Origin: Octopus bimaculoides
Taxonomy: Eukaryota
Length of the DNA: 61,171 nt
Assembly: GCF_001194135.2 (NCBI RefSeq)
Contig: NC_068985.1
Coordinates: 51,772,651 to 51,833,821 of the forward strand
Direction of reading: 5' to 3'
Part shown: one piece after another, positions 1-61,171 of the stretch
How positions within the stretch are numbered: position 1 is the stretch's first letter
Layout of the letters: each line of letters starts with the position of its first letter
Notes under the pieces: model-generated
Told to the model about the DNA's origin: nothing
The model's input: only the letters and a program-made list of their open reading frames with translations
Database searches by the model: none
Program-made: the position numbers and the translations under genes

Positions 1-74
1 ATGTATGTATGATTTTTTTTTTCAGAATGAGAAAAGTTCAAGGTTGTTAAAGATTTAGAACTTTTATAAATAGG

Positions 75-120
75 TCTTACAGCTGTTTCCGGGATATTTT
101 AAAGATCCCTTCATCGGAGA
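75..120 (-). ncRNA. Degenerate minimal hammerhead motif (PLE relic)
   Basis: UCU-CCGAUGA-A-GGGAU..AUCCC-G-GAAAC-AGCU-GUA-AGA; U4C change and one extra G. Confidence 0.45.
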
Positions 121-622
121 TGGTGTTAGAGAATGGTTAAGCAATAGTTAATTTAGATAAGATGTGAAATAGAGAGTGAAGTGGAGGAATGAAAATAGGT
201 GTGAGATATGCAGGGATATTGCATCTGTAGATCCGTCCACCAAATCCACTCACAAGGCTATAGTAGAAGATCATCATCATCATCATCATCGTTTAACATC
301 CACCTTCCATGCTAGCATGGGTGGGACGGTTTGACAAGAGCTGGCCAGGTAGAAGTCTGCACCAGACTTCTGTGACTGTTTTGGCAGGGTTTTTAGAGCT
401 GGAAGCCCTTCCTAACACCAAGCACTCAGCAGAGTGGACTTAGTGGTTTTAACGTGGCACAAGCACTGGCGAGGTCAGTTTTGGCAAGGTTTTTACAGCT
501 GGTTGCCCTTCTGAATACCATTCACTTTACAGTGTAGACTGGGTGCTTTTAAGTGGCGCCTGCACTGGCAGGGTCGCCAAATACTTGCAAGACAAAGAAA
601 GTAACCCACCCCCCACCTAAAA

Positions 623-1148
623 ACGAGTTAATTTGTTCCCGGAGACCGCTCGTAAAGCGTAAACTTGTAAAGCAGAGCAATAATTTCCCATAGTAGCAAT
701 GTTATAAATCGTAATTCATTTCCAGAAGAATATTTTACCGATAAAAATTTATGATACTCGTAAGTAAATGGCAATAAAACAACTGTAGAATGTAAAGAAT
801 ATTTTATGTAAAGTAAAAAGAATGTCAACATCATTTATAATAAGAAATATTATTATTATTATAATCATTTCCTGAATTACCTTCGCTCGCAATAGACTCG
901 CGCACACCATCACTTGTAGACGCGATCGCCAATTCACAAGCACTCCTAGACAAACTTGTAGAAGTCTAGAGTTGTTTGCTTAGAAGTATTTTTTCACTCT
1001 CTATAAATTTCTCAGTAACACGCAGAAGCATTTGTTATGGTAGTAGAAACTTTTGCACTTCGTTAAAAATTTAGATTTGTGCTCGAAAAATAAAACTCGT
1101 AAATCCGAGGTTCCGTAAAGTGGGCCCTCGTAAAGTGAGTTATTACTG
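623..1148. mobile_element. Tigger/pogo-like MITE remnant
   Basis: The right end ...ctcgtaaagtgagttattactg|TA with repeated ctcgtaaa subterminal motifs resembles Tigger-type MITE ends. The left TIR is truncated. Confidence 0.45.
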
Positions 1149-1518
1149 TAGTTTTAATTTAAAAAAAAAAGTTAACTCGTATTAAAACTATTTTGTACGT
1201 CCACAGAAATAATAATAGAGTGTTAGCCAAGTTTTTAGCCATCTACTCTGATTTAGCACTGTAATAAAAACAAAAAAAACAAAAAACAAAACAGGTATTA
1301 TATTCATGTAGCACACTCGCGCCATTAGAAAAAAATAACAGCGAAAATTCTCTCAGTAGCATTTTCAAGAGGAATTACAACCCTTGGTGTGTAAAAGAAA
1401 AAAAAAACGGGGACATATTTATTTAAAGTTGTGCTGGAATTACATATCAATTATAACTCAAGAATAGTGTACTGGACCTCGATCGGAGAGATTAGCGGCT
1501 ATAATGTAAAATTAGCTT

Positions 1519-1593
1519 CAAATATACAAATCGTGACATGTTAAAACCTTTACCGGAGGTAGCGGTTTTAACATGTCACGATTTGTATATTTG
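1519..1593. repeat. Perfect 30-bp inverted repeat (hairpin, 15-nt loop)
   Basis: caaatatacaaatcgtgacatgttaaaacc (1519-1548) is the exact reverse complement of 1564-1593. Confidence 0.95.
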
Positions 1594-2146
1594 TATTAAG
1601 TGGACACTGATGAACGAACTGGAGGACTTGGACTACGCAGATGATCTCGCGTTACTGTCACATCGCCTGCAAGACAAGCAAGATAAGGTAGACCACCTGA
1701 GAGAAACTTCACGGCAAGTGGGCTTGAGGATCAGCCTGGAAAAGACAAAAGTGCTGCATATCAACAACAAGCAGGAAGAGCCAATCACAACTGAGGGGGC
1801 ACCTGTGGAGGACGTTAGTGAGTTTGTCTATCTTATCAGCAAATCAGGTGGATCAGACGAGGACATCACTGCAAGAAGCAAGAAGGCTTGGCAAGCCTTC
1901 GCTATTCTTCGGCCGGTATGGAAGTCCACTGCCATCTCAACTCGAACTAAACTCCGCTTAGTTCAAACGCAAAATCTGTGCTTTTGTATGGCTCTGAAAC
2001 ATGAGAGTCACCTGCAGCAACTATAAGAAGATCCAGACCTTCATCAACAAATGTCTTCGGCAGATCCTCCATCTGAAGTGATTCAACAGAGTGCCAAACA
2101 CTGATCTGTGGGAAAGGGCCAACCAGGGGCAAAAAGGATTGAGAGA
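1548..2146 (+). mobile_element. RTE-clade LINE insertion (RT fragment joined to the 3' terminus), 13-bp TSD
   Basis: IKWTLMNELEDLDYADDLALLSH... RT motif with frameshifts, ending GGC AAA AAG GAT TGA gagag. Flanked by gacatgttaaaac at 1535-1547 and 2147-2159. Confidence 0.85.
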
Positions 2147-2497
2147 GACATGTTAAAACGTTAATCCATCCAAGGGACGTAACTTTAGTTATTCCGTAGG
2201 CCAGTACAGGTTATTTCCCTTTATATACAAATAACTTTTTTTCTGTTTGAAAAATTTTATTATATTTAATTTTGCGAGAGGGCGAGCCGATTACATCAAC
2301 CCCAGTGTTTGTCTAGTATTTATTTTATCAGCCACAAAAGGATGAAAGGCAATGTCGACCATGGTGGAATTTGAATTCCAAATGTAAATTCTGAAGAAAT
2401 CTCTTTAAATATTTTATACGGCTTGCTAACGATTCTGTCACCTCACGACTTTTGTTATATCTAATAATAAACACACGCACTAATTCTATTTTACTTC

Positions 2498-2528
<31 letters not shown>

Positions 2529-3094
2529 GAGTGAGTGAGAGAGCAGTGCACGTCCTCAAAGTTACTCTAGGGTAAAATAGTATACCCATCATGATTACCC
2601 GTCTGATAAGGGTACACCAGGCACATGCATCACCATATGTGTGTGACATGATGATCTCATATCAAAATAAATAAATAGCGTATGACCTTGCAGGTGGGGT
2701 CTAGTTAGAATTTTCTTCAGGTCGAGTGGCCCATCCCACGCAAATGTTCCTTGAATAAGGGTTGTTTAAGGATGTTGAACGAAACACCCATGTTTCCAGA
2801 GGTGAATTATTCAGACTCCAAAGAATTTCTCTCAACACATGGCTATGATGATCCCACACTGCTTCTACTAGTAATCAGAGATGTACATATCGTCAGCCAC
2901 TAAGGAGCATTCTCAACTGGTCAAAGTCAAGCAACTGACAAGCAAATCTGTGGTATTGAGCCAAATATTTATTGTAGCCCATCTTTTATACAAAACATGT
3001 ACATGATAACACTTCCAATCAGTTAAGATCAGAAGCTATGAGAGCCACTGCTTGGTACTGCATCAGGGCATTTATTTATTATTATTATTGCGTG

Positions 3095-3400
3095 TAGGAC
3101 GAATTCAGCTATCACCTGAATACATAGTGAAGCTTGCCTCACCGCCCTCCTTTGGCCAGGTGGGGCAGGCAATTTTTATTTGTCTGGAGGCTGTAGCAAA
3201 AGAGGTAGTGTGGTGGACATATTTGAAAGGGCTAAAGACAGACATTTTCCTCTTTGGTCAAGGCCTCATAAAAGTGAGGGTGGAGAGGGAAGTGCTGCCT
3301 TCTAGCAAATTTGTTGAAAAGTGGGTGAATGTCAGAAAAATGGCCAGTGTGAATAGATCCATTTTAAGCATGTGCCTGTGTAAAAAAAGAAAAAAAAGGA
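3095..3400 (+). mobile_element. Degenerate L1/Tx1-like ORF2 C-terminal fragment
   Basis: AVAKEVVWWT..KVRVEREVL..KFVEKW pattern resembles Tx1/L1 C-termini and is followed by an A-rich tract. Judged by eye only. Confidence 0.4.
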
Positions 3401-4024
3401 GGACTCTTGCTCTGTTGGTCAGGAACCTATGGCTTTTATGGGTTTTTCCATGAGTAGCCTTAAAGCACTTCCTCCTATTGCGAGTTTTATGTGTTTAATT
3501 TTGTTTGTTATTTTATTTACACGTTTTAAAATCCTTTGTATCAACCTGTTTTGTCATTTCATGTTGTTTTTAAAAGGATGAATCATTATTATCATTATTA
3601 TTATTAGAATCGTTAGCATGCTGGGCAAAATGTTGAGTGGCATTTTGCCCATTGCTATGTTCTGAGTTCAAATTTCACTGAGGTTGACTTTGCCTTTCAT
3701 CCTTTCAGGGTTGATAAATAAGTACCAGTGAAACACTGGGTTTGATGTAAACTAGTCCTGTCACCCTAAATTTCAGGCCTTGTGCATCAGTAGAAAGGAT
3801 TATTTCTATTATCATTATTAGTCAAGTAGTTAAGTATTTGACTTTTAATTGATCATTTGGTGGGCCAATCAAAGCACTGAGCATTCATTATTGGCATAAT
3901 TTCTTTTTGAGATACAAAATCTCTTTTAACACACACTTTCACCTCAAGAACAGAATGAGGAGGTGAATTAGAAGGAAGGAGTAGAGTGAATGAATTAGAA
4001 AGAGATCTGGTTCTTTCTCTCTGA

Positions 4025-4170
<146 letters not shown>

Positions 4171-5715
4171 GTAGAGATTATAACAACTGAAAACCACAGA
4201 AGAGGTGCATGTTGATATGATGTGGCATTTATTAAGGTGTGACAGTGTGGTAAGAAGATTGTTTCCCAACCACATGGTTGTGGGTTCATTCTCACTGTAT
4301 AGCACCTCAGGTAAGTGTCTTCTACTATAGCCCCAGCCAACCAAAGCCTTGTCAGTGGATTTGGTAGACATAAAATGAAAGAAGCCCATCATGTGTCTAC
4401 CTACCTACGTACCCATCTCTCTCTCTCTCTATCTATCTATCTATCCATCTATCTAACTGTCTGTTTATCTATTTATCTGTCTGTCTGTCCGTCTGTCTAC
4501 CTATCTAATATATCTATCTAATATGTGTGCTTGTGTTTTTCCTTCATCATTGCTTGACAACCAGTGTTGGTTTGTTTATGTCACTGATACTAAGCGTTTT
4601 GGCAACAGACACTGATAGAATAATTACCAGGTTTAAAAAAAAATAAATACTGGGGTTGATTTGTTTGATTGAACCATTCAAGGCTATGACCCAACATGAC
4701 CTCTGACAAATGACTGAAACAAGTAAAAGATAAAGAATAAATCTAATTTATACCAATTCCTTTAGAAGAACAGTTTGTTTACATGAAAATACCCCACAAA
4801 AAACATAAAAATAAACCTAATTAGTTCTTTTAGAAAAGAAATAATCTATTTGGGCTACATTTATTAATCATCTCCACTCCCTCTCCAGTGCATCTCACTA
4901 TACCACACCATATATGGATATCATTTACAAATTAAGTTCTGTAACGTATGAACCTATAGAAGCTAAGGGCATTGTTATCTATTTTGTATTAACTACAAGT
5001 ATATTTAAGAACTATGTTATCAACTTCACCTTTGTACGTTATTCTAAAAGTCAGAATTTGCTGTGATAATGAGATATTTGTCATCATATCATTTGTAAAA
5101 GTCTACTTGTGATATTCATCACCAATGGAGGTATTCAATATGAAATCCACTTTACATACTTTCTTAATTATGCATTACATTTAAGGTGGCGAGCTGGCAG
5201 AATCGTTAGCTCACAGGGCAAAATGCTTACCATCATTTCGTCTGCCTTTACATTCTGAGTTCAAATTCTGCTGAGCTTGACCTTGCCTTTCATCCTTTCA
5301 GGGTCAATAAAATAAATACCAGTTGAATGCTGGGATTGATGTAATTGATTGAGCCTCTCCTCCGATATTGCTGGCCTTGTGCCAAAGTTTGAAAACAATT
5401 ATGCATTACATTTGAACCATATTTGTTAACAGTGTAACTTAGTGGTTCAGCAAACAAGTCTGATATAATGAGTACCAGGCTTTAAAAAAAAACCTAAGTA
5501 CCAGGGTTGATTCATTTGACTAAAACCCTTCAAAGCTGTGCCCCAGCATGGCCACAGTCTAATGACTGAAACTAGTAAAAAAATAGAAGATAAAAGAGAA
5601 AATATTTATTCTGCTTGCTCTCTGCTCTGACAGGCAGAAATTTATCTTTAGTGGACCTCCAACTATCTGTTACATTGATAATTTACAGAATTTACTCTCA
5701 CCAAACATTGAAGAT

Positions 5716-6356
5716 CTGGTGATACCCAGGTGGCTTTATGGCAACGTCTGTGTGGGAAGAGGGTGCCTCCAATAGCAAGTTCGTTGACTGCACAGAAATC
5801 ATCTAGGAGTTCCCCGTTTTCATTCATTACTCCGAGGCCATTTCTTCCCATCACTCTCTCTCTTCCACTATTGTCACTTCCAACTTTGGCATTCATGTCT
5901 CCCATAAGAATCAACATGTCTCTTCTGGGAATCCTGTCTACCACTGTCTGTAACTGGGAGTAGAAGACGTCTTTTGTGTCTTCCTCCGCATTGTTTGTAG
6001 GTGCATAACACATAATGATGGACACTTGCTGGAACCTGGACTTAAACCTGGCCATGATGATGCGATCAGACACCGGTTCCCACTCCATCAGACTCCTTGC
6101 TGCTTCCTTCGGCAACAGCAGCGCTACCCCAGCTTCATGGTGGTCCTCTTCATTGTCTTTACCTGAGTAGAGAAGTATTTCACCTGTCACTAATTTGACC
6201 TTTCCAAAGGAGTTCCACCTTACTTCACATATGCTGAGTAGCGTGAGGTGATACTGGTGCATCTGCCTCACCGCTTGTGCGCACCAATGACTGCAAAAAG
6301 TGGAAAATAACAGTTGAGGCCTTATGCTCCACAAGAGGCAAAAAAGATTAAGAGAG
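5716..6356. mobile_element. 5'-inverted RTE LINE insertion: APE endonuclease fragment on minus (5716 to ~6283) plus 3' terminus on plus (~6286-6356), 13-bp TSD
   Basis: Minus strand: APE motifs ICEVRW, CYAPTN, MGDMNAKVG, HKATWVSPD. Plus strand: WKITVEALCSTRGKKD* gagag. TSD aaacattgaagat at 5703-5715 and 6357-6369. Confidence 0.85.
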
Positions 6357-7295
6357 AAACATTGAAGATGAATGCATAAATACAGTAAGCTGAGAGCAGA
6401 AATTGGCTTGGTATATTTATTAAATAAACAAACAGTACTTTGAAACGATTGTCCAAATATCTTGTACTTCTCAAACAATATATCATATAAAAGAAATGGA
6501 CTTTTTGGGAATAAGATGGTAAAATCTTTGTAAATGTCCATAGGTACAGGCATAGCTGTGTGATTAAAAAGTTTGCTTCCCAACCATTTAGTTTTAGGTT
6601 CAATCCCCCAATGTAGTACCTTGATTAAATGTCTTCTTCTATAGCCTTGGTTCAACCAAAGCCTTGTGAGTGGATTTAGTATATATTTCTATATGTATAA
6701 AAAGACACTCATGCTGGTATCACGTTAAAGGTATTGGTGCCACATGAAAAGCACTTGTGCTGGTACCATGTTAAAAGCACTGGTGTTGGTGCCACATAAA
6801 AAGCACCCAGTACACTCTGTGGAATGGTTGGCATTAGGAAGGCATCCAACTGTAGAAACCATGCCAGAACAGACAATGAAACCTGGTGCAGCCCCTGGCC
6901 TTACCAGATCTGGTCAAACAATCTGACCCATGCCAACATGAAAAAACGGACTTTAAATGATGATGATGATATATGTAGTTATTTATGTATGTATGTCTTT
7001 GTTCCCCACCCCGACTGCTTGACAACTTAGTGGTTCAGCAAAAAGACACTGATAAAATAAGTACTAGGCTTAAAAAAAAAAATTACTGGGGTCAATTTGT
7101 TCAACTAGACCCTTCAAGGCAGTGTCCCAGCATGGCTGCAGTCCAATGACTGAAACAAGTAAAAACATAAAAAGAAAATATATTTTAGTGGAAAAGCTTT
7201 TCCAAATTTGAACTTCTGCATATTTTTGAAAGTCAAATTCCTCCCATAAATTAACTCTGATTAGTATCATCATCAATTTTGCTATTATTGCTGAA

Positions 7296-8440
7296 GGCAG
7301 CGAGCTGGCAGAATCGTTAGTATACTGGGCTTAAAATGCTGAGCAGCATTTTGTCCATCTTTATGTTCTGAGTTCAAATTCCGCTAAGGTTGACTTTACC
7401 TTTCATCCTATCGGGGTCGATAAAATAAGTACCAGTCGAGTACTGGGGTTGATGTAATTGACTTAATCCCTCCCCCAAAATTTCAGGCCTTGTACCTTTA
7501 GTAGAAAGGATTATTATTATTATCATTGCTGAAGGTGGTGAGCTAGCAGAATTGTTAGCAGGCTGGACAAAATACTTTGTGGCATTTCATCCATTGCTAC
7601 ATTCTGAGTTCAAATTCTGTCGAGGTCAACTTTGCCTTTCATCCTTTTGGTGTCAATAAAATAAGTACCAGTGAAACACTGGGTTGATGCAATTGACTTG
7701 CTCCCTTTCCCCCAAATACAGGCCTTGTGCCTATAATAGAAAGAATTATTATTATTACTCACTGGCCCTCGTGCCGGTGGCACGGAAAAGCACCCACTAC
7801 ACTCTCAGAGTGGTTGGCGTTAGGAAGGGCATCCAGCTGTAGAAACTGTTAGATCAGATTGGAGCCTGGTGCAGCTTTCTGGCTTGCCAGTCTTCAGTCT
7901 AATCGTCTAACCCATGCTAGCATGGAAAGCAGACGTTAAACGATGATGATGATGATGATGATGATGTTGATGACTGCTATTGAGTGGAAGATGTCCAACT
8001 CACAGAATCATTAGCTCATTGGAAAAAATGCAGCTAAGCATTTTGTTTGTCTTTATGCTCGGAGTTCAAATGCCACAAAGGATGATTTTGAAGGTGAGTA
8101 AAATAAATACCAGTTGAACACTGGGGCTGATGTAATCAACTTAACCTCAAGTTAAAGTTCCTAAAGTTGCTGACTTTGTACCAAAATTTGAAGCCATTAT
8201 TATTCTCAAGTGGAAGGTAAACAAGCTGGCAGAATCATTAGCACTCCAGACAAAATTCTTGGTGGTATTTTTTCCAGCTTTACATTCTGAGTTCAAATTC
8301 TGCTGAGGTTGACTTTACCTTTCATCTGTTCAAGAGTCAGTAAAATAAAGTACCAGTCATGTACTGGGTTGATGTAATCAACATGTCTCCTTCCCCAAAA
8401 TTTCAAGCCTTCTGCCTATAACAGAAAGGGTTATTATTCT
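7296..8440 (+). mobile_element. Cluster of four head-to-tail tRNA-SINE family A copies ((ATT)n tail) with one (GAT)n-tailed element inside
   Basis: Repeated ggcrgcgagctggcagaatcgttagc...ctgagttcaaattc...tttcatcc...ctggggttgatgtaat units at about 7296, 7532, 7990 and 8215. The GAT-tailed element is at about 7761-7975. Confidence 0.75.
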
Positions 8441-9649
8441 TGAGTGATGCTCATTATTTAGCTTCATCTTCACTCTACATATCCATTTAATTAATTGTAA
8501 GTACTCCTGCCATTTAACCTACAAAACACTCATTTAACTTCCCCTATAAACAAGACAGTGATAGGTATTCCTTGGGTTGTGGTTTGCTTTGACTGTTGCA
8601 TAATTTTATGTACTTCAATAAATTGTTGAACATGTGAAGCTGTAGGTTCTTCATGCATAATGAACAAACATACAATTGATTATTTAAATAGGAATATAAG
8701 TGTCTACTCCCATAACAACATTACAATGATTATGCCCCTCCCATTAAGCAATAAGTATTCCAAGTTAAAAACAACTGCAATTTCAAATAAACTAATCTTA
8801 TATTGAAAAAAAGAAGCAGATCTCCAGCTGTCTGTCTGCCACAACATCTATTAGAGGGAAGTAAAGAAGGGGAGGAATCAAAATATACATCACAATTCAT
8901 GTTTAGAAGGAGAGGAGAAAAAGTTGTTGGGAGAAAAATACAGTGAGAGAGAGAGAGTGTGTGCGTGTGAAAGATAAGTAGATAGACCGTTGTCACTATA
9001 GCAACTAACGAGACTTTCACTATATAACACTCTACTATTAAAAGAAAGTATGTGAATGGTTTACAAATATTTTTACCAGCAGCATAGTGACGGGTAAAGA
9101 CTTAGTTTCTTTAAAACGTAATTTTAATAAAATACCATGGTACTAATAAATATCTTTGGTGATGGTAGTGACCACAAGAGAAAAAAAAATAATCTTATTG
9201 TGTAAAAAAGTTCATAATATTCTTAAGTGAAAAAAATTTACCTTTAGAGTATATTGAACAGTAGTTATTGTATAGTCCATTGCATTATGCAATAATATTC
9301 CAAGTTAAAAACAGCTACAGTTTCAAATGAAGTTAATTTCTATAAAAGATGATTCTAATAAAATATTGTAGTACTGTTGATATCTCTGGTGAAAGCTGGT
9401 GACTGAAAGGAAAAAACCTTGCATAAAAAGAAATTCGCATTCTTAAGTGAGTGAATTTATTTTAACAGTATATTAAGCAGTATTTATTGTATAGTTACTA
9501 CAGAAGATTTTATTGAAATTTGTTTTAAATTGGATCATTAGGAGGTGATTATAACCAAATGCTTTAAAAATCTGAATTAAGAAAAGAGGGTAGACAGCTT
9601 ATTCTGTTATTTGGGTTAAAAGGCTTCCAAGGATAAATAAAACATAAAG

Positions 9650-9928
9650 GCACAGGTGTGGCTGTGTGGTAAAAAGATTGTTTCTCAACCACATGGTTCC
9701 AGGTTCAGGCCCTCTGCATGGCTGACCAAAGCCTTGTGAGTGGATTTGGTAGACAGAAACCAAAAGAAGTCCATTGTGAGTGTGTATGTATATATATATA
9801 TATATATATNNNNNNNNNNNNNNNNNNNNNNNNNNNNNNNNNNNNNNNNNNNNNNNNNNNNNNNNNNNNNNNNNNNNNNNNNNNNNNNNNNNNNNNNNNN
9901 NNNNNNNNNNNNNNNNNNNNNATATATA

Positions 9929-9959
<31 letters not shown>

Positions 9960-10185
9960 GTATATATCTATTTGTATGTATCTGTGTTTGTCCTCCCCCA
10001 CTACTTGACAAGTAGTGCTGGTGTATTTATGTCCATGTAACCAAACAGCTCAGCAAAAGAGACCAATGGAATAAATACCAGGCCTTAGAAATATAAGTGC
10101 ATTTGACTAAAAAATTCTTCAAAGCAGTGCTCCAGCATGGCTGCAGTCTAATGACTGAAACAAGTAAAAGATAAGATTTAAAGAG
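9650..10185 (+). mobile_element. tRNA-SINE family B with internal microsatellite and gap
   Basis: Head ggcacaggtgtggctgtgtggtaa...ggttcagg, internal (TA)/(TG)n, tail ctgaaacaagtaaaag. Confidence 0.7.
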
Positions 10186-11278
10186 TCAAGAGAGAAAAAA
10201 CTGACTTATGATAAATTATAAATGACTATAAACTGTTATGGAATAGTTCAAGTAAATCAGGCAATTAGAATAGGAAGAAATCTCTGGAATGGATATTGGA
10301 AGGTGTTTAATTTCATAAGCCAGTTATAGAGCATTAGAACCTAATGGAGTTCAAATTTCCAGGCAAATATTACAATATTATATCTTATATATAGCCATTT
10401 TACAAGTCTGCCTTGATTAATATTACAAATAACCCAACTCAAAACCTACTTGGTTGCTTTAGACACAGCACCCATGATAAATGCAGAAGAAGAAGAACCC
10501 ATACTTAACTTTATCAGATGATCTTGAATTCAGGCAAATTCTAAATGATGTTTATGGCAGAAAAGAGATAGAGGCTTATTATTACATGTGTGCTTCTAAG
10601 AGACAACTTGCTGAGGTCAACTGTCAAGGTCTTGTGATTTGGTAGTGGAATAACACTGCAAAAATAGCCATAAAAACTAAGAGACAGGCATAGAAAGCCT
10701 ACAAGACTGAGCAGCATAGAAAAATATCAATTAGAAGAGAAGCATTACTCAAAATTTGTTTTTTGGTCTTTTTCTCACCTACATCTACATCATCCATGAT
10801 GAAATATTTTCTTCATTCTACTTCTCCATCTTACAAATCATTACTTGTCACAGACCCAGAACATTCCTTGTCTCCTAGAAGCACTGTACACCACCATCTT
10901 CATATCTCATGCTTTCTCATAAGTTTGGGAACAGGGGTGCCATGGGTGTAAGTGCACCTCCCTAAAATTTTTTGGAGACAATGAAAATACTTTGAACAGT
11001 GTCCTGAAAAACTTCACTAAAACGAACGAGTGGAGAAACATTTTTGGACTGATTGGAAATATTACTTTCCAATTATAAAATTTATCTGATTTGATTGGTG
11101 TATAAATGTTATAATAATTATCATCATTATAATACTTGTGTTTGTTTTTATATTAAGACTGAAAGAATCAACCTTGTTTGTAAAAAATGCTAGACCTGGG
11201 TTTCCACTCATTAAACAAATCTCATTAATATTACAAATAACCCATTATGCGTTTTCTTAAACTCTTGATATTTTAGAC

Positions 11279-11561
11279 CAGTGGTTCTCTATCAGGATCC
11301 TTGGCGTTCCATATAAAATTTCGCTGTTAAGATTTATCTCCAATAAATTCGTTATACTTCTGTAGTGGCGTGAACCTTTTACACTTCTACAATGTACAAA
11401 ATATTTTAATAATTGTTTTTATATAATTCCTAACAATATTAGATTATAAAAATATAATAGGATTTTTTAAACATCACATGGCTAGGAGGATCCATATGAG
11501 TAAAATGGGAATCAATGAGACCCATAGGTCAAAAAAAAAAAAAAAAGGTTGAGAAACACTG
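11279..11561. mobile_element. hAT (Charlie-like) MITE with perfect 8-bp TSD
   Basis: TIRs CAGTGGTTCTC / GAGAAACACTG; TSD TTTTAGAC at 11271-11278 and 11562-11569. Related copies near 17545, 32000, 45360 and 52800. Confidence 0.85.
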
Positions 11562-12377
11562 TTTTAGACTATTCCTTCAAGTGCTTACTCCGTATTATCA
11601 TCTTATCTTCCCAAAGCACTGTCGACTCAACAATCTGAACTTTTTCTTGTCAGGTCAGGTCAACGTGCTGCATAGCTTGCGAATAAGAGTATTTTCTTCA
11701 AATCTACCAGCACCTCACTGCCATGAAGCGCCATGTGAATGTCTGAATATCATCTTTTTTTTCTTTACACTCCTGTTTTGTTCTTTTACTTTCTTTATGA
11801 GTACAACTTCGTGTTGAACTTCATTACATTGCCGCTTCTGTTTTAGTACAACATTAACAATACTCAGAACTTGGTTTTGTCGCCAGGGATTCTCTACAAT
11901 GGATTACAAATAATTTACATGTTTCCACGAACGATGTAAAAATCACAGCACCGATGACATTCAGTAGTGAACGTCTATGATGTAAGGGAGATAACTGTAT
12001 GATACAAGGGAGGTAATTAATTTATTCCCTTATTGAAATTTGTTAGAAAATATTTAGTTTCAAGTCAATTCTGATGGAGAAAACTTATGATCAAAAGTAT
12101 TTCAGCCATGTTGCCAGGGATCTCTTTGCTTAATGGTACAGAGATCTCAGCCGGAATTTCAGAGTTACAGGGTTCGATTCCCTGTAAAAGTTTACTTGTT
12201 ACTTTTCCCGTCTTCTAAGGAGTATTTACCCAATTTTCTAAGCTGTCTTCACAGCCATCCTGTGTTATAGAATTCCTTAATTTTCTAAAAAATACCGACA
12301 CACTTGGCGCTTATAAGTTTGTTTACAAAATATTCTCACAATTCAAAAGCTATTACTTCACATTATAAAAAAGTATA

Positions 12378-12590
12378 AAGGCGGTGAGCTGGTAGAATCG
12401 TTAGTACTCCGAGCAAAATGCTTAGCGGCATTTCGTCCGCATTTGCGTTCTGAGATCAAATTTCCCTGAGGTCCACTTTGCCTTTCATCCTTTTGGGGTT
12501 GATAAATTAAGTACCAACGAGTACTGGAGTCGATGTAATTGACTATTCTTGTCCCCTCAAATTCCAGGCCTTGTGCCTAAAATAGAAAAG
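12378..12590 (+). mobile_element. tRNA-SINE family A, full length
   Basis: Family A head and body; near-perfect TSD attataaaaa(a)gta at 12362-12375 and 12591-12603. Confidence 0.75.
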
Positions 12591-13150
12591 ATTATAAAAA
12601 GTAATCTCGTAGCTTAATGATACAGAGGGCTCAGTCGAAATTTAGGAGGTACAGAGTTCAATTCTCTATAGAGGCTCACTGGCCACTTTTCTCTCCTTCT
12701 TAAAAGGTATTTGCCTGATTTTCTAAGCTGTTTTCACAATCATTGGGCATTCAAGAATTCCTTTATTTTCTGTAGAATATATATATATTCTACAGAACAT
12801 GTAACTACTCGGACTTTGGGTATATGTCTCTTGGTATGTCGATTAAAGCACATTTACCATTTAGGCTACCTGATGTTATCCATAGTTACGATATGATTTT
12901 CACTAGATTTACACCTGGAAATCTGCAGTCTTTGTTGAGTTTATAATTGATGAAGGAAACAGAAGATGAACTTAGCATAAATCTTTATTCAGCACAACGA
13001 TTGTTTCAACCCATCCTGCAGCTGTCCCTTAGGTGTAGGATATTGTGCATCTAGTTGTGTTGCATTAATCAGTGCAGGCTGTGTCATTCAAGTGCTTGGT
13101 GTAGAAAAGGATATCCCACTCGAGATACTGAGCTCTCCTAGGCATGTTGG

Positions 13151-13211
13151 TCTTGCTAGTTGTACATTGGTACACTCCAATGTACAATGTACCAATGTGC
13201 AACTAGTGAGA
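13151..13211. repeat. Hairpin: 24-bp stem (3 G-U pairs), 13-nt loop
   Basis: ctagttgtacattggtaca (13156-13174) pairs with tgtaccaatgtgcaactag (13188-13206), extended by tcttg/tgaga. Confidence 0.85.
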
Positions 13212-13547
13212 ATGAGATTGAATAAATACCAGGCTCAAAAAAATGAAGTACTGAGGTTCATGCATTTGACTATAAGTTCTTCAAAGTGGTGCCCCAGCAT
13301 GGCCATAATCTAATGAATGAAACAAGTAGAAGGTGAAAGATAGAAGATGAAATTATAACTTGAGGATATTATTGATGGTGTGTATTGGTGTGAAAAGAGT
13401 AAGTAAAACTTGTTAAACTTTACTTCAAACATCAGAACTCACCTCTCTTCATGTCTCTTTCTTTTCTTTCCTTTCCTGAGCGTCCAATAACACTGTACTT
13501 ATTCCACATCCTCGCGTTGTTGTTTTTTCTTGCTTGTTCATGTTTGG

Positions 13548-13591
<44 letters not shown>

Positions 13592-16500
13592 TACATGTGC
13601 AAGCACAAGTGTTTGTGAATGTACCTATGTGTATGCACATGAAAGTATATTTGAGCATTGAGCCTCATGGAAGCAATGACAAATGACCAAGACCTTTGGC
13701 ATTATGCCGTGCTTGAGAAGAAAACTCATCAAGTCAAGTGAAACTGCAGTTGTGGCAGATACTGGTGTCATACAAGTGGTACCCATGCTGGTGGCACATA
13801 AAAGCACCCATTACACTCTTGGAGTGGTTGGTGTTAGGAAAGGCATCCAGCCATGGGAACCATGACAAATCAGACTGGAGTCTGGTGTAGCCCCTCAGCT
13901 TACCAACCTTGGTCGAACCGTCCAACCTGTGCCAGCACGGACAACGGATGTTAAATGGTGATCATAATGATGATGTATGTATGTGTGTATGTTTGTCTCT
14001 CCTTGACACAAACATACACACATAATAGCTACAAAATGTTTGCCACTGTTATTCAAGCTGTGCCGTTGATTTCCAGTATTCTGTGAGAGCATGTCTGGCC
14101 ATGGGGAAATATTACCTTGCATGGAAACAAGTGAGAGTTAACAAGAGAAAACATATCTGACCATTGAAAGTCTGCCTCAATAAACTCTATCTTACTCATG
14201 CAAGCATGGAAGAGTGAATGTTCAAATGATAAGAAACCTATACAAACAGTAGGCGGTGCTCTAGCATGGCTGTAGTCAAGTGACTAAAACAATTAAAAGA
14301 ATATGCTTATTCAGTTCTCTATCTCACTCCGTCTTCCACTCCTTATAATCTAGGATGCACTGGTTCCTCCTACTACACAACCCAACCCACCCTGTCATCT
14401 TTTTCTTTGTCACTAACTCCTGATATTGGTTTCAAATTTTGGCACCAAGCCAGCAAGTTCAGGAGAGGGGCTATGTCAGTTATATCGACCCCAGTGCTCA
14501 ACTGGTACTGATTTTACTGACCCTGAAAGGATGAAAGACAAAGTCGATCTCAGTGGAATTTGAACTTAAAATGTAAAGATGGATGAAATACTGCGAAGCA
14601 TTTTGCCTGGCAGGCAAACGATTCTGCTAGCTTGCCGTCTTAATAATAGTAATAATGGTTTCAAATTTTGGCACAAGGCCAACATGTCTGTGGGAGGGGT
14701 GTATGTCGATTACATTGAACCCAGTGCTCAACTGGTACTTATTTTATCAACCCTGAAAAGATGAAAGGCAAAGTTGATCTCAGTGGAATTTGAACACAAA
14801 ACGTAAAGACAGACAAAATGCTGCTAAGCATTTTTCCCAGCATTCTTTTCTTTTACTTGTTTCAGTCATTTTGACTTCTGTGGCCATGCTGGAGCACCGC
14901 CTTTAGTCGAGCAAATCAACCCCAGGACTTATTCTTTGTAAGCCTAGTACTTATTTTATCAGTCCCTTTTGCTGAACTGCTAAGTTATGGGGACGTAAAC
15001 ACATCAGCATTGGTTGTCACGCGATGTTGGGGGGACAACAAACATATACATATATATACGACGGGCTTCTTTCAGTTTCTGTCTACCAAATTCACTCACA
15101 AAGTTTTGGTTGGCCCGAGGCTATAGTAGAAGACACTTGCCCAAGGTTCCACACAGTGGGACTGAACCCAGAACCGTGTGGTTGGTAAGCAAGCTACTTA
15201 CCACACAGCCACTCCTACACCTATACACATGCAAATGATTCTACCAGCTCATTGCCTTCTAACTCCTGATATTACTGCTTCTTGCCCATGCTCCTCTCTT
15301 AACAGTATCTACTTTGTTACTCTCTCCACTACCATCCTCTTACAACAATAAAACTGTTCCTTTCATCATACTTCACCCATTCCTCTTATATTAAGTTGTG
15401 GTGGTTCTTTAGCCATACCAATTACAAGGTGACCTCACTGGTGCTGGTTTTAGCATTCAGATCTCTTTGTCAAATGTATTACTCATTTATTCCCATTGTT
15501 TTGCATTAATGCATTACCTTATAGCTTCAAGATTTCAATGGTGTGTTTGTATACTTTTAGAATGACATTGTAGGATAGGTATGGGAGGTTGGATCTGGTC
15601 AATTTTAGCATAAAACAAGTAAAATATTTGGGCTGGATTAAATGCTAAAGGGTTTCATGCTTATATTGGTCAGATAGAAATGGTTGAAGCACATTTTCTA
15701 CAGTTGGACACCCTTCTTGTTACCAAAGTAAGGTAGTCCTCCCCATGGACAGACATATTTTCACAGACTGTTGGAAATGAAGGATGCTTCTTGTATGATG
15801 GTGACACTAGTTTATAACTATCATTCACATCAAGACACAGAGATATTAATACACACACACCCATGTACATACATATCCATATATATCATCATCATCATTA
15901 TAGTTTAACATCCATCTTTCATGCTGGTGTAGATTAGATGGTTTGACAGGGGCCAGCAAGCAGTAGGGTTATCTTGAGCTCCAATGTCACCTTTGGCATG
16001 GTTTCTCTGACTGGATGCTTTCCCAAATGCCAGCCACTTTACAGAGTGTCCTGGGTACATTTCTAATGCAACTGGCACTAATGAGGTCACCATGATGGAC
16101 TTCTTTTAGCTTCTGACTTCCAAATCCACTCACAAGGCTTTCGTCAGCCTGGAGCTACATTAGAAGACACTTACCCAAGGTGTCATGCAGAGATTGAACC
16201 TGAAATCATGTGGGTGGGAAACAAACTTCTTAACCATACAGCCACATCTGCTCCAATGCCAGTACACTTGGTAGTTTGCAGTGGGAAGGGCATCCAGCTA
16301 CAGAAACCAAGTCAAAACTGGGACATTGGCGCATAACACTGCACTCTAACTTGCCATATTCCGTCAAATTGCCCAACCCATGCCAACATAGAAGTTGGGT
16401 GTAAAATATGTTTGTACTGGAAAAAAAAAATATATATCTAGTTTTGTAAACAGTAGAAATTTTGCAGTCTTTGCTAGCATAAAATGAAACATTCATCTAA

Positions 16501-16779
16501 AAAATTATTGAAATTATCTGATAAAATGCATTTAGATGTTTCAGTTTTAATCCCTCTGATACCTACCTGCCATGACTGCTCCTGGTTCTTTGATATAAAT
16601 TTCTGGTTTTTAAATAAATTAAAACCTTCCTTCAAAATTTATGTTAATTTATGTTCAAAACACCAGCTTAATAATGAAAGTTATTTTACTAACTCCTTCA
16701 TTATTTTTAAAATTAACTGAAACAAGGGTAGTGTATTTCAAAAGAAATACAGTAACAAAAGGATTAATAATGATAAAGT

Positions 16780-17171
16780 GGAGGCACAATGACCCAGTGA
16801 TTAGGGCAGCGGACTCGCGGTCATAGGATCGCGGTTTCGATTACCAGACCGGGTGTTGTGAGTGTTTATTGAGCGAAAACACCTAAAAGCTCCACGAGGC
16901 TCCGGCAAGGGATGGTGGCGAACCCTGCTGTACTCTTCCACAACTTTCTCTCACTCTTACTTCCTGTTTCTGTTCTGTTGTGCCTGTAATTCAAAGGGTC
17001 AGCCTTGTCACACTGTATCACGCTGAATATCCCCGAGAACTACGTTAAGAGTACACGTGTCTCAGGAGTGCTCAGCCACTTGCACGTTAATTTCATGAGC
17101 AGGCTGTTCCATTGATCGGATCAACTGGAACCCTCGACGTCGTAAGCGACGGAGTGCCAACAACAACAACA
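16780..17171 (+). mobile_element. tRNA-SINE family C ((CAA)n tail)
   Basis: A-box-like tgacccagtga, B-box-like ggtttcgattacc, family body, tail gccaacaacaacaac. Confidence 0.85.
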
Positions 17172-18299
17172 AATAATGATGAATTTATTTTACTAAATTC
17201 TTCATTATTTTCAAAATTAATTGAAACAAAGAAAGTATATTTCAATAGAAATATTCTAACAAACGGTTAAGCTGTGCATATTTTATGTTATCCTTCCGAA
17301 ACCGACCTGCTAGAGACTTTCCTTGGTTCTATGATACAAATTTCCTGTTATACAGTGGTATAAATTAACACCTTCTTTTAAAAATTCCATGTTAATTTAT
17401 GTTCCAAACACCAGTTCAATAAGGACAAAGGTATTTTATTAAATTCATCATTATTTAAAAAAAAAAAAACTGATTGAAATGAAGGCAGTATATTTCAATG
17501 GAAATATGGTGGCAAAAGGGTTAGTGAACACAAAGGCCTAGATCAGGTGTTCTCAACCATTTCTTACCTATGGATCCCTTTGATTCCTATTTTACTTGGA
17601 TGAACCTCCAGAGCCATTTGAAGTTTTTTTTAAAAAATCATTATATTTCTATAAAATATTATTAGGAATTGCCATAAAAAAAATTGTTAAAATATTTAAT
17701 GCATTGTATAGTTACTGCACATAAATTTTAACAAAATCTTAGCTGAAACCGCAAGGGTNNNNNNNNNNNNNNNNNNNNNNNNNNNNNNNNNNNNNNNNNN
17801 NNNNNNNNNNNNNNNNNNNNNNNNNNNNNNNNNNNNNNNNNNNNNNNNNNNNNNNNNNNNNNNNNNNNNNNNNNNNNNNNNNNNNNNNNNNNNNNNNNNN
17901 NNNNNNNNNNNNNNNNNNNNNNNNNNNNNNNNNNNNNNNNNNNNNNNNNNNNNNNNNNNNNNNNNNNNNNNNNNNNNNNNNNNNNNNNNNNNNNNNNNNN
18001 NNNNNNNNNNNNNNNNNNNNNNNNNNNNNNNNNNNNNNNNNNNNNNNNNNNNNNNNNNNNNNNNNNNNNNNNNNNNNNNNNNNNNNNNNNNNNNNNNNNN
18101 NNNNNNNNNNNNNNNNNNNNNNNNNNNNNNNNNNNNNNNNNNNNNNNNNNNNNNNNNNNNNNNNNNNNNNNNNNNNNNNNNNNNNNNNNNNNNNNNNNNN
18201 NNNNNNNNNNNNNNNNNNNNNNNNNNNNNNNNNNNNNNNNNNNNNNNNNNNNNNNNNNNNNNNNNNNNNNTTCAGCTCCCACCTCATGTGGGTATATAT

Positions 18300-18329
<30 letters not shown>

Positions 18330-18330
<1 letters not shown>

Positions 18331-18708
18331 GAGGCGCAATGGCCCAATGGTTAGGGCAGCGGACTCGCGGTCATAGAATCGTCGTTTCGATTCCCAGACC
18401 GGGCATTGTGAGTGTTTATTGAACGAAAACACCTAAAGCTTCACGAGGCTCCGGCAGGGGATGGTGGCAAACCCTGCTGTACTCTTCTACCACAACTTCT
18501 CTCACTCTTACTTCCTGTTTCTGTTGTGCCTGTAATTCAAAGGGTCAGCCTTGTCACACTGTGTCACGCTGAATATTCCCGAGAACTACTTTAAGGGTAC
18601 ACGTGTCTGTGGAGTGCTCAGCCACTTGCACGTTAATTTCACGAGCAGGCTGTTCCGTTGATCGGATCAACTGGAACCCTTGATGTCATAAGCGACGGAG
18701 TGCCAACA
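18330..18708 (+). mobile_element. tRNA-SINE family C
   Basis: ggaggcgcaatggcccaatggttagggcagcggactcgcgg...; highly similar to the copies at 16780, 44497 and 52888. Confidence 0.85.
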
Positions 18709-18734
18709 CACACACATATATATATACATACACA

Positions 18735-18952
18735 TGAGGTGGGGGCTGAAAAGTTCCTGGCTTTAAGAGTATCACAAAAGGCGTGACTGGAGGCCCAACC
18801 TTCTGAGTTCTTTTACAGGGCTTAGAAAAACTGAAGGACCAGTGTAATAAGTCTGTGAATCTGAGGGAGTAATATGTTGAGTAGAATTATAATTAACTGA
18901 TCCTCCTGTATTTTCTTTTACCCAAAACTAGGAACTTTTCAGCACTCCCTCA
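18735..18952. mobile_element. mariner-type MITE
   Basis: Imperfect ~26-bp TIRs tgaggtgggggctgaaaagttcctgg / ctaggaacttttcagcactccctca, followed by TA. Confidence 0.65.
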
Positions 18953-19241
18953 TATATAAAACCATACCTTGATACTGTGTTGACAGAGGTTCAACTGACA
19001 GGTCACTGTTATGTGTAATCTTAGTTACTTAGGCAAGGGCTTCTAATTTTGAGAATCAAAGTTGTGATGTTGCTTTGGTGTAGTAGTTAGCAAAGCTATG
19101 CAGTTTACAACAAACCAGTGTTCAAATCCAATATGTGATATTACAACTTTTTTCAGTTTTCTTCTATATTAGACATACATAATATAAAAGACTGAAAAAA
19201 AGTTATATATAAACATATATATATAATGCTTTGGTGTATAG

Positions 19242-19437
19242 CAGGGGTCTCCAAAGTGGTTGATATCGACCTTGGGAGGGAGGAGGGGGTCGATGGGACT
19301 ATTCAAAGAGTTGATAAGTGCACATCTACTTAATTATTATTATTACTTATTTATTTTCTTGTACATACCTGGGGTTTGATGAGGGGGTCAAGGATTCCAT
19401 GAAGGGGTTGATGGTCTAAAAAGTCTGGGGACCCCTG
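19242..19437. mobile_element. hAT MITE
   Basis: TIRs CAGGGGTCTCCAAA / TCTGGGGACCCCTG; 8-bp TSD gtgtatag / gtgtagag (7/8 match). Confidence 0.75.
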
Positions 19438-19789
19438 GTGTAGAGGTTAGCACAGCTATACAGCAAATACAGGTTTCTGAATCCTATACTTGATGCCACA
19501 ACATCTTCTTGTCTTCTATATATTCGCATAATCACCAAACCTGGAGCTTAACTATGGTCTATCCACAGCACTTACTCAGCATTACCTGAAACCTCTGGGT
19601 CTAATTGACACCACTTTCGCTCATAACCTATATATATATACACACACACATATATATATACAAATTCTGTAGCATGCCAACAGATGGCAGTGCATGCGCA
19701 GTGAGAACTAGCAGTGATCTTCATGAGGCAGTGTGCTGAGTGACATCCCTGCTGTGAAATTTGTGTTTTTGTGATCATGTGTATGCTGT

Positions 19790-20118
19790 TGTTTGTTTGT
19801 TGGCACTCTCGTGAAATTAACGTGCAAGTGGCTGAGCACTCCACAGACACGTGTACCCTTAACGTAGTTCTCGGGGATATTCAGCGTGACACAGTGTGAC
19901 AAGGCTGACCCTTTGAAATACAGGCACAACAGATACAGGAAGAAAGGGTGAGATAAAGTTGTGGTGAAAGTGTACAGCAGTGTTTGCCATCATCCCCTGC
20001 CGGAGTCTCGTGGAGCTTTAGGTGTTTTCGCTCAATAAACACTCACAACGCCCCATCTGGGAATCAAAACCGCAATCCCATGACTGCGAGTCCGCTGCCC
20101 TAACCATTGGGCCTCCAC
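19790..20118 (-). mobile_element. tRNA-SINE family C with 12-bp TSD
   Basis: TSD tgtgtatgctgt at 19778-19789 and 20119-20130. Confidence 0.85.
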
Positions 20119-20772
20119 TGTGTATGCTGTAGTCTGTGATTTTTGTCATGGACAGGGAGTTGAAACAAAGAGCCGTGGAATTTTGCATTAAACTTGGGAA
20201 GTCTGCTACAGAGACTGTGAGCATACTTTGGCATGCTTGCAGTGGTGAAGCAATGGGTCGTACACAATGTTTCAAGTGGCAGGAGTGCTTCAAAGGCGGA
20301 AGAACATCCCTGGAAGACGATGAATGATCTGGAAGATCTGTCGTGAGTGTTGCCCCTGTAAATGTGGAGAAAATTCATCAGCTTGAGCATGAAGATTGTC
20401 AGAGGACAATTGACGACACTGCTGATGTTGGTCCATGCATGCAATCCAAGTGTCTGGATTCTTCATGACAACAATGCACTCTGTCACTGAGCTCTCCTCA
20501 CTCATGAGTTTATTGCCAAAAACAACATGGCATCGCTTCTGCACCTGCTCTATTCGCTAGATTTAGCACCTGCATACTTCCATCTCTTCCCCATGATGAA
20601 AGTGCAGCTTAAAGGTCGCTGTTTTAACACTGTTGCAGAGATCTAGAGTGAGATCTAAAAAGTCTTCGACTCGCTTACGGAAAATGACTTCTGGGCTGAA
20701 TTCCAAAAGTGATAGGAATGCTGAGTTTGGTGTATCACAACACAAGATGACTATTTCGAAGGAGATTATGTT

Positions 20773-21520
20773 AGTTACTCTTTTTCTTGTTTCAGTCATT
20801 TGACTGTGGCCATACTGGAGCACTGCCTTTATAGTCAAGCAAATCAACTGCAGAGTTTATTCTTTGTAAGCCTAGTACTTATTCTATCACTCTCTTTTGC
20901 CGAATCGCTAAGTTAGGGGGAAGCAAACAACCAGCATCGGTTGTCAAGTGATGCTGGGTGGGGGGACAAACAGACACACAAACATATACACAACACACAT
21001 ATATATATGTGGCCGTTGCTAGTACCGCCTGACTGGCCCTCGTAGGATTTTCGAGCGAGATCGTTGCCAGTGCCCCTGGACTGGCTCTTGTGCGGGTGGC
21101 ACATAAAATACACCATTTTGAGCGTGGCCGTTGCCAGTACTGCCTGACTGGCCTTCGTGCAGGCGACACGTAAAAGCACCCACTACACTCTCTGAGTGGT
21201 TGGCATTAGGAAGGGCATCCAGCTGTAGAAACTCTGCCAAACCAGATTGGAGCCTGGTGTAGCCATCTGGTTTCACCAATCCTCAGTCAAATCGTCCAAC
21301 CCATGCTAGCATGGAAAGCGGACGTTAAACGACGATGATGATGATGATGATATACATATATGATGGGCTTCTTCCAGTTTCCGACTACCAAATCCACTCA
21401 CTAGGCTTTGGTCGGCCCGAGGCTATAGTAGAAGACACTTGCCCAAGGTGCCACGCAGAGGGACTGAACCCGGGACCATGTGGTTGGTAAGCAAGCTACT
21501 TACCACACAGACACTCCTGC
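20773..21520 (-). mobile_element. tRNA-SINE family B hosting a young GAT-tailed RTE 3' end (~21010-21350, plus strand)
   Basis: The family B tail (20775-21000) and head (21355-21520) flank the insert at the internal microsatellite. Confidence 0.75.
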
Positions 21521-23031
21521 ACCTATTTATTTATCAAACATAACTAGTCCAGGAACACTTTGATACTACCTCATATATATATATATATATACTAATATAA
21601 TCCGCTACAAGGTCCAGTCCTTGTTGCAGTGTAGTGGTTTGTCTGCCTAAAGGATCCTGAGACCTATGCCAGCTAAGCTCAAGTTAGGGACTCGTCTGCT
21701 GGACAGGTCAAAGGAAAGAGGCCAGGCTAATATGAACCACCTTTTCCCAGAGGTAAAACTAGTTTGCAGAGGGCCAAAACTCCCACCTAAAAAAAAAGTT
21801 ACAAAAATATTGAAGACAATTCAAAACCAACAAGAACTGGGAAAGGAAGGCTCAGAATCAAAAACGGTAAAAATAAATTGGTCGATGGCTTCTGCTCTAT
21901 AGGGGGTGAAGGGCTTAAGAAGAATGTTAATATAATAAAGGCTGTTATATATTTATAAGAGTATATCATCATTATCGTTTAACGTCCGCTTTCCATGCTA
22001 GCATGGGTTGGACGATTTGACTGAGGGCTGGTGGACCAGGAGGCGACACCAGGCTCCAATCTGATTTGGCAGAGTTTTTACAGCTGGATGCCCTTCCTAA
22101 CGCCAACCACTCCGAGAGTGTAGTGGGTGTTTTACGTGCCACCGGCACGAGGGCCAGTCAGGCGGAACTGGCGATGGCCACGCTCGAAATGGTGTGTTTT
22201 ACATGCCACCTGCACAGGAGCCAGCCCATCGGCACTGGCAACGATCTCGCTTGAAGATCGTTGCCAGTGCCGAGGGATTATCAATCTGGGTAAAATACTT
22301 TATAAACTCTCTTAGTATTGCTTAAATCAGTAAAGAACTTGGTGTATCCTTGTGGCAGAGTCTGAGGTTATAGGTTATTACCATTCTATATTGCATATTT
22401 CTTTACTATAAGAAATTTGCAATGACCATGTGTGTTAATTTAATTTAAATGTAGAAGAAACCAAAACAGAGTTTGAATTTTGGATTTTCTTGTTTTTATT
22501 CCTATCCGTTGATAAAAGATGAAACATAAAATTACTAACAAATAAACCCATTTCATTTTGGTTGGAGAAATCTTTTCATTGCCCGAGACATTCATTAAAT
22601 ACAGAAAGACATGCAATTTTATTGTAGTTTATTAATTCCCCCAAACCAAAATGAATAGAAAATAAAAAATCATTTAAAACAACAGTTGTAAGATTGTTAT
22701 ATATAAAAAAAAGAACAGTATAAACGGTATTGGTAGGTGATGTGTGACTAGCAGAAGTACGGTTGTAGCTACAAGCAAAACCATTTTCCCCTACATTTTC
22801 CTTTCTTTATAAAACATTTATAAACCTGTGAGATGGAAATGCAAAAAAAAAACTCAAAGAAATTAAAGACGGGAATGGAGAGAGANNNNNNNNNNNNNNN
22901 NNNNNNNNNNNNNNNNNNNNNNNNNNNNNNNNNNNNNNNNNNNNNNNNNNNNNNNNNNNNNNNNNNNNNNNNNNNNNNNNNNNNNTATATATATATATAT
23001 ATATATTTATGTATGTATATATATATAAAAT

Positions 23032-23473
23032 TTAGATAAGGTCAGTTTATAGGATTACCTTAGGTTTCATATCTATAAAAGGGCTTAGCATTATAGCATA
23101 TCATCAGATCTCAAAACCCATTGGCTTAAGGCCTCTCTAGAATATGGAAGAGGAAAGGACCCCGCTACTTAAGTGCTGTAAATTATGCATAGAGGAACGG
23201 GCGAGGATCCTAAAGGACTCCCTGAACCCAAGGAACATCCTCAACTTCAGAAAGGAGGTCTTCAAGACCATGCTTACAATTCAGGAAATTCCTGCTGGCC
23301 TATTGGACCCAGGAGACAATCCCCTTTATTGACATTGAGTAGTGGGATCCTTTCCTCCTCCATATTATAGACAGGCCTTAAGCCAACAGGTTTTGGGATC
23401 TGATGATACGCCATAAATCTAAGCCCTTAAAAGATGTGAAGCCTAAATTAACCCCATAAACTGGCATATCTAA
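23032..23473 (+). mobile_element. Penelope-like foldback: ~140-bp inverted arms around a 165-bp GIY-YIG C-terminal remnant
   Basis: Arms 23032-23170 and 23336-23473 are reverse complements (roughly 80% by eye). The spacer encodes KCCKLCIEERARIL..LNPRNILNFRKE, like the PLE CxLCxxEKxxI..LNxRxE tail. Both arms carry a CTGATGA core. Confidence 0.7.
23053..23110 (-). ncRNA. Minimal type I hammerhead ribozyme motif, core intact
   Basis: GAU-CUGAUGA-U-[stem II with CUAUAA/UUAUAG]-GAAAC-CUAAG-GUA-AUC. Stem I GAU/AUC, stem III ACC/GGU; the base of stem II is imperfect. Confidence 0.6.
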
Positions 23474-23539
23474 CTATAATATATATTGTTCTATAACTTC
23501 GAGTATGTTTCTTTTTTCAGATTTATGTTTTTACAGATG

Positions 23540-23570
<31 letters not shown>

Positions 23571-23578
23571 TGTGTGTG

Positions 23579-23631
<53 letters not shown>

Positions 23632-23637
23632 ATATAT

Positions 23638-23678
<41 letters not shown>

Positions 23679-25166
23679 CACACACATATATAAAGTGGTT
23701 TCACCTATGACCATCCTATCTTTTGTTTATTTAGGATTACAATGACCAATGTGTCCTTCCTGTCTTTGAATATATGAGTGTGTTATTTCTAGTAGGTTGT
23801 ATGGCTAACACAGTTATACCACAAGCTAGATATCACTTAAGAAAACAATTAGGTCCTAAACTGGCTGATTGCTTTTGGTCAGTGCTTCCAATCTGGATGA
23901 GTATGGGGTTGGGGAGAGGCTATAAAACAGAGAAGAAGGATTCAAAAGCACATGAAACCAAATTAAGGGCCTAAATGATAATTGATGAACTTGTAATAAA
24001 CTGACTGTCACATACTGAATGGTTGTTTTACTTGGAGTGCCACATATACCAGGAGACATTCACCATGATATAAAAAGTTATCAAGGTGTAGTTATTTGGA
24101 ACCAATAGATTTGTTTTGTTGCAGAGTTTTCAGATTTAACTGATGGACAGGAATCAATTTCTAGGTGTTTTTTTTATCAATGTTATAAAACCCCAACCAT
24201 TAAAATTCATGTCAATGTTCAAATGAAATATACTGAACTTGCCTGGTGACCACTGCATGCATAACTAAAACAGCATCCCAGAGTCCAGCCTTCATCTTGA
24301 GTTTCGGTCAGCTGCTAACACCTCGACAAAGTGTGAGCCACATTGGAATATTATTCCCATAACTGGGATGGTGGTGTTACAACACATGAGCATCCAAGAC
24401 TTCATGTAAAAGAAAACAAAGCCAACTGATTCACTCACCAACACACAGCAATCTATAACCCACAGACATGTTGTCTACTCCCTTCTTCCATCATAAATAA
24501 AATGGTCACAGCACCTCTGAACAAGATAGTTGTATCCCACCTTTATCCAGATTCATCTCTCTCTCCTTTTCTTTTTACACTTTACTATGTCTAACTCAAA
24601 TGACAGCTGTCTATCTGGGATACTCTTTTTGCTGGAATTTTTCTCCACATATATCAACATACATATGTTGATGTGTACAGAAATTGATATGGTATATGTT
24701 GAAGATGAACAAATACCATGTCTGTTTACGTCAACAGTCTCAGAGGGAATCTGAATAAGTACATTTATATTTATATATTTTATTTTCATAAAGAAAAGGT
24801 TGCGATTTATTTTGGAGCTTTGGTTACGTAATGTTTGTCAGACTGTTCAATGAAGGCTATGTCATTGAAACTTCAAAGTAACCATTAACCTTTCCCTTGT
24901 AAAGATAAAATAAATATAAAGGTTGTCCATAAATTATCTTTACAACTTCCACAATTTTTTTTCCTGAATTTTTCAAATTGTAAAGGTAATTTACAAACAC
25001 ATATTACTCTACTGAAAAATATTGAGTAATCCTTCAAGTTAATAACTGTTTATATATAATAATACATAAAAACCAAAGGTTCTTTTTAACCTAATATTCT
25101 AAATGGTATTATCTATAGCTTTATCTACTTTGAGTTACACCGTTAGGAACAATTTAATTGATACAG

Positions 25167-25206
<40 letters not shown>

Positions 25207-26415
25207 TCAATGTATATACATACATCATATATGAATATATAATGAGCTGAATCTACATTTTCTTCCTATTAATAGCAATTGATAATTACTCATCAATAAA
25301 TCAATAATTATCTATTTTTATACAATTCTTCTTACATAATTATTTATATCCATAAGGAAGACAAAGAGAGAAAAAAAAATTACCATGTTATTTCATATAA
25401 AATATGTTGAAATCTTTGAGAATGCAGGTTTTTCAAGAGTAATATTACGAGAGCTAGCTGATAAGAGATCCTNNNNNNNNNNNNNNNNNNNNNNNNNNNN
25501 NNNNNNNNNNNNNNNNNNNNNNNNNNNNNNNNNNNNNNNNNNNNNNNNNNNNNNNNNNNNNNNNNNNNNNNNNNNNNNNNNNNNNNNNNNNNNNNNNNNN
25601 NNNNNNNNNNNNNNNNNNNNNNNNNNNNNNNNNNNNNNNNNNNNNNNNNNNNNNNNNNNNNNNTCTACAATGTTATTCCTAAAGTAAAGAGTAGCATCAT
25701 TGAAATCTCAAAACTACGAGACAATGCATGAGTAATTCAAAATAATGTAAATATATATAAGCATTACGTTTGATAAGAGTTATCTGAATACTAAAGGGTC
25801 ATTAAAGCCTTTTTCGCACTTCGAATCTATATCCCTCTGAGATCAACTTTGTTTTATCTTTTATCCTTCCAGGGTCAAAAAATAAAAAAAAAGTACCAGT
25901 CAAACATAGTGATCAATTTAATCACCTATACCACCTACCACCAAAGAAAAGAAAAAGAATAAACAAAAAAAAAAAAAGAAAAAAAAACCCATTGTGCCAA
26001 TAGTATTGGGGATCAATAAAAGTCTTTTCACTTACTTTTACAATTATCCTATAAAGAAATGTAGGAAAAAGAAGTGAGAATGTATGAGACCTAAACTAAA
26101 AATTCACATCAGATATTTAGATATTATATTCTCTATATTCTAACTAAGTATCAGCTGTTGGTTAATTTGGTTGTGAAAGGTTTGATGGTTGGATGGAATT
26201 TTTAAGTTTTTGCACAATCTGGATTGATATAGAATATATAAAAAAAAAGCAAAAAAACAAAAAACAACTCCAATCCCCCGCAAAAAACTTACATCTACAA
26301 CAAAATGACTGAGTCGATAATGATCCCTGTTTGGCCAAGCTGTCAGCCCTTTGTTTCAGCATGTCAAATGCACCACATAAATGTCCCCTGGTAAAACACA
26401 TGCTCACAGCCCAAG

Positions 26416-27307
26416 TCATGTGTGATAAATCTGTAAAACGCAACTAGAAAGTGTGCTGATGTATCGCTCCCACACAACAAGTAAGTTTGGATCAGTGCGG
26501 ATAAAGAGCTGCATCTCTTTGCAGCTCTCTCGGTAAGCTGTCAAGAAATATTGCATGTCTGCTTGTGTCCATCGAGACTGAAAACATGGTTCTATCATTT
26601 TCTCAACCAAGTCAACAAAAATGTCACGTGCGTCTTTGCTATGGTTCAAACCATAAGCAATGTTGATGATTGTTTTTGAAACATTCTTGAAATTCGCTTC
26701 CAGATCTTGAAAAGCTCTGTCGGACATTATCTTCAGCACTTTATCTAAGACAATACTTTTATGTTCATCGAGGTGTTCCTTTTCTGTAAGAATTTTTAGA
26801 TCTCGTAACTTCTGCAAAAAATCCCTGTCCAGATCGACATCCATGTCTTCATGGCCTGTGCATTCCACAGAACTATAAGACCATTTAGCAATCATTTGGT
26901 TTGCACAATGAACATAATCTTCAAATGTGAGAAATGCGAGTTTTTTCTTACCAGTTTCAAACCTATTGTTTGTGATGAAGACTATTGCAGCGTACTGTCG
27001 AGCAAGTTCTTTAGGTAGTAGGTAATAGGTACAGATGTTATCAACGAGGGTACCCATCATTTCTTCCACAGTCTTAAAAACACGCTTAATGTTATCAAAC
27101 TGACGCCGACAACTTCGTAATAAAACTTTGGTCTTCTCACTTACATCATCCAAATCTTTGCGATTGCGAGCTGAGAGCTTCTTGCCAAGAATTTCCCTTA
27201 CAACACGAGGATCGAACTGATAGTATTTTTCAATCAGCATACTCTGAGTATCAGGATCAATAAGATAGGTTTGTTGATCAGCGAGTTTGGGAGGGTTTTT
27301 CAGTAAT
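26416..27307 (-). CDS. FIBP: FIBP coding exon 2 (892 nt, to TGA stop)
   Basis: Acceptor tttcatttaatttAG|A at 27308. The join restores R-LLKNPPKL... and stays in frame through FIBP motifs VREILGKKLS, SCRRQFDN, NRFETGKKKL and DLVEKMIEPC. Total 1104 nt = 367 aa + stop. Confidence 0.95.
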
Positions 27308-28023
27308 CTAAATTAAATGAAAAACAAAATCATGATTAATACACAATAAATAAGAAGAGAAAAATTATTGTTTTCCCCCCCAATTTTTACATGATCAGCA
27401 TTTACTTTTTGTTTTAAAACAAAGAATAGTAATCTCTTGCTCCTAGCTATTGGATGGCCATTGACTAAGTTCATCTGCCCTTTGAGAAGTTTTTATTCTT
27501 TGTCCTGAAGGGTATCTAATGAAAACCACTCTCTTAACAACAACTGTAACTTTGTTTGCATACAAAAATATAGATAAGTTCTTTTCTTTTTTGGTAAATG
27601 CATCGACTGCTTAAAGAGTAGAGTTAGCCCTGTGCTAGTCCTTTCCTCACTTAAAGCATCAGGTACAGGTATTGATTGATTATTTAACATCCCTGTCATG
27701 TGTTGCACAGTATGGCTGGCTATAGCCAAGAAGCAATAAAGCATTCAAAGAAAGATTCAATAACAGGTTGAAGGCCAATGACAGTGAGGGTGGTAAGCTC
27801 TCTGAATACCTGCTGCAAGAGGCCCCCATCATTGCCACATTTCTATGAAAGATTCCTAGCAGGACTGAAAAACCATATACGTGCTGTTCATGTTTAAGAC
27901 AACAATTGAGCAATGACATTGCTCAAAACTGAGTTACAGCCATTATGCATGTATGTATTTGCATGTGTGTGTGCATGTATGAATCTCTATATTAACCATT
28001 TGGTGTGTGTGTGTATGTATGTT

Positions 28024-28062
<39 letters not shown>

Positions 28063-28065
<3 letters not shown>

Positions 28066-28152
28066 GAAGAGATTTTTATCCACTTCATGTCTTTCCTGAC
28101 TCCTGGCATTATCTATCGTGTGGATATGACAGTTGACAAACCAACTCCTGAG
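28063..28152 (+). CDS. PREP: Isolated exon-like segment homologous to prolyl oligopeptidase (beta-propeller end); real exon or orphan fragment
   Basis: Translates SEEIFIHFMSFLTPGIIYRVDMTVDKPTPE, versus human PREP [29 protein letters not shown] (recalled; about 15/29 identical). It ends at a consensus donor GAG|GTAAGT (28153). The 5' side abuts a (TA)n run with an in-frame TAA and only a weak AAG acceptor. Confidence 0.6.
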
Positions 28153-29092
28153 GTAAGTAATTCACATGGTGGAGATAAACTGTGAAACTTTTCGCTTCTC
28201 TGAGGTTTTGTCATTGGATATTTCTGTTCAGTGACTAAATAAGTATTTTTGACTTAAAGAAGGAAAAGGCAGCGCTTTTGCTTAGGAATGTTTAGGCACA
28301 GCCCATTTGGCCTTATTGATTTAGTAAAGAAATCCATTTGGTATTGAATGTTTTGATGCCAAGAAAATCTTGGAGCCCACTCTGTAAAGCAGTTGGCATT
28401 TGGAAGAGCATTCAGCTGTAAAAGCCATGCCAAACTGTTCTCACCTGTGCTTGTCCCACGTAAAAAGCACTCGGTCCACTCTACAGAGTGGTTGGTGTTA
28501 GGAAAGGCATCCAGCCGTAAAAACCCTGCTAGAACAGACGCAGAAGCCTGGTGCAGGCTTCTGTCAAACCGTCCAACCCATGCCAGCATGAAAGGAGGAC
28601 GTTAAACGATGATGATGATGATATATCCTCACACACACATAAGAATGTAAAAAGAGAGAATAGATAGCTTCTGACAATGCAGAAAGTTTAATAAAACCTT
28701 TATATTTAATAGAGGCCCATCTGTCTATTTTCTTTCTAACTCTCTTTTATATACACACACACACACACACACCTTGAGCAAGTGTCTTCTGCTATATAGC
28801 CTTAGGCTGACCAAAACCTTATGAATGGATTTAGCAGACAGAAACTAAAAAAAGTTATACACACAGAGGAAGTGACAAAAGTATTGTCCTTTTGTATTTG
28901 AATCATGTTGTTTTGATGAAACAATACTTAATAAATTTCCTAAAACTTCTGCAATTTTATCATTAGTTTATCATTCATTTCTTTAAGTAATGCAATAAAT
29001 TAGTGTTCAATAAAAAATTACTTAATAAACATTTATATACTATAAAAGTTATTAAATGCAAAAAGGGCGTTACTTCTGCTGCACCCTGTATA

Positions 29093-29581
29093 TCATCATC
29101 ATCGTTTAACGTCCGCTTTCCATGCTAGCATGGGTTGGACGATTTGACTGAGTACTAGTGGAACCCGAAGGCTATACCAGGCTCCAATCTGATTTGGCAG
29201 AGTTTCTACAGCTGGATGCCCTTCCTAACGCAACCACTCCGAGAGTGTAGTAGGTGCTTTTACGTGTCACCCGCACGAAGGCCAGTCAGGCGGTACTGGC
29301 AACGGCCATGCTCAAAATTGTGTATTTTATGTGCCACCCGCACAAGAGCCAGTCCAGGGGCACTGGCAACGATCTCGCTCGAAAGTCCTTACACATGCTG
29401 CGGGCACAAGTGCCAGAAAGGCGATGCTGGGCACAGGTGCCATCCCAATTTCGCTTGCTCCAACAGGTCTTCGCAAGCTGAATTTTGTGCCCAATGAAAG
29501 AGACGACGTTGGCATGGGTGCCAGTCGTCAAATTTAGTTAGATTTCGATTTCACTTGCCTCAACAGGTCTTCGCAAGCGGA

Positions 29582-29583
<2 letters not shown>
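29093..29583 (-). mobile_element. Young (GAT)n-tailed RTE 3'-UTR copy
   Basis: Near-identical 3' ~200 bp to copies at 21150, 33975, 52100, 56241 and 58480; internal duplicated blocks. Confidence 0.7.
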
Positions 29584-29614
<31 letters not shown>

Positions 29615-30387
29615 GTGTGAGTGTGTGTGTGCATGTATATGTCATTCATCTCCAATATTCTACCAAAATATATTTGGCCATGGAAAAATATGATCTTGCT
29701 TGGAAACAAGGAAGGGCTGGTGACAGAAAGGGCAACATGCTGCAGAAATATACTTCAATAAATTCTGTCTGACCCATGCAACTAAGGAAAAGTGGACATT
29801 AAAATGATGATAATGACAAGATGGCACTTTGGTGACTTTAGTGAAGAATTCAGATCTGGTCTGAGAATAATGCCTGAGGTATTTCTTTTCTTCTCTCTAA
29901 GGAGACCCCAAAAAAGATTTTGTGAGTTATGGACACTTCCCCTACTTCTCTGACAAAACTATAAAGGAAAAAGAAAATGTATAAAATAAGGAATTCTTTA
30001 ATTTGTTTTTACGTCTGTTTTTCCATGCTAGCATGGGTTAGATGAATATATTATTATGGTGTTGTTTGTTGTTTTTGCTGCTGGATGCCCTGACTGTTGC
30101 AAACCTTTACCATTACTTGTTTTTCAAGTAAGGGTTCTTTTATTTCAAAGGCCTTTAAAGGTGCAAAGTGAGCAGATAATTTGTTGATAGGGGGAATGAC
30201 AATGTCATTGATTATAGCTCAGTGATTTTCAGAGAAGCTCATACAGAAACATGCACACCCATGCAGAGATACACAGACCCATATAGACACATGCACATAT
30301 AAACATATAACCCCACCTCCACTGCCACCACCAACTATATGAAAAGCTTCTTTCAGTTTCTGTCTATATTTGCGTTATTGTTCTTAC

Positions 30388-31700
30388 AGCTGAATCACTG
30401 CCAGAACTAGAGAACAAGTTTCAGGTATTGAAGCAAAGTCTAGAATTGAAGGGCCTTGGAGTTAACCTAGCAAAAACCCAAGTCTTAGTAAGTAGAAAGG
30501 CAGACAAATCACAAATCCCTTCAGGTAGATAGCCCTGCTTGATCTGTAGAAAAGGTGTAGGTGGAAACTCCGTAAGATGTGGCCGGTGTAAGTTATGGAC
30601 ACATAAGGGGTGGAGCAATGTCAGAGGAAGGTTAACAGGGAAAATAGCTTTTGTGTGTGGAAGGTGCACAAGTACAATAAACACTGAACATGTACAGAAG
30701 ATAGACTCCATCAACTGCCAGTGGGGTAAGCTACAAATAGTAGATAACTTCCGTTATCTAGGTGACCAAAGCAGAGGTGAATGCTCTGAGAGCATAGCTG
30801 TGAGAATAAGAATAAGCTGGGCAAAGTTCAGAGAGCTCCTACATCTGCTGGCTCAGAGTGAAAGGCAGATTGCATGGTGCCTGTGTGCGAACAGCTATGC
30901 TACAAGGCAGTGAAACATAGGCTGTGACAGCTGAGGACATGTGTAGGTTTGAAAGAAATGAAGTCAGTATGTTTTGCTTGGATATGCAATGCTGTTGTGC
31001 ATGTACAAAAGAGTGTAAGCATCTTCAGAGAAATGTTGGGCATAAGAGGCATCAGATGTGGTGCGCAAGAGAGACAACAGCGCTGCTATGGTCAAGGACA
31101 GCTGATCTCTAACTGTGGAGGGAACATGTGGTAGAGGTAGACCCAGGAACATGGGATGAGGTGGTGAAGTTTGATCTTTGAACTTTGGGCTTCAAGGAGG
31201 CAATGAATAGTGACCAAGACCTTTGGCAATATGCTGTACTTGAGAAGATCCATCAAGCCAAGCGAAATCGTAGTTGTAGCTGATGCTGGTGTCACATAAC
31301 TGGCACCTATGCTGGTGGCATGTAAAAAGCAACTTTCGGTCATTGGGCCTCATGGAGGCAAGGTGGCATGTGAAAAGCACCTTTTGAGGGTTAGGCCTCA
31401 CAGAGGCAACGATGAATGACCAAGACCTTTGGTATTATGTTGTGCTTGAGAAGAAGACTCATCAAGCCAAGTAAAGTCGCAGTCATGGCAGATACTGGTG
31501 TCACACAAATGGCACCTGTGCTGGTGGAACGTAAAAACACCCACTACACTCTCAGAGTGGTTGGTGTTAAGAAGGGCATCCAACCATAGAAACCATGCCA
31601 AATCATACTGGAGTCTGGTGCAGCCTTCCAGCTTGCCAGCCCTGGTCAAACCATCCAACCCATGCCAGCATGGATAATGAATGTATGATGATGATGATGA
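30388..31700 (+). mobile_element. 5'-truncated RTE-like LINE: RT C-terminal half with Cys-rich insert, duplicated 3' UTR, (GAT)n tail
   Basis: ESLPELENKFQVLKQSLELKGLGVNLAKT..CLIC..CGRC..H..CGRC..FRYLGD..RIRISWAKFREL with stops and frameshifts. It runs directly into the abundant GAT-tailed repeat. Confidence 0.8.
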
Positions 31701-32127
31701 TCCCTGGTCACTAAATATGTGGAACGTAAAGCATTGTGCATGGATAGTGAATTAAATGCCTTAAGATATTTAATCTCATTCTTTTACAGTTTGTCCCAGT
31801 CAACTTTGTTTTACTATTCAGTGAGGTTATTGATGTTGTTGATTAAGAATTTTAGGGGTCCATGTAACAAAATAATAAATTGGGGATCTACAATAGTATT
31901 TTAAGGGCCTCTGAAAAAATTTTGCTTTAGATGTATGTATTGCAAGAAACAACTAGGTTTCTTTCTCTAACATTTAATTTAGTTCAACCTTCACAAGTTA
32001 ATGTGTGAAAAACAAAAAAATTTCTATAAAACTAGTTTATAAACATCGGATGGCTATGGGGAGGTCCACCAGAATAAAATAGTAATCAAAGGGGTCCATA
32101 GATAAATAAAATGGTTGAGAACACCTC

Positions 32128-32533
32128 TTTACTCTTTTACCTGTTTCAGTCATTTGACTGTGGCCATGCTGGAGCACCACCTTTAGTTGAACAAATCGAC
32201 CCCAGGACTTATTCTTTGTAAGCCTAGTACTTATTCTATCAGTCTCTTTTGTCAAACCGCTAATGTTATGGGGACATAAACACACCAGCATCGGTTGTCA
32301 AGCGATTTTGCAGGGACAAACACAGACACACAAACATAAACACACACACATACATAGACATACATATATACAACAGGCTTCTTTCAGTTTCCGTCTACCA
32401 AATCCACTCACAAGGCTTTGGTCGGCCTGAGGCTATAGTAGAAGACACTTGCCCAAGGTGCCACGCAGTGGGACTGAACCCGGTACCATGTGGTTGGTAA
32501 GCAAGCTACTTACCACACAGCCACTCCTACGCC
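32128..32533 (-). mobile_element. tRNA-SINE family B, full length
   Basis: Head with CORE-like gcaccttgggcaagtgtcttc (minus strand), internal (CA)n, tail ctgaaacaggtaaaagagtaaa. Confidence 0.8.
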
Positions 32534-33974
32534 TGTTCATTTTCAGTCTTTCATGAAAAACATATCAGGTCAAGGGAAAAATATTATCTTGCTTGGAAAC
32601 AGGTGACGATTGGTGACAGAAAGGGCATCTGGCTGGAGAAAACCTGCCTCAATGTATTCTGTCTGACCCATGCAAATATGGAAAAGTGGATGTTAAAACA
32701 ATAATGATGATGACAATGACATGTTTTTTGTTTTAAGACAGTAAGGTGTAATCTGACTAAGATATGTTAGCTATTTCCAGCAGGTAAAGTAACCAGATAC
32801 AGGCTTCCTCTATCTGGTCATGGGCAAACTGCAGCTTGTGTGACTTCCTGAATGGCACACCTAACCCAAAATTACTGTGGGGTTTTTTTTAGTTGAGCAA
32901 CCCATCTGATGATAAGTCATATCGCAAGTAACCTGCTTGAAAAAGTTTGCCCACGTCTACTCTATACTAAAGTCAACAATTGACTACACTTCCCATTCTC
33001 AGCAGATGCTGAACCAGAAGACCTGGAATACATTATATGTATATCATCATCATCATCACTGTTCACCATACTAGCATGGGTTGGATGGTTTGACCAGAGC
33101 TGGCAAGAAAAGCAGGAGAGCTGCACTAGGCTCTGGTCTGATTTGGCTTGGTTTCTATGGCTGAGAGGCCTTCCTAATACCAATCACTTTACAGAGTATG
33201 CTGGGTACTTTTTACATGGCATTGGCATGGGTGCTATTACATGGTGCCATTATGTGACACCAGCACAGGCACTTTTTACATGGCATGAGCACAGGGCTCT
33301 TGCAGTGGGGGGAGCAGCATTAACACTTCTGCTGTGGAGGACGGGTTTTCTTGAGTACACCCAAATATATGAACTTCATGTATCTCTGCAAGGAGTCAGT
33401 TGGGTTCATGATCAAGTTCAGACTGAATGACTGTCATATCTTTTCAGCAGGCAGATGTTGAACCTTCCTCTAGGTGAAAGAGATTTTAAGTCATCACTGT
33501 ACAAGATTTCAACATAGTACAGTTACCATATTTTTCAGCACTAAGTTCAAATTCTGGTGAGGTCGAATTTGCCTTTCATCCTTTTGGGGTTGATAAATTA
33601 AGTACCAATTGTGTACTGGGGTCAATCTAATCGACTGGTTACCTCCCAAAAAAATTTTGGGTCTTGTGTCTAAAGTAGAAAAGAATATTTTGTTTGGCAC
33701 CAAACTTCTGTGACCGTTTCTACAACCTTGATAAAGCACAAAACCCCAGATACATATTTTCTTTGCATTCAATTAACTGGACGCTAATAGACAACTGGTA
33801 CCTATATAGGCAACCCCAATGTATTTAATCATTAAATAGTGAGATGACAATCTTAATAGAGTTGTGGTTCACCATCATCTACTATTCGATTTACCTTTTA
33901 TCTTTTACTTGTTTTAGTCACTGGACTGCAGCCATGCTGGGGCACCATCCTGAAGGGTTTAGTTGAACAAATAG

Positions 33975-34900
33975 ATCATCATCATCATCATCATCGTTTA
34001 ACGTCCGCCTTCCATGCTAGCATGGGTTGGACGATTTGACTGAGGACTGGTGAAACCGGATGGCAACACCAGGCTCCAATCTAATTTGGCAGAGTTTCTA
34101 CAGCTGGATGCCCTTCCTAACGCCAACCACTCAGAGAGTGTAGAGGGTGCTTTTACGTGTCACCCGCACGAAAACGGCCACGCTCGAAATGGTGTCTTTT
34201 ATGTGCCACCCGCACAAGAGCCAGTCCAGGGGCACCGGCAACGATCTCGCTCGAAAGATTTCATGTGTCGCCCGCACATGAGCCAGTCCGGGGGCACTGG
34301 CAAACGATCCCGCTCGAAAGATATCACGTGTCGCCCGCACATGAGCCAGTNNNNNNNNNNNNNNNNNNNNNNNNNNNNNNNNNNNNNNNNNNNNNNNNNN
34401 NNNNNNNNNNNNNNNNNNNNNNNNNNNNNNNNNNNNNNNNNNNNNNNNNNNNNNNNNNNNNNNNNNNNNNNNNNNNNNNNNNNNNNNNNNNNNNNNNNNN
34501 NNNNNNNNNNNNNNNNNNNNNNNNNNNNNNNNNNNNNNNNNNNNNNNNNNNNNNNNNNNNNNNNNNNNNNNNNNNNNNNNNNNNNNNNNNNNNNNNNNNN
34601 NNNNNNNNNNNNNNNNNNNNNNNNNNNNNNNNNNNNNNNNNNNNNNNNNNNNNNNNNNNNNNNNNNNNNNNNNNNNNNNNNNNNNNNNNNNNNNNNNNNN
34701 NNNNNNNNNNNNNNNNNNNNNNNNNNNNNNNNGGGGCACCGGCAACGATCTCGGTCGAAAAACCTCATGTGTCACCCGCAAGCCGGCCCAGGGGCACCGG
34801 CAACGATCTCGCTCGAAAGATTTCATGTGTCGCCCGCACATGAGCCAGTCCGGGGGCACTGGCAAACGATCCCGCTTGAAACATTTCATGTGTCACCCAC
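33975..34900 (-). mobile_element. GAT-tailed RTE 3' end containing a ~62-bp tandem array that spans a 382-N gap
   Basis: Unit ggggcaccggcaacgatctcgctcgaaagatttcatgtgtcgcccgcacatgagccagtcc starts at 34229 and 34291 and resumes at 34733. Confidence 0.75.
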
Positions 34901-37900
34901 TTATTTTTTTTTAAAGCTTGGTACTTGTGTGTGTGTGTGTGTATGTTTGCCCCCCCCCCCAACATCCCTTGATAACCGATGCTGGTGTGTTTACGTTTCT
35001 GTACCTTAGTGGTTTGGCAAAAGAGACCGATAGAAAAAGTACTAGGCTTACAAAGTATTAGTCCTGGGGTCGATTTGCTCAACTAAAGGCGGTGATCCAG
35101 TATGGCCACAGTCAAATGACTGAAACAAGTAAAAGAGTAAACCAACAGAGGTTGTTAAGTACTGCTGGTAGATAAACAGAGACAGAAATACACACACACA
35201 CACAATGAGCTTCTCAGTTTCTGTCTATCAAACCCACTCATTAGGTTTGGTTAGCCCAGGGCTATAATAGAAGTCACTTGCCTAAGATGTCATGCAATGG
35301 GACTGAACCTGGAACTATGTGGTTGGGAAGCAAACTTCTTACCACATAGCCACACCTGCACAACTAATATTTAAACAAATAAAAATTTAAAAAATCCTAA
35401 AATTTAATAAAATTACCATTAAGTTTTTGTTTGTAGAAAATGTCTTGTCTCATTCATTCACACACACACAGCCCCATGGATTTTCGTATGTTAAAATTAT
35501 TTCTGAATATTCCTGAATATTACTGAAATATCCCAAAAGCAAGCCTTTCAGAATTATGCAGTGACCTAATTTTAGTCATGGTTAGAGATCAGGAACTGCA
35601 ATGTGAGAATAAAACAACAATTAGGGCAACATAGAAATTAATGTAACAAAAATTATTAAACAAACTATTATTGCTTCAATGAGGAGGATGTCTCTTGACC
35701 TATAAAAAACAGTAGCTAAATTTACCTCAAAGCATAACCTTTCTTTCTTCCCTTTGAAAAGAATAAGAGATACATTGGGTAAATGTAGTTTTAGATATAC
35801 AAGGTCTAGGAAAAAAAGCCACTCTATTGCAGATTATTTTTTCTTTCTTTTCTTTTTTTTTAAATTTAAAATTTTGGAATTTTCAATTTCTAGATTCAAT
35901 TTTATTTTTATTGCTATTTTTATACATGAATATACACACACCTTTTATAATACCCCTCTGGCGGCCTAAAATAATATATTATAAAATATCCAGGTTTGAA
36001 ACAGAATCAAATATTTATAAACATGTAATCCACAAACCCTACCTCGAAAAAACACAAAGGTTAAAATTTCTCCAAACTAATCAAATTACTTATAGAACAA
36101 TGAACATCTAGAGAGAAATGTATGGACCAAAAATCTTTACATCTTCCTACAGCCTTTTCTGAACATCAAAGCACAAAATAAACAAATTTCTATACTAACA
36201 ACACCATGACATGCCTGACTAATAACCCCCACCTTCCAAATAAAAACAGGAAATACCCTAAATGACAAGTAATGAAACTGACCACCTACTTACATTCTTT
36301 GGTAAACCATTAAAAATTCCATTACAATAGAAGTTAATCCACCCAATTACTAAGTTTTTAAATACTGGACTTTGTATCTTTAAGCCTTCCCCATATTTAA
36401 TCAATAAAATTTTTTCCAAAACACCTCTCCATAACCTACCCTGAAACCTAATTACCACTCCATTCAAACCCACACACCCAATGAAGATTTTAACTTAACA
36501 GAGACTATATAAAGACCAGATTAACTTCAACAATGCTTCGCAGTCTGACGATGGCTTAACTGGTTGAAGCTTCGAAGTCACTGTTAATAATATTCTTGGT
36601 TATCGTTTGAAGTGAAGAACATTGGGGAAACGTTCTGTGATAAATGGTAAAAAAAAAATCTCCAAATAACGAGTCTGTAAAAATTGTAATGAAGGCTATT
36701 TGTTTTAATCTTATAACAATGCAAAATGTCATTGCACACATGTAAACAACATATTCTTAAACACATTTTTCTGTATTTAGGTCATCATTTAAATCTAAAA
36801 AAAAAAAGAAAAACCTTGTGAGAAGTGAAACTTTCACAATATTGCTTTTATTATAGAAAGTGGATGGAGGAGGAGTTTTACTATATCAGATCTAATTATA
36901 AAATGTGAAATAACTATAATATCAATTCTGTTGTTGGATGCACATTGCTTTCAGAATCGTTTACAGACTCAGACAAGATGCCTTGTGGTATTTAGTTACG
37001 GTTCTTGGCATTTTGAGAGCAAAACCCGCCGAGGTCAACCTTACTTTTACTTCCTTTCAGGGCCCATATAAACGACGATACCCCAATCAAAAATATGAGG
37101 CCCTAAGTCCTACATTAGAAATAAATATTTTGCTCGGGTATGTAAGCAATCACTATTCTGCTCGTGTGTTCCGAAATAGAGCCAGTATAGCGGGATGGTC
37201 ACGATGGGAACGCTTTTAATAATAAATACTCATATAAGCCTGTTGGATCAGGGCTGGCCAAAGACTGAACGCTAAATGAGGGTAAAAGGTAACATTTACA
37301 TGTGGTTATATAAAATTATCGGCTACTAATATATACGATATATGTATATGAAAAATAAAATACAATAAAATTTATCGAAAATGTTTTTATATAATTACAT
37401 CACTAAAAAACAACAAGGACATTAATTGCAATAATTACAGTATTATTACTGACACATTAAAACAACGATACAGCACAGATCAGCTGATCACGGCAACAAG
37501 AAACACTGTATGTGGTAGTTTGATGTGCTTGAAATAGCAGCGAGATTCTCGTCAGATCACGGTCTGAAAAAAGAAAGGTTACATTAGATAACGTTGTCCT
37601 ATGTCTGAAAACAAGGTGGGATGGTCATTACTGGAATGCTTTCGACCATAAACTTGGTTAGTCACAGTTAACCTAGTGTCAAGCAACAATAATATCTATC
37701 AGCTGATAGACCCATGTGTCAAAACGACGAAATGATTATGGGTGGAACTACTTTGATCAGGTTTGCTCAATCTGAAATGACCAGGGACTAAATAACGGCA
37801 ATGACCCATGAGCCAATAACAAGGTGTCTCTAAGTGGTCGTTCGACATGCTAAATATAACAGCCGGACGTCTTAAAATTATATTCTACCACTTAAAACAG

Positions 37901-37924
37901 AAAAGCACATTGAATGACGTAGTG

Positions 37925-37959
<35 letters not shown>

Positions 37960-38630
37960 AGACAGGATGGTCACGGTTGGAAGGCATTTGAACAAAATTC
38001 TACTCGACTTGGGGATTAAACACGTATATTTGTGTGAGTATGCAGCACACGCTTGATGTATACATATATAATTTAGCCACAAGTCAGTCCTAGGATCAAA
38101 AGGATTCTGGCTATTGCTATCCCGTCTTTTACCAAGCCAGTAAATATAGAGAGAAAATTGGCTGTTATTTCTAGCATAACGAGCGTCCACATAAAACATC
38201 TTCACGGAAAAGTAGTAATTATTTAACCCCAGGTCAAGCTTGATTTCAGTAGAGCTTATTATGATCAAAGGTAGGCCATGTTATTGTTGTTATAACCCCA
38301 GGTCAAACCTTTTTGAACAAACTTACGATCGAAAGCATTCCAGCCTTGACCACCTCGATCGTCCTTCTTTCGAGCACTGAGTATTTCCAACACCAAAATA
38401 TGTCCTTCCTTTTTTTTTCAAGAAGATAGGGGTCTGTAATTTAAAGGAGGCTTGCCTGCTATTTTTAGCAGGTCGCCAGCTCCACATAGAAGACCATGTG
38501 TATGTAAATAATGCATTGGTGCTATTAATGTTGGTAGTGGTGGTGGGAAAACAGAGAGAAAAGATGAGAACTTTTATATAGAACAAAATATTTTGCCGTA
38601 CATTATTATTATTATTATTAATTTGCTCAC

Positions 38631-38842
38631 CGTTCGAGACTTGCAAAAGTACGGTAATAGTCTCTGGTGTCGCTAAGAAGATCATCAAATGTTGCTTGGT
38701 ACTTTACAAGCACTCCGTTCTGTTGTAGATTGATGGCCGCTTCATGTGCTGTGTTACCGTTTAACCAATATTCATAGACTTCTGGATCAACGATTAGACG
38801 GCTGCCTACCATCACATCAACCTCACTGATAGTATTTGCCAT
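38631..38842 (-). CDS. FIBP: FIBP (acidic FGF intracellular binding protein), coding exon 1
   Basis: MANTISEVDVMVGSRLIVDPEVYEYWLNG...SDTRDYYRTFASLER resembles the FIBP N-terminus (human ...SDTMDHYRTFHMLER, recalled). The exon ends CG|GTGAGC (donor at 38630), phase 2, 212 nt. Confidence 0.95.
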
Positions 38843-40882
38843 TTCGAATTCACACTACGTAGTTAATGAAATAAAGAATTAAGGAATTTTGATTTTAAAG
38901 TCGTCCGAGAGTCGATGGAGGATTTCAACAGAGTCGATTTAAGGTTTGATCTTTGAGATGGATGTGTTCGTGTGCTTGCGTGTATGTATGTATGTATGTG
39001 TGTATTTATATTATATATTTTATATAGATGTGTGTGTGTGTGACACGACGGTCGAAGTGCGGCCCTTTAAAAAGTCGACTAGATATAAATAAAAAGTTGT
39101 TGCTATTCACAAATCGATAGTAATTAAACTAAAGCAAAAAAAAAAAAAATCAGGAATTGAATAACAAGGGGAGGGGAAAGAAATTAAAAACAAAACAACA
39201 AAAACGAGGGAAGCTCCGATTGGTGTTTACCCCACTAGTAAGACACCATAAACAGATACACACTCTTACATAAACAAACACACACACATATATATATACA
39301 TGTACATACACACATATAGACATATGCATACATACATGTGTGTGTGTGTGCGCGTGCGTATTTCAATTATCTATATCTATGTTATATTTTTACATTTATA
39401 GTCACTTATATATAAATATCTATAATTTACATGAGTATATATATTTCTGAATTAAAAAAAAAAAATTTCATTCCATAGTGAGGAAAAAAAAAAATGCGGA
39501 GAGGAAGTCTCGCAATGGTTAACATCTGAGCGAGAATTGATACGAGACCGGAAGTGAGTACTAGCGGTCCAAGACTTCCTCCATAGTATGTTGTGTTTAC
39601 GCGGCAAGTGTGGACAGTAGGATCCAGCTGAACTCTAGTCAGAAAAACCTTCCTAAGACTGCCTTCTCACGCAAACCTTCTCACCAATGGACGAAGTAAG
39701 ATTGCTTTTCATGCCTATGATCTTATTTCTCCTCTCTTTCCGCTGGCAATCGTGCTGATTTCCCGGCAAGAATTACCAACAGAAAAACAAATGACACGCG
39801 CACACTCATCATTGTAAAGAGACATACGCACGCATTTTATCAATTATCTCAGATCCATGTGTATTAATAATATTAATCATAGTGTTCATAACTAGATCCT
39901 TGTCATGCAATGTTGCATTCTTTCCACTTTTAAATATAAGAAGAAAAACTTAAATCTTGTCTCGCTATTCCCTCTCTCTCTCTCTGCAACCAATGACGTT
40001 CTTTAGCAGTATTTCCGTGCTAATTAAATCGTATTCGTTTTTAGTGTTGATAGACGGGGAAGAGAAAGTTTTAGTTGGTGCTAACGGCGAAATAAGGGGA
40101 AAATGTAACTAGGGAAATGATGGGGGAGATATATAAAACATTGTTGAAAAGCAATAACGCGATCAGTCAGATCAAATGAAAGTAATAAGGCACCTCCCGT
40201 ATTGAAGGTTGTGAAAATCCTTCCTACAATGTAATACTGTGTGGAATATCATTTTAGGTCGTTTGACCTTAGCTTTTTAACAGCAATAATGACTTCAAGC
40301 TTTTTACTTTAAATGTTTGGAAGTTTTAAAGCGAAATCGTGTTGAATTCCTTTTTGCTCTTTTCCCCGCAAAGCTTTTTATATGAATATAATAAACTGTT
40401 AACATTTTCTCTGTGAAATTCTGCCAGTTTTGCCTTGTTTGATCAAGAGTATTGTTGTGAAAGGACTTAATATCCGCTGAAACCGTTGAAATCCAGGATC
40501 CACTAACGTGTTGGAAAGAAAGACTAGTTTAAAAAAAGAAAAAAAAAAGAAAAGAAGGCGGAAATATTAAGAACCATCGTTTCTAAAGTAGAATATTGTA
40601 ACGATACTAAAACAATGTGCCTAAATGTTTGCTGAATATATATAAGACTAGCTAAGGAACGTTGTCTTGCATGAGATGCGGGAGGGCTCTACTATGTTTG
40701 TGTTGCAAGAACCAGCTGTGTTATGGGTGGGGCCACTTTTTAGTTGATATTTTGTGATATTTTCTTTTATAAGACGACACAATTAAGATAAACCAGAAAG
40801 AGAAATAGAGGGAGAAGTGTAGATACTATTTAAGAATAACAAACAGACAAAGCAAAACTTGTGGGAAGTGAAACGCATCGTC
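38843..40882. promoter_or_regulatory. Probable divergent promoter / 5'UTR region between FIBP and the pogo-PHD gene
   Basis: About 2 kb between divergent start codons. It is visibly CpG-richer and nearly free of TEs compared with the window, and has an ETS/GABP-type CCGGAAGTG at 39548-39556. Confidence 0.45.
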
Positions 40883-42607
40883 ATGCCCCGGTTATACAAA
40901 AGAAAAACTTTGAAAACTTTTTCTGAAGATGATCTGAGGGATGCTATAAATTGTTATAAAAACGGAGGTAAAGGTGTGACTTTTCGATCAGTTGCTCGGA
41001 AGTTTGGTGTACCAAGATCCACGTTAGAAAGATGGGTTAACAAACGCGAAAGTGCTCATTTTCGATCGGGCCGTGATACAGTCCTGTCAACGGAAATCGA
41101 AGAATATTTAATAGAGGCACTCTTATATCTGAGTGACCTCGGCTGGACGTTGGATAATGATCAACTGAAACTTATCGTGAAAAGTTATCTCGATTCCATG
41201 GATCTGCAAACGGTTTTCAAAAATAATATACCTGGAGACGACTGGCTTCACCATTTCATGAATCGCTGGAAAGACAGATTAACTTTGAGGAATCCAGATT
41301 ATGTAAATAATGCAAAAGTTAGAGAACTCACCGATGCAGTTATCGATGGCTTTTTTCAAATGTTGACTCAGTTGGTTAATCAACTGGGAATAACAGATTT
41401 ACCAGAACGATTTTACAATTTAAATGAAACGGGACTTAATCTCGACCCCAAAAAGAAAAAAGCTTTTCATCACCGTGGCATTAAAAACGGTCAGTATGTG
41501 ATGCCATCGGTGGGTAAGACACTTTACACAGTTTTATTTTGTGGCAATGCTGAGGGAGAGTACCTGCCACCCTACGTTATTTACAAAGGTAAATACTTGT
41601 ACGATACGTGGATGATGGGTGGCCCTGCTGGGACAACATACAACATTACAGAAACTGGTTGGATGGATGATTATGTTTTTGAAAACTGGGTGACACAGAC
41701 ATTTTTGCCTTTTGTAAAAAATAGGGAGAAACCAATAATTGTGTTCTTTGATGGCAATGGCTCACATATTACCTATCAAACAGCTTCAAAAGCCAGGAAT
41801 GCTGGGGTACATCTTGTTTGCTTACCTCCACATTCCTCAGGTGCTCTGCAACCTTTTGAGATTTCTGTGTATGGACCTGCCAAAAAAGTGTGGCATAGGA
41901 TTCTGCAGACATACTATAAGGAGTCTAGTCTGAAATCGGTCCAAAAGCTTGTTTTCCCTTCTCTTTTGAAACGCTTCTTTGACGAAGCATTCCTCGGTCG
42001 TAAAGATAATCTCATCAATGGATTTCGTAAGTCTGGTTTTTGTCCTTTGGATGCACAAAAGGGTAAGCTACTTTCTTCTAAAACCTTAGATAGATCGGAG
42101 AGAGATGCTGGTCCGTCTGGTCTCCAATCAAAAGAAGATACTGAAGCAGTAACAGGGGCTGCATCAAATTCTAAAACAAAAGCCAAAAAGTCTTCTCGGT
42201 CTTCTGTTTCCTCGGAAGAGAAAGCAAAGACTGCGAAGAAACCTTCAAAACGTCAGAAAAGAAGCTTACAAAGTGATGACAAGCCACCACCAAACAAAGA
42301 ACAAAAGAAAAATGTACAAGAAAATAACGAATCTGCACTAATTAGAGAAGCAATTCTCAAATTACAGCCTAAAATGAAGCGGAAGAATAAAAATAAATCT
42401 AAAAAGAAGTCACCAACGGCAAATAAAACTAATAATAACAACAAAGAAGAAGAAAAAATTGATGATAGTATTTGTTATATCTGCCTGGAAGAAGACCCCG
42501 AAACTGACCAGGAAGATATCAATTGGGTTGGTTGTGACAATTGCCCCAGATGGTTCCACGTGTCTTGTGTGGACGGCAGCGACAACCCCTGCAAACTTTG
42601 TTCCTGA
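40883..42607 (+). CDS. pogo/Tigger-family transposase-derived protein, 574 aa: HTH_psq/CENP-B-like HTH, DDE_1 domain, Lys-rich linker, C-terminal PHD finger
   Basis: Uninterrupted ORF, first ATG at 40883. N-terminal HTH (FRSVARKFGVPRSTLERW), pogo motifs FYNLNETG, FFDGNGSH and LPPHSSGALQPFE, and a C4HC3 finger CYIC..WVGCDNC..WFHVSC..CKLC. Confidence 0.9.
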   Translation: MPRLYKRKTLKTFSEDDLRDAINCYKNGGKGVTFRSVARKFGVPRSTLERWVNKRESAHFRSGRDTVLSTEIEEYLIEALLYLSDLGWTLDNDQLKLIVKSYLDSMDLQTVFKNNIPGDDWLHHFMNRWKDRLTLRNPDYVNNAKVRELTDAVIDGFFQMLTQLVNQLGITDLPERFYNLNETGLNLDPKKKKAFHHRGIKNGQYVMPSVGKTLYTVLFCGNAEGEYLPPYVIYKGKYLYDTWMMGGPAGTTYNITETGWMDDYVFENWVTQTFLPFVKNREKPIIVFFDGNGSHITYQTASKARNAGVHLVCLPPHSSGALQPFEISVYGPAKKVWHRILQTYYKESSLKSVQKLVFPSLLKRFFDEAFLGRKDNLINGFRKSGFCPLDAQKGKLLSSKTLDRSERDAGPSGLQSKEDTEAVTGAASNSKTKAKKSSRSSVSSEEKAKTAKKPSKRQKRSLQSDDKPPPNKEQKKNVQENNESALIREAILKLQPKMKRKNKNKSKKKSPTANKTNNNNKEEEKIDDSICYICLEEDPETDQEDINWVGCDNCPRWFHVSCVDGSDNPCKLCS

Positions 42608-44496
42608 AACTTCCCACGTGTAAAATGAAATCAAAAAAATGTTGACTTGTTCAAAAAAAAAAAAATATCCACTTTGCTCTACTGCCAGATATTTTCCTAC
42701 TTTTGTTTACAGATGTATAATTTCACNNNNNNNNNNNNNNNNNNNNNNNNNNNNNNNNNNNNNNNNNNNNNNNNNNNNNNNNNNNNNNNNNNNNNNNNNN
42801 NNNNNNNNNNNNNNNNNNNNNNNNNNNNNNNNNNNNNNNNNNNNNNNNNNNNNNNNNNNNNNNNNNNNNNNNNNNNNNNNNNNNNNNNNNNNNNNNNNNN
42901 NNNNNNNNNNNNNNNNNNNNNNNNNNNNNNNNNNNNNNNNNNNNNNNNNNNNNNNNNNNNNNTATATATATACAAATATATATATATGAATGAATATATA
43001 CATGCACACACACTATATATATAAATGTGTGTATCTGTATATATACAAACATACATAATTGCATACATATCCTCTTTTTTGAAACTCACTCTTCTCTGGA
43101 TTAAGAAAAAAAAAATCGAACAAATATATGAAGAATAAAAGGAAACATCTATTTGTAATTATTATTATTATTATTATTATTGCTGCTGATTCTACTATTT
43201 TGATTATGACAACTTATTATTATTATTATTAATGTTTAAATTCCTTTGAGGTCAACTTTGCCGTTCATCCTTTCCAGGGTTGATAAAATAAAGTACCGGT
43301 TGAATACTGGGGCCGAAATTAATCGATTGATCCTGTTGCCTCTTGAAAAATTACTGGCCTTGTACCAAAATTTTGAAACCTTTATTATAATTTTTGATAT
43401 TATTATTATTATTATTATGGCAGTGAGTTGGCAGAATTGTTAGCATGCTGGGTAGAATGCTTAGCGGCATTTTTGTCCATCTTTACATTCTGAGTTCAAC
43501 TTCTGCTGTGGTTGATTTTGCCTTTCGTCCTTTTAGGGTCGATAAAATAAGTACCGATTGAGCACTGTGGTTGATGTAATCGTCTTACTCTCTCCCCCAA
43601 AATTGTTGACATTTTACCAAAATTCAAGATAATCATCATCATCATTTTTATTATTATTATCATTATCATTATTATTTCTGGTTGTTATTATTTGTATTGT
43701 TATTTTTTTAAATATTACTTATTGAATTTCTGACATGTATTTTACAAAGGAAATGTTACTGTATTTGAACATCCTGTTTGAATATGTTGAAGTAATCTAG
43801 CTGTTGTCTGTGTTATGGTATTGTTAGGCCCATTAAAACTCCTTCCCTCGAGCTAGATGTTTTACACTTGATGGTTGATTACTTAGGTGTGTTTCTGATT
43901 ACCACCAGGTAGTCATAACACTGTTTCACTCAGGGTTTGATATTTCTACTGCCACTGGACTGTTTTAATTGCTCCAATAAGAAAGAAAGAATGAAAAAAG
44001 AAAAATCAATAAAACAGTTGTCAAATTCACCTAATATAGTTCACAGTTTCTGGATAATGTGATGATATTTATGGTGTATTATATAAGGTATTATGATAAT
44101 TGATGATAATGAGTATGACAAGGTTGAAGATGAAGTTGATATGTAATATGGTAATATGGACATCATCATTAGACTGACCTTTCATATATCTGCTGCCAAA
44201 TTATGGAAACTTTTTGCTACAACTGACAAATAGGCTTTCCTTTATAAATCTGTATCAGTTGATGAAGGAAGGTCTTGCTTTCAACAGTTGAAAGTATTGA
44301 GAAAGAGCCGAAGGTTTTATATACATGAAGCATTTTGAACAACTGAAGGAGCCTCTACAGGATTACTCGACATGCTAGGAGAAGGCCTTAATATACATAT
44401 ATGCAAAGCGTTTTGAACCACCAAAGGAGTCCCTACAGAATCACTTTACATGCTAGAAGTAGCAGTTAAATCTCCCATATATATATATATATATAT

Positions 44497-44879
44497 GGAG
44501 GCGCAATGGCCCAGTGGTTAGGGCAGTGGACTCGCGGTCATAGGATTGCGGTTTCGATTTCCAGACCGGGCGTTGTGAGTGTTTATTGAGCGAAAACAGC
44601 TAAAGCTCCACGAGGATCCAGCAGGGGATGGTGGCGAACCCTGCTGTATTCTTCCACTACAACTTTCTCTCACTCTTCCTTCCTGTTTCTGTTGTGCTTG
44701 TGCTTCAAAGGGTCAGCCTTGTCACACTGTGTCACGCTGAATATCTCCGAGAACTACGTTAAGGGTACACGTGTCTGTGGAGTGCTCAGCCACTTGCATG
44801 TTAATTTCACGAGCAGGCTGTTCCGTTGATCGGATCAACTGGAACCCTCGACGTCGTAAGCGACGGAGTGCCAACAACA
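44497..44879 (+). mobile_element. tRNA-SINE family C inserted in (TA)n
   Basis: Full head, body and (CAA)n tail flanked by TA runs. Confidence 0.85.
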
Positions 44880-45763
44880 TATATATATATATATAATGTT
44901 CCTATTTAAAAAAAAATAGGGACCAATTTGATAATGTAGTCCTAAATGTGCACTGCTTAAGAAACATGACTCACCCCTGGAGTTTTTTTCATTGAAGTTC
45001 TGTTTGTTAGGGCTGACCTTGGGTTTAACAACATAAAATGTTTGAATCAACGAGGGAGCCTTGACACGGTCATTTGGTCTGTGGAGAAGAGCTAAATCTC
45101 CCTTAAAAAGAAAGATGATTTGGATAACATAGTCCTGTGTCTCATGGAATTATCTGTGATCATAGGTCTGTTTAATCACAAAAGAAAATGAACCAACTTC
45201 TACTTGGTTGCTGAAATAGAAGCTAAATCTCCTTCATCATGCCCTACTTTGTTAAAAAAAAAAGTAGGACATATTAAGATAAGTAGTTGTACATAGAGTG
45301 TTTGAAAGATGACAAGTTAGTGTTAGAATGCTTTTTATCATGAATTTGTTTGATCTAGACTAGTGGTTCTCAATGATTCTTTTTGTTTATGGATCCCTTT
45401 AATTCCTATCTTACTCGAATGGACTCTCATGTTTAAAAAAATCCTATTGTATTTTTATAATTAAATATTACTAAAAATTGTTAAAACATTTTGTGTATCA
45501 TAGAAGTATAGGCAATTTATTGCAGATAAATTTTAACAACAAAATCTTATATGGACCCTAGTCGAGAACCATTACTCTGAGGTTAACCACTACCTGGCCC
45601 TCTAGTGCCTTTAGCATAATCTACTCTTTGTAAGAATTTCGTCCAGGTTTTTCATCTGCAGATAGCTTCCTCCTTTAGTCTCACCAATCTTAAAGATTTT
45701 GGAAAGAGATGATGGGTTCTAGGGCTCTCCCCCTCCTCCACCACCTCTGACTCAGCCATTTAA

Positions 45764-45985
45764 CCCTTTAGCTTTTAAAAGCGGCTATACCTGGTCAAAG
45801 TATTCTTCCTGTTTTAAGTTCAAATTGGCCAGATCCAGCCTCTGACACCTACCTTACAATGTTAGTCTAGAAAATTTACAATCACTTAACTGAAATCTCA
45901 AGACTACAAGATAATACTGGATAAATCCACAACAATGTGAATAAATTAGTGTTACATTTGATAGAATAAATTCAATGCTAAAGGG
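45764..45985. mobile_element. piggyBac-like MITE
   Basis: TTAA|CCCTTTAGC...GCTAAAGGG|TTAA. Related copies near 15440, 25690, 47100 and 54075. Confidence 0.75.
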
Positions 45986-47275
45986 TTAAAAAAGACAATA
46001 AACATGTTGAGTGACCTCTCCCCCAATGATTAGTCTATTTGAGAGTCTGTCACGGGCCACATAAGGCTGGAGCTTAATGGGATTCCCTTGGCGTATATGT
46101 GACTGAGATTACAAAACTTTCTCCTTGAATAAAAGCTTGTATGTTACAGAGTTAACTTCCTAGCTATTGCTGAATTCATTTACAGCTGAGTTGACTGGAG
46201 CAATGGGACATGAAGTGTTTTGCTCAAAAATACAACACTATCCAATCTAGGAATTGAAACTACAATCTTATGATCATGAATGCAACACCTCAACTACTAG
46301 GTTGCATGCCTTCTTGCATTAGTATATTTGATATTATTTAAGGATTTTGCAGTCTTTATTGCTATGTAGGAGAAGCGATAGGAGGAACGGGACAGGAAGT
46401 GTTGCCATTAGGAGTAGCAATAAGAGGAATGAAGCAGGAAGTGTTGTCATAACAATTTCGGTGGGAGTGGATTTGATAGAAAAAAAAAAGATGATATTTT
46501 TCTAAGTGTTTGTTAACGATATTTGAATATGTTGCCATATATTGTTACTGACTGTAATTATAGGTATTGTGTTTGTTCCATAACTACTAGTGATGTACCG
46601 TGCTTGTATTGTATTCTGTGCACACACATATATGTATGTATATATATATATATGTATTGTTGATATCAAGAATTTTATGAACTTTCAAGAGAACGTGAAT
46701 TAATTAATTCTTGCTTTTTGGAACAGTGCATCTCAAAGCACATATAAAGCTATAAATGATAACATGTAAATATTAAGTCGAATGCTTGTCATGTTTGTAG
46801 AATAAGTGGGTTCGAGTTCCATGGACAACCTTCAACTTTTTCGGCTCAAAAGGGATTTTCAACCCAATATTTACACACTTATTTGTAGCTTTATATGTGA
46901 TATCTGCTTCAACATCCAGTTTCAGAAAAAGAATATATATAATTCATTTCTATTCTCATCTCTACATCTGTCATTTTCCTTTCATACTCTTGTGAACCTA
47001 CCTGTCCCACCAACCATGCTCTATTCTCTCCATATCTACCTTTTCGTACCTCAATCTTTAAGCATTCAGGTTATTCTATTAAATTTAATGCTTATTTATT
47101 CACCCTCTTTTGAATTGCTCATGCGTTGTATTGTAGCTTCAAGATTTTGATGATGTGATTGTTTATTTTTGGAATAATGCTGTTGGATAGGTGTGTGAGG
47201 CTGGATCTGGTCAATTTGAACATAAAATAAGGTTAAATATTTGGGCCAGATATGGCTGGTTTAAATGATGAAATA

Positions 47276-48129
47276 CAAGGTGGTATCAAAACGTTCCTGG
47301 ACTAGTTCTGTAGCATGCACACCAACAGATGGCAACACACAGTTGCATGCGCAGTGAGAGCTAGCAGTGCTCTTCCTGAGGCAGTGTGCCAAGTGATATC
47401 ACTGTGTTTACTTTGCAGGTTGTGAAATTTGTGTTTTTGTGATCACGTATGCTGCAGCCTGCAGTTTTGTCATGGACAGGAGCAAAGAGCAAACATGAAA
47501 TTTTGCGTTAACCTTGGGAACTCTGCCACAGAGACATTGAGCATGCTTTGGTAAACTTACGGCAATGAGGCAATGGGTCATATGCAATGGTTTGAGTAGC
47601 ACAGGTGCTTCAAAAGCAGAAGAACTTCCTTGAAAGACCTGCTGTGAGCGTCACCCCCTCGGAAATGTGGTATTGTGCATTGAGAATTCATCCCCCCTGG
47701 ATGTCAGTCAAGAGTTCTACTGCGACGTTTTGAAGCATTTGAGGGAGGACATTTGGTGAAAGTGACCAGATCTGTGGAGCGCCTCAGTCATGAGTTTCTT
47801 GCCAAAAAACAACATAGTATCACTTCTGCACCCACTCTATTTGCCAGATTTAGCACCTGTGGACTTCCATCTCTTCCACAAGATGAAAATGTGGCTGAAA
47901 GGTTGCCATTTTAACACTGTTGTCAAGATCCAGAGCGAATTGCAGAAGGTCCTGGACTCGCTTATGGAAAATGACTCCTGGGCCCGGATTCCAAAAGTGG
48001 CAGGATTGCTGGGACAGATGTATTGCTGCGGAAGGTGACTATTTCGAAGGAGATGATGTTAAAAGTAAGGTAAATAAGTTATCTTTCTATTAAACACAAC
48101 TAGTCCAGGAACTTTTTGATACCACCTCG
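47276..48129 (+). mobile_element. Internally deleted mariner element with both TIRs and TA TSDs
   Basis: TA|caaggtggtatcaaaacgttcctggactagtt ... aactagtccaggaactttttgataccacctcg|TA; remnants include HPLYLPDLAPVDFHLF. Confidence 0.85.
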
Positions 48130-49480
48130 TATGTCCTGATATGTCTTCCTTTTCCTGCTGAGGTAGCCATGTATATTCTCTACATACTGTTACTCTTTTC
48201 ATGAAGAAAGGTTTGAGTGATTCTCATGCAAAAGACCTGGTGTAGATGTATAGCATCTTGAATGTCTTCTGTAGTGCTGAGTCAACCTAAGCCTAAAGGC
48301 TCCCAAAGGCCAGGTAGTGGTATTAACTTGTTTGTTACAGTATTTCTGTTGTGGTACATAGCCTTTGTTGTAATTAATTTTGAAATTAATGAAGAATTTT
48401 GTAAAATAATTCTATTATTATTAATCTGGTGTTCAGAACAAACTGATAAAGAATTTTGATGGAAGAAGGTTTTGATTTCGATAACTTTAAAAGAGAAAGT
48501 TTGAATCGTAGAACCAGGGTATCTTAGTCTCAAAATGAGTTTGATAGAAAAGGGTTAATTTAGATTCTTTTAAAACGAGAAGGTTAATATCATAAGATCT
48601 GGAGCATTCTCAAGGTTAGATGGTATCAAAAGGATTAAAGGAAATATTGGTTTTAACTGTTGTCATATATTACTGATAGTTATTGATCCTGGAAGGATGA
48701 AAGATATAATTAATCTAGATTTGATCTCATAAACATGAGATGACGCTCTGTCAGTTACGATGAAGGTGCCAATTGATTCAATCAATGGATCAGCTTACTC
48801 ATGAAGTTAATGTACAAGTGGTTGAGCACTCTACAGACATGCGTGCCTCTAACTTTGCTCCCAGGGAGATTCAATGTGACACAAAATGTGACAAGACTGA
48901 ACCCCTTTGAAATACAAGCACTAGCTTTTACCAGCTGAGTGGACTGAAGCAGTGTGAAGTAAAGTGTCTTGCTCAAAGACGCAATGTGCTGCTGGAAATT
49001 GAACTCACAAAAGCTGAATACCCTAACCACTAAGCCATGTGCCTTGACAAACATGAGGTTATGAACCCTAAATTAGGAAACCCAATTTTTTGGCACATGA
49101 CTAATTTGTAGTAGAATTGTCTTTTAAACTGGATTGATTTCACTAAAGTATTGATATTTGATTCATTAATCTCAGTAGAGCTGAAAGGCAGTGCTGATTG
49201 TCAAAATTTGCATTTTGGATGAATACAACCATCTTACCATATTTTCATTGACTTTGTTTCAAATAATTTTGAAGATGAATTTAATAATAATTTCATTAAG
49301 CTGGGGTTTGGAACAAAATTTTAATGGAAGGTCTTAATTTAAATCCTTTGTTACCATATTTCCATTGAAATACACTCCCTTTGTTTTAATTAATTTTGAA
49401 AGTAATGATGAATTTAATAAAATAGCTTTATTTACATTATTTACAATTGATGGATATTTGTTCTCATCTTGTTTGTTGTT

Positions 49481-49526
49481 AACACAACGTTTTGGCTGAT
49501 ATACCCTTCAGCCTTCATCAGGTGTC
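49481..49526 (-). ncRNA. Minimal hammerhead motif, G12-to-A mutated copy
   Basis: GACAC-CUGAUGA-A-GGCUG..CAGCC-AAAAC-GUU-GUGUU. The GAAA core has become AAAA (CpG-type decay). Confidence 0.55.
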
Positions 49527-49603
49527 TTGGAGAAATTTCGAACCTGGGTTCTCATTCCTAAGGTATTTTTCGATATTGTTGTTGTTGTTCTTATTATTAT
49601 TCA

Positions 49604-49675
49604 GGTCACTGCCCGGAATCAAACTCTGTATCTTGGGGTTAGTAGCTTGCGCTCTTAACCACTACGCCATATGCC
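49604..49675 (-). other. tRNA-like Pol III head (72 nt) within the PLE 3' region
   Basis: GGCATA-TGGCGTAGTGG (A box)...GAGTTTGATTCC (B-box-like). The acceptor stem is poorly paired, so it is not a functional tRNA. Confidence 0.6.
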
Positions 49676-50517
49676 TGTGGACAATTATGGAGTGAATTTT
49701 AGGGCTTATAAATCTAATATTCTCCTATCCTTCCTTAATACCAGTTCCCATATGTTGTTCATATCTGCACTCGGTCTGCTTTGGAGGTTGTTGTGTCCTA
49801 GCATATGTGCTGCTTCTTTTAGTTTTTGTATTTTCCAGTGGTGTTCTCTGTCTATTATTATAACTTCATCCCACAGTGGAAGGTGGTCTCCATTTTTCCA
49901 TACGTGATCAGCTATATCCGATTTATCAATATCTACCTGTGTCACAGCTTTGCGATGTTCCTCTACCCTTATTTTGAGGGGGCGGCATGTTTTGCCTTTG
50001 TCTAACCTATCACAGCTGCATGGGATGGAGTACATGCAGTTCTTAGTCATATTCTCTTCTGTTGGTGGTTTTACTTGAAGGAGATATTTGCGAAGTGTTG
50101 TATTACTTTTGAATACTGTCCTGATGTCATATGGGCTGCATATCTTTTGTATCTTTTCGGAGAGGCCTTTCACATAAGGTAGACAGACTTTGGACAGTTT
50201 ATCAGTTTCATCCTCTCTTTTCTTCCTAATTGGAGTGGAGAGTATACTTTTGGGGTAGTTGTTGCTTAATAGATTGTTACTGAGCTTGATCATTTTTTTG
50301 TGATGGCTATCATGATTGCTACTTATATTCATTATTCGATGTTTTAGGTACTGAGCAATCCCTCTCTTTACACTGTATAGATGGTGGGAGTTGAAGTTGA
50401 GGTATCATCCAGTGAAGGTTGGCTTGTGGTATACGGATGTCCTGAACCCATACTTGGTGCGTGTTATTAATACGTCCAGGAATGCTAGCCGATTGTCTTT
50501 TTGTTTTTCTCCCCCAA

Positions 50518-50563
50518 GACATCTGATGAAGGCTGGAGAGTATATCAGCCGAAACGTTGTGTT
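50518..50563 (+). ncRNA. Minimal type I hammerhead ribozyme motif, core intact
   Basis: GACAU-CUGAUGA-A-GGCUG-gagaguauau-CAGCC-GAAAC-GUU-GUGUU. Stem I 5 bp (2 G-U), stem II 5 bp, stem III a loop-less ACGU palindrome (dimer-type). Predicted cut after 50558. Confidence 0.7.
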
Positions 50564-51734
50564 AACAACACACAAGATGAGGACAAATATCTGTCAATTA
50601 TAAATAATGTACATAATTCCTCATCTCTTAAATATAGAACTGTAAAATAGCTTTGTCATTACTAAGCTGGTTTTTTGAAGATAAATTAAGATGAAAATTT
50701 GATGGACAGTTTTAATTGAGCTCACTTAAAAACAGGAAGTTTGTATCATAGAACCAGAGGTGATCTCTGGTGGGTTGGTATAAAAAGGGTTAAATTGTAT
50801 CTTCAAATTATAGTCATTTCATTTATTAATGACAATAGTGATGCGAGACTATCTAATTCAATGCAGAACCAATATCTCAAGGAATTTCCTTCATAAGGCA
50901 CTAGTTTTCCTTGTTTCCGTGCCGATGTTTATGTCTAATGTTGAAGTATATCACTGTAAGGCATAGCTGTGTGGTTAAGAAGTTTGCTTCCTAACCACAT
51001 GGTTTGAAGTTCAGTTCCACTGTGTAGCATCTTGAGCAAGTGTCTTTTACTGTAGCCCTGGGCCAACTTGTGAGTGGCTTTGGTAGAGAGAAACTTGATA
51101 GAAGCCTGTTGTGTGTGTGAGTGAGTGCATGTTTGTGTCTCCTTGACCTGACATTGTCTGATAGACTGTCATACAAGTTGTGCCATTCATCATCATCATC
51201 ATCGTTGTTGTTATCATCGTCATCATTTAGCATCTGCTTTCCATGTTGGCATGAGGTAAACAGTTTAACTGAAACTGGTTAGCTGTAGGGCTACACCAGG
51301 TTCCAATCTGATTTGGCATGGTTTCTATGGCTGGATGCCCTTCCTAATGTCAACCACTTCAAGAGTGTAGTGGGTGCTTTTTACGTGCCATTCTGCAAAA
51401 ACTTGTCTGGCCATGGGGAAACAGTTGAGAGCTGGTGACAGGAAGGGCCATAGAAAATCTGTCTCAATAAACTCTGTATATATGATAGGCTTCTTTATAG
51501 TTTCTGTTTATCAAATTCCACCCATTAATTAATAGTCCACCTGATCCATTAAAGAAGACAATTCAGTTTCAACCAAGCTGCTGTGTAGTGGGATTGAACC
51601 CAAAACTATAGGTTACAAAATAAATTTCTTAACAACACAACCATGCCTTACTTAACTGATATTTATTTTATCGACCATCTTTACAAAGATAAAAGACAAC
51701 ATCCATCTCAGTTGTGGATTTGAATTACGAACCA

Positions 51735-52300
51735 AATCTGACGACTGGCACCCATGCCAACCTCTCCTACATTGGACACTAAACTCTGCTTGCGAAGACC
51801 TGTTGGGGCAAGTGAAATCGTAATTGAACCATACTCAATGACTGGCACCTGTGCCAGTGGAGCACTAACAGCACTGTTCGAGCGTGTTCATTGCCAGAGC
51901 AGCTGTCTGGCTTCTGTGCTAGTGGCCCGTAAATAGCACCATTTGAGCGTAATCGTTACCAGTGTTGCCTTCTAACACTTGTGCTGGTGGTACGTTAGAA
52001 AATCATTCGAGCGAGGTCATTGCCAGTGCCGCTGGACTGGCTCCCATGCAGGTGGCACGTAAAAAAACACCTTTTTGAGTGTGGCTGTTGCCAGTACCAT
52101 GTGACTGGCCCTCGTGCCGGTGGCACGTAAAAGCACCCACTACACTCTCGGAGTGGTTGGTGTTAGGAAGGGCATCCAGCTGTAGAAACTCTGCCAGATC
52201 AGATTGGAGCCTGGTGCAGCCTTCTGGCTTGTCAGTCCTCAGTCAAATCGTCCAACCCATGCTAGCATGGAAAGCGGACGTTAAACGATGATGATGATGA
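51735..52300 (+). mobile_element. GAT-tailed RTE 3'-UTR copy with internal repeats
   Basis: Same family as 29093 and 33975; ends ggacgttaaacgatgatgatg. Confidence 0.7.
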
Positions 52301-52799
52301 ATGTAATAGTCCATTACTAAATACTGTATACTGTTTTATCCATTGTTCTCTTGATTTTGTTAATGCAATGATATTGACAAGGTGCAGAGCTGGCAGAATT
52401 GTTTGCACATTGGGCGAAATGCTCAGCAACATTTCTTCTGGCTCTTTACTGAGTTCAACTCCCACAGAAACAAACTTTGCTTTTCGTTCCTTTGGGGTTG
52501 ATAACTTAAGAGACTAGTCAAGTATTGTGATCAATATAATCAACTTTGCCCACCTCAAAATTGTTAGTATTGAACTCTACAATGGTTTTGTTGTAGGGAG
52601 TCAATGCCAGCATCCTGCTCAGAAGGAATGTTGTGGTCACACACCATAGAAACTGACTAACCAGCCTGATGAGACCTAGTATTCAAAAGAGAGAGAGAGA
52701 GAAATAAATGATACTGGTAGGGTTTGATAACATTATGTAGTTTGTAGAAGTAACTAATTTTTTAATTGTGAGCATGTTAACCCTTTAGTGCAAGGATTT

Positions 52800-54070
52800 T
52801 CAGCCAGAGTCCATATGGCCCTGGGAAGGTCCATATAAAATTTTGTTAAAATTTGTGTGCAATAAGTTAGTTATACTTCTACAATGCGGAGGCGCAATGG
52901 CCCAGTGGTTAGGGCAGCGGACTCGCAGTCATAGGATCGCGGTTTCGATTTCCAGACTGGGCGTTGTGAGTGTTTATTGAGAGTAAACACCTAAAGCTCC
53001 ATGAAGTTCCGGCAGGGGATGGTGGCGAACCCTGCTGTACTCTTTCACCACAACTTTCTCTCACTCTTACTTCCTGTTTCTGTTGTGCCTGTAATTCAAA
53101 GGGTCAGCCTTGTCACACTGTGTCACGCTGAATATCCCCGAGAACTATGTTAAGGGTACACGTGTCTGTGGAGTGCTCAGCCACTTGCATGTTAATTTCA
53201 TGAGCAGGCTGTTCCGTTGATCGGATCAATTGGAACCCTCGACGTCGTAAGTGACGGAGTGCCAACAACAACAATTTATAAAATGCACAAAATATTTCAA
53301 TTCTTTTTTATACAATTCTTAATAATATTTATTAGGAACAAAGAGCTAATATGAAATTCTGCGTTAAACTCAGGAATTCTGCTACAGAGACATTAAGCAT
53401 GCTTTGGCAAGTTTATGGTGATGCGGCAATGGATCGTCCACAATGTTTCAAGTGGTATGGGCACTTCAAAAGTGGAAGAATGTCCCTGGAAGACCTGCCA
53501 TGAGCGTTACCTCCAGAAATGCGGAATGGTGCATTGAGAATTTGTATCCCAGGGCCAGAACGTCAATCGAAAATTCTACTGCGATGTTTTGAAGTGTTTG
53601 AGGGGGTACATTTGGTGAAAGTGACTGAATCTGTAGAGTGTGAAGAATTGGATCCTTCATTAAGCTCTCCTCACTTGTGAGTTTCTTGCCAAAAACATGG
53701 TATTGCTTCCCTACCTGCCCTATTCACCAGATTTAGCACCTGTGGACTTCCATTTCTTCTCCAAGATGAAAATGCAGCTGGAAGGTTGCTGTTTTAACAC
53801 TGTTGTCAAACTCCAGAGTGAATCACCGAAGGTCCTCAACTCATGGAAAACGACTTCCAGGCCCGATTCCTAAAGTGGCAGGAACACTGGAACTGGTGTA
53901 TTGCTACACAAGGTGACTATTTCAAAGGAGATTATGTTAAAACTTAGATAAACAAGTTATTTTTTTTATTAAATGTAACTAGTCCAGGAACCTTTTGATA
54001 CCATGTCGTATTCAGTAGAGTAAAATAGGAATCAAAAGTGGTCTATGAGCAAAAAATGGTTGAGAACCGC
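52800..54070. mobile_element. hAT MITE split by SINE C (52888-53274) and a mariner remnant (~53350-54008)
   Basis: Outer segments match the 11279 MITE and end ggttgagaaccgc. The inner SINE C is full length, and the mariner 3' TIR ends ...gataccatgtcg|TA. Confidence 0.7.
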
Positions 54071-54749
54071 AGCTTTAGCATTTAATCTGGCCATATCTGG
54101 TCCTAGTATTTTATTTATTTTATGTCTAAACTGACCTGATCCAGCCTCTTACACATATCTTACAATGTCATTCTAAAATTAAACAACCACATCATCAAAA
54201 CCTTAAGATAATATGTGATAATGTTATGAGATAATGCATGATTAATTCAAAAACAATGGGAATAAATATTCATTTGACCGTAATCTGAATGCTTAAGGGT
54301 TAAAGTATAATGTGTCTATTCTCTGTCACTTATCGCTGAAGGTAGAGATTGTTGCACACACGCATGTATATATATTCTTTTGCTTTCTTTTATTCTTTTA
54401 CTTATTTCGGTCATTAGACTGTGGCCATGCTGGAGCACCGCCTTGGAGAATGATAGTCAAATGAATTGACCCCAGTACTTTTTTTTATCTTTTAAGCCTG
54501 GTGCTTATTCTGTTATCTTTTGCTAAACTTATAAGTTATGGGGAACGTAAACATGTCAACACGTGAGACACACACTATAGCCTGCCCAAGATGCCATGCA
54601 GTAGGATTGAACCTGAAACTATGTGCGTGGGAAGCAAGCTTCTTATCATATAGCAATTCCTGTGCTTATACATACATATATATGCACATACACATGTGTA
54701 TGTTTGTATAAACAGCAATGTAGGTATTTCCTAACACCCTAGTCACATT

Positions 54750-54779
<30 letters not shown>

Positions 54780-54780
<1 letters not shown>

Positions 54781-55410
54781 ATATATTCTTTTACTTGTTT
54801 CAGTTATTTGACTGTGACCATGCTGGAGCACCGCCTTCAGTCGAACAAATCGACCCCAGGACTTACTCTTTGTAAGCCTAATACTTGTTCTATCGGTCTC
54901 TTTTGCTGAACTGCTAAGTTATGGGGATATAAACACACCAGCATCAGTTGTTAAGTAATGGTAGGGAGACAAAGGCGGTAAACCGGCAGAATCGTTAGCA
55001 CGTCGGGCGAAATGCTTAGCAGTATTTCGTGTGCTGTTACGTTCTGAGTTCAAACTCTGCCGAGGTCGACTTTGCCTTTCATCCTTTCGGGATCGATTAA
55101 ATAAGTGCCAGTTACGCACTGGGGTCGATGTAATCGACTTAACTTTATCTGTCCTTGTTTGTCCCCTCTATGTTTAACCCCCTGTGTGCAATAAAGAAAT
55201 AAATGGTGGCAAGACAAACACAGACACACGAATACACACACACACATATATGACGGGCTTCTTTCAGTTTTCGTCTACCAAATCCACTCACAAGTCTTTG
55301 GTCAGCCCAAGGCTGTAATAGAAGACACTTGCCCAAGGTGCCACGCAGTGGGACTGAACCCGGAACCATGTGGTTGGGAAGCAAGCTTCTTACCACACAG
55401 CCACACCTGC
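54780..55410 (-). mobile_element. tRNA-SINE family B hosting a SINE A copy (54974-55205, plus strand)
   Basis: Family B tail and head flank a CpG-rich family A copy. Confidence 0.7.
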
Positions 55411-56406
55411 ACCTTTGCTGATGCCATGTAAAAGGTACCCAGTACACTAAAGGGGTTGGCATTGGGAGGGCATCCAACTGTAGAAATCATGCCAAAGCAG
55501 GCATTGATGCTTGGCACAGTCTTCTGCCTCACCAGCTCCTCTCAAACTGTTCAACATTTGCCAGCATGGAAAATGAACATTGAGTGGTGATGATAATATG
55601 GGGTAATAATTCCCCATACTGACTTTTGCATAACTTCTGTCTCATTTGCAAATTTTTGGCTAACCCCCATACTATGCTTGCATACACACACTGAATATGT
55701 AATATAGTGGAATTGAACCCAGAACTGTGTAATCGCCCAGCTGCAAAGCTGTCTTCCTAACCATATAACCAGTCTTGCTGTTCATGTTTCATGTTTCATG
55801 TTGAATTATGCAATATCTGGTTTTATGCAATATATGGCTGTTACATTGTTTGTCATCATCATTGTAACGCTTACTTTTCTCTGCTTTCATTGGTCGAACA
55901 AAATTTATTGTGGTGTATTGTCGAGAGCCGTGAAGGCATGTGGCTTAGTGGTTAGGGTGTTCAGCTCATGATCGTAAGGTCACGAGTTTGATTCCCGTTG
56001 GCGCATTGTGTCCTTGAGCAAGACACTTTATTTCATGTTGCTCCCGTCGACTCAGCTGGTGAAAAGGAGTAGTACCTGGATTTTAAAGGGCCAGTCTTGT
56101 CAGACTCGGTGTCATGCTGAATCTCCCTGAGAGCAATGTTAAGGGTACACATGCCTGTGGCGTGCTCTTGCATGTTAATTTCACGAGCTGGAACCCTCAT
56201 CATCATAACTAAGTGGCATATGTATGTGTATATATATATATCATCATCATCATCATCGTTTAACGTCCGCTTTCCATGCTAGCATGGGTTGGACGATTTG
56301 ACTGAGGACTGGTGCAACCGGATGGCTACACCAGGCTCCAATCTAATTTGGCAGAGTTTCTACAGCTGGATGCCCTTCCTAACGCCAACCACTCAGAGAG
56401 TATATG

Positions 56407-56457
<51 letters not shown>

Positions 56458-58108
56458 CCAAAAAATAGAACAAGAATGTAACGGATGACAGTGAAAACAT
56501 ACAGACAGATGAACAGAAAAACCAGGACGGAATGTTTGTGGCTTTCTATTCATCAGTCAAGCTTCCAATCATCATTACAATTTTGGCCTGTTACACTTGA
56601 GACTGTTCAAAATTAGTAGGCCCCAAAAATCTAAGCTGAGGGCATTAAATTATATATATATATATATTCTACAGCTAGATGCCCTTCCTGTTGCCAACTC
56701 TCACTTGTTTTGAAGTAAGGTAATATTTCCCCGTAACCAGGCACGTTTTTACATAGATAATTTGAAATGAATAACATTGTTTGTATGACAGTAAAGCTCA
56801 TTGCTTGTTTAGAACCACTATGTGATGTCAAAACAAGGATATATGCAAACGTACACACACATATACATACATATATGACCTGTCCACATAACTGCTGACA
56901 TACTGTGAGCAATTCATTAGTTTGTGCTAAAATTTGCCACTCTGCAGGCTGGTTGGTGTTAGGAAGGGCATCCAGCTGTAAAAACCATGCCGAAACAAGA
57001 CGCAATAACCTGCAGTAGTTTTCTACCTGGCTGGCTCTTGTCAAACTGTCCAACCCATGCCTGCATGGAAGGTGGACGTTAAACGATGATGATGATGATG
57101 ATTACTCTAGATGTGTCTAAGTACCCTTTCCTCTTTGTAGTTCTTTATTGTTCCCTTTTCTGTCTTGTGCCTTATTCTGTGTATTGGGCATGTACTTCTA
57201 ACTTCCATTGCTGTCTTTCTTCACTTGACTTATGTATCTTTCTGTCCCTTTTTTAAAACTTTTCCTGTCCCAAGTTGCAATGCACCTGAGTCATGTATAT
57301 AAGTTCATTGTCATCATCATCAATACCAAATAGCTGTTGGTGGTGGCCACACGTTCTCTTCTGCATTTAAATTACCGAAATTGGTTTTTGTTATTGCTTA
57401 TATCTAGTTAATTCTGTTTAAGAAGACATGTTATCAAAGACATTCCAACCGGAACCATCCCTTGGAATATTTCATCCATAGCAGCATTATCTGACAAGTC
57501 TTTAATTACTAAGACAATAGGGTGTCATTTTAGAACAAGCCAAGTGACTGCATAGTGACTCCTAAATAGATAGCTTTCAGAGGAAGACTTCTTTACCGAA
57601 GCCTAGAAAAAAAATAAAACAAAGAAGAAACCCCTTCTATAATACATAGCACAACAAGTTACCTGTTAGCTTGTTGTTCTGATCCAAAATTCTCACCTGT
57701 GCTACTTAAAAAGAGATAGCTTATATTCTACTATAAGTTAATAAGGTAATCACCAATTTATTGATAGTATCATCAATGGTGTTGCAAAGAAAATAATTGA
57801 CTACGTTTAACAGTAGCCTATACCTACACATGAAATAAATTATATGAACACACACACACACACGCACATGTACACACAAAATATATATCTTAGTTTTAAC
57901 TTTGTGGTCAAAACAGCTGGTTGTGGTGATGATGCTGTTGTATTTGTTTTTAACAATTCTTTGTTTACAGACTTCCATCTTGTGTTGACACATGAGCTTA
58001 ATATATTTAATAATGACTTTGAGGCTTGAAACTGACAGACATTAATTATTTCTCTTTGTTAAGTGTTCGTAAATGTCATAATACAACTAATATTTGAATA
58101 GTAATCTA

Positions 58109-58139
<31 letters not shown>

Positions 58140-58365
58140 NNNNNNNNNNNNNNNNNNNNNNNNNNNNNNNNNNNNNNNNNNNNNNNNNNNNNNNNNNNNN
58201 NNNNNNNNNNNNNNNNNNNNNNNNNNNNNNNNNNNNNNNNNNNNNNNNNNNNNNNNNNNNNNNNNNNNNNNNNNNNNNNNNNNNNNNNNNNNNNNNNNNN
58301 NNNNNNNNNNNNNNNNNNNNNNNNNNNNNNNNNNNNNNNNNNNNNNNNNNNNNNNNNNNNNNNNN

Positions 58366-58688
58366 GGTCGCACATAAAATACACCATTTTGAGCGTGGCC
58401 ATTGCCAGTGCCCCTGGACTGGCTCTTGTGTGGGTGGCACATAAAATACACAATTTTGAGCATGGCCGTTGCCAGTACCGCCTGACTGGCCTTCGTGCGG
58501 GTGACACGTAAAAGCACCCACTACACTCTCTGAGTGGTTGGCGTTAGGAAGGGCATCCAGATGTAGAAACTCTGCCAAATCAGACTGGAGCCAGGTGTTG
58601 CTATCCGGTTTCACCAGTCCTCAGTCAAATCGTCCAACCCATGCTAGCATGGAAAGCGGACGTTAAACGATGATGATGATGATGATGA
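58366..58688 (+). mobile_element. Young GAT-tailed RTE 3'-UTR copy adjoining a gap
   Basis: Nearly the same sequence as 21080-21350. Confidence 0.7.
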
Positions 58689-58938
58689 TATATATATATA
58701 TATGTGTGTGTGAATTGACCCCAGTGCTTATATATATATATTTTAAAGCCTGGTACTTATTTTATTGGTCTCTTCTGCTGAACCACTAAGCTATGAAGTA
58801 AACACTCCAACACCAGTGGTGGGGAACATACACAGACACACACACACACACAAACAAACAGACACACAAGAAGCTTTCAGTTTCCATCGACCAAATCTAC
58901 TCACAAGGTTATAGTAGAAGACACTTGCCCAAGGTGTC

Positions 58939-58981
<43 letters not shown>

Positions 58982-59688
58982 TTGAAGTTAAGCAACAAAA
59001 ATTCAATAGGTTGTAGCAGTACGTACGTTTCGTACAAGCTCCATTTATTCATGTAGTGATAACACTACAGAAAATACAATGANNNNNNNNNNNNNNNNNN
59101 NNNNNNNNNNNNNNNNNNNNNNNNNNNNNNNNNNNNNNNNNNNNNNNNNNNNNNNNNNNNNNNNNNNNNNNNNNNNNNNNNNNNNNNNNNNNNNNNNNNN
59201 NNNNNNNNNNNNNNNNNNNNNNNNNNNNNNNNNNNNNNNNNNNNNNNNNNNNNNNNNNNNNNNNNNNNNNNNNNNNNNNNNNNNNNNNNNNNNNNNNNNN
59301 NNNNNNNNNNNNNNNNNNNNNNNNNNNNNNNNNNNNNNNNNNNNNNNNNNNNNNNNNNNNNNNNNNNNNNNNNNNNNNNNNNNNNNNNNNNNNNNNNNNN
59401 NNNNNNNNNNNNNNNNNNNNNNNNNNNNNNNNNNNNNNNNNNNNNNNNNNNNNNNNNNNNNNNNNNNNNNNNNNNNNNNNNNNNNNNNNNNNNNNNNNNN
59501 NNNNNNNNNNNNNNNNNNNNNNNNNNNNNNNNNNNNNNNNNNNNNNNNNNNNNNNNNNNNNNNNNNNNNNNNNAAAATGTTTGAGGCACCAGAATTTGGT
59601 AGGATAAAAACCAAAAACAAAATCAAGAGATTTGGTGAATAAAATTTGAAGTTAAGCAACAAAATTCAATAGGTTAGCTGAGGAGTAC

Positions 59689-59727
<39 letters not shown>

Positions 59728-60119
59728 CTATGTTGGACCACTAAACTCTACACAGTTTTTTTGTCTCTACGTTTTTTGCATTTTCTCTCCATTTTTTTCT
59801 CTTATTCCTTTCTATTGAAGAGCATAGGCTCAAAACGTAAAATACTTTTCCATATTTCCCAGGCGTTAAATTAATACACCTGCTTATTGTTCCTACACCT
59901 GTCTTCCTCTTTTGTTTTCCTGTAAATTTGAACTATATACACACACACACACACACTAGCATACCCATGTCATCAAAAATGCTGAAAAATGATAGAAAAT
60001 CCACACCAAAACTTTAGGAAAATCTATTGATAAATATCAGTAGTTAAGTAAATATATGTACATACACAGAATTAGAATGCTTGAACAATCAAATACAATA
60101 TATGACGACTCAGTTGAAA

Positions 60120-60123
60120 ATAT

Positions 60124-60165
<42 letters not shown>

Positions 60166-60926
60166 CAAATACATATATATTTATATATACATATGCACAC
60201 ACATATATATATATACATATATATGCTTGTGTATATACATATATATACATATAATGTGTATATATATGTGTGTGTATGTATATATATATGTGTGTACATA
60301 TGTATATATGTAAATATACATATATGTGTGTATGTGTAAATATATATGTATATATCTGTATATATGTGTATGTGTTGTCAGACAACATATGAGGGTTCGG
60401 TAATTTCTCGCTGAATAATCACACAGATGATTTGTTTATTAGTGATCAAATGTTTGTGTTGACATAAGCTCACTCCTTCCATCAAATCAACATTACCTGT
60501 GCAGGTGCACTGTGTGCCACATATCAAACGATGAAATGATTGCAGAACAATGTGAAATGAAGTGCTTTGCTCAAGAACTCAATGCAACATCCAGTCTGGG
60601 AATCGAAACCACAATCTCACAATTGTGATTGCAACACCCTAACCACTAAGCCATGCACCTTCACATATATGTATGTATGTATGTGTGTGTGTGTGTGTGT
60701 ATAATCCACTTTTCTATGCTCACATGGTTCAGACAGATACCCTTCCTAGCACCAAGCCTTACTTGTTCTAAGGAAGGTAGTATTTTAACATGCCCACACA
60801 CTTGCTTACAACCAGCACATGATGTCAAAGCAAGGAAACAGTAAAACATACACATGCACACATGCATGTGCATGCATACAAGCACACATACACATGAATA
60901 TATGTATACATATATGTGTATATATG

Positions 60927-60958
<32 letters not shown>

Positions 60959-61030
60959 GTGTATATGTACTGTATATATATGTGTGGTGTATGTGTGTAT
61001 ACACGCATACATAATGTAAATGTAGGGATA
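60120..61030. repeat. Compound (CA)/(TA)/(TG) microsatellite region
   Basis: Direct reading. Confidence 0.85.
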
Positions 61031-61171
61031 AGCAAGTTAGGCAGATTTACTTCTACACTGCATTTATTTCTGTACCCACTGAAGTTTAAATCTCTAGAGC
61101 ACTATTATGTGTATTCTATATGGAGAATATCTGATTCTCACCTATAAACTATGTATATATATATATATATA

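Follow-up and report, generated by a model that had tools for sequence, protein, structure and literature searches.

The window analysed here is a stretch of 61,171 bp from Octopus bimaculoides chromosome CM046605.1. Its longest open reading frame (ORF) by a wide margin lies at positions 40883..42607 on the (+) strand. The ORF is the coding sequence of an intronless, pogo-derived gene of 574 aa plus stop and corresponds to O. bimaculoides LOC106877420 / XP_014781803. An earlier reading, made from the DNA letters alone (the sequence-only reading), had described it as an intact ORF in a window where every other transposable element (TE) is decayed. Both parts hold: the frame contains 0 stops, and the remaining TEs are LINE endonuclease and reverse transcriptase pieces and two mariner remnants. 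No second copy of the pogo-derived ORF was found within the window. The domain order of the protein is HTH_psq, DDE_1 and a C-terminal C4HC3 PHD finger.

Two host genes are arranged head-to-head next to the ORF. The first coding exon of FIBP, used as the syntenic anchor, is located at 38630..38842 on the (-) strand; at 39540..39696 on the (+) strand, an Aldolase_II (APIP-like) gene has its promoter and 5' exon, both conserved. An ETS-like CCGGAAGTG is found there at 39548 and an ATG at 39687; the splice donor comes next, at 39697. The pogo-derived ORF lies inside the first intron of the Aldolase_II gene, on the same strand; no downstream Aldolase_II exons were found when the Argonauta and Octopus flanks were compared. 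Alignment with Argonauta revealed a conserved non-coding block at 40690..40765 (+), 120-190 bp 5' of the ATG of the ORF, with GTGTTATGGGTGGGGCCAC at 40718. This block may serve the pogo-derived gene as a promoter or regulatory element.

Given this arrangement, the ORF could also be no independent gene but part of the Aldolase_II (APIP-like) unit, as a cassette or an alternative terminal exon transcribed from a shared bidirectional FIBP/APIP promoter. It lies 1.19 kb 3' of the conserved first exon and donor in identical orientation, and in O. bimaculoides a pyrimidine tract followed by AG is present approximately 110 bp 5' of the ATG. This AG, however, is not conserved in Argonauta and was rejected as a splice acceptor for that reason; the conserved upstream block could be the promoter of the ORF itself, and the ORF is annotated as a separate single-exon gene both in the NCBI model of O. 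sinensis and in the deposited Argonauta annotation. We consider the exon reading unlikely. It bears on the mode of transcription alone, not on domestication. The Logan contigs L002 and L007, both of which terminate in a TA microsatellite, were discarded as possible transcripts because they are collinear with the genome across the promoter and the intron.

The N-terminal region contains an HTH_psq DNA-binding motif at residues 14-57 (40922..41053, (+) strand), identified by Pfam with an E-value of 9.4e-6 and a score of 25.7 bits (cut-off 20.4). The structure model places helices at H15-52 and H70-128, the latter forming a second helical, DNA-binding-like module (residues ~70-128, up to 41266, (+) strand). 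A Lys/Ser-rich linker with NLS-like basic runs spans residues ~397-530 (42071..42472, (+) strand). It is predicted to be disordered (pLDDT ~30) and differs between species by indels.

The DDE_1 domain, an RNase H-like core, covers residues ~151-396 (41333..42070, (+) strand) and was recognized by Pfam, in the structure model and by Foldseek. The Pfam match (E 2.1e-22) scores above the curated cut-off, the core is modelled with a pLDDT of 80-96, and it matches the Mos1 transposase in Foldseek with an E-value of 3.5e-9. The SETMAR transposase structure is also among the matches of the modelled core. Residues ~160-400 are nearly unchanged between Octopus and Argonauta. The altered triad N181-D290-E326 of the sequence-only reading was confirmed from codons and motifs. 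N181 (codon AAT, 41423..41425, (+) strand, motif NLNETG) replaces the first catalytic Asp, D290 (codon GAT, 41750..41752, (+) strand, motif FFDGNGSH) is the second catalytic Asp and is kept, and E326 (codon GAG, 41858..41860, (+) strand, motif QPFE) replaces the third. Between D290 and E326 lie 35 residues, a spacing of the DD35D type. Within FFDGNGSH, N292 replaces the His of the DGHxSH motif (H292N).

The D-D-D triad of the pogo superfamily is thus absent from the octopod protein: the spacing of 35 is kept, and the residues are N-D-E in 5/5 octopod sequences, with identical codons (AAT, GAT, GAG) in all five. Conservation of N181 and E326, which had been put forward as a test of the domestication reading, is therefore complete in this set. 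The F of QPFE is found only in O. bimaculoides; the remaining octopod sequences have QPLE. Among the TE relatives, position 181 is D in 96% and position 326 is D in 98%; D-D-D occurs in 148 of the 172 best relatives, and N-D-E only in the four octopod proteins of that set. An Asp-to-Asn exchange at the first metal-binding residue abolishes the catalytic activity of DDE/DDD enzymes, and mariner-type DD34D enzymes are inactivated by Asp-to-Glu at the third residue, although a third-position E occurs in many DDE transposases. By analogy with these enzymes, the octopod pogo-derived protein is predicted to be catalytically dead.

Intact orthologs adjoin FIBP in O. sinensis and Argonauta hians, which answers the question of synteny raised by the sequence-only reading. 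The spacing between the ORF and FIBP is ~2.04 kb in O. bimaculoides, O. sinensis and Argonauta hians, as expected for syntenic orthologs. Nucleotide homology to Argonauta begins ~22 bp 5' of the ATG and stops 4 bp 3' of the stop codon. Between O. bimaculoides and Argonauta, dS is 1.02 for the ORF and 1.06 for the adjacent FIBP exon; the match indicates that the two have co-diverged vertically. Recent or independent insertion and horizontal transfer are ruled out by this FIBP-equal dS together with the common inactivating codons. The insertion predates the split of Octopus and Argonauta. As the argonaut genome papers state no divergence time, dS was used instead. The pogo-derived ORF is absent within 10 kb upstream of FIBP on one outgroup cephalopod contig (ENA ERZ21867824), and this absence probably provides an upper bound on the age of the insertion. 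No decapodiform matches were found in the protein collection, an uninformative absence, since the control there found no named decapodiform FIBP either.

Purifying selection, likewise predicted by the sequence-only reading, is evident from dN/dS (Nei-Gojobori), which is 0.058 for O. bimaculoides versus Argonauta hians (Fisher p = 9e-97) and 0.09-0.19 within Octopus. By region, dN/dS is 0.015 for the HTH, 0.032 for the DDE core, 0.023 for the PHD finger and 0.13-0.37 for the linker. Strong purifying selection has preserved the paired HTH region and the PHD finger as well as the RNase H-like fold in its entirety. The TE relatives have 58 positions with a conservation of 80% or more; the octopod gene retains 50 of these, and the 8 changed positions include both replaced catalytic Asp residues. 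A core conserved to this degree might be maintained for its activity. The protein would then be a domesticated, DNA-processing enzyme that retains nuclease or recombinase activity via the N-D-E site, rather than a passive binder. Besides the extreme conservation of the DDE core, the retained D290, the still acidic E326, the correct 35-residue spacing and the presence of the SETMAR transposase domain among the fold matches are in line with such an enzyme, and SETMAR (DDN) retains partial cleavage activity. On the other hand, both substitutions, first-Asp-to-Asn and third-Asp-to-Glu, are of kinds that inactivate related enzymes, which argues by analogy against activity; in addition, the His of DGHxSH is replaced, and the changes at conserved positions cluster around the active site. 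Retained enzymatic activity is, in our judgement, improbable, and a catalytically dead protein is the preferred reading.

The family from which the gene derives is very large, with 15,816 representatives at E<=1e-3 in an exhaustive search. Outside the octopods, the nearest relatives have at most 45% identity and are D-D-D proteins of TE-like character. Those with a PHD tail (P0004, P0008, L005/P0005 and others, from public assemblies and metagenomes) are 37-45% identical to the octopod protein over the full length and share with it the motifs FYNLxETGL, DGxGSH and LQPLx, and in the tail ICYxC..EDPP..W(V/I/L)xC(D/E)xCxRW(F/Y)H. They retain D-D-D, whereas the octopod gene has N-D-E. One of them, L005, is flanked by TA, carries 30-nt terminal inverted repeats (TIRs) as well as subterminal repeats, and has a frameshift and a nested insertion; it is thus an ordinary TE in decay. 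The TIR motif of L005 is absent from the window. The inverted matches around the ORF consist only of low-complexity TA/TG, so that the sequence-only reading was right to report no TIR pair. It had also expected a single copy. Copy number per genome was taken from look-ups in the protein collection and the search within the window; there is one locus per genome in the protein collection, and none at 45-82% identity.

These data bear on whether the ORF is a still or recently mobile pogo copy that merely looks intact, its purifying selection reflecting selection for transposition among copies. The full transposase architecture, the very large source family and the close relatives that are true TEs with TIRs are what such a copy would lead one to expect. 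This explanation is already contradicted, and we regard it as extremely improbable: the ORF occupies the same locus in three genomes with a dS equal to that of FIBP (1.02 vs 1.06), TIRs are absent, no further copy of >45% identity is found for these genomes in the protein collection, and every ortholog has substitutions at two catalytic residues.

The PHD finger forms the C-terminus of the protein (residues 531-574, 42473..42604, (+) strand). As the sequence-only reading had claimed, the C4HC3 ligand set is complete, with the pattern C-x2-C-x17-C-x2-C-x4-H-x2-C-x7-C-x2-C. Neither the orthologs nor the nearest TE relatives show any variation at the ligands C531, C534, C552, C555, H560, C563, C571 and C574. 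Pfam PHD (PF00628) matches with an E-value of 8e-4 and 19.8 bits, under the gathering cut-off of 24. The tail is modelled with a pLDDT of 74.6 and has a PHD fold; apart from two entries for the related FYVE zinc finger, its top 50 Foldseek matches in the PDB are PHD fingers. They are headed by the AL3 PHD bound to H3K4me2 (rmsd 1.8 A over 37 columns, probability 1.0, E 0.03), Foldseek E-values for the tail being weak throughout (0.03-0.3). The best sequence and fold matches (ceKDM7A, Spp1, KDM5B PHD3, BPTF, ALFIN-like and TAF3) are all H3K4me2/3 readers. In phmmer alignments, W548 (NWVGCD) and W558 (RWFH) coincide with Trp/Tyr residues of ceKDM7A, KDM5B PHD3 and BPTF, which we take, from published structures, to be the methyl-lysine aromatic cage residues. 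The finger would dock on histone H3 tails, probably at H3K4me2/3. The sequence-only reading had cautioned that pogo ORFs with a PHD tail are known from TEs as well. This caveat was justified: the PHD tail recurs in the closest D-D-D relatives, which means that, on sequence comparison, the finger came with the ancestral transposon and was neither a host addition nor a later gain.

Taken together, synteny, the common N-D-E codons, dN/dS and the absence of TIRs strongly support the domestication proposed by the sequence-only reading. We hold it to be very probable that the locus is a host gene, not a live transposon, and that it goes back to one insertion event of a DD35D pogo transposon with a PHD tail. 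The transposon would have inserted ~2 kb from the start of FIBP, in intron 1 of the Aldolase_II (APIP-like) gene, and would subsequently have lost its TIRs as well as two carboxylates of the catalytic triad (D181N, D326E) and acquired H292N. The resulting protein is presumed to be nuclear and not to cut DNA. Its HTH modules may bind specific DNA while the PHD finger docks on H3 tails, probably at H3K4me2/3, and the conserved dead core may serve in DNA contact or oligomerisation. Such a protein could act as a chromatin-bound transcriptional or TE-silencing adaptor, like CENP-B/Abp1, POGK or POGZ.

A catalogue by Mukherjee and Moroz (2023) contains XP_014781803 as 'HTH-PSQ PHD', a putative TE-derived transcription factor, in an entry without triad, synteny or ortholog analysis. 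No mention of LOC115211605 was found in the literature. Transposase domestication of this type is well known, and no new principle is involved; the gene adds a well-documented invertebrate case to a list of pogo domestications that so far consists mostly of vertebrates, yeasts and insects. A chromatin-reader module arriving with the transposon suggests a pogo lineage equipped with a PHD, whose targeting may rely on histone marks. To cephalopod biology, the octopod gene offers a candidate for a lineage-specific factor of chromatin or transcription. The word PHD is absent from the pogo surveys PMC7386202 and PMC7325037. As a tentative and rather doubtful extension, the PHD-tailed DD35D pogo elements might be a lineage missing from these two large surveys, with a transposase that reads H3K4me2/3 to target active promoters. 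In the octopod gene, this behaviour would have left a co-opted fossil, 1.2 kb inside the conserved bidirectional FIBP/APIP promoter region, with the active site disabled and the fold kept. It might serve as an octopod-specific factor that connects active chromatin with a specific DNA motif, which could be provided by relic TIRs or MITEs from the gene's own family.

Among known systems, vertebrate POGK and POGZ, from Passer-type DD35D pogo, likewise retain a whole HTH and DDE_1 transposase as a stationary host gene, coupled, as in the octopod gene, to a chromatin or repression module. Their Ka/Ks of 0.06-0.07 (PMC7386202) is comparable to the 0.058 of the octopod gene, the DD35D spacing is common to all, and the triad of POGK is also broken (DN35D, versus N-D-E in octopods). 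They differ in having a host KRAB or zinc-finger array fused N-terminally, whereas the octopod gene carries the transposon's own C-terminal PHD, and in having BrkDBD/HTH_Tnp_Tc5 in place of HTH_psq as DNA-binding motif. No named vertebrate gene was among the 23 proteins listed in a word-index search, and the octopod event appears to be independent of vertebrate POGK, POGZ, TIGD and CENP-B. CENP-B, Abp1/Cbh1/Cbh2 and TIGD/JRK (pogoR-/Tigger-derived) are likewise of pogo origin with degenerate catalytic sites. As sequence-specific DNA binders that act on chromatin, they are the source of the functional model given above, in which a protein binds DNA and brings in chromatin factors. They belong to other pogo families (DD29-36D) and lack a PHD; the likeness is one of description and does not imply orthology. 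CENP-B, unlike the octopod protein, has a dimerisation tail. SETMAR/Metnase resembles the octopod gene in joining a Tc1/mariner-group core with an altered triad (DDN) to a histone-directed module, but it derives from mariner, not pogo, and its module is a SET writer obtained via exon capture, in contrast to the reader that the octopod gene inherited from its transposon.

No other ORF in the 61-kb window comes close in length to the one at 40883-42607 (+), which comprises 574 codons without stops in an ORF scan of the window. Chromosome CM046605.1 of Octopus bimaculoides (GCA_001194135.2) encodes exactly this protein. In Pfam, DDE_1 (E 2.1e-22) and HTH_psq (E 9.4e-6) scored above the curated cut-off and a PHD finger (E 8e-4) below it. 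N181 (AAT, 41423) lies in the motif NLNETG, D290 (GAT, 41750) and N292 in FFDGNGSH, and E326 (GAG, 41858) in QPFE, all on the plus strand, with 35 residues between D290 and E326. The C4HC3 ligand set is complete at tail residues 531-574. The sequence-only reading had claimed the uninterrupted ORF, the complete PHD finger and DGNGSH in place of DGHxSH; all three were recovered, and its motifs and coordinates for the catalytic residues were exact. A table in the supplement of Mukherjee & Moroz 2023 (PMC10027918) already includes the protein as 'HTH-PSQ PHD' (XP_014781803 / LOC106877420), among 12 HTH-Psq factors of putative TE origin. In that paper HTH-Psq genes are called lineage-specific, without one-to-one homologs, Ka/Ks is given family-wide, and catalytic residues or synteny are not mentioned.

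An exhaustive HMMER search returned 15,816 representatives at E<=1e-3, and the source family is therefore very large; the top non-octopod match was 42% identical. Among the 172 closest sequences, 148 are D-D-D and N-D-E is limited to four octopod proteins. N181 and E326, whose conservation had been proposed as a check, are kept in all five octopod sequences, which share N-D-E with identical codons (AAT, GAT, GAG) and the replacement of the His of DGHxSH by N. Codon 325 (41855-41857) encodes Phe (QPFE) only in O. bimaculoides and Leu (QPLE) in O. sinensis, two Logan species or alleles, Argonauta and 95% of the TE relatives. At 58 positions the TE relatives show conservation of 80% or more; the octopods retain 50 of these, and among the eight that changed are the two catalytic Asp residues and the residues directly next to them. 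Overall, the octopod protein has a preserved fold and a specifically altered active site. Replacing the first metal-binding Asp by Asn, or the third by Glu, inactivates DDD transposases and integrases; by analogy with these enzymes, the octopod protein has putatively lost catalysis.

Orthologs were sought in a protein collection in which few close relatives are present. O. sinensis XP_029636049.1 (LOC115211605, mentioned in no paper in a literature search) is 98.6% identical, four Logan-assembled sequences (runs SRR11869390 and SRR11869384) are 96-97% identical, and Argonauta hians GAB1602359.1 is 82-89% identical, depending on the alignment; no relatives at 45-82% identity are in the collection. 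Upstream of the ORF and on the opposite strand lies FIBP, whose first coding exon spans 38630-38842 and whose second, a large one, spans 26419-27300. An APIP-like gene of 233 aa with an Aldolase_II domain opens at 39687 (+) with 10 nt of coding exon, followed by the donor GTAAGA, and continues beyond the ORF; since this gene spans the ORF on the same strand, the ORF lies within its first intron. The arrangement is identical in O. sinensis, and in Argonauta the ortholog and the start of FIBP lie about 2.05 kb apart on opposite strands, so that the expected synteny with FIBP holds in both. Nucleotide similarity between Octopus and Argonauta follows the FIBP exons, then the shared promoter/5' exon block (39532-40381), then the ORF, where it spans 22 bp 5' of the ATG through 4 bp 3' of the stop; the sequence 3' of the ORF is unrelated. 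The Aldolase_II promoter and 5' exon block itself (39540-39700), head-to-head with FIBP, is strongly conserved between the two genera; Argonauta has TTG in place of the ATG at 39687 but retains the GTAAGA donor.

Purifying selection, claimed earlier, was borne out with our own Nei-Gojobori script. Between O. bimaculoides and Argonauta the whole ORF has dS 1.02, dN 0.059 and dN/dS 0.058, with an overwhelming synonymous excess (Fisher p = 9e-97); within Octopus dN/dS is 0.09-0.19. By region, dN/dS against Argonauta is 0.015 (HTH), 0.032 (DDE core), 0.023 (PHD) and 0.13 (linker), and the indels between orthologs are located in the linker. The adjacent FIBP exon has a dS of 1.06 in the same comparison. 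The ORF divergence is therefore as old as that of its host neighbour, which rules out independent or recent insertions as well as horizontal transfer. In a control search of the protein collection with FIBP as query, octopod FIBPs were 98% identical (Octopus vs Argonauta), followed by a second cephalopod group at 91-93% to the octopod protein and by chiton at 66%. A contig of this second group (ENA ERZ21867824 ctg118736l), saturated in synonymous divergence from octopods, carries FIBP in two exons as in octopods, with a 6.3 kb intron, and probably derives from a decapodiform or other non-incirrate coleoid. No trace of the pogo-derived ORF was found in the 10 kb upstream of its FIBP exon 1, which suggests an insertion specific to the octopod lineage.

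A non-coding block at about 40690-40765, 120-190 bp 5' of the ORF ATG, is conserved in Argonauta within an otherwise diverged intron and contains GTGTTATGGGTGGGGCCAC at 40718. Judged by sequence, it may be the ORF's own promoter; a promoter or a GC/CACCC-box element is possible. ORF transcripts could instead start at the APIP 5' exon, which is conserved, with an ETS-like CCGGAAGTG at 39548 and a splice donor at 39697, but the candidate splice acceptor of O. bimaculoides is not conserved.

The tail motif ICYxC..EDPP..W(V/I/L)xC(D/E)xCxRW(F/Y)H..C..C is common to the octopod protein and its nearest D-D-D relatives, namely P0004 (a Tara Oceans contig), P0008 and a copy on contig L005 (assembly ERZ25066843, ENA). 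The L005 element (4958-8309) has 30-nt TIRs at 4958-4987 and 8280-8309, at least three subterminal GGGTAATTTGGGACA repeats at each end, and TA on both flanks. Its PHD region is frameshifted, and a nested palindromic insertion (5684-6032, 59-nt arms) separates HTH from DDE; these features mark it as a bona fide decaying transposon. PHD-tailed pogo ORFs thus do occur as TEs, as had been noted. Since the tail is shared with the nearest D-D-D relatives, the PHD was in the ancestral transposase and is not a later host fusion. PHD is mentioned in neither large pogo survey (PMC7386202, PMC7325037), nor did a search of the literature turn up a paper dealing with PHD-tailed pogo elements; descent of the histone-reader module from a PHD-tailed transposon lineage is modestly novel.

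The AlphaFold2 model based on alignment A1 gave pLDDT 80-96 for the HTH modules and core and a predicted disordered linker at residues 397-546; its top PDB matches were the Mos1 mariner transposase (E 3.5e-9) and the SETMAR transposase domain. The tail modelled alone (pLDDT 74.6) had top PDB matches, with weak E-values, that were nearly all PHD fingers, the majority of them H3K4me2/3 readers, apart from two FYVE zinc fingers. Its best PDB sequence matches were ceKDM7A (E 7e-5), Spp1, KDM5B PHD3 and BPTF, with whose aromatic residues W548 and W558 align. H3K4me binding by the tail is putative.

No TIR pair was found around the ORF, where the inverted repeats are TA/TG low-complexity matches only, and no second copy occurs within the window. 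The remaining TE-like ORFs are fragments; both the missing TIRs and the decay of every other TE in the window agree with the sequence-only reading. The fragments comprise LINE pieces below or near the Pfam threshold, an endonuclease/exonuclease/phosphatase-like ORF (5663-6655, -) and an RVT_1/DUF6451 reverse transcriptase piece (1538-2026, +), and two mariner copies (about 47480-47900 and 53336-53790, +) with stops and frameshifts, one of which retains a Mos1-type HTH_48 motif (E 2.8e-11). An interspersed repeat of about 150-190 bp has many copies in the window (21190-21360, 56240-56400, 58530-58690 and others); it is an old octopod SINE-like family, because copies are present in the Argonauta locus (L001 1461-1611, 15597-15772) at about 70% identity. 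Of the eight assembly gaps in the window, one of 236 N (42727-42962) starts 119 bp past the ORF stop codon; a TG/TA microsatellite fills the equivalent region in O. sinensis and Logan contigs.

The proposed domestication of this pogo transposase is supported by synteny, equal dS, strong purifying selection, TIR loss and shared active-site substitutions, and the octopod gene adds a well-supported case to the known domesticated pogo transposases. In Gao et al. 2020 (PMC7386202), DD35D is ascribed to two groups, the Passer family and the Fot/Fot-like families; POGK is given there as DN35D, POGZ is given as DD35D, and their Ka/Ks is 0.06-0.07. POGK and POGZ are the closest functional parallels to the octopod gene.
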